A stretch of 32,083 nt of DNA from Verrucomicrobiota bacterium (lineage in GTDB: Bacteria; Verrucomicrobiota; Verrucomicrobiia; Limisphaerales; JADLHS01), in the NCBI GenBank assembly GCA_025360895.1, contig JANYBF010000375.1, positions 1 through 32,083 on the forward strand, given 5' to 3'. Made by a program: the position numbers and the translations under genes. Below, one piece after another: positions 1-32,083 of the stretch (its first letter is position 1; each line of letters starts with the position of its first letter). A model generated the notes under the pieces. It was not told the DNA's origin. It searched no databases and saw only the letters and a program-made list of their open reading frames with translations.

Positions 1-1565
1 TTGTTTCTATCAACTGCGTCGGACGGCAGCGCCGGGGGTGGACAAGGTGACGTTCGCGGAATACGAACGAGAACTGACCAGTGGGCTTAACCCGCACAAC
101 GGGGCAGCCCATCATGACGTTTGCGGTCCTGGCCAGGAAACGAGCGCGCCCAATCTACCAACCGGGTCTTTGCCAACCCAAGGGCGCTCCGGGCGCGCGC
201 CGTTTCAAATTGTCCTTTTGCCTCCATCAGGTTTCAGGTCTGGGTTGGTTGTCCGGGGCGGGGCGTTCTTTAGCCCCCGAGCATCTCCCATCCAAAATCC
301 GCCGGCTCGGCACGTTTGGTTTTCCAGCGCCACCGGTCCACCGCCATTTGTCTGGCAATGGCCACGATGGCTTTCTTGCGCGCTCCCTTGTTGACTTTGG
401 GTCGGCCCAGCACCGGCTGCCATTTCTTAACCAGTTTGCTTTCCGGCTGCCAGATCACCAGCCGCCAGGCCAGTTCGATCAGCGCCGTACGCAGGCGGGC
501 GTTGCCGGGTTTGGTGATCGGCAGCAGGTGAGAGCTTTTGCCGCTGGCACTGATGCCCCCGCACAGTCCGGTGTAACTCCCGATTTGTCGGCGGTTCTCG
601 AAGCGCGTCCAATCTCCCACTTCACGCTCGATCACCGCGTGGGTCAGTCCGCCCAGTCCTTTGGGTCGTACTTGCGGTGCGGCGGCTTCCAGCTTCGTCG
701 TGGCGTCAGCCAGCGTGTCGCTCAAGGTCTGGAGCACGGTGCGGAAAACTTCCAGCCGTTCCACCAGCCAGACGGGCAGTTTGAGATAAAGCCGTTCCCA
801 ATGCGCGCCCTGCCACCAGTTGTTCTTGGTGTGATGGCTCTGGGTCAAGAGCAGGCTGCGTCCTTGGCTGGCCACGCGTTGAACTTCCCGCCGCAGTTGT
901 TCCCGTTGCCAGCGCGTGGGCGTTTCCTGCCACGTAGCGATCTAGGCGCAGTGCCAGTTCCCGCGCATCCCGCTTGTCATCGTTGACCCCGGTGTGCCGT
1001 TCGTCCAGACAGACCGGCTGTACCACTACGTTGAGGATGCCCAACCCCACCAGTTGCCGGTGCAAGCCGTAGCCAAACGGTCCCGCCTCGTAACAACTAT
1101 GCACCGCATCGGCCAGGGCCACTTGTTTCTTCACCCACTCCAGAAACTTCACGGGGGTGAACTTCTGCGCAGGTTGCGGCGAGGCCTGATCCAGGATCCG
1201 CACGAAGACGATTGTCTCGGCGTGGACGTTCAGTCCCAGCTTGATCGCTTGCTGCGCCTTGCTCGCGCCTTGCTCCGCGCGAACTTCAGAGATATTCAGT
1301 TTTGGTTGGTTCATAGCGCTGGTGGGTGTAGCGCTTCTGCGCTCGCCCGCCAACTGCTCATGTCATCTACCAGCGGACATTCTTGTAACGTCGGGTCAGT
1401 GCGAAGCGAGCAACTTTGAAGAGCCCGGTGCGGAAATACTGCACGCCGGGATCTGTGAGGGGGGCGCGGGGCAACCCACGTCCCTACCTCGATAGCGGGT
1501 GGCTTTGCCGGTCGCGCCGGTTTTTCTTAAGTTGGGGTCGTACGGATACGAAGCTTGCGGTGGTT
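1..1565 (-). mobile_element. IS110-family insertion sequence. The ends are not resolved; the span given is the maximum allowed by the window edge and the flanking ORF.
   Basis: It contains a two-frame IS110-type transposase (270-1314). About 250 nt upstream (1315-1565) and 269 nt downstream (1-269) have no convincing ORF. No terminal inverted repeats are visible, which is typical of IS110. Confidence 0.55.
270..1314 (-). pseudogene. IS110-family transposase (DEDD/RuvC-like N-domain plus Transposase_20 C-domain), interrupted by a 1-nt frameshift near 922-941
   Basis: The N-terminal part (MNQPKLNISEV...CYEAGPFGYGLHRQL...DDKRDARELALRLDRYVAGN) lies in the frame of ORF 706..1353. The C-terminal part (TPTRWQREQLRRE...GLGGLTHAVIEREVGDWTRFENRRQIGSYTGLCGGISASGKS...GNARLRTALIELAW) lies in the frame of ORF 270..875. 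That second frame is closed by a TAG at 942-944. Skipping one nt in ...GCA GGA A|AC GCC... joins the two frames. No slippery heptamer is present. Confidence 0.8.
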
Positions 1566-1739
1566 TTAGACGCCGGTGATTTGGCGCATGACGTCGTGGA
1601 TGGAAAGGCCAAGGACCTGGACGTGGAAGTCAATCGTGTTGCCGGCCAGGTTGCAAACCGCTTCCGGCGCATTTTTTTGTCCCTCGCTAGGTTCAATCAC
1701 CTTGACGCCGGCAGTCAGCGGGGAGTAAACCACTGCCAT
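1566..1739 (-). CDS. hypothetical small protein (57 aa), not in the supplied ORF track
   Basis: My own translation gives ATG at 1737-1739 and TAA at 1566-1568: MAVVYSPLTAGVKVIEPSEGQKNAPEAVCNLAGNTIDFHVQVLGLSIHDVMRQITGV. Third-position GC bias looks coding. I recognise no family, and it abuts the IS non-coding end. Confidence 0.35.
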   Translation of the reverse strand: MAVVYSPLTAGVKVIEPSEGQKNAPEAVCNLAGNTIDFHVQVLGLSIHDVMRQITGV

Positions 1740-1789
1740 CGTCGTTGGCCTTTAAATTCTGGGTGGCTGACGCACAAAGCAAATAAATC

Positions 1790-2647
1790 ATGACTATCTC
1801 AAAAAACCTGATTCTCGCCGTTGTGACAGCCGGGTTGCTGGCAGCGCCGCTGGCGGCGCAAGATTCTCCAGGCAAGAAACCCAACGCGCTGGCGGGGCCG
1901 GCCACGGCCAAGCTCGGTAACATCGCGCAGATTAACCTTCCCGCCGGGTATGCGTTTTTTGACGGCGACACGACGCGAAAAATGATGGAATCCGCCGGCG
2001 AACCAACCAGTGGGAACGAACTTGGTTACCTGCGTCCCACGAACGCATCATGGGGGGTGATGTTTCGATTCAACGACGTTGGTTTCGTGAAGGACGACGA
2101 GAAGGACAAACTCGACCCGGTCAAATTGCTCGCCGCCATCAAAGCCGGCAACGATGAAGGTAACAAGCTGCGCGAACACAATGGCAACCCACCGCTCCTC
2201 ATTGTTGGCTGGGAACAGGAGCCGAAATATGATGCCGCCACGCACAATCTTACCTGGGCCATTCGCGCCACCAGTGAGGGGCAGGCGATTTTGAATTACA
2301 ACACCCGTTTGCTGGGTCGCAAAGGCGTGATGCAAGCGGTGTTAATTTGCGATCCCGAAGAGTTTTCAAAAACGCTGCCGGCTTTCTATGGCTTGCTTGC
2401 CAACCACAAATTCGAATCCGGCGAAAATTACGCGGAATACAAACCCGGCGACAAGATTGCGAAGTACGGCCTTGGCGCGCTCGTTCTCGGCGGCGGGGCG
2501 GTGGCGGCGGCCAAACTGGGATTGCTGGCGCCGGTGATTCTCTTTTTTAAGAAAGTCTGGAAATTCGTCGTCTTCGCTCTTGTGGCGGTCGCCTCTTTTT
2601 TCAAGAAAATCTTGAACAAAATCACGGGTAACCGATCCGAAAACTGA
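1790..2647 (+). CDS. DUF2167-family membrane-anchored protein
   Basis: It has a signal peptide (LILAVVTAGLLAAPLAAQ). The pattern INLPAGYAFFDGDTTRKMME...GNELGYL...VGWEQEPKYDAATHNLTWAI matches my recollection of DUF2167. The C-terminus has TM helices. Confidence 0.7.
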   Translation: MTISKNLILAVVTAGLLAAPLAAQDSPGKKPNALAGPATAKLGNIAQINLPAGYAFFDGDTTRKMMESAGEPTSGNELGYLRPTNASWGVMFRFNDVGFVKDDEKDKLDPVKLLAAIKAGNDEGNKLREHNGNPPLLIVGWEQEPKYDAATHNLTWAIRATSEGQAILNYNTRLLGRKGVMQAVLICDPEEFSKTLPAFYGLLANHKFESGENYAEYKPGDKIAKYGLGALVLGGGAVAAAKLGLLAPVILFFKKVWKFVVFALVAVASFFKKILNKITGNRSEN

Positions 2648-2672
2648 TCCACCCCATCCCCCCTGCGCCACC

Positions 2673-3839
2673 ATGAGCGATGTTCAGTTGCTGTTCGTCG
2701 TGCTGGCGGCGCTTTACCTCTGGGAATGCGCTTGTTGGCTGCGCCGTGGCTCCGTCGCCTTCGTCACCTGGCTGGGGCGTGACTGGCGGGCGGTGCATCC
2801 CGGTGCACTGGCCGGAAATCCTAATGGCGGCTTCATTCTCGCCGCCCCGCTCCCGCCGCTGGGCACGCTGCTTATTGCGAATCTACTGCCGCTTTCCCTC
2901 GCACCCGATGGCGTGCTGGCTTTCGTGGCCACGAACGTCAATCCTGGCTGGCGTCCGGCGCAGAGCGGATGTTTTGTGCGGTGGGATAATCTTGGCACCG
3001 TGCGAGTGCGTGGAAAAAAGCTGCTCATCAACGACGAACTGTTTTTGGTCGCGGGCACGTCCAGTTTTGCGCGCCATTTGGAGGCGGAGTTGCTACGGCT
3101 CGGAAAGCTGAAGCCGGCGCAGCGAGAAAGTGCCATTGCCGAAATGCTGCGCGGCACGTTCGACGGGCCGGGGATTGATTCGCAGCTGCGGGAATATCGA
3201 ACCCGCGGTTCCGCTGTGTGCCGGTTGGCCAACGCGCTATTCCTGTATCTGCTGATCATCGTGCCCGGGTTGATCTGGTATTTCGGTTTCGGTCCGGTTT
3301 CGTTGGCACTGCTGTTCGGTTTGCTGGTGCTTACGATTGCCACCGCGACGTTTTTTTGCCGGGCCCATCGCGCGCTGTATCCCAACGCCAGTGATGAGCG
3401 ATTTACGCACACCCTCACCATCGCACTCGCGCCCAGCTCGGCCCTGCGGGCGCACGACGCGCTATCGCGTCCGTTGCTGGAGAACTTCCATCCGCTCGCG
3501 GTGGCGAAACAAATCTTGCCGGACAAAGAATTCCGCCCGTTTGCCCGACGTGTATTGCTTGATCTCCGCCATCCGGCCCAGCCATGGACCACCAGCGAAC
3601 AGCCGGAGGTGGTTGCAACGGAAGCGTATTCCCGGTACATCTTGCTGACGGCGGCGGAAGGGTTTCTTAAGCAGCACGGCCTCGCTCCGGACCAATTGGG
3701 GCAAGCTCCGGCGCCCGCCGATGCGGCGTGTCGCAGCTATTGTCCGCGTTGCGATGCGCAGTTCACCACTTTGAGCGGAAAATGTGCGGATTGCGGCGGG
3801 CTGGCGGTGGTGGCACTGCGGCGCGACGCGGGTAGTTGA
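2673..3839 (+). CDS. hypothetical polytopic membrane protein with a C-terminal zinc ribbon (CPRC...CADC)
   Basis: A 388-aa ORF starts 26 bp after the DUF2167 gene. It has hydrophobic helices (LFLYLLIIVPGLIWYFGF, LALLFGLLVLTIATATFF) and a CxxC-x11-CxxC tail. The antisense ORF 2714..3640 is Ser/Arg-rich and was judged spurious. Confidence 0.6.
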   Translation: MSDVQLLFVVLAALYLWECACWLRRGSVAFVTWLGRDWRAVHPGALAGNPNGGFILAAPLPPLGTLLIANLLPLSLAPDGVLAFVATNVNPGWRPAQSGCFVRWDNLGTVRVRGKKLLINDELFLVAGTSSFARHLEAELLRLGKLKPAQRESAIAEMLRGTFDGPGIDSQLREYRTRGSAVCRLANALFLYLLIIVPGLIWYFGFGPVSLALLFGLLVLTIATATFFCRAHRALYPNASDERFTHTLTIALAPSSALRAHDALSRPLLENFHPLAVAKQILPDKEFRPFARRVLLDLRHPAQPWTTSEQPEVVATEAYSRYILLTAAEGFLKQHGLAPDQLGQAPAPADAACRSYCPRCDAQFTTLSGKCADCGGLAVVALRRDAGS

Positions 3840-3857
3840 CCCGCTCGTATTGCGTGG

Positions 3858-4421
3858 TCAATTGCACGAGAGGTCTTCCGGCGATTGGGCGAGGAGCTGG
3901 TTGCGCCAGCCGCCCTTGCGGCGGAGAACGAGGGGCCAGAGTTTTTCCGGCGGGGTGTCGAAGATAAGTTCCAAAGTGGCCGGATGGGTGAGCCACGCTT
4001 TGCGTTTCATTTCGCCTTCGAGCTGGCCTGCGCTCCAGCCGGCGTAACCGGCGAAGAGTTTTACCTTCTTGGCTGCCGAAAAGGATTCCCCAATTTCGAC
4101 CAGCGAGTCCAACGAATGCCCGAGGCTGAGATTTGGCAGCACGATGGCATCGGGGATGAGACTGTCAGAATGGAGATAGCTCAACGCCGTCGGTTGCACT
4201 GGTCCGCCGAGATAGAGCTGGCTTTCCTTCAAGGGGGCGGGCAGATCGGCCACGATGGCATCGCCGACCTTGTTGCCGGACGTGCGGTTCAGGATGAGGC
4301 CAAAGGCGCCTTCGGTGTTGTGCTGACAGATCAGGAGGACGGTGCGCTGGAAAAACGAGCCTTGCAGTTCGCCACTGTCCAGCAGCAACTGGCCTTTGAG
4401 AGTTTTTGTTTTCTCCGGCAT
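3858..4421 (-). CDS. YqgE/AlgH-family (UPF0301) protein
   Basis: Matching motifs are LLLDSGELQGSFFQRTVLLICQHNTEGAFGLILNR...LYLGGPVQP...FAGYAGWSAGQLEGEM. The start was moved to the internal ATG (MPEKTK). Confidence 0.85.
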   Translation of the reverse strand: MPEKTKTLKGQLLLDSGELQGSFFQRTVLLICQHNTEGAFGLILNRTSGNKVGDAIVADLPAPLKESQLYLGGPVQPTALSYLHSDSLIPDAIVLPNLSLGHSLDSLVEIGESFSAAKKVKLFAGYAGWSAGQLEGEMKRKAWLTHPATLELIFDTPPEKLWPLVLRRKGGWRNQLLAQSPEDLSCN

Positions 4422-4481
4422 AACAACGCGGCCAATATGCACCGCACTTGCCGTCGCGACAATCTCGATTAAACTTCTGCC

Positions 4482-4601
4482 ATGAAGAAAATCTGCACCT
4501 TAATTTTACTCGCGGCGATGCTGGTTGCTGTGGCGGGCTGCAAGTCTCACTCGGGCAATCGGGATTATATTCCCGGCAAAGGCTGGGTCCCGAACGATTG
4601 A
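4482..4601 (+). CDS. small lipoprotein (39 aa), not in the supplied ORF track
   Basis: Translation: MKKICTLILLAAMLVAVAGCKSHSGNRDYIPGKGWVPND. It has a textbook signal peptide and a lipobox (VAGC). Confidence 0.45.
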   Translation: MKKICTLILLAAMLVAVAGCKSHSGNRDYIPGKGWVPND

Positions 4602-4606
4602 GCGGC

Positions 4607-5728
4607 TTATTCCTCCGGCAAAAACAGTTCCAGTTTTGCACCGCTGGCCTCGAACCGGATGAGGACGGAGTTCGGGCGAATTTCGAGGCACCGCACAATC
4701 ACATTCGTCTTGGCCAGCCGGACGCGGGTTCGATCCATCACGGCAAAAGTTTGATCGTTGATGATCGCAAGCCGCTTGGTCGCAGATCCCGATATAGTTC
4801 GAAGGATCAACTTTTCCGGTAATACGGCTGGCGGGGCATTGAGAAGGTAAGAAGGTAACGCGGCAGCCGCAGCGGCACTTTCCGTCGGCTGGGTCGCCCG
4901 TACTCCGTCCGGATCGGCGGCGTCCAGCTTGGCGGCTTCCCCGGATTTCATCCAATCCAGAACCGCATTGAAACCGTGGTGGGACTCCGCCATGAGAAAG
5001 GCGTCGAGCTGGCCGCGCGTGTAGGGATTCTCATTGATGGCTTGCTTCTGATACGCGGCCCGGCGGTCGTCCATCAAGGTGTAGGCGATTAGCTCGCAGA
5101 ACGCTTCGAGTGCATCCGGTGACAGGGTGGCTTTTCGGCTGGTCGGGAGTGTTTCATTGATCCACGCATGGCCGAACTCGTGCGCGGCCACGGCTTCGAG
5201 CTGTGACTTGTTCAAGCTGCTCAGAATGTTAATCGAGTGGATCTGCGATCTGCCGCCGATAGAATGGCTCTGGGTCGCGCCAAAAATAGCGGTACATTTC
5301 CGGGTGTAACCTGGCGATTTGAACAAGCTCTCCAAAGTGAACTGATCCACAATGGTCAGGACGATGTTGGTCTGGGGAAAACGGAGATACCGTGAGAACA
5401 GCCGGTCCAAGTCATCCCGGGCTTCCAGACAGATTTTTTTCGCCTCTTCGTCCGACCCGACCGCGTCCCGCGCACAAGCGGCGCAAAGGAAACGGCCATC
5501 TGGTAAACTGGTGAATCCCGATTTGACCGGCAAGCCGCATGCGAAGCAGTGCGCTTCCAGTTTCACGCAATCGCCGCAAATCTCAAACTTGCCGCCGCGC
5601 GCCTTGTCGTCCACGAAGTAAAACTTCCCGGTGATGGGTTTTTCACACACGCGACATGGAGTCGCCCCGGCAAAAGCAACCGCCGCCAGGCTGAGAGACA
5701 GCCAGACGGCGGTAACGAGCGCATTCAT
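4607..5728 (-). CDS. secreted LIM-like zinc-finger / DA1-like zinc metallopeptidase with a GspB-like C-terminal domain
   Basis: It has a signal peptide (MNALVTAVWLSLSLAAVAFA) and Cys-rich fingers (CRVC...CGDC...HCFAC...CAAC). The HEFGHAW metallopeptidase motif sits in a DA1-like context. The tail RLAIINDQTFAVMDRTRV...VIVRCLEI resembles GspB/PilP-type domains. Confidence 0.65.
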   Translation of the reverse strand: MNALVTAVWLSLSLAAVAFAGATPCRVCEKPITGKFYFVDDKARGGKFEICGDCVKLEAHCFACGLPVKSGFTSLPDGRFLCAACARDAVGSDEEAKKICLEARDDLDRLFSRYLRFPQTNIVLTIVDQFTLESLFKSPGYTRKCTAIFGATQSHSIGGRSQIHSINILSSLNKSQLEAVAAHEFGHAWINETLPTSRKATLSPDALEAFCELIAYTLMDDRRAAYQKQAINENPYTRGQLDAFLMAESHHGFNAVLDWMKSGEAAKLDAADPDGVRATQPTESAAAAAALPSYLLNAPPAVLPEKLILRTISGSATKRLAIINDQTFAVMDRTRVRLAKTNVIVRCLEIRPNSVLIRFEASGAKLELFLPEE

Positions 5729-5744
5729 GGTGCGCGGTGATGGA

Positions 5745-7586
5745 TTAAACCAGCGATTTAACCTTTTTGACGATGGCAGCGGCATCAATACCGAACTTTG
5801 CCAGCAATTCTTCTGCCTTGCCGGAGCGCGGGAGTTCGCGCACGGCCAGTTTATGGACTTTTACGCCCTCGCAACTGAGTTCGCCGGCGACGGCGTCGCC
5901 CAACCCACCTTCGGCGTAGTGATCCTCTACGGTGACCACCACGTTGCCGGTTTTTTGCGCGGCAGCTTTGATGACGTCCTTACCCAGGGGTTTGATGCTG
6001 TACGCGTCAACCACGGTGATGCCGATGCCTTCCTTCGCCAAAGCGTCGGCGGCTTTGAGGGCTTCGTGCAACGTTACGCCCGCGCCAACCACGGTGATTT
6101 TGTCACCGGCGTTCTGCCGGACAATCTTCGCGCCGCCGATGGGGAATGATTCGTCGTTTTTGTAAATCACCGGGGTCTTCGGGCGCGAGGTGCGGAGGAA
6201 GAAAATGCCCCGATTCAGCGCCATCACTTCGAGCAACTTCTCGGTGCTCACGGCGTCGCTTGGATAGAGAACCACGCTGCCGACCACAGCGCGCATCATG
6301 GCGAGGTCTTCGAGCGCCATTTGCGACGGACCATCTTCACCGATGCTGACACCAACGTGCGAGCCGACGAGCTTGAGGTTCGCCGTTGAAATGCCCGCGA
6401 CGCGGATTTGATCAAACGCGCGGGTGAAGAACGTGGCGAACGTGGAAGCGAACGGGACTTTGCCGCGGGTGCCAAAACCGATGGCGACGGACACCAAGGT
6501 TTGCTCCGCGATGAAACACTCGGTGGAACGCTCGGGGAATTTTTTGAAGAACTTTTCCGCGTAGGTGGAATTCTTCGTGTCGCCATCTAGGGCCACGACG
6601 CGTTGATCCGTTTCCCCGATGCGCAACAGCGCGGTGCCGTAGGCTTCGCGCGTGGCGATTAGATCACCGAGCTTGTAGCTGAGCGCGGGATAGGTGGCGG
6701 GGGAGGTGTTGTTGGTCGCCGGCCGGGCGGCCGGTGCGGGTATCGCCACGCCGATACCGGATTTGGCGCTGGGCTGCAATTCGGCAATGGCGCGCGCGGC
6801 CTCTTCCTTGTTCAACGGTTTGCCGTGCCAGTTTTCCTGATCTTGCAGGAAGGAAACCCCGGCGCCCTTATACGTCTTGGCGAGAATGCACAGCGGTTGA
6901 TCGTTGATGCCGACGCCGCTGAGGACTTCGAGAATTTCTTCGAGGTCGTGGCCGTCATCCAAAGTTTCGACGCGCCAGCCGAAGGCCTCGAAGCGCTTGC
7001 GATAAACGCCGATGTCGTGACCGAACGCGGTGGGCTGACTTTGGCCGAGGCGATTAACATCCACGATCGCGATGAGATTCTTGAGTTTGTAAGTGCCTGC
7101 GAGTGAGGCTGCTTCCCACACGGCGCCCTCGGCGATTTCGCCATCGCCGAGCAAGACATAGGTATTGTAGTCGAGCTGGTCGAGCCGGCCGGCGAGCGCC
7201 ATGCCGACGCCGACGCCCAAGCCCTGACCGAGGGACCCGGTCGCCACGTCCGCAAAGACGAGCCGCGGCGTGGGATGGCCTTCGAGATCGGAGTCAATGC
7301 GTCGGAGCTTTAGCAATTCTTCCACGGGGAATAATCCGGCTTCGGCCCATGCGGCATAAAGCAATGGCGCGGCGTGACCTTTGGACAGAATGAAGCGGTC
7401 GTTGTTGTAGTATTTCGGATTCTTCGCATCGTAGCGCATGTGGCCGAAAAACAGTGCCGCAATAACGTCCGCTGCGGAGCAGCACGAAGTGGGATGGCCG
7501 CTGCCAGCGGCAGTGGTCGAAGTAATTGAGTGGATACGCAACTGGTTGGCGATCCCCTTCAGCAATTCAATGTCAGTTTCAATCAT
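5745..7586 (-). CDS. tkt: transketolase (single-chain, about 613 aa)
   Basis: Matching motifs are AAGSGHPTSCCSAADV, GSLGQGLGVGVGMA, LGDGEIAEGAVWEA and a C-terminal Pyr/TK_C region. The start was trimmed to MIETDIELLK (ATG at 7584-7586). Confidence 0.9.
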   Translation of the reverse strand: MIETDIELLKGIANQLRIHSITSTTAAGSGHPTSCCSAADVIAALFFGHMRYDAKNPKYYNNDRFILSKGHAAPLLYAAWAEAGLFPVEELLKLRRIDSDLEGHPTPRLVFADVATGSLGQGLGVGVGMALAGRLDQLDYNTYVLLGDGEIAEGAVWEAASLAGTYKLKNLIAIVDVNRLGQSQPTAFGHDIGVYRKRFEAFGWRVETLDDGHDLEEILEVLSGVGINDQPLCILAKTYKGAGVSFLQDQENWHGKPLNKEEAARAIAELQPSAKSGIGVAIPAPAARPATNNTSPATYPALSYKLGDLIATREAYGTALLRIGETDQRVVALDGDTKNSTYAEKFFKKFPERSTECFIAEQTLVSVAIGFGTRGKVPFASTFATFFTRAFDQIRVAGISTANLKLVGSHVGVSIGEDGPSQMALEDLAMMRAVVGSVVLYPSDAVSTEKLLEVMALNRGIFFLRTSRPKTPVIYKNDESFPIGGAKIVRQNAGDKITVVGAGVTLHEALKAADALAKEGIGITVVDAYSIKPLGKDVIKAAAQKTGNVVVTVEDHYAEGGLGDAVAGELSCEGVKVHKLAVRELPRSGKAEELLAKFGIDAAAIVKKVKSLV

Positions 7587-7623
7587 GAAGCGCGAACAAT
7601 ACGGCAAGGGTGTCAGAAGGCCA

Positions 7624-7651
7624 AGAATGAAAATTGACAGAATGAAAATTG
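7624..7651. promoter_or_regulatory. tandem 13-nt direct repeat (AGAATGAAAATTG twice, 15-nt period) in the tkt/sufD divergent intergenic region
   Basis: Exact copies lie at 7624-7636 and 7639-7651, 38 nt upstream of the tkt start on the minus strand. Confidence 0.3.
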
Positions 7652-7873
7652 CGCCGACGCTTGAATCGAAAGTCGTTCCGCCACTTTGGCTATTAATTCG
7701 GTTCGTGTGGTTTGACTCACTTTGAGTTCCATAGCTCGGCACGCCATTTTTCCCATCTAAAGGTAGCAATTTTTTGAGTGAATTCGAGGCGGAGCGAAAG
7801 TCGGAGCAGACTTGCTTCTGCGGTACCGGCATGAAACACTGCGTACTAGATTGGGAAACTTTTGAAACCAACC

Positions 7874-9226
7874 ATGGCCCCGACCACACAGAAACAACCC
7901 GCGTTGGTCGCGGATGCGTACTTGAAAAGCTTCAGCCACTTCGAGCGCGAAGCGAAACCGCCCATTTGGATGCTCCCGTTCCGCAAAGGAGGACTCGCGC
8001 GCTTCGCGGAACTCGGCTTCCCGACATTGCAGCACGAGGATTGGCGTTTCACGAATATCGCCCCCATCGTGAAACTACCGTTCAAGCCGGTGTTTGAAGC
8101 GATGGCAGACGACCTGACGTCGGAAGCCCTCAAGAATTTTCCGTTCGCCGACTTGCCGGGTTCGCGCTTGGTATTTGTGAATGGCCATTATGCGGCGGTA
8201 CTTTCCAAAATCGCGAAGCTGCCGGCGGGCGTAACCGTGGCCAGTGTTGCCTCCGTTCTTGCAGCGGAACCAGCGTTGCTCGAAAAGTATTTCGCCCAGT
8301 CATCGCCAGCCGGCGACAACGCTTTCGACGCGCTCAATCAGGCCTTCTTCCTCGATGGCGGATTTATCCATGTGCCCGCCGGCAAGGTGGTCGAACAGCC
8401 GGTGCAGCTCATTTACGTCACTACCTCGAATCAAAATGGCGCGACGATTCAACCGCGCAACGTCATCGTCGCGGAGGCGAACAGTCAGTTGACGGTAATT
8501 GAAAGCTATGTGACAGCGGTCGGCGCGGGTTATTTCACTAACACTGTCACGGAACTCGTCGTCGGTGACAAGGCCACGGTCGAGGTGCTGAAATTTCAGG
8601 ATGAGGCGGTGGATGCGTTTCACATGGCGGCGATTCACGGGCGGTTCGGTCGGGCGAGCAACACGCGGGTTCATTCGTTCGCACTCGGGGCGAAAATCTC
8701 GCGCAACAGCATCCGCACAAACCTGGCGGGCGAGGGTTTGGAGTGCATCCTAAATGGGCTTTACCTCACGCGCGGCGAGCAATTGGCCGATCACCACATG
8801 GTGGTCGAACATGCCCAGCCGCATTGCGCCAGCCACGAATATTTCAACGGCATTTTGGATGACAAATCCAAGGGCGTCTTCCACGGCCGCATTCTGGTCC
8901 AACAACTCGCGCAGAAAACCGACGCGAAACAGACCAATAAAAACCTTCTGCTCTCCGACGACGCCACGGCCAACACCAAGCCGCAATTGGAAATTTACGC
9001 CGACGACGTAAAATGCACACACGGTGCGACCATCGGTCAGTTGAACCAGGAATCCATTTTCTATCTGCGCTCGCGCGGCATCGGGCCGGAGACGGCGCGA
9101 CGGATGTTGATTCACGCCTTCGCTGGTGAAATTATCGAGCGCGTCAAACACGAAGCCGCGCGCGAGGAATTGGACAAACTGATATGGGAGCGCCTCGAAG
9201 CAAATCCGCATTTGTCGGCGAAATAG
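7874..9226 (+). CDS. sufD: Fe-S cluster assembly protein SufD
   Basis: The C-terminal pattern is SufD-like rather than SufB-like: AQKTDAKQTNKNLLLSDDATANTKPQLEIYADDVKCTHGATIGQLNQESIFYLRSRGI. The ATG at 7874 is preferred over the TTG at 7862. Confidence 0.85.
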   Translation: MAPTTQKQPALVADAYLKSFSHFEREAKPPIWMLPFRKGGLARFAELGFPTLQHEDWRFTNIAPIVKLPFKPVFEAMADDLTSEALKNFPFADLPGSRLVFVNGHYAAVLSKIAKLPAGVTVASVASVLAAEPALLEKYFAQSSPAGDNAFDALNQAFFLDGGFIHVPAGKVVEQPVQLIYVTTSNQNGATIQPRNVIVAEANSQLTVIESYVTAVGAGYFTNTVTELVVGDKATVEVLKFQDEAVDAFHMAAIHGRFGRASNTRVHSFALGAKISRNSIRTNLAGEGLECILNGLYLTRGEQLADHHMVVEHAQPHCASHEYFNGILDDKSKGVFHGRILVQQLAQKTDAKQTNKNLLLSDDATANTKPQLEIYADDVKCTHGATIGQLNQESIFYLRSRGIGPETARRMLIHAFAGEIIERVKHEAAREELDKLIWERLEANPHLSAK

Positions 9227-9230
9227 TTTC

Positions 9231-9350
9231 AACCACGAATGCACACCAATGGACACGAATATGTTCCGACCTGCCGGGGAGGTGACGGTCGGCGATCTGG
9301 AGAGCTTCCCCATGCGATTGATTCGTGTCTATTCGTGTGCATTCGTGGTT
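9231..9350. repeat. 120-bp hairpin (MITE/REP-like) element with 30-nt inverted arms built from CACGAAT-type 10-mers
   Basis: The left arm (9231-9260, AACCACGAATGCACACCAATGGACACGAAT) matches the reverse complement of the right arm (9321-9350) at 28/30 positions. An inner stem CCGACC/GGTCGG is also present. Confidence 0.85.
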
Positions 9351-9361
9351 AGATTCTCCCC

Positions 9362-9817
9362 ATGTTCGACGATCTGAACGATCTTTATCAGCAGGTCATC
9401 CTTGACCACTGCAAGAAGCCGCGGAATTTCCATGAGATGCCGCAGGCGACCTGCTCCGCGCAAGGTCACAATCCGCTCTGTGGCGACCAGTTGAAACTTT
9501 TCCTCGCGATGGATGGCGACACGATCAAGGACGCTAGTTTTGTCGGCTCGGGCTGCTGTATCTCTAAGGCGTCGGCATCCTTGCTCACGGCGTTTGCCAA
9601 GGGTAAAACCAAAGCAGACGTGGAAAAAATGTTCACGCAAGTCCACGACATGGTGATGACGGGTAAATTTACGGGCGACGTTGGAAAGCTGGCGGTGTTC
9701 GCGGGCGTTCACAAATATCCCGCGCGCGTCAAATGCGCCATCCTTGCCTGGCACGCTGTCATGGGTGCGCTCAAGGGCGACGCCGGATCAGTGACGACGG
9801 AGTCGGAACAGATTTAA
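9362..9817 (+). CDS. sufU: SufU/IscU-type Fe-S scaffold or sulfur-transfer protein
   Basis: Three conserved Cys contexts are present: NPLCGD, GSGCCIS and ARVKCAILAW. Confidence 0.85.
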   Translation: MFDDLNDLYQQVILDHCKKPRNFHEMPQATCSAQGHNPLCGDQLKLFLAMDGDTIKDASFVGSGCCISKASASLLTAFAKGKTKADVEKMFTQVHDMVMTGKFTGDVGKLAVFAGVHKYPARVKCAILAWHAVMGALKGDAGSVTTESEQI

Positions 9818-9975
9818 TTTGCGGCCGCCGACGCGTCCTCCCGCCCGGACTCTGGACCGCACGACCCGCAGACTTCGTAACAATTCGGACAGAGTTTGCG
9901 CTCGGCAAAATCAATCGCGCCGTAGCGGCCACAGTCATCGCAAGCAAGGTTCTCGTCGAGGTAGGGTGAACTCAT
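9814..9975 (-). CDS. small zinc-ribbon protein (53 aa)
   Basis: Translation: MSSPYLDENLACDDCGRYGAIDFAERKLCPNCYEVCGSCG.... Its ATG lies 4 nt after the LysE stop, so it may be translationally coupled. Confidence 0.4.
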   Translation of the reverse strand: MSSPYLDENLACDDCGRYGAIDFAERKLCPNCYEVCGSCGPESGREDASAAAN

Positions 9976-9979
9976 GCCA

Positions 9980-10669
9980 TCACCCTTTGGTTCGGGCCAG
10001 TTGCCAGGCGATGTGCGCGCCATGGAGCAAGGCCAGGCCAATCAGCCCAAGGCCGGAGAGATGTTCAATGCGCAACAGGGTTTTTTCGCTGAACTTGCCG
10101 TGCCCGCGCGACACGGCCCAGCTTAACCCAAAAAACCACAGGCCCGTGCCGAGCGCCACGCCGCCGACGCACGCCAGTTTACTTTCCCAAGTGGGCGACA
10201 CCCACTCGCGTGACATGAAATTGACGGCCAGAAAAATCCAGAATAGCAACACGCCCGGGTTGCCCATCACGCGCACCAAGCCCGTGAAAAACGCCGAGTG
10301 TGGTTGAAGCTTCTTCTCGATGCGCCCTTCAAGGCGATCGGCGGTGCGGCTGATGTGCATCGGCGAACTGACGGTTTTGGCCATTAGAAACCTGATGCCG
10401 AGAAACAGCATGAACACAAAACTGAATACTTCCATCGCCGCTTTGATGTAGGGGTTGCCAAAAAACGACGAGAAGCCCGTGAATGCAATCGAACAATAAA
10501 TCACTTCCATCACCGAGGCGCCCAGGCCGATGAGTGCGGCCCACTTGAAACCTCGCCGCGCCCCTTCGTTGATGATGGTCAGGTTGATCGGCCCGACGGG
10601 AATGGACAGCAACAGTCCGCTGATGAACCCGGTCAGTCCCGCAATAAGAATGGGGGGCAGTTCCGGCAT
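9980..10669 (-). CDS. LysE/RhtB-family amino-acid exporter
   Basis: It is a 229-aa protein with about six TM helices. The N-terminus LTGFISGLLLSIPVGPINLTIINEGARRG is typical of the LysE family. Confidence 0.8.
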   Translation of the reverse strand: MPELPPILIAGLTGFISGLLLSIPVGPINLTIINEGARRGFKWAALIGLGASVMEVIYCSIAFTGFSSFFGNPYIKAAMEVFSFVFMLFLGIRFLMAKTVSSPMHISRTADRLEGRIEKKLQPHSAFFTGLVRVMGNPGVLLFWIFLAVNFMSREWVSPTWESKLACVGGVALGTGLWFFGLSWAVSRGHGKFSEKTLLRIEHLSGLGLIGLALLHGAHIAWQLARTKG

Positions 10670-10675
10670 GAAGCG

Positions 10676-11548
10676 TCAGTCGGGTTTGGTGGTTTCTTCG
10701 TCCTCCTCGTCCTCGATCTCATGGCGGATGCGACGGGAGATGCGTGGGCGCACAAAACCGTAGATCAAATACGCGGTGAAGAACAGCGGGAGGATGAAAA
10801 TGAGGATTTTCCCCTTGGAGACCACTACGGCACCCAGCAACAAAATCGCGGCCAGCATCTTGGGAAACGTCCGCGTCGCACGCAAGTCCAGCGACTTAAA
10901 ACTGGGATACTTCACCTTGCTGACCATCATGGCTGAAAGAAACAGGAGGAGCACCGGCAGTAGATAACGCCATTTGCTGTGGCTGAAACGCTCTTCCATC
11001 CAGCCGGCTTCATTGAGCCAGATCATAAACATTGTCAGCGACGCCACGAGTGCGGCGGCCGAGGGAATAGGAAACCCGAGAAAATCCTTGCCACCGCCCA
11101 CCCCCGGGACGCTCGACATGACGTTGTAACGCGCGAGCCGGAAGGCGCCGCACACGAGATAGATCGAGGCGATGAACCAACCAATTTCAGGGTAATTCAC
11201 GAACACGTCCTTGAGCACGATCCGATGCACGAGAAATGCCGGGGCTGCGCCGAAGGAAATCAAGTCCGCCAGCGAATCGAATTCCCGCCCGAATGGACTC
11301 TCCGCGCCGCCCATGCGCGCCACGCGACCGTCGAACAAATCAAAGACGCACGCCGCCAGGATGAAGTAGAGCGCAATCCAGATGTCCCGGTAGTTGCCGC
11401 TAGGAATATCCGCTTCCACAATTTTTGTCAAAGCCACGAAGCCGCAGAAGAGATTTCCCGCCGTCAGCAGGTTGGGGAGAAAATAAATTTTCAACCGGGC
11501 GGCATCATTATCACCGTTAGCGGGTACTGGACTGGGAGAGGTGGTCAT
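10676..11548 (-). CDS. pssA: CDP-diacylglycerol--serine O-phosphatidyltransferase
   Basis: The CDP-alcohol phosphatidyltransferase motif DLFDGRVARMGGAESPFGREFDSLADLISFG is present, with the N-terminal PNLLTAGNLFCG. Confidence 0.85.
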   Translation of the reverse strand: MTTSPSPVPANGDNDAARLKIYFLPNLLTAGNLFCGFVALTKIVEADIPSGNYRDIWIALYFILAACVFDLFDGRVARMGGAESPFGREFDSLADLISFGAAPAFLVHRIVLKDVFVNYPEIGWFIASIYLVCGAFRLARYNVMSSVPGVGGGKDFLGFPIPSAAALVASLTMFMIWLNEAGWMEERFSHSKWRYLLPVLLLFLSAMMVSKVKYPSFKSLDLRATRTFPKMLAAILLLGAVVVSKGKILIFILPLFFTAYLIYGFVRPRISRRIRHEIEDEEDEETTKPD

Positions 11549-11778
11549 GAGTTTGTTGGGTTGAACGAGGCTAATTACCGGTTTGCGGCGACGATGGCGT
11601 TGCCGAACTTGTCCTGAAGGGACGCCGTTCCAGCGTGGTTCATAAGGTCAAGGTAAAGACGGTCGTCGCGCGTTCAAAGCACAAAATCCAGTCACCGGCA
11701 AGTTGTGCTCCATTTCCTGCTGGTGGCAATGATGCGCTTGCGTCCAGAAACTTTTCCGATACCGTCGCCTGCCAACGC

Positions 11779-12888
11779 ATGAACGCGCCTACGCCTTTCT
11801 GGCAACTACTGTTCGCGCCTGAAACTTCGAGCCAACCGCGAGTGGCGGTCGCAATGAAGTTGCTGACGAAACGAGGCAGCCCGCTGCTGCTGCTTCCTGA
11901 CCCGCCGCGCCTGGCAATCCGCGGACTGGAGCTTTACCCGGCGCAAACACCGCGCGGCCGCCTCGCCCGTTCCTTGGCTGGCTTGGTTTTGCAAGCGCGC
12001 CTGCCATTGGGGGGAAAGTCCGTGTGGGTGGATCTTTCACCCGAAGATTCTTTTGTCCGTTGGTTGGCAGGCTCGGCGCGCGTGGCTTTGGATAGCATTC
12101 CAAAGTTTGCCGTGCTGGCCGGCAACCCGAATACTCCCGGGCAACGGCTTATTCTTTTACTTTTCGATCCGGTTGGCCGCCCCGTTGCAGTTGTCAAAGC
12201 AGGCGTGACCAAAGCGGCGCAGAAGTTGATTGAACAGGAACAGCAATTTCTGGAAAGTGTCCCAACCGGTACGCATGGCATTCCGCCGGTGCGGGGAACA
12301 TTTGCCAATACGAAAGTGCGGGCGATCGCCCTCGATTTCCTCCCCGGTCGTTCGCCCCGTGAAGCGGACGAACATCGTCTCCCGCAAGTTTTGAAAAACT
12401 GGTTGCGGCCACAGCAAACAGTTTTTTTTACCGACACCCGCACCTGGCGGGAACTGGCTGCGACCAGTGCCGAGCATCCGATCTTCAAGTCGCGAGCGGT
12501 TTCGTTGCGGAACCAATCCAGCTCGGGCGCGCTTGTTCATGGAGATTTCGCACCTTGGAATGTCCGGGTGTCGCCAGCCGGTGTTTGGATGGTGTTGGAT
12601 TGGGAACGCGGCGATTTGAACGGTCTGCCCGCGTGGGATTGGTTTCACTACCTGATCCAGAAAAACATCCTGGTGCGGCACCAGCCGGCCACGTCGCTCG
12701 CTACTTCGGTTGAGGCGTTGCTCGCCGGTAGTGAATTCAAAGCTTACGCTCAAACCGCCGGCATCAACGGACACGAGCGTTCGCTGGTGCTGTTTTATTT
12801 GTTATACCAAGTGGAGGTGATTCGCCCCTCCGAAGGGCGGGCGGTAACCCGCGATTTATTAAGCCACCTGTCTGCGCGCTGGGGCTAG
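11779..12888 (+). CDS. APH/choline-kinase-fold phosphotransferase
   Basis: The catalytic loop LVHGDFAPWNV and a DWE (DFG-equivalent) motif are present. The start is ambiguous: ATG at 11779 or the downstream MKLL. Confidence 0.65.
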   Translation: MNAPTPFWQLLFAPETSSQPRVAVAMKLLTKRGSPLLLLPDPPRLAIRGLELYPAQTPRGRLARSLAGLVLQARLPLGGKSVWVDLSPEDSFVRWLAGSARVALDSIPKFAVLAGNPNTPGQRLILLLFDPVGRPVAVVKAGVTKAAQKLIEQEQQFLESVPTGTHGIPPVRGTFANTKVRAIALDFLPGRSPREADEHRLPQVLKNWLRPQQTVFFTDTRTWRELAATSAEHPIFKSRAVSLRNQSSSGALVHGDFAPWNVRVSPAGVWMVLDWERGDLNGLPAWDWFHYLIQKNILVRHQPATSLATSVEALLAGSEFKAYAQTAGINGHERSLVLFYLLYQVEVIRPSEGRAVTRDLLSHLSARWG

Positions 12889-13124
12889 ACAGTGCGCGTT
12901 TTTGCTGCGACCCACGCGCAGCACTCCAACTTGCGGCCCATGGTTTTCGGGAACACCTGAACGTACAATGACATCTCTGCGCCGACCGGTTTAGGCTTGT
13001 TGCCGGCGTTTTGCATCCATTAGACTGCTGTCTGCACAACACGCACTAACAACAAAACAATGTGTCAATCGAGTCTTGCACACTGCGTTCGCAACGCTGT
13101 TTCACGGAACGTAAAAATTGATTC

Positions 13125-14048
13125 ATGAACTGGCTTCTTAAGAGCGCACAATTTCAGGTTCTCTCGCTCCTGCCAGGAGGGACGCGTTTTTACAACTATA
13201 CCCAGGAACATATCACCCGGAGTACGGTCGCTTCGTTTCAGCGCGTGGCGCAAAAAGTTCAAGTTGGTTTGGATTTCTGGAACTGGCTCCGAAGGGAAAA
13301 CCAGATCGAGCAATTGACCGGCGGGCGGTTGTTGGATCTGGGTGCGGGCTGGCATCCCAGCATTCCCCTGTTGTGGTATGCCTTCGGTAACGACCAGCAA
13401 ACTTTGGTGGATGTTTTTCCCAACATGGACGCCAGCAAGGTCCGCGACACCTTCAAATTCTTCCACACCCTCGCAAACGATTCGCAGTGGGCGGGGCGCG
13501 AATTTGTGAAACGCCTGCCCGAAGCGTGTGATCCCAGTGTGACGGGTGTGGCCGCGTTGCTCGCACCGTTGGGGATGGAATATCATGCGCCGTACCATGA
13601 TTTACTGCCAAAGCGTCCCGGGCAGTATGACATCGTGATTTGCACCCAAGTCCTGCAACACATCCCCAAACCAGTGCAGGTGGCCATCTTTCGGGAACTC
13701 TACGCCTGCCTGAAGCCGGGCGGGCTCTTCCACGCCACGATTCACTTTGTCGGCCAATTCCGAAGTCCTAATGTGCGGCCAGGACAATACGAGCATCTGC
13801 GCTACTCTCCAGAAACCTGGGAAAAATGGATTAACTCCTCCCTCATGAGTTTCAACCGTCTCAAAGGCCCTGATTACCAGGAAACTTTGGCCCAAGCCGG
13901 TTTTCGCCTGCGCGAATTCAAACTTACAGCCGCAAGTGAGGCTGACCGCGCCGAACTGAAACGTATTCGGGTCCACCCCTGCTTCAGTCGTTACTCGGAA
14001 TTGGATCTGGCGGCCCGGGGTGTCTCCTTTGTCGCAGAAAAGCCGTGA
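13125..14048 (+). CDS. class I SAM-dependent methyltransferase
   Basis: Motifs: LLDLGAGWHP (motif I) and DIVICTQVLQHIPKPVQVAIFRELYACLKPGGLF. Confidence 0.75.
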   Translation: MNWLLKSAQFQVLSLLPGGTRFYNYTQEHITRSTVASFQRVAQKVQVGLDFWNWLRRENQIEQLTGGRLLDLGAGWHPSIPLLWYAFGNDQQTLVDVFPNMDASKVRDTFKFFHTLANDSQWAGREFVKRLPEACDPSVTGVAALLAPLGMEYHAPYHDLLPKRPGQYDIVICTQVLQHIPKPVQVAIFRELYACLKPGGLFHATIHFVGQFRSPNVRPGQYEHLRYSPETWEKWINSSLMSFNRLKGPDYQETLAQAGFRLREFKLTAASEADRAELKRIRVHPCFSRYSELDLAARGVSFVAEKP

Positions 14049-14812
14049 TCCTTGTCCTCACCTATCATCAAATTCGCGGTGCTGAAAAGAATCGCGACCG
14101 GGATTTTTATGCCGTTACCCGTGATGGGTTCGTGGCCCAAGTCAAGGCGACGCTGCAAGCGGGCGGCCGGGAAATGCCGGTCCGGGATCTGGTGACAAGT
14201 CGAACCATCCCCGTCCCAAGTGAAGCCAGATTTCTCCTGACCTTTGACGACGGTACCGTGGATCACTACGAAATCGTCTTTCCAGTCTTAAAGGAACTCG
14301 GATTGCGCGGAGTTTTTTTTGTGCCCACGGCAAAATTGAACCGTCCGGGCTATCTAGCTGATGCACAGGTGAGCGAAATGGCGGAAGCTGGCCAAGCGAT
14401 CGGATTTCACGGCCATGAGCATGTCCGGCTTGATCGGGCAACGGACGAAAAGATGCGGGACCAATTTCAACGCTCACGCGACATTCTCACGCGACTTACG
14501 GGTCAGCAACCTTTGGCTTTCGCGGCCCCCGGTGGCTTCTTGAGCGAACACCTTCGTGAAGTTGCCTTGGGATTTGGCGTGGAGGTGATTCGCACGATGC
14601 GTTGGGGGTTCAACCACCATCCCGATCAGACCGCGTTGGAAACGGTTCCCGTCAATCGTCACCTCACCGAGCTGCAATTCCAAAAAATCCTCAGAGGAGA
14701 ACCACCACCCCGCCTGCTTTATTTCGGCAAACAAGCAGCCAAAGCCCTCGTGCCCGCCCGGGCGTACGAGCGCTTGCGCGGGTTGGTTTTTAAATGCACG
14801 CCCAAGTCCTGA
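14045..14812 (+). CDS. polysaccharide deacetylase (NodB homology domain)
   Basis: Motifs: LLTFDDGTVDHYE, GLRGVFFVPT and GFHGHEHVRL. The GTG start overlaps the upstream stop by 4 nt. Confidence 0.8.
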   Translation: MILVLTYHQIRGAEKNRDRDFYAVTRDGFVAQVKATLQAGGREMPVRDLVTSRTIPVPSEARFLLTFDDGTVDHYEIVFPVLKELGLRGVFFVPTAKLNRPGYLADAQVSEMAEAGQAIGFHGHEHVRLDRATDEKMRDQFQRSRDILTRLTGQQPLAFAAPGGFLSEHLREVALGFGVEVIRTMRWGFNHHPDQTALETVPVNRHLTELQFQKILRGEPPPRLLYFGKQAAKALVPARAYERLRGLVFKCTPKS

Positions 14813-14817
14813 CTTTC

Positions 14818-16158
14818 ATGCAACCACCGCCCCATCTCATTATCGGCGCCGGTCTTACCGGGCTCTCCTGTGCCTACCATCTCGGTCAGGACTATGTCCT
14901 GGTGGAAAAGGAGAATGAACCCGGCGGCATCGTTCGCACCCGTAACCGGCACAATGGCTTTCTCTGTGACGGCACCGGGCACTGGCTGCATCTGCGCGAT
15001 GCCGGCATAAAGGCTTTGGTCAATAAGATCCTCCCCGACCAGTTGGTGGAACACGAACGTAAGGCCGTCGTCCATCTGCGCGACGTTTACACCCCGTATC
15101 CATTTCAAGCCAACACTTTTGGCCTGCCGCATGACGTCGGCATGGAATGTCTGCTCGGCCTGCTGAAAGCGCGGCACCCGGGAGACTTTGGGTTGACGGC
15201 TCCGACCGCGCCGGCTCAAAATTTTCGCGAAAGTGTTGAGCGACTTTTTGGCGAAGGCATCTGTAAACATTTCATGGTGCCGTACAACGAAAAGTTGATG
15301 GGCGTGAAGCTGGATGAGATTTCCGCCACGTACGCGGACCGTTTCATCCCCCGGCCTTCGCTCGAAGACGTGGTCAAGGGCGCGTTCGGTTTCTCGCGCG
15401 AATCCCTCGGCTACAATGCCAAGTTTGTTTATCCGCGCAACGGTGGGATCAGTTCCCTGCCCAAGGCGCTGGCGAACGCCCTCCCCGTCCCCCCGCGTTA
15501 CGAAACCCTGATCAAAAGTGTCAGTCTTGGTGAACGAACCGCGACGCTCACCACGGGGGAGCCGATCCGATTTAACCACCTCGTCAACACGATGTCGTTG
15601 AAGAATTTCGTTGGCATTCTCAGCGATGCGCCGGCTGAAATTCGCGCCGCCGCCGCCAAGCTCCGCGCGACGACGGTTCATTATTTCGACATCGGCGTGC
15701 GCGGCAAAGGCGACATCGCCAGTAATTATCACTGGATCTATTTCCCCGAACCGGAATTCGTCTTCTACCGCGCCGGCTCTTACTCCGCCGTCCACGCGGC
15801 CTCCGCACCAAAGGGTTGCCGCAGTTACTACGTCGAACTTTCCGGCGGCGACGCCATTGAATTACTCAAGCATCCGGAACAACTCCGCCAACGTGTCCTC
15901 ACCGATTTGAAACGCGCGCGCGTCCTATCCGAAGCGGACGAAATCCTGTTCATGGAGCTGTGTGACATCCCGCACGCGTACGTTATTTTTGATTCGAACT
16001 ACGAACCCTGCCGCAATCAAATTCTGGATTACTTGGCGTCGAACGACGTTTCCACCGGCGGCCGTTGGGGCGGTTGGAATTATGGCGGGATGGAAGACGC
16101 GCTGTTGGACGGCAAAGCCGCCGCGGACGGGATTCGCAACCAAAGCCATTTAATTTAA
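14818..16158 (+). CDS. FAD-dependent oxidoreductase, possibly UDP-galactopyranose-mutase-like
   Basis: A Rossmann motif IIGAGLTGLSCAYHL...LVEKENEPGG is present. The elements FVYPRNGGISSLP and C-terminal GGRWGGWNYGGMEDA are reminiscent of long-form UGMs. An alternative ATG lies at 14794. Confidence 0.7.
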   Translation: MQPPPHLIIGAGLTGLSCAYHLGQDYVLVEKENEPGGIVRTRNRHNGFLCDGTGHWLHLRDAGIKALVNKILPDQLVEHERKAVVHLRDVYTPYPFQANTFGLPHDVGMECLLGLLKARHPGDFGLTAPTAPAQNFRESVERLFGEGICKHFMVPYNEKLMGVKLDEISATYADRFIPRPSLEDVVKGAFGFSRESLGYNAKFVYPRNGGISSLPKALANALPVPPRYETLIKSVSLGERTATLTTGEPIRFNHLVNTMSLKNFVGILSDAPAEIRAAAAKLRATTVHYFDIGVRGKGDIASNYHWIYFPEPEFVFYRAGSYSAVHAASAPKGCRSYYVELSGGDAIELLKHPEQLRQRVLTDLKRARVLSEADEILFMELCDIPHAYVIFDSNYEPCRNQILDYLASNDVSTGGRWGGWNYGGMEDALLDGKAAADGIRNQSHLI

Positions 16159-16161
16159 ATT

Positions 16162-16989
16162 GTGAACCTGCCCACATTTGAGCCCGCAATCTGCAACAAA
16201 GCTTTCCACGATCGCGTCGCCGTAATTTATGGAGACATGTTTGATGCCTCGGCCACTTTGGACGAGCGGCAGTTATTTTACCTCCAGATGGTGTCGGACT
16301 TGGGCTGCTTGATGAAGGGAAAGCACCTGGTGGATCTGGGGCCCGGACTGTCAGCCGTTGGCCCGGTGGCGGCGGCGCTCGGAATGCAGGTCACGCTGAT
16401 TGATGATTACGCCGGTGGCGGCGCGGTGGATGTGAACCGGCGGGACATCACCCAGCGATTTATAACGGGATTCTGTGAGCGGCTGGGGGGGCGGGTAGAA
16501 GAAATGGATTTTGTCTCCAAGCCCCTGCCGCTGGCCGATGCTTCGGTGGATGTGATTACCTGTTTTCACAGTCTCGAACACTGGCATCACTCCCCGAAAC
16601 CGCTGTTCCGCGAGATCGTTCGTGTCCTCAAACCCGGCGGACATCTCATCCTCGCCACCCCGAACGCCGCCAACATTCGGAAACGATTCTTCGTCCCGTT
16701 CGGTCGCAACATCTGGTCAACCCTCACCGAGTGGTATCACGATGGCGACCCGGTGTTCCGTGGCCATGTGCGCGAGCCGATCGTCGGTGAACTCCATCAA
16801 CTGCTGGGTTGGAATCAATTTGAACTAGTGACAACCTATGGTCGCAATTTTATCGGTCGCGACAGTCAGTCGCTGGCGTTTCTCCCCCAGCCCTTTGTGC
16901 GCGCCGTGGCCATCGGGACGGATTACCTCCTGCGCTTCTTTCCGACGCTTTGCTCGGACATCCATGTCATAGGTCGCAAGCCCGTATGA
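16162..16989 (+). CDS. class I SAM-dependent methyltransferase (Methyltransf_11-like)
   Basis: Motifs: LVDLGPGLS, VDVITCFHSLEHW and LKPGGHLILATPN. Confidence 0.75.
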   Translation: MNLPTFEPAICNKAFHDRVAVIYGDMFDASATLDERQLFYLQMVSDLGCLMKGKHLVDLGPGLSAVGPVAAALGMQVTLIDDYAGGGAVDVNRRDITQRFITGFCERLGGRVEEMDFVSKPLPLADASVDVITCFHSLEHWHHSPKPLFREIVRVLKPGGHLILATPNAANIRKRFFVPFGRNIWSTLTEWYHDGDPVFRGHVREPIVGELHQLLGWNQFELVTTYGRNFIGRDSQSLAFLPQPFVRAVAIGTDYLLRFFPTLCSDIHVIGRKPV

Positions 16990-18176
16990 AGCCCGCGGTT
17001 CTGATGATTGCCTACGCCTGCAATCCGGAGGGGGGCGGGGAACACTGGCTGGGCTGGGGCTGGGCGGAACAAGCGGCAAAGAATTACTCCGTTCATCTCA
17101 TCACGACACCCAACGCGCGCGGCCCGGTTGAGAAGCAGGCTTTGCGGCACGGCATTACACCGCATTTTGTCACACCACCGCAAGCGGGACGTTGGGGGCG
17201 AAAAATTGGCTGGCAATCCCGCGTGATGAAACTTGCCGCCGAACTTCACGCCCGTGAAAAATTTCAGATCGTTCATCAGACTACCTTTCACACTTTCCGT
17301 GTGCCATTTCTCGCCGCCGGTCTTGGGATTCCGTCCGTCTGGGGCCCCGTGGCGGGGGGCGAATTCGTCCCGCGAGGTTTCGGGCGTGATCTCGGCCTTG
17401 CCCGTTTCGGAGAATTCAGCCGCCACTTGGTGAACCAGCTCTGGCTGCGGCACCCACAGATCCGAAGCTCACTCACCAACGTCAGCGCGCTGTTTGTCTC
17501 GAACCGCACGACGCTAAATTTTCTGCCCGCGTTCGTCCATCGCAAATGCGTCATTGTTCCCCCCAACGCGTTACGGCCGGAAGATGAACAGTGCCCCGAA
17601 CCGCAGAGTCGGCCCGTCACCGACGCCTTCCGCTTGTTGTATGTGGGTAACTGCGTCGCCACACGCGCGCTGCCGCTGGTATTTGACGCGCTGCGCCAAT
17701 CAGAAATGTCCGGCGTCAAACTGTCTGTGGTCGGTACCGGCACCGCGTTGGCACGGTGGAAGCGCATGGCGGCTGACCTGGTGCGGTTGGGCACGGTGGA
17801 ATTTTCCGGCCAAGTGACGCGCGAGCGGTTACCGGAATTTTACAATCAAGCTCACGCCCTGATTTTCCCAGCCTTGCGCGACAGCGGCGGGTCGGCGTTG
17901 CTGGAAGCGATGGCGCGGAGCGTGCCAGTGATTTGCCTGGATTGGGGCGGCCCGGGGGAGATGGTGGATGAGCAGTCTGGCTGCAAAATCGCCGTTGGCA
18001 ATCGAGTCGCCACGGTCGCCGGACTGGCCGCCGCAATCACGCAATTGCGAGCCTCGCCTGAGCGGCGACTTGCGCTGGCGCGGGCAGCGCGCACGCGCGC
18101 GCTCAAGCTGTTTCGTTGGGACACCCGGGCGGAATTGCTGAAACACACCTATCAACGGCTCATCAACGGCGCATGA
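16986..18176 (+). CDS. GT4-family (GT-B) glycosyltransferase
   Basis: The motif ALIFPALRDSGGSALLEAMARSVPVICLDWGGPGEMV is present. The start MKPAVLMIAYACNPEGGGE overlaps the upstream stop (ATGA). Confidence 0.8.
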   Translation: MKPAVLMIAYACNPEGGGEHWLGWGWAEQAAKNYSVHLITTPNARGPVEKQALRHGITPHFVTPPQAGRWGRKIGWQSRVMKLAAELHAREKFQIVHQTTFHTFRVPFLAAGLGIPSVWGPVAGGEFVPRGFGRDLGLARFGEFSRHLVNQLWLRHPQIRSSLTNVSALFVSNRTTLNFLPAFVHRKCVIVPPNALRPEDEQCPEPQSRPVTDAFRLLYVGNCVATRALPLVFDALRQSEMSGVKLSVVGTGTALARWKRMAADLVRLGTVEFSGQVTRERLPEFYNQAHALIFPALRDSGGSALLEAMARSVPVICLDWGGPGEMVDEQSGCKIAVGNRVATVAGLAAAITQLRASPERRLALARAARTRALKLFRWDTRAELLKHTYQRLINGA

Positions 18177-19960
18177 TCAATCCTCGCCGCCAATTTTTGA
18201 CGATCTTCTTCGCTGACCTCGAGCAGAACGGGGTTCGTTATTGCATCCAACGGAACTACGACAATTTGTATGCTGCCGACTCGGCGACCGATCTGGACAT
18301 GATCGTTGCGGAATACTCGCGGAGCCGGTTCGAGCACTGTCTCCAGGAAGCAGCGGCGAAGACTGGATTTCGTCTGATTCACTCGGCGCGTTACGTGAAT
18401 TACTCCCATGTTTTCTGGCATCCAGCGTCAGGCTTTGTGCGGGTGGATTTTGAAACCGATGTTCGGTGGCGGCTCTTCACGGTCCTCACAGCCCGGGAAG
18501 TTTTGGATACGCGTTTGCGATATGAAGAGTTTTATATTCCGCATCCAGCGCATGAATCGGTGATCCTATATGTTGCGGCGATCTGGCGGGGCGAATTGAG
18601 CCAGCGCTACCGTCGGCAACTCGGAGTGCTGTACGCAACCTGCGCCGACAACCGGTTTCTCCAGAAATCTTTGGTTGGAGCTTTCGGGCGTGCCGGTCAT
18701 GTTTTGGCGCGGATGCAGGCCGGGTCAAACGAAATTTTTGATCGGCACTTCTGCCATTGGTTGCGATTCAGTCTGGTTCTCCGCCTGCAACCCCTTTTGT
18801 CTGGCCGCTTCAAGGTCGCTAAGAATTTTCGGTTTGATACCCGCCGTTATTTGGATCGCATCTTTGATTGTCCTGGGGTTTCGCTCGTGTTCGTCAGCAG
18901 CAATCCCCAGCCGTCGGATGTTTTTGAGCGGTTGCGGAAGATTGAATTTCTTTTTCCAATCCCGAAGCGACCGGTGCAGAACCTTGATCTACGAGAATAC
19001 CCTGCGGCCCCAAACCGTGGGAGTTGGCGGAGGCGGTGGCAGCGAGTGCGCACACTTTACAAAGGCGGACTCTTTGTGAGTGCTTACCGTGTGGCTCAGG
19101 ATCGCGACTGGAGGTTCGCCTTGCGGCTACATGCGCAGGAAAGTTATTCGGAGCGTTCGTTTGTTTGCGTGGAGGACGGGCACGGGAAGTTATATTTCGC
19201 GCACGTAAAGTCGGGAATCATGAATAGCAGGGCGACTCCGACCAACGTTGAACCGCCAAAAGATTTCAGCCAATTATTTATCGAATTCATGGCGAACGTG
19301 TTCGAACGGACCCGACGGTCCAAACAGCACACTTCGCAGCGACCAGGTAAGTTTTGTGTGCTGGTCGGTCTGGATGGCGCGGGGAAGACCACGCTCGCTC
19401 GAAACCTCGCCGGCCTCGGAGGGCAGGAAGAGTCAATAGCCGGAGTGCGGTATTTTCACTGGGTGCCGAGCTGGCGACAGGCCTTTGCCTGTCCGCTGCC
19501 CGAACCCGGCAATCAACCCCGGAAATCCGGCGTTTCCGCCGGACTGGTTCCCGCCGTTCTCTCCGTTGCCCGGTTGGTTAGAAACTTGATCCGAGCTCAA
19601 TTGGCATGGTGGTGGCGGTTACGTCCGCTGCGCAATCGTGGCTATCTCGTGTTGGTGGATCGCTATTTCTACAATTACGATCTGGATCCCGTTTCGGTGA
19701 GATACTATGGACCCCGCTGGCTGCTGGACCGATTGAGCCGTTGGTTTCCCAAGCCCGAAATCGTCATCACCCTGAGTGCGCCGCCGGCGGTTTTGCGGCA
19801 ACGAAAACAGGAATTATCCGAAACCCAAATGCAACAACAGGCCGCTGCCTTGCGGCAGTTGAAATTTCCCACGCCGCATGTGATCGCGGCGGATGCGTCG
19901 GAGCCGGCAGAAGTGGTCGCCGGCAAAGTAATGGCCGAGCTCAGGAAGCTGATGCAATGA
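18173..19960 (+). CDS. fusion protein: nucleotidyltransferase-like N-domain plus P-loop (thymidylate-kinase-like) C-domain
   Basis: The N-terminal region has GVRYCIQRNYDNL...TDLDMIV. The C-terminal region has a Walker A motif (LVGLDGAGKTT) and YLVLVDRYFYNY. An ATGA overlap joins it to the GT4 gene. Confidence 0.6.
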   Translation: MINPRRQFLTIFFADLEQNGVRYCIQRNYDNLYAADSATDLDMIVAEYSRSRFEHCLQEAAAKTGFRLIHSARYVNYSHVFWHPASGFVRVDFETDVRWRLFTVLTAREVLDTRLRYEEFYIPHPAHESVILYVAAIWRGELSQRYRRQLGVLYATCADNRFLQKSLVGAFGRAGHVLARMQAGSNEIFDRHFCHWLRFSLVLRLQPLLSGRFKVAKNFRFDTRRYLDRIFDCPGVSLVFVSSNPQPSDVFERLRKIEFLFPIPKRPVQNLDLREYPAAPNRGSWRRRWQRVRTLYKGGLFVSAYRVAQDRDWRFALRLHAQESYSERSFVCVEDGHGKLYFAHVKSGIMNSRATPTNVEPPKDFSQLFIEFMANVFERTRRSKQHTSQRPGKFCVLVGLDGAGKTTLARNLAGLGGQEESIAGVRYFHWVPSWRQAFACPLPEPGNQPRKSGVSAGLVPAVLSVARLVRNLIRAQLAWWWRLRPLRNRGYLVLVDRYFYNYDLDPVSVRYYGPRWLLDRLSRWFPKPEIVITLSAPPAVLRQRKQELSETQMQQQAAALRQLKFPTPHVIAADASEPAEVVAGKVMAELRKLMQ

Positions 19961-20099
19961 TCGGGTTGCCGGAAGATTTCTGGGTGTGTTTGGTAGCCGG
20001 TGCAGCGGAGAACTGATCGGCCAGAGCGGGGCAGCCTTATAGTGGCCAGTTTTGAATTTCGCGCCGAACCTTTGGGCGACTGCCTGGGGGTTGGGTCTT

Positions 20100-21110
20100 T
20101 TAAGAATTGATCAACTGTTGAGCGGCCGATGGGTGTGGGCCGAGATGTTGGGCGACGAACGGTTCGACATGAATCCACGCCTCGGTCTCGGACATTTCGG
20201 TGAGACAGCGCGGCCGGGAAAACCGACAATAATCTGAACACGGCTTGTAGGGACAGGGTTTACCTTCGAGACTGATGGCTTGGGGATGCAGGGGGGCAAA
20301 CCACTCCAATAGTTGCGGGCCAAAGAATGAGAACGTGGGTACGCCGCAGAACGCCGCGAGATGGCCCGGACCGGAGTCGTTGCCGATAAACACGCCGGCC
20401 TCGTCAATCAGGCTCACTAGTTCGTTTACCGTGCGCGGCGTGATCACTCCGGTTTCGCCAGCGTGCTGCCACCAGTCGCGCTGGTCGGGGTCGCACGCGA
20501 CGACGACCCGATATTTTTTCTCGCGCAGCCAGAGGGCAAGCTGGCGGAGGCGGTCGAGCGGCCAAACACGCACGGGTTGACCCGCCCCGCTGTGGATCAG
20601 CACCGTTCCGTTGGCCCGCAACTGGGGCATGGGGATGGCGTCCCGCAGGGGAAGCGTCAAAGCCAGCGCCCGTGCCAGGACGCGCCAGTATTCGTAGCGA
20701 TGGTCGCGCGGGGCGGGCTTGGTTTGTGGGTGGGTCAGCAGCTTCTGGCTGTGCAGGCGGGGAAACCCATATCGCGTCCGGACGCGCATGGCGCGGAGAA
20801 GAAAATGGTCGCGCGGATCCCAACGGGCGGACAAGCCGGCGTCGAAGCGACGCAGGGCGATCTGCTGGCGGAGGCGGAGCATCTCCTGCCAGCGCCAATT
20901 CCAGAGCCGATACTTTCCCTCAAAGGCCGTCCACGGCGCCACGAAAGGAATGACCTCGACTTCCGGCCACAGCCGGGCCTGCAAATCCAGTGCGTAGGGT
21001 TTGGCCAGCAGGGTCACGGTGTAGCGCTCACTGGCCGCGCGGAGGAAGGGCGTGGCAATGACCAGATCTCCCAAGCCCCAGAGTTCGATGATAAGCAGTT
21101 TGGGCTTCAT
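20100..21110 (-). CDS. GT9-family glycosyltransferase (heptosyltransferase-like)
   Basis: Motifs: KLLIIELWGLGDLVIATPFLRA, LIHSGAGQPVRVWP and FIGNDSGPGHLAAFCGVPT. Confidence 0.85.
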   Translation of the reverse strand: MKPKLLIIELWGLGDLVIATPFLRAASERYTVTLLAKPYALDLQARLWPEVEVIPFVAPWTAFEGKYRLWNWRWQEMLRLRQQIALRRFDAGLSARWDPRDHFLLRAMRVRTRYGFPRLHSQKLLTHPQTKPAPRDHRYEYWRVLARALALTLPLRDAIPMPQLRANGTVLIHSGAGQPVRVWPLDRLRQLALWLREKKYRVVVACDPDQRDWWQHAGETGVITPRTVNELVSLIDEAGVFIGNDSGPGHLAAFCGVPTFSFFGPQLLEWFAPLHPQAISLEGKPCPYKPCSDYCRFSRPRCLTEMSETEAWIHVEPFVAQHLGPHPSAAQQLINS

Positions 21111-21760
21111 GCCGGGCGGGAGGCGATGAGGCAGGCGGACCAACCCAGCCAGTGAACGTGCGCGGTAAATTTTTTCCGGCTGGGCGGAAGCCAGGCGAAG
21201 AGCGGGTGGGCGGCGGCGAACAGCCAGTTGCGTGAAGTGCCTGCGCGCACAACCTGCAACCCCGCCGCCTGCACCTGCTGCGCCAAGGCGGTCATCGTCA
21301 CCATTTGAATGTGCGTCGGGTCGTCATAAAAATTCATCGTAAAGGGCAGGGGCGAGTTACGCTGGCGTGGCAGGGTAAGCGTTTTGGGATGCGGCGTCTC
21401 AAAGTAAACGCGGGCGCCCGGTTTCAACACACGCGTGATTTCCCGCAACAGCAAACTCAGGTCCCGCAAGTGTTCCACCAGGTGCATGCAGGTGATCGCG
21501 TCCACGGTCGCCGTTGGCCAGGGCAGGGGATCAAACTCGAAATCCGTTTGGCGAAATTGGCAGCCGGCGGGATACTTGTCCGGCTGGCCAAATTTGTCGG
21601 CGGCCAGCAACTGGAGGTCGGGACGGAGTTGGGCAATGTGACCCAGGGTTTCACCATCCGAGGCGCCGAGATCGAGCAACACCCCGGCGGGCGGGACTTT
21701 CGCAACGAACCCGGCCCTCGTGTCGAGCCAGGGAAAAGGGCGCAAGCACAGCCAGTTCAT
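21107..21760 (-). CDS. class I SAM-dependent methyltransferase
   Basis: Motifs: VLLDLGASDGE, VDAITCMHLVEHL and LKPGARVYFETPHP. The start was trimmed to MNWLCLRPF, and the gene overlaps the GT9 start (ATGA). Confidence 0.75.
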   Translation of the reverse strand: MNWLCLRPFPWLDTRAGFVAKVPPAGVLLDLGASDGETLGHIAQLRPDLQLLAADKFGQPDKYPAGCQFRQTDFEFDPLPWPTATVDAITCMHLVEHLRDLSLLLREITRVLKPGARVYFETPHPKTLTLPRQRNSPLPFTMNFYDDPTHIQMVTMTALAQQVQAAGLQVVRAGTSRNWLFAAAHPLFAWLPPSRKKFTAHVHWLGWSACLIASRPA

Positions 21761-22175
21761 AGTTTTGTCATGCAGGAACGCGAGTTCAACGATGCAGGAA
21801 ACTAAGGATGAAGGCGGGCGGTGTAAAGACTGGCATCGGCCAGAACCCAGCGCTTGGGACAGGCAGCTTTCTTTTTGAACCCGCGTTCGCAAGCCGTCGC
21901 GTGGGGCTGGGGCAGGGCGGCGTTGTTTCGACTTTCTGGAGGTCACGGGAAACACTCTTGGGATTCTCAACTGGTTGTGTCCTTTGCCCAGTCATTGGCT
22001 AGTCAACATCTGACTGAAATGGGGCGTTGATGCGGGGAACTAATTCTTGGTGCGAGAAACTGACTTTCCGCCCCAGCAGATGCCGGCGGTGTAAAGTTAT
22101 TTGCCTTGGATTGGGGCATGTGTTTTACTGAATGGGTGCTGGACGCCGTGATGTGCGTTCACTTGTAGGAATATT

Positions 22176-22586
22176 ATGTTGAATCAAACTGAAGAAAAAG
22201 TCGTTGCCGAAAAAACCCGCGAACTCTGCACCACCATTTTGGCCCAATCGGGCATGGGTGTTATCCGCAAGAACATTGATGCGTTCATGGCGGACGAGAA
22301 ATCACGGTTGCAATATGAATCGCTCATGGCCCGGGGCCAGGAGTTGCACGAGAAACAGCACAAATCGCTGCCGTTGAGTGGCGAGGAAATCGGGGAGTTT
22401 GAGCGCCAGCGCGAGGCGATGCTGAGCAATCCGGTGGCGCGCGGTTTTCTTGATGCCCAAGAGGCCATGCACAACCTTCAAGAGTCAATTCAGACGCAGG
22501 TTTCCAAGACGCTGGAACTCGGACGCTTGCCCACTCCCGAAGATACGGAGTCCGGCTCGTGTGGTCACGGCTGCGGTTGTCACTGA
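22176..22586 (+). CDS. YlbF/YmcA-like helical protein with a C-terminal Cys/His cluster (CGHGCGCH)
   Basis: It is a 136-aa helical protein with an AGGA sequence 6 nt upstream of the ATG. The layout resembles the YlbF family as I recall it. Confidence 0.6.
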   Translation: MLNQTEEKVVAEKTRELCTTILAQSGMGVIRKNIDAFMADEKSRLQYESLMARGQELHEKQHKSLPLSGEEIGEFERQREAMLSNPVARGFLDAQEAMHNLQESIQTQVSKTLELGRLPTPEDTESGSCGHGCGCH

Positions 22587-22609
22587 TCTGGCGGGAACGT
22601 TTTTAATTT

Positions 22610-22646
22610 CACCACTCCGCGCTTCGGCGTTGAGTGGTGCTTTTTT
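22610..22646 (+). terminator. rho-independent terminator after the ylbF-like gene
   Basis: The stem CACCACTC/GAGTGGTG (22610-22617 / 22632-22639) has an inner GC stem capped by a TTCG tetraloop. It is followed by C-TTTTTT (22641-22646). Confidence 0.75.
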
Positions 22647-23100
22647 AGTACGTCAGGCTGAATTTGAACCGGAGGATGTTGTGGCAGCGGATGGTGTCAA
22701 TCGTCGTCCGATTACGCCAGCCTTGGCAGGTCATCTCACCGACCACGCTCTTGCGGCGGGCAGTCACGGCATCGGCGATTTCTTTGCTCAGATCAAAATC
22801 ACCCCGGACACATTCGTGGTTTGGGCAGCCGAAGGAGAAGACCGACTTGGCGTTGGCGAGGTTTACCGTGTATTTAACCTGGCTGCTGCGGTGGATCCCT
22901 TCGGAATCAAAAAACTCCAAATTCACGGTCAATGACTTCAACTTTTGAAATTTCTCAGCGAGGCTGACCGAGTCCTTGATGCGGATGGATTCCTGCAGGC
23001 GGTATTCCGCACGGGCACCGGGTTTTTGATGATGCATATAGTTTTGATTCGGCGAAGGAACCGGGGCGGCGTGGGGTTGACGCGCGGGTTTGATGCTCAA
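22645..23100 (-). CDS. hypothetical protein with a CPNHEC...C...C motif (130-151 aa depending on start)
   Basis: The ORF lies directly downstream of the desaturase. A TTG start at 23100 overlaps the desaturase stop, and the first ATG is at 23037. I recognise no family. Confidence 0.5.
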   Translation of the reverse strand: MSIKPARQPHAAPVPSPNQNYMHHQKPGARAEYRLQESIRIKDSVSLAEKFQKLKSLTVNLEFFDSEGIHRSSQVKYTVNLANAKSVFSFGCPNHECVRGDFDLSKEIADAVTARRKSVVGEMTCQGWRNRTTIDTIRCHNILRFKFSLTY

Positions 23101-24155
23101 GACCGGATCGCCTCCCGCCGTTGCTTGCGAATGGCCCGGAGATGGCCATAACCAACCAGCTTGCGGCGTTGTTCATCCCAGAGGCGGAAGGTAAAGGACT
23201 TGAAACTGGCGAAGAGCGTGATGGGCTTAACCGTCTGAAACAAAGGCTCCGCTTCGTGGCATTTCTGAAGATGATAATTCGGAATCCGCGAACTGAGGTG
23301 ATGGATGTGATGGAAACCGATGTTCCCGGAAAACCATTGGAGCAACCGGGGTAATTTATAGAACGAACTGCCCTTCAAGGCCGCCGTGGCGTAATCCCAG
23401 TTTTCGGCACGCTCCCAATAAACGCCTTCAAACTGATGTTGAACGTAAAACAACCACACGCCCGAAGAGCCGGCCACCATCAACACAATCAGCTGGATCA
23501 CGAGATACGCCTTCCAACCGAACGCCCAGACCAGTCCGCCGGCGACTACAAGCAGCGCAAGATTTGTCCAATACACCGAAAGCCGCTCGCGCAAATTTGC
23601 CTTGGGATTGGGGATTCGTTGCGAAATTAAAAACAAAAACAGCGGCGCGATTACGAATAAAATAAACGGGTTACGCACCATCCGATACGAAAAGCGCCGC
23701 CAGCGGGACGATTCCAGATATTCCTGGACGGTCAAGGTCCATACATCGCCGGTACCGCGCCGGTCCAGATCACCGGAACTTGAGTGGTGGATTGAATGTT
23801 CCCAGCGCCAGTGGTAATAGGGCGTAAAAGTCAGAACCCCGGTGATGGCCCCCCAAATGTGGTTGGCGCGTTGCGATTTAAAAAAGGAGCCATGGCCACA
23901 GTCATGGAAAATAATGAACGCCCGCACCATAAACGCCCCGGCCAGAATCGCCAGCGGCACCACCAGCCAATAGGACACCGCAAGGCTGCGATACATCAAA
24001 TACCAAAGTGCTGCATACGGCACGAGGGTGTTGACGATTTGCCAGACCGCCCGCCCAATCGAAGGTGTTTGGTACCGCACTACGATCTTCTTCCAATCCG
24101 CGTCGCCGGTTTGAATTTCGTCGCCGGCTGAATTCGAATCATTCTTCATAAGCAT
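23097..24155 (-). CDS. membrane fatty-acid desaturase
   Basis: Three histidine boxes are present: HDCGH, HWRWEHSIHH and HHIHH. Confidence 0.85.
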   Translation of the reverse strand: MLMKNDSNSAGDEIQTGDADWKKIVVRYQTPSIGRAVWQIVNTLVPYAALWYLMYRSLAVSYWLVVPLAILAGAFMVRAFIIFHDCGHGSFFKSQRANHIWGAITGVLTFTPYYHWRWEHSIHHSSSGDLDRRGTGDVWTLTVQEYLESSRWRRFSYRMVRNPFILFVIAPLFLFLISQRIPNPKANLRERLSVYWTNLALLVVAGGLVWAFGWKAYLVIQLIVLMVAGSSGVWLFYVQHQFEGVYWERAENWDYATAALKGSSFYKLPRLLQWFSGNIGFHHIHHLSSRIPNYHLQKCHEAEPLFQTVKPITLFASFKSFTFRLWDEQRRKLVGYGHLRAIRKQRREAIRS

Positions 24156-24348
24156 TTGGTCGTGTCACCTGGCAAACTCCAAGACTGGCCGTTCATGGTT
24201 CCAAAAAACAAAGCGACGTGAGGATAATGGACTTGCCCGCCGACAACAATGTTCAATCCAATTTTTTTTTGCCCGGTAATTAAGTCGGGGCCCGTGGAAA
24301 CTTGAGAGATTGCAAGGTGATCCGAATCACCTCATGATGCGGTCCGCT

Positions 24349-25377
24349 ATGAAACAAAAACTATTGTCATTATTGTTATGGGTGGCGCTGGCTGGTTTGA
24401 CCGGCTCGCCCGCGGTGAACGCCGTTGAAACCGGCGGAGCGACCTCCCGCGGAATGTTACTTGTCGCCAACAAAGGCGACCAGACGGTCGGCATCATTGA
24501 TCCGGTCGCGGGTCGCATGATTGCCACCGTGCCGGAAGACGGCGTGACGGGGCACGAAGTCGTGGCCTCGCCCGACGGTCGGCGCGCGTTCGTTCCCATT
24601 TTTGGAAATTCCGGCGTCGGCAAGCCCGGTACCGACGGGCGGTTGGTGCGCGTGATTGATTTAGAAAAGCGCCAGATAGTCGGCACGGTGGATTTGGGCA
24701 AGCCCATGCGTCCTCATTGCGCCGTCATCGGGCCGAAGAACGGTTTACTCTACGTTACCACCGAACTCGAGAACTCCGTGACTGTGATTGACCCGGGTAC
24801 GTTGCAAGTCGTCGCAACAATTCCAACTGGTCAACCCGAGTCGCACATGCTGGCCATCACGCGCGATGGCCGCCGGGGTTTTACCGCAAACGTCGGGCCG
24901 GGCACGGTCTCGGTGCTTGATCTGGAGGCGAAGAAAGTTCTCGCCGTCATTCCTGTTTGCAAAACCACCCAACGCATCGCGCTGTCGGTGGATGACCGGT
25001 GGGTTTTCACCTCCGACCAAACCAAACCGCAGCTTGCCGTCATTGATGCGAAAACAAACGGCCTCAGCACCTGGATCGAACTGCCCGGCCTCGGCTACGG
25101 CACCGCGCCCACCCCGGATGGCCGTTGGCTCATCGTCGCGCTCGTCAGCGTGAACAAGGTGGCCGCGATTGACTTCGCCACGATGAAAGTGATGCACACA
25201 ATGGACGTGCCCCGGGCGCCACAGGAAGTGGTCGTGCGGCCTGATGGCGGGGAAGCCTATGTTTCATGTGATGCCAGCCGGCAGATCGCAGTCATTGACG
25301 TGAAGAATTGGAAAGTGAAGAAGCTCATTGATGCCGGCCCCGGCGCCGACGGTCTTGCGTGGGCCGTTACCAAGTGA
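24349..25377 (+). CDS. secreted YVTN/lactonase-type beta-propeller repeat protein
   Basis: It has a signal peptide (MKQKLLSLLLWVALAGLTGSPAVNA) and repeated ...V.VID... blade motifs (VGIIDP, VRVIDL, VTVIDP, VSVLDL, LAVIDA, VAAIDF, IAVIDV). Confidence 0.75.
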   Translation: MKQKLLSLLLWVALAGLTGSPAVNAVETGGATSRGMLLVANKGDQTVGIIDPVAGRMIATVPEDGVTGHEVVASPDGRRAFVPIFGNSGVGKPGTDGRLVRVIDLEKRQIVGTVDLGKPMRPHCAVIGPKNGLLYVTTELENSVTVIDPGTLQVVATIPTGQPESHMLAITRDGRRGFTANVGPGTVSVLDLEAKKVLAVIPVCKTTQRIALSVDDRWVFTSDQTKPQLAVIDAKTNGLSTWIELPGLGYGTAPTPDGRWLIVALVSVNKVAAIDFATMKVMHTMDVPRAPQEVVVRPDGGEAYVSCDASRQIAVIDVKNWKVKKLIDAGPGADGLAWAVTK

Positions 25378-25600
25378 TCCCGCCAACTTTCATCAAGGTG
25401 AAGTTTTCCAAATGCGCCAACACACCGACGTCGCGGCTTCAATCGCGGACCGGGCTTGGCGGCGGCGTGAATCGTGGCTCCACAAATTCATTGGTTGACT
25501 GGCAGCGGCAATAAATGAGAATCGTTGCCACTCACTGAATGGCAACCGAACCGATGGCTAAATTGGATTTTGTGGTGTTCAACCTGTCCCAACGTAACCA

Positions 25601-25963
25601 ATGGCACTGATTAAATGCCATGAGTGCAGCAACACGGTTTCCGGCCCTGCCAAGGCGTGTCCTCACTGTGGAGCACCGATGGCACATGCGGCCGCACGGC
25701 CCGTTACGAGCGACAATTCCGAATCAACCGTTAAGGAGACTGGCAATCGCCTCAAACTACAAATCCTTCTATCGGCATACATTTGGTGGGCCGGTGTCAT
25801 TTGGGTGTTTGTCACCATGAAGAAAGTGCGGTGGCCGCCACCGTCCTCCGGCATTGGCTTTTTGCTCCTCCTGGCCGGTTCCACCTGGTACCTTACGGCC
25901 AAGTTTCGGCTCAGGCGACACCACAAACTGCACCGACGAAAGAGAGTGTTGACGAGGCGGTAA
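25601..25963 (+). CDS. zinc-ribbon membrane protein
   Basis: The N-terminus is KCHECSNTVSGPAKACPHCGAPM, followed by two hydrophobic helices and a basic tail. Confidence 0.5.
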   Translation: MALIKCHECSNTVSGPAKACPHCGAPMAHAAARPVTSDNSESTVKETGNRLKLQILLSAYIWWAGVIWVFVTMKKVRWPPPSSGIGFLLLLAGSTWYLTAKFRLRRHHKLHRRKRVLTRR

Positions 25964-26170
25964 GGACATTGGTGAGAACTCAGAAGCTGCGCAAGCAGTC
26001 TCGCCGCGTGAGGGAAAAGCTTTTGCCCGTAGCGCCATACCCCTGGCCAGCCGGGCGGAATTTTCCAACACCGATGCAAGTAAATCATTTCCAAAAATCT
26101 TTCGATACTTCCGCCCGATCAGTTGCGGGCTGGCGCGTGGATTCATTCCGTCGCTTGACACGCCGGCAAG

Positions 26171-27151
26171 GTGACCCAACTTGTCGGCGTGAAGTTTAAT
26201 CGGCGGAAATTTCTCACGTATTCGGCGGCAGCAACGGTGGGCACGGGCGGGCTTTGGCTTGGCCTTTCCCAAAGTCGTGCGGCCCGGGTCCTCCGCATGA
26301 TCATCGCCGATACCACGCGCCACCCTCGGTCCGCGCCGGTTAAACCCAACCCCGCCCAGTGGTCGGATAACGCCGTGACGATTTGCTGGATCGGCCACGC
26401 GACTGTGCTCATTAACTTCTACGGCATTCGCATCCTCACCGATCCCACGCTCGGCGATCGCTGCGGTGTTTCGCTTGGGTTTGGCACGGCAGGGCCAAAG
26501 CGTTTTATCGCCCCGGCGTTGCGCTTGAATGAGCTTCCATCAATTGATCTCGTGTTGCTGTCGCACGCGCACATGGATCATCTGGACTTGCCTTCCCTCC
26601 AGTCCTTTGTCGGAAAAACCGCCATCGCTGCGGCGAAAAAAACGACCGACCTTCTGGCGAATACCCAGGTGAAACCTCCCGTTGAACTTGGTTGGGGCGA
26701 CAACTTCACACTCAAGACCGATCGGGGCGAGCTGCGCGTCGAAGCGTTTGAGGTGAACCACTGGGGAAAGCGCTGGCCCACTGACAAAATTGCGCGCGGT
26801 TACAATGGCTACATTCTCCGGCGCGAAGGTCGGGCCATTTTGTTTGGTGGTGATACCGCGAATACGTCGCTTTTTGGTGACTTGCGTTCCCGCGGGCCAT
26901 TCGATGCCGCCATCATGCCCATCGGCGCGTATCAACCTTGGATTCGCAGTCACTGCACACCGGAGCAAGCCGTGAACATGGCCAACGCCACCGGTGCGGG
27001 TTACATCGTGCCCGTGCATCATCAGACATTTCGGTTGAGCGACGAACCCATGAATGAACCCGTCGAACGCATCCAGGCGGCACTTCAGCGCGAACCCGAG
27101 CGGTTGGCACTAAAACAGATTGGGGAGAGCTTTATCGTCCCTAGAGTTTGA
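26171..27151 (+). CDS. TAT-exported MBL-fold metallo-hydrolase
   Basis: It has a twin-arginine signal (NRRKFLTYSAAATVGTGG) and the motif LLSHAHMDHLD. The first codon is GTG. Confidence 0.8.
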   Translation: MTQLVGVKFNRRKFLTYSAAATVGTGGLWLGLSQSRAARVLRMIIADTTRHPRSAPVKPNPAQWSDNAVTICWIGHATVLINFYGIRILTDPTLGDRCGVSLGFGTAGPKRFIAPALRLNELPSIDLVLLSHAHMDHLDLPSLQSFVGKTAIAAAKKTTDLLANTQVKPPVELGWGDNFTLKTDRGELRVEAFEVNHWGKRWPTDKIARGYNGYILRREGRAILFGGDTANTSLFGDLRSRGPFDAAIMPIGAYQPWIRSHCTPEQAVNMANATGAGYIVPVHHQTFRLSDEPMNEPVERIQAALQREPERLALKQIGESFIVPRV

Positions 27152-27157
27152 ACCTGC

Positions 27158-27185
27158 CTTTCCCCGCACTGTCTTTCCCCGCACT
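27158..27185. promoter_or_regulatory. tandem 13-nt direct repeat (CTTTCCCCGCACT twice, 15-nt period) upstream of acnA
   Basis: Exact copies lie at 27158-27170 and 27173-27185. The second runs into TTGACG (27185-27190), about 65 nt upstream of the acnA ATG. Confidence 0.3.
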
Positions 27186-27251
27186 TGACGGACGCGCTGG
27201 TAATCTTCACTTTTCCGCCTTTCGGGCGTTAACCCCCGCCCGTGGATTTTT

Positions 27252-29957
27252 ATGAGCAACGCACACAACTTGTTTGATACGCTGAAGCAATTCGATCTCG
27301 GCACGGGCCGGGAAGGAAATTATTACTCATTGCCCGCACTGGAAAAAGCCGAGGTCGGCCCGATCTCCAAACTGCCGGTCTCCATCCGCATCGTGCTGGA
27401 GTCGGTGCTGCGCAATTGCGACGGGAAACGCGTCAGCGAAGCCGCCGTCCGCGCGCTCGCCAATTGGAAACCAGTCGAGGAACGCACGGAGGAAATCCCG
27501 TTCGTCGTCGCGCGCATCGTATTGCAGGACTTCACCGGCGTGCCGTTGCTCGTGGACCTCGCGGCGATGCGTAGTGCCGTGGCCAAGCTCGGCAAGAATC
27601 CCAAGATCATTGAGCCCCTTGTGCCCGTGGACCTCGTGGTGGATCACTCGGTGCAAGTGGACTTCGCGGGCGGCAGTGATTCCATGCAGCAGAACTTGGA
27701 TCTGGAATTCACCCGCAATCGCGAGCGCTATCAATTCCTCAAGTGGGGCATGCAGGCGTTTGAAACCTTCAAGGTCGTCCCGCCCGGCATCGGCATCGTG
27801 CATCAGGTTAACCTCGAATATCTCGCCAAGGGCGTGCTGAGTGCAGGCGGCGTTTATTATCCGGATACACTCGTCGGCACGGACTCGCACACGACCATGA
27901 TCAATGGTCTCGGCATCGTGGGCTGGGGCGTCGGCGGCATCGAAGCGGAAGCAGGAATGTTGGGTCAACCGGTTTATTTCCTCACGCCGGACGTCGTCGG
28001 CGTGCATCTCGCTGGCGCCCTCAAGGAAGGTGTTACGGCTACCGACCTTGCGCTCACCGTCACGCAACTGCTGCGTAAAGCGAAGGTGGTCGGCAAGTTT
28101 GTTGAATTCTTTGGACCGGGCGCGACGGCGTTGCCCGTGGTGGATCGTGCGACCATTGCGAACATGGCGCCCGAATACGGCGCGACGATGGGTTTCTTCC
28201 CGATGGACGAGGAGTGCGTGAATTATCTCCGCGCCACGGGCCGCAGCAATGGCGATTGCAAGCTCTACGAGAACTACTACCGCGCGCAGGGTTTGTGGGG
28301 CATTCCGCAACTCGGGGAAATCGAATACTCCCAACTCATCGAACTCGATCTCGCCACGGTGAGGCCCAGCGTGGCGGGGCCAAAACGTCCGCAGGATCGG
28401 ATCGAGTTGCCAGACATGCGGCGCGAATTTCTCGGCGCGTTCCAGCGGCCCGTCACGGAAAATGGTTTTGGCAGGACGCGCAAAGATATTTCCAGGTCCG
28501 TCAAGCTGGAGATGACGAACAAGAAAAAAGTCAAGGTCGGCACCGGCTCGGTTCTGATCGCGGCCATCACGAGTTGCACGAACACGTCAAATCCCAGCGT
28601 GATGCTGGCGGCGGGTTTGCTCGCGAAGAAGGCGGTGGAAAAAGGACTAACGGTGAATCCAGCGGTAAAGGCCTCGCTCGCGCCGGGCTCCCGCGTCGTC
28701 ACGGATTATCTCAAAAAGACGAACTTGCAGAAGTATCTCAACAAACTGCGCTTCAATCTCGTCGGCTACGGCTGCACGACGTGCATCGGCAACTCCGGCC
28801 CGCTCGACGCGAACATCGAAGACGCCGTCGTGAAGAACGATTTCGTCGCGGCCAGCGTGTTGTCCGGCAACCGCAACTTCGAAGCTCGGGTGCATCAGAA
28901 CATCAAGGCCAACTTCCTCATGTCGCCACCGCTCGTGGTTGCCTTCGCCTTGGCGGGTCGCGTGGACATTGATATGAGTTGCGAACCGCTCGGCACGGAC
29001 AAGGACGGCGCACCCGTTTATCTCGCCGACCTCTGGCCCACGCTCCAGGAAGTCCGTGAGGCGATGGAATCCGCGCTCAAACCAGAAGTCTTTCGCAAGC
29101 TCTACAAGGACTTTGCCGCCCAGAATCCCAAGTGGAATGAAATCCCATCGAGTGTTGGCAACGTGTACGAGTGGGATCGCAAGTCCACCTACATTCAACA
29201 ACCGCCATTTTTCGAAAACTTCTCGATGACACCCGGCAGTGTCCAGCCCATCACCGGCGCCCGCGCGCTCGGCATTTTTGGCGACAGCGTGACGACCGAT
29301 CACATCTCGCCCGCCGGTGCGATCAAGAAAAGTTCGCCGGCTGGAAAGTTCCTCCAGGAAAACGGCGTCGGAGCGGTGGACTTCAACAGTTACGGTTCGC
29401 GGCGCGGCAACGACCGGATCATGACCCGCGGCACGTTCGCCAACGTGCGCATCAAGAACCTCATGCTCGGCGGCGAGGAAGGCGGCAACACGCTCGGACC
29501 GGATGGCCAGAAGACTTCCATCTACGACGCGTCCATCGCCTACCAAAAAGCCGGCACGCCGCTCATTGTGATTGCCGGACAGGAATACGGCACGGGTTCA
29601 TCCCGTGACTGGGCCGCGAAAGGCACGAACCTGCTTGGTGTGAAAGCCGTCGTCGCACAGAGCTTCGAACGCATTCATCGCAGTAATCTCGTCGGCATGG
29701 GCGTGCTGCCGTTGCAATTCAAGGATGGCACGACCGCGCAAACCCTCAAGCTTGACGGCACCGAGACCTATGACATCGTTGGCCTCGACGAAAACATCAA
29801 GCCGCAACAAGACCTGACGCTCAAGATCACGCGCCAGGATGGCAGCGTGGACGAGGTCAGCGTCCGTTGCCGCATTGATACGCCGATCGAGATTGACTAC
29901 TACCAGCACGGCGGAATTTTGCTGTATGTGCTGCGGCAGCTGGTGGCGAAGGCGTAG
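27252..29957 (+). CDS. acnA: aconitate hydratase A
   Basis: The 901-aa protein has the cluster-ligand contexts [10 protein letters not shown] and [11 protein letters not shown], plus [12 protein letters not shown]. Confidence 0.95.
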
Positions 29958-29961
29958 TCCC

Positions 29962-30032
29962 CGGAGCGCCGGTCTCCCGACCCGGCGCGAAGCGAATCCG
30001 AACAACGCGCCGGGTCGGAGACCGGCGCTCCG
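29962..30032. repeat. 71-nt near-perfect palindrome (27-28-nt arms, 16-nt loop) 5 nt after the acnA stop
   Basis: The left arm CGGAGCGCCGGTCTCCCGACCCGGCGCG (29962-29989) pairs with the right arm CGCGCCGGGTCGGAGACCGGCGCTCCG (30006-30032), leaving a single bulged C. No T-tract follows. Confidence 0.9.
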
Positions 30033-30063
30033 AAAGCGAAAACAACGTGAACTTGGAGACCAA

Positions 30064-32049
30064 ATGAAACTGACAAAGTTCCGAGTGGAAAACTTCCGCT
30101 CTATCCGAGACTCAGGTTGGGTCGAACTGGACGACATTGCCGTCATCGTCGGCAAGAATGAATCCGGCAAGACATCCTTGCTCAAGGCGCTCTGGAAACT
30201 GAACCCGTTCCACAAGGTCGGCTACGAAATCGACAGAGAATTCCCGACCGGGCGGCGCAAAGAGAAATCAGGCGACCAGGTTGTCGTGACGGCCCATTTC
30301 GCACTTTCACCAGATGAGACGCAAGCGTTGGCGGCACTCCACGACAGCGCCAAAGGAATCACTGAGGTTTCAGTTCAGCGCAACTATGATGGCGACTACA
30401 TTTACAACTTCTTCCCAAGTTCGCCAGCCGTTGACCACGATGTAAAGTGGGTGGTTGGTGTCATCAAGGATAACCTTTCAGAACTTGAGTCGCCGTGCAG
30501 CGAGCACTTCAAGCAGCAATACCAAGCGGCGCTCAACAAATACATCGCAGAGGTTGAAGGTGGAGACGGGAGCAAGGTTGCTGTTGCCAAGGCGGCGAGT
30601 TTGAAGAGCCAATTCCCCTCCTTTGTACAGCAGGGCTACGACAATCAGCGCGTCCAGGAACAACAGCAGCGTATGGATGAAGCAGTAAAGGAGATTCAGG
30701 CAACGCCATGGCGGAAAGTCGCGGACGAACTTCAGAAACGTCTGCCTGTGTTTGTTTATATGGACGACTACCGCATTTTCAGCGGCGCGGCTCAACTTGA
30801 TGAAGTTTTGACTCGGAAGCAGCGGAAGCAAACCAAGAGCGAAGACGAGACCATCATGCTGATAATGGAGATGGCGGGACTGAACCTAGACGAAGAAGTT
30901 GAAAAGGGTAATCAGGAAGACAAACGCCAGCGGATGATGGACATGAACGACGCCAGCCAGACGCTGACGAATCAAATCGCCAACCGATGGTCGCAGAAGC
31001 GTTACGAAGTCATGTTTCAGGCTGACGGCCAGCACTTCGAGACTTTCGTTAAGGACGCGGACCAAAAGGCACTCGTTCCTTTGGAGGATCGCTCCAAGGG
31101 TTTCCAGTGGTTCTTTTCGTTCGACATGACATTCATGTATGAGACGCAAGGCAGCTTTGCCCATGCGGTCATCCTTCTCGATGAACCCGGACTGCATCTG
31201 CACGCAGCCGCACAGCGTGATCTCTTGAGGCGGATGAGTGCTTACGCCGAGAAAAACCAACTCATCTACTCGACTCACCTGCCCTTCATGATTGATTTCG
31301 CCCGACTCGATAACATCTACGTTTGTGAAGAGAATGCATCGGAAGGAAGTCGGGTTCACAAGGATTGGGCGACCGCAGATAAGGACGCCCGGTTTACGCT
31401 TCAAGCCGCACTTGGTTTATCATGGAGCCAATCGCTGTTTGTGGGGCGGTTCAACTTGGTGGTGGAAGGCGTGACCGACTACTGGTTCCTTACAACCATC
31501 TCAACACTACTAAAAGATTCAGGCGAACTAGGTCTGGACGAACAACTCGTCGTCACACCTGCTGGCGGGGCCAGCAAGGTGGCGTATGTCGGGACCATTC
31601 TTCACGGCCAAGAACTCAACGTGGCGGTGTTGCTCGACTCGGATAAAGAGGGAGACGATGCCTTCAAACAGCTTGTGCATAGTTGGATTCTCAAAGAGCG
31701 GCTCGTTCTTCGCGTCGGACAGATTCTTGGTGCCGCTGGAAACCGCGCACTCGAAGACCTGTTTGACGAAGCTTACTATGTCGCACAGACGCAGTCAGCT
31801 TACGCGAAAGAACTAACGGGCAAGAAACTGACGCTCGCTGCCAAGCCGGGGCTTTCAGTTGTTGAGAGAGTTGAGGAAGCATTGAAGGCGGCTGGCATTC
31901 CTGACTTCAACAAGGGGCGGGTTGCCAAACGCATTATGGAGGACTTGGCGAAGAAAAAGCTTTCCGATCTTCCACCCACGACGGTTGGAAACTTCAAGAA
32001 AGTCATTGCTGCGGCGAATGCTCTTAACGTTGGATGGCGGAAAGCCTGA
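30064..32049 (+). CDS. OLD-family nuclease: ABC-type ATPase with a long helical insertion fused to a Toprim domain (661 aa)
   Basis: Motifs by residue: Walker A GKNESGKT (aa 30-37), signature-like SKGFQWFFSF (344-353), Walker B VILLDEPGLHLH (369-380), STH (403-405), Toprim glutamate NLVVEGVTD (464-472) and acidic cluster LLDSDKEGDD (523-532). A GGAGA Shine-Dalgarno sequence lies 4 nt upstream of the ATG at 30064. The upstream extension in the ORF track (from 29839) overlaps acnA and the palindrome and was rejected. Confidence 0.85.
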   Translation: MKLTKFRVENFRSIRDSGWVELDDIAVIVGKNESGKTSLLKALWKLNPFHKVGYEIDREFPTGRRKEKSGDQVVVTAHFALSPDETQALAALHDSAKGITEVSVQRNYDGDYIYNFFPSSPAVDHDVKWVVGVIKDNLSELESPCSEHFKQQYQAALNKYIAEVEGGDGSKVAVAKAASLKSQFPSFVQQGYDNQRVQEQQQRMDEAVKEIQATPWRKVADELQKRLPVFVYMDDYRIFSGAAQLDEVLTRKQRKQTKSEDETIMLIMEMAGLNLDEEVEKGNQEDKRQRMMDMNDASQTLTNQIANRWSQKRYEVMFQADGQHFETFVKDADQKALVPLEDRSKGFQWFFSFDMTFMYETQGSFAHAVILLDEPGLHLHAAAQRDLLRRMSAYAEKNQLIYSTHLPFMIDFARLDNIYVCEENASEGSRVHKDWATADKDARFTLQAALGLSWSQSLFVGRFNLVVEGVTDYWFLTTISTLLKDSGELGLDEQLVVTPAGGASKVAYVGTILHGQELNVAVLLDSDKEGDDAFKQLVHSWILKERLVLRVGQILGAAGNRALEDLFDEAYYVAQTQSAYAKELTGKKLTLAAKPGLSVVERVEEALKAAGIPDFNKGRVAKRIMEDLAKKKLSDLPPTTVGNFKKVIAAANALNVGWRKA

Positions 32050-32056
32050 TGCGATT

Positions 32057-32083
32057 GGAGCGCCGGTCTCCTGACCCGGCTCG
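32057..32083. repeat. second copy of the GGAGCGCCGGTCTCC-type repeat arm, truncated by the window end
   Basis: GGAGCGCCGGTCTCCTGACCCGGCTCG matches 29963-29989 at 25/27 positions. It begins 8 nt after the OLD-family stop codon. Confidence 0.8.

Follow-up and report, generated by a model that had tools for sequence, protein, structure and literature searches.

The gene at positions 30064-32049 of the DNA analysed here encodes, with a probability of about 0.8, a stand-alone OLD-family ATPase-Toprim nuclease; it would be an accessory gene acquired by an ancestor shared with locus L006, and its flanking palindromes would be REPs. The DNA, hereafter the window, was 32,083 nt of a Verrucomicrobiota bacterium (GCA_025360895.1, contig JANYBF010000375.1, forward strand, positions 1-32,083).

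Gene call and locus layout

The acnA gene (27252-29957, + strand; aconitate hydratase, 901 aa), identified by ORF calling and homology, served as the anchor of the locus. Its C-terminal half shared 69-91% identity with acnA in 80 Verrucomicrobiota genomes. acnA is a core gene, and the OLD gene is located directly 3' of it. The first base past the acnA stop codon, position 29958, was the start of the region originally singled out.

The OLD gene (30064-32049, + strand; 661 aa plus a stop codon) was assigned on the basis of profiles, residue conservation and the AlphaFold (AF2) fold. A longer ORF from 29839 was rejected as a spurious extension into acnA, because the homologues begin at MKLTKF. 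Reading of the sequence revealed a Shine-Dalgarno-like GGAGA at 30055-30059 (+ strand), 4 nt 5' of the ATG, which was kept in L006; the gene has its own Shine-Dalgarno sequence, as originally proposed. No sigma-70 promoter or intrinsic terminator was found in a scan of the junction between acnA and the OLD gene (29700-30300). The genes upstream of the OLD gene in the window are housekeeping genes and do not form a defence island. No other contig with an exact copy of the window's OLD protein is on record.

Domain architecture and conserved residues

Profile searches, alignment and structure comparison agreed on an OLD-family ATPase-Toprim protein, which was the core of the original prediction. 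The Pfam matches were AAA_15 (1.4e-23) and AAA_21 (2e-14). The best PADLOC model was Old (1.2e-24, 85 bits), which reached across the Toprim domain (aa 366-536), and the hhalign probability to P2 Old was 97.6%. The AF2 model was confident (pLDDT 90.2). In both sequence and fold, the closest solved protein was Ts OLD (6P74), followed by GajA, with AriA behind.

Residue conservation was scored across 84 relatives of the protein. The N-terminal lobe of the ABC ATPase (aa 1-119; 30064-30420, + strand), delimited by conservation and profile matches, matched the N-termini of SMC_N, RecF and Rad50 and carries the Walker A motif G30-K-N-E-S-G-K36-T, of which G30, N32, G35 and K36 were invariant or nearly so. 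The same degree of conservation was observed in the C-terminal lobe (aa ~311-435; 30994-31368, + strand; delimited by conservation and by the P2 Old and Ts OLD alignments) for S344, G346 and Q348 (SxGxQ) of the signature-like motif S344-K-G346-F-Q348, for D373/E374 of Walker B, for the D-loop residue H380 and for the H-loop residue H405. This lobe aligned with residues 271-383 of Ts OLD, and its motif residues at Walker B, D-loop and H-loop paired with D299, H306 and H332 of P2 Old in hhalign. Between the ATPase strands, the AF2 model placed helices at aa 127-226 and 245-305, which defined a helical insertion of aa ~120-310 (30421-30993, + strand). Judged from the model, this insertion probably corresponds to the dimerisation domain of OLD proteins, which is inserted likewise in the architecture of Ts OLD and GajA (PMC7049728, PMC10568477).

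The Toprim domain (aa ~460-561; 31441-31746, + strand) was recognised by PADLOC, conservation and the P2 Old alignment; the Pfam OLD-like_TOPRIM match (0.0023) was below its threshold. Its residues E468/D472 (VVEGVTD) and D525-S-D527 were paired by hhalign as E468/D472 with P2 E398/E402 and D525/D527 with P2 D453/D455. E468, D472, D525, D527 and E564 were conserved among the 84 relatives, and seven experimentally defined catalytic residues of P2 Old (PMC7049728) aligned with invariant columns. The domain is followed by a C-terminal helical region (aa ~562-661; 31747-32046, + strand; AF2 model and conservation). E564/D565, in the first helix of this tail, were invariant, and K617, in a later helix, was near-invariant (Lys in 76/84 and Arg in 5/84 relatives). 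The spacing from E564 to K617 was 53 residues, and the residue at +7 from E564 was a Tyr. When the isolated Toprim-plus-tail module was used in Foldseek, the matches to Ts OLD (E = 0.012) and GajA (E = 0.059) were both weak, and no match to Bp OLD or Xcc OLD was obtained. As judged from the alignment, the putative motifs of ATP hydrolysis and of a two-metal nuclease were all kept across the 84 relatives. The ABC/SMC-like head, the helical insertion, the Toprim domain and the helical tail of the original prediction were all recovered, with new boundaries for the insertion (earlier roughly aa 130-340) and the tail (earlier about 120 aa).

A fused PARIS-like AriA-AriB protein, which would sense anti-restriction proteins and cleave tRNA, had been offered as an alternative. 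The PADLOC AriA model matched the ATPase half at 1.7e-24 and AriAB matched at 3e-15, AriA chains were among the solved-structure matches at 2e-4, and one relative lay within a type I R-M operon. However, the AriA match spanned the generic AAA_15 ATPase only (aa 1-410), and the best AriAB stretch covered aa 366-452 only, with 54 bits against the 85 bits of Old. Moreover, the Toprim domain had no DUF4435 match, and the better matches to Old, Ts OLD and GajA extended across it. We regard a PARIS-like fusion as extremely unlikely.

Base composition and acquisition of the gene

The GC content of the OLD gene was 52.8%, compared to 59.3% for acnA, and was the lowest among the 28 genes of the window (z about -2). 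However, the GC3 of 0.616 (z about -0.9) was normal, and the drop was found in GC2 (0.358). Therefore, the low GC content mostly reflects the amino-acid composition. The lower GC content that had been noted from sampled segments was real, but its value as a sign of foreign origin is small: since GC3 is normal, base composition is weak evidence for transfer of the gene.

The OLD gene was present at 0/80 related acnA loci, and L008 (which holds a single REPIN, described below), L012 and L062 were recognisable as empty sites. The gene therefore appears to have been acquired, as the original prediction held, and comparison of the DNA downstream of acnA in relatives, a check that it had suggested, found the gene absent and a single repeat copy at the empty site of L008. 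Locus L006 has the insertion in common with the window, including both junctions between the OLD gene and the REPs. Since the OLD copy of L006 is about as diverged from that of the window as the flanking acnA is, the insertion is probably not recent.

Palindromes at the acnA 3' flank

The 71-nt palindrome reported before the gene was confirmed at 29962-30032 (no strand assigned). By folding and repeat comparison, it was a REPIN, composed of two inverted REP units: a left arm (29962-29989), a 16-nt spacer and a right arm with one bulged base (30006-30032), with a folding energy of -67.6 kcal/mol (z = -7.5). Repeat comparison also placed a REP unit in the left-arm orientation at 32057-32083 (no strand assigned), where it is cut by the window end. 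This third arm was 25/27 identical to 29963-29989, exactly as first counted, but it begins 7 nt past the OLD stop codon rather than 8 nt. The 15-mer core of the arm occurred at three sites only within the window, with 0.16 expected by chance. In L006, the same REP unit stands at the same distance past the OLD stop codon, followed by the gene of a 332-aa membrane protein and then by a right arm. The orthologous single REPIN at the empty site of L008 (11361-11430) differed by one compensatory pair. The palindrome belonged to no Rfam family; what the search returned were chance matches to miRNA-like hairpins that scored far below the threshold.

The original prediction took the bracketing of the gene by these repeats as a hint of a cassette-like insertion, and it had named wide dispersal of the repeat as the observation that would make the bracketing incidental. 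A repeat specific to the locus was considered, as the arm (<=6 substitutions) was found in 1.4 Mb of related loci only at L008; this was overturned by a metagenome scan, in which the 24-nt arm turned up in unrelated metagenomic stretches, at least 120 of them. Among 120 fetched stretches bearing the arm, the location at acnA was seen in one and an OLD neighbour in none. An inverted partner was found for 54/131 arms, which formed 71-84-nt doublets with variable spacers, and the other arms were singlets. The arms lay within ORFs of >=150 aa in 66% of cases versus 82% for random 24-mers, a crude test that is uninformative in GC-rich DNA.

The acnA flank also harbours RAYT genes in three relatives. 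In L145, such a gene (5563-6375; Pfam Y1_Tnp, 26.3 bits, cutoff 23) lies after acnA between inverted arms at 5527 and 6358, and L011 and L022 have RAYT orthologues after acnA with lineage-specific REP variants. No RAYT gene was seen within the window. Furthermore, the flanks of OLD homologues located elsewhere (80% and 65% identity) contained no REP. With at least 120 dispersed copies, a RAYT gene between the arms and OLD copies that lack the repeat, the palindromes are therefore REPs of a resident REP/RAYT system at the acnA 3' flank, and they are not cassette ends; this is the outcome that the original prediction had said would count against the bracketing. An integron cassette was rejected as well: the palindrome ends GGAGCGCC...GGCGCTCC lack the attC core sites (RYYYAAC ... 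GTTRRRY), no integrase was present among the window genes examined, and the repeats are linked to RAYT.

The repeats resemble described REP/REPIN systems (Bertels and Rainey 2011, PMC3116915; PMC5581495). Inverted doublets of ~27-nt imperfect palindromes with conserved arms and variable spacers are found in both, as are singlets and doublets at many loci and repeats flanking a single Y1/IS200-like gene at a conserved site. However, the unit here has a GGAG head, whereas most REPs have GTAG or CGTC heads (PMC3733652), and, unlike in described REPs, its 24-nt arm was the same in many metagenomes, which came from different environments, and the RAYT genes themselves contain a REPIN in frame.

The gene could have entered, or could be mobile, through recombination at the flanking REP units or through RAYT acting on them, which would recast the cassette idea of the original prediction in terms of REPs. 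Consistent with such capture or mobilisation, the empty L008 has one REPIN while the filled site has a REPIN and a further arm, the window and L006 agree at both junctions between the OLD gene and the REPs, and the site is the lineage's RAYT locus. Nevertheless, the homologues elsewhere do without REPs, none of the 120 fetched stretches contained an OLD gene, and neither an integrase nor attC core sites were present in the sequence. The REP heads point inward to the OLD gene, so that the gene stands between two units and inside none, and REPs build up between genes anyway (PMC3116915). REP-mediated capture thus seems quite unlikely. For annotation, GC-rich palindromes around accessory genes in Verrucomicrobiota are likely to be REPINs, and not cassette ends.

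Downstream gene of L006 and neighbourhoods of the homologues

In L006 and L007, the gene of the 332-aa membrane protein begins 57 nt past the OLD stop codon with its own Shine-Dalgarno sequence. The protein of L006, the closest relative, is an unrelated one with 5-6 transmembrane segments, and the GC content (48%) and GC3 (0.51) of its gene are foreign to the locus. Such a protein might be a membrane effector or anchor in a two-gene system. The two genes are both absent at L012 and L062, and the window has the same REP arm after the OLD gene as L006 has. However, no related protein was encoded in the clade's other neighbourhoods, about ten in number, and the protein of L006 had no match to a Pfam or PADLOC family. 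Moreover, its gene is enclosed by REP arms, a left one on one side and a right one on the other; RAYT takes this slot in L145, which suggests a separate insertion. A two-gene system is accordingly unlikely.

The clade consists of ~665-aa proteins and is represented by 1010 clusters, formed at 50% identity, that match with E<=1e-30, and homologues with 58-90% identity were found in Verrucomicrobiota, Brocadiaceae and other taxa. Their surroundings varied widely. L004 had an OLD homologue within a type I R-M operon, and L001 had one beside a type II R-M system; in L211 and L215, the homologue was part of an island (type III R-M/GmrSD/Mrr and SNF2/DUF1156, respectively). Others were carried by conjugative elements (L220 and L221, one of them with a Dnd system alongside) and, amid toxin-antitoxin genes, by enterobacterial plasmids (L219). 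Across about eleven homologue neighbourhoods, no common partner gene, UvrD-like helicase or reverse transcriptase was found, and the downstream genes of the homologues showed no similarity when compared with each other. Since no neighbour is conserved among them, the protein is probably a stand-alone OLD, and the earlier assignment as a stand-alone module was supported by these neighbourhoods, the window itself ending 34 nt past the OLD stop codon.

The variable neighbourhoods also bear on a cellular role outside defence, e.g. in DNA repair or cell-cycle control. A precedent exists in the archaeal OLD-family ATPase Cran1, which has a non-defence, housekeeping role (PMC12796447), and in the window the gene comes after a gene of core metabolism and its neighbours are housekeeping genes. 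Nevertheless, its distribution is patchy, with absence from 80/80 related loci, it is found repeatedly in R-M operons and defence islands and also on conjugative elements and plasmids, and its nuclease residues are fully conserved. A non-defence role is very unlikely.

Proposed mechanism and significance

By analogy with characterised OLD proteins, we infer a defence function, a substrate and ATP gating for the stand-alone OLD protein. The helical insertion would mediate dimerisation or oligomerisation, and ATP binding and hydrolysis at the head would gate the Toprim site. In that site, E468, D525 and D527 are the candidate ligands of metal A, D472 and E564 those of metal B, and K617 the putative transition-state lysine, while the helical C-terminal region may act as a lid on the Toprim nuclease. 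Upon phage infection, nucleic acid would be cut, and phage replication would be stopped or the infected cell aborted. The substrate would most likely be DNA, to be nicked or cleaved processively in the manner of the Ts, Vc and Bp proteins. A tRNA stem, the substrate of P2 Old, is less likely. The gene presumably landed at the acnA 3' flank, the home of RAYT and REP/REPIN, in an ancestor shared with L006.

Of the branches of this widespread defence family, that of the stand-alone OLDs is understood least. P2 Old cuts tRNA, whereas DNA is the target of Vc OLD, which nicks it, and of Ts OLD, which degrades it. To our knowledge, a phenotype is known only for P2 Old, Vc OLD and YbjD among the stand-alone OLDs. 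The clade described here is large and strongly conserved and has no characterised member, and study of one representative would therefore be informative. In particular, the clade bears on whether a class 2-like nuclease module can defend without GajB, and on its target. For annotation, the practical point is that genes of this kind labelled 'AAA family ATPase' encode OLD nucleases.

Comparison with known OLD systems

The identity to characterised OLDs was only 12-15%. By its context, the protein would be placed with the stand-alone class 1 OLDs (P2 Old, Ts OLD 6P74, Vc OLD and E. coli YbjD). As in class 1, the ATPase, the helical insertion and the Toprim domain are present in one polypeptide, and the sampled neighbourhoods show no dedicated partner gene. 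The alignment with class 1 extends to Walker A/B, to the His residues of the D-loop and H-loop, to the metal A ligands (E, DxD) and to the first acid of metal B. However, the protein is only about 15% identical to class 1 members and 75-130 residues longer. Ts OLD is without a helical C-terminal region (PMC7049728), whereas about 100 residues form one here. The basic residue stands 7 positions after the metal-B Glu in class 1 (Ts E480/R487, P2 E543/K550; PMC7049728) but 53 after it here, so that the class 1 trait of no C-terminal helical domain and a basic residue at +7 is not shared by the protein. In addition, the signature motif is degenerate in class 1 (PMC7049728) while SxGxQ is well conserved in this clade, and, unlike in the published description of class 1 (PMC10568477), many relatives here reside in defence islands or R-M operons.

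Little connects the protein with retrons (class 3 OLD). No reverse transcriptase was found upstream in the window or near relatives, Rfam returned nothing, no retron components were seen near the sampled relatives, and the NCBIfam retron Eco8 effector model scored 34 bits against a cutoff of 250. PARIS AriA, Septu PtuA, AbiLi and the retron ATPases share with it an AAA_15-type ABC head with a coiled or helical insertion; compared with PARIS and Septu, the protein here carries its nuclease in cis, as a fused Toprim of OLD type, and not as a DUF4435 AriB or an HNH PtuB.

Among the class 2 OLDs, GajA was the second-best fold match, and PADLOC GajA models matched down to 4e-20. The spacing between Glu and Lys is 54 in Bp OLD of Burkholderia pseudomallei (PMC6755086) versus 53 here, and the helices after the Toprim domain, the putative metal-B Glu in the first of them and the long final helix would fit the class 2 pattern (PMC6755086); the fold match of the isolated module to GajA was weak. 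The UvrD/PcrA-like GajB neighbour of Gabija, however, was not found next to any of the sampled relatives. A tentative and rather doubtful reading is that the clade may be a distinct, unnamed OLD class; another, separate possibility is that RAYT/REP loci are landing pads which collect accessory genes. The distinct class may be spread by conjugative elements and repeatedly lodged in R-M operons and defence islands, where the OLD nuclease might serve as a back-up upon failed restriction. Set against the known systems, it may represent a class 2-type module, with the helical lid, the metal-B Glu and the distal catalytic Lys, that works without the helicase.

Identification of an OLD-family ATPase-Toprim protein

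The gene directly 3' of acnA (30064-32049, + strand) had been read from its sequence as an OLD-family ATPase-Toprim nuclease, and the comparisons bore this out. Of the Pfam domains expected, AAA_15 (1.4e-23) and AAA_21 (2e-14) were matched, but OLD-like_TOPRIM scored only 0.0023, under the cutoff. The top PADLOC model was Old (1.2e-24), whose match spanned aa 366-536 and thus included the Toprim domain; an AriA model, matching the generic ATPase only, was second, followed by the GajA models. None of the NCBIfam equivalogs came close to its cutoff. Among the solved structures, the best sequence match was Ts OLD 6P74 (3.6e-8).

In an alignment of 84 relatives, reaching down to 26% identity, the Walker A (G30, N32, G35, K36), the SxGxQ signature-like motif (S344, G346, Q348), the Walker B (D373, E374), the D-loop H380, the H-loop H405, and E468, D472, D525, D527, E564, D565, and K617 were invariant or nearly so. 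The profile comparison with phage P2 Old (97.6% probability) aligned D373, H380, H405, E468, D472, D525, and D527 with P2 Old D299, H306, H332, E398, E402, D453, and D455, respectively, each of which was shown by mutation to be needed for killing (PMC7049728). The ABC ATPase and the two-metal Toprim site are intact and under strong purifying selection.

The AlphaFold model of the protein was confident (pLDDT 90.2, pTM 0.69), with a helical insertion (aa ~120-310) splitting the ABC head, a Toprim domain (aa ~460-561), and a helical C-terminal region (aa ~562-661). When this model was compared with the PDB by Foldseek, as the original prediction had advised, Ts OLD ranked first (3e-14) and GajA second (6e-12), with PtuA, retron ATPases, and SMC heads at lower ranks; all matches were 12-15% identical. 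The gene is a real OLD-family gene, correctly recognised by the first reading, and belongs to a large uncharacterised clade.

Start codon, composition, and expression of the OLD gene

On the + strand, the ORF opens with an ATG at 30064, closes with a TGA at 32047-32049, and encodes 661 aa, with a Shine-Dalgarno-like GGAGA 4 nt 5' of the ATG (+ strand). Position 29958, from which the cassette had originally been counted, is the first base past the acnA stop codon. A mechanical call starting at 29839 and overlapping acnA was rejected, since all homologues begin at MKLTKF.

The lower GC content noted originally was correct in its figures, but it is a weak sign of foreign origin. The OLD gene, at 52.8% GC vs. 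59.3% for acnA, was the lowest of the 28 genes in the window (z about -2). Its GC3 (0.616) fell inside the window range (mean 0.666, sd 0.056), and the shortfall sits in GC2 (0.358), which reflects a Lys/Glu/Gln/Asp-rich protein; acnA had the highest GC3 of the window genes. A scan of the 31 nt separating the upstream palindrome from the Shine-Dalgarno sequence detected no sigma-70-like promoter. Therefore, it must be assumed that OLD is expressed either from an unconventional promoter or by transcripts that start at acnA and read through the hairpin.

Occupied and empty sites downstream of acnA

Eighty acnA loci with 10-kb flanks were fetched from GTDB species representatives (comparison loci are designated L plus a number), all but a few labelled Verrucomicrobiota (Opitutaceae, Limisphaerales, Chthoniobacterales). 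The C-terminal half of acnA in these loci was 69-91% identical to that of the window. Several of the metagenome-assembled genomes with the closest acnA loci (L008, L010, L014, L022, and others) are labelled Bifidobacterium, Klebsiella, Akkermansia, or Heliobacteriaceae; these labels look like mis-assignments, because their acnA genes are 82-91% identical to the Verrucomicrobiota gene.

None of the 80 related acnA loci carried an OLD homologue, in agreement with an insertion after acnA. The original prediction had further asked whether a single repeat copy was left at the empty site. This was so in L008 (acnA 91% identical), where acnA is followed by one palindrome copy and then by a convergent gene. 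In L012 (acnA 86%) and L062, the gene next to acnA is a homologue of the convergent gene lying beyond the insertion in L006.

L006 and L007 (GCA_043733105.1) carry a 90%-identical OLD gene in the same place, and both junctions are homologous to those of the window. Between the window and L006, the OLD genes shared 81% nucleotide identity (56% at third positions) and a 207-nt acnA fragment 84% (72% at third positions). Judged from this divergence, the insertion is old and common to both, not recent. The inserted block of L006 also contains a 332-aa ORF (2315-3313; L007 2172-3170; GC 48%, GC3 0.51) with 5-6 hydrophobic/transmembrane segments, which matched nothing in Pfam or PADLOC. On one side it is bounded exactly by a left arm of the palindromic repeat, with the first part of the spacer, and on the other by a right arm; it is absent at L012 and L062. 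A homologue of this ORF probably lies just past the window end.

Palindromic repeats and the RAYT locus

Both repeats reported at the OLD gene were found again. The upstream palindrome (29962-30032; 71 nt) has a perfect 16-nt core, ~27-nt arms, and one bulge, and folds at -67.6 kcal/mol (z = -7.5 vs. shuffles). Beginning 7 nt past the OLD stop, at 32057, is a third arm (25/27 identical), which is cut by the window end. The 15-mer core occurred at these three places only in the window, with 0.16 expected by chance.

The interpretation of this bracketing as a cassette did not survive. A metagenome scan with the 24-nt arm recovered at least 120 stretches, many of them unrelated sites; among the 120 listed, one was an acnA locus and none contained an OLD gene. 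In the stretches listed, 54 of 131 arms had an inverted partner, forming doublets of 71-84 nt with conserved arms and variable spacers, and the rest were singlets. Moreover, OLD copies of 80% and 65% identity at other loci bore no trace of the palindrome. The GGAG heads of the two units adjoining OLD point inward, which places OLD between two REP (short imperfect palindromic) units, not inside one.

In the one acnA locus listed, L145, the two arms flank a 270-aa ORF with the HUH motif MPNHVHVLV, which matched Pfam Y1_Tnp over the cutoff. Transposase orthologues of 68% and 60% identity lie immediately 3' of acnA in L011 and L022, each flanked by its own repeat variant with the common GGAGCGCCG...CGGCGCTCC ends. 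The sites of the REP-associated tyrosine transposase (RAYT) or the inverted REP doublet (REPIN) at the acnA 3' flank are L145 5527-6358, L011 2008-2877, L022 11363-12307, and L008 11361-11430. The dispersed doublets and singlets, together with arms flanking a Y1 transposase, make up the REP/REPIN-RAYT arrangement of Bertels and Rainey (PMC3116915, PMC3337134), in which RAYTs are single-copy, vertically inherited genes (PMC5581495). Therefore, the acnA 3' flank is the RAYT home of the lineage, and the palindrome is resident there. The slot between the left and right arms holds the membrane-protein gene in L006 and the RAYT in L145. REP-assisted recombination at this acnA-flank hotspot possibly brought OLD in, but it has no specific support. 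OLD is an accessory gene lodged in a REP/RAYT locus, a reading that replaces that of a cassette bracketed by its own repeat.

Several further features of these repeats were observed. The RAYT home is conserved across Verrucomicrobiota with 80-87% identical acnA; L008 keeps the REPIN only, and in the window and L006 the site is taken by OLD. The inner REP sequence varies by lineage and the outer GGAGCGCCG/CGGCGCTCC ends are constant. A complete REPIN of the lineage type lies in frame inside the RAYT coding sequence (L145 6054-6126, L011 2576-2648, L022 11967-12043), reading AERRSPTRLVDESATNEPGQRPALQ in L145; it is unusual for a transposase gene to host, and apparently translate, its own substrate repeat, here at a conserved position. 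The identical 24-nt arm was present in many different metagenomic samples (L088-L207, e.g., L099, L106 at 6049 and 6255, and L114); so wide a spread is unusual among REP families. Several contigs have a solo arm with a second conserved sequence after it (CGTTTCC...AATCAAAG...AATAAAGGTG), which hints at another composite repeat. The core 15-mer GGAGCGCCGGTCTCC occurs once within the acnA coding sequence of L012 (1012-1026), probably by chance. Elsewhere in the window, the gap between one ORF (end at 9226) and another (start at 9362) contains a different 120-nt palindrome (9231-9350; AACCACGAATGCACACC...; 30-nt arms, 93% complementary), which has no relationship to the REP beside OLD.

Distribution and gene neighbourhoods of the clade

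OLD is one member of a large and tightly conserved clade: Verrucomicrobiota, Pedosphaera, Brocadiaceae, and unnamed metagenomes contained more than 100 clusters with lengths of 660-690 aa and 58-90% identity. At 50% identity, 1010 clusters matched OLD with E<=1e-30, and full-length relatives reached down to about 28% identity.

The neighbourhood was different in every case examined. In L004 (3644-12976) and L005, a 65%-identical homologue sits inside a type I R-M operon (hsdM, DUF1016/YhcG, hsdS, OLD, hsdR), with hsdS before it and a split hsdR after it; here the OLD start codon is 3 nt past hsdS, and hsdR is in two pieces (a 110-aa N-terminal part and a 684-aa remainder). Past the homologue in L001 are a Dam-like methylase and a SacI/Mrr-like endonuclease, and that in L211-214 shares its island with type III Res, GmrSD, an N6/N4 methylase, and an Mrr-like nuclease. 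In L215-218, a 63%-identical homologue is 3' of an SNF2 helicase and 5' of a candidate defence gene (PADLOC model PDC-M14A) and DUF1156, among others. The candidate gene (L215 8001-8981, also L216-L218; PADLOC 1.1e-16) has its start overlapping the OLD stop codon, and past it are a 558-aa unknown protein, a GGACT/AIG2-like protein, and DUF1156. Other homologues are next to a Dnd system on a conjugative element with TrwC/TrwB (L220), near TrwB (L221), near Fic/RadC (L208), and near AAA_25 (L209). Furthermore, 104 plasmid records, in Klebsiella, Enterobacter, and others, carried a homologue; the best plasmid matches listed were about 33% identical and annotated 'AAA family ATPase', and in the one plasmid examined (L219) the gene is among toxin-antitoxin genes. 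Phage genomes contained almost none, with one full-length match at 29% identity.

The proteins encoded downstream were mutually unrelated, and neither a UvrD-like helicase nor a reverse transcriptase was present in the neighbourhoods examined. This agrees with the stand-alone gene originally proposed. The distribution is accessory, mobile, and defence-associated; since the neighbourhoods differ and share no partner, OLD behaves as a self-sufficient, horizontally mobile defence gene.

Proposed mechanism

By analogy with Ts OLD and GajA, the protein would oligomerise via its helical insertion. [quoted passage not shown] As the outcome, phage genome replication may be blocked through nicking or cleavage of DNA, as for Vc, Ts, and Bp OLD; the alternative would be abortive infection via tRNA anticodon-stem cleavage, as for P2 Old (PMC12445682). 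DNA would be the favoured substrate, with a probability of about 0.5, in view of the likeness of the nuclease module to the DNA-cleaving Bp/GajA type; tRNA is the less likely candidate.

[quoted passage not shown]

Judged by the partnerless neighbourhoods examined, the clade is class 1. However, class 1 Ts OLD is without a C-terminal helical domain (PMC7049728), which the present protein has. Both Ts OLD and P2 Old have their catalytic basic residue at +7 from the metal-B glutamate (PMC7049728); position +7 from E564 is Tyr here. In class 2 Bp OLD, the helical domain that begins with the metal-B E508 is 90 residues long, and the catalytic K562 is at +54 (PMC6755086). Similarly, E564 begins a helical region of ~100 residues, with the near-invariant K617 at +53. 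Only weak matches (Ts OLD 0.012, GajA 0.059) resulted when the segment aa 440-661, modelled at pLDDT 91, was compared by itself with Foldseek. From motif spacing and secondary structure, we infer that the nuclease module is unlike class 1 and resembles class 2. The clade combines a class 2-like tail with a solo context.
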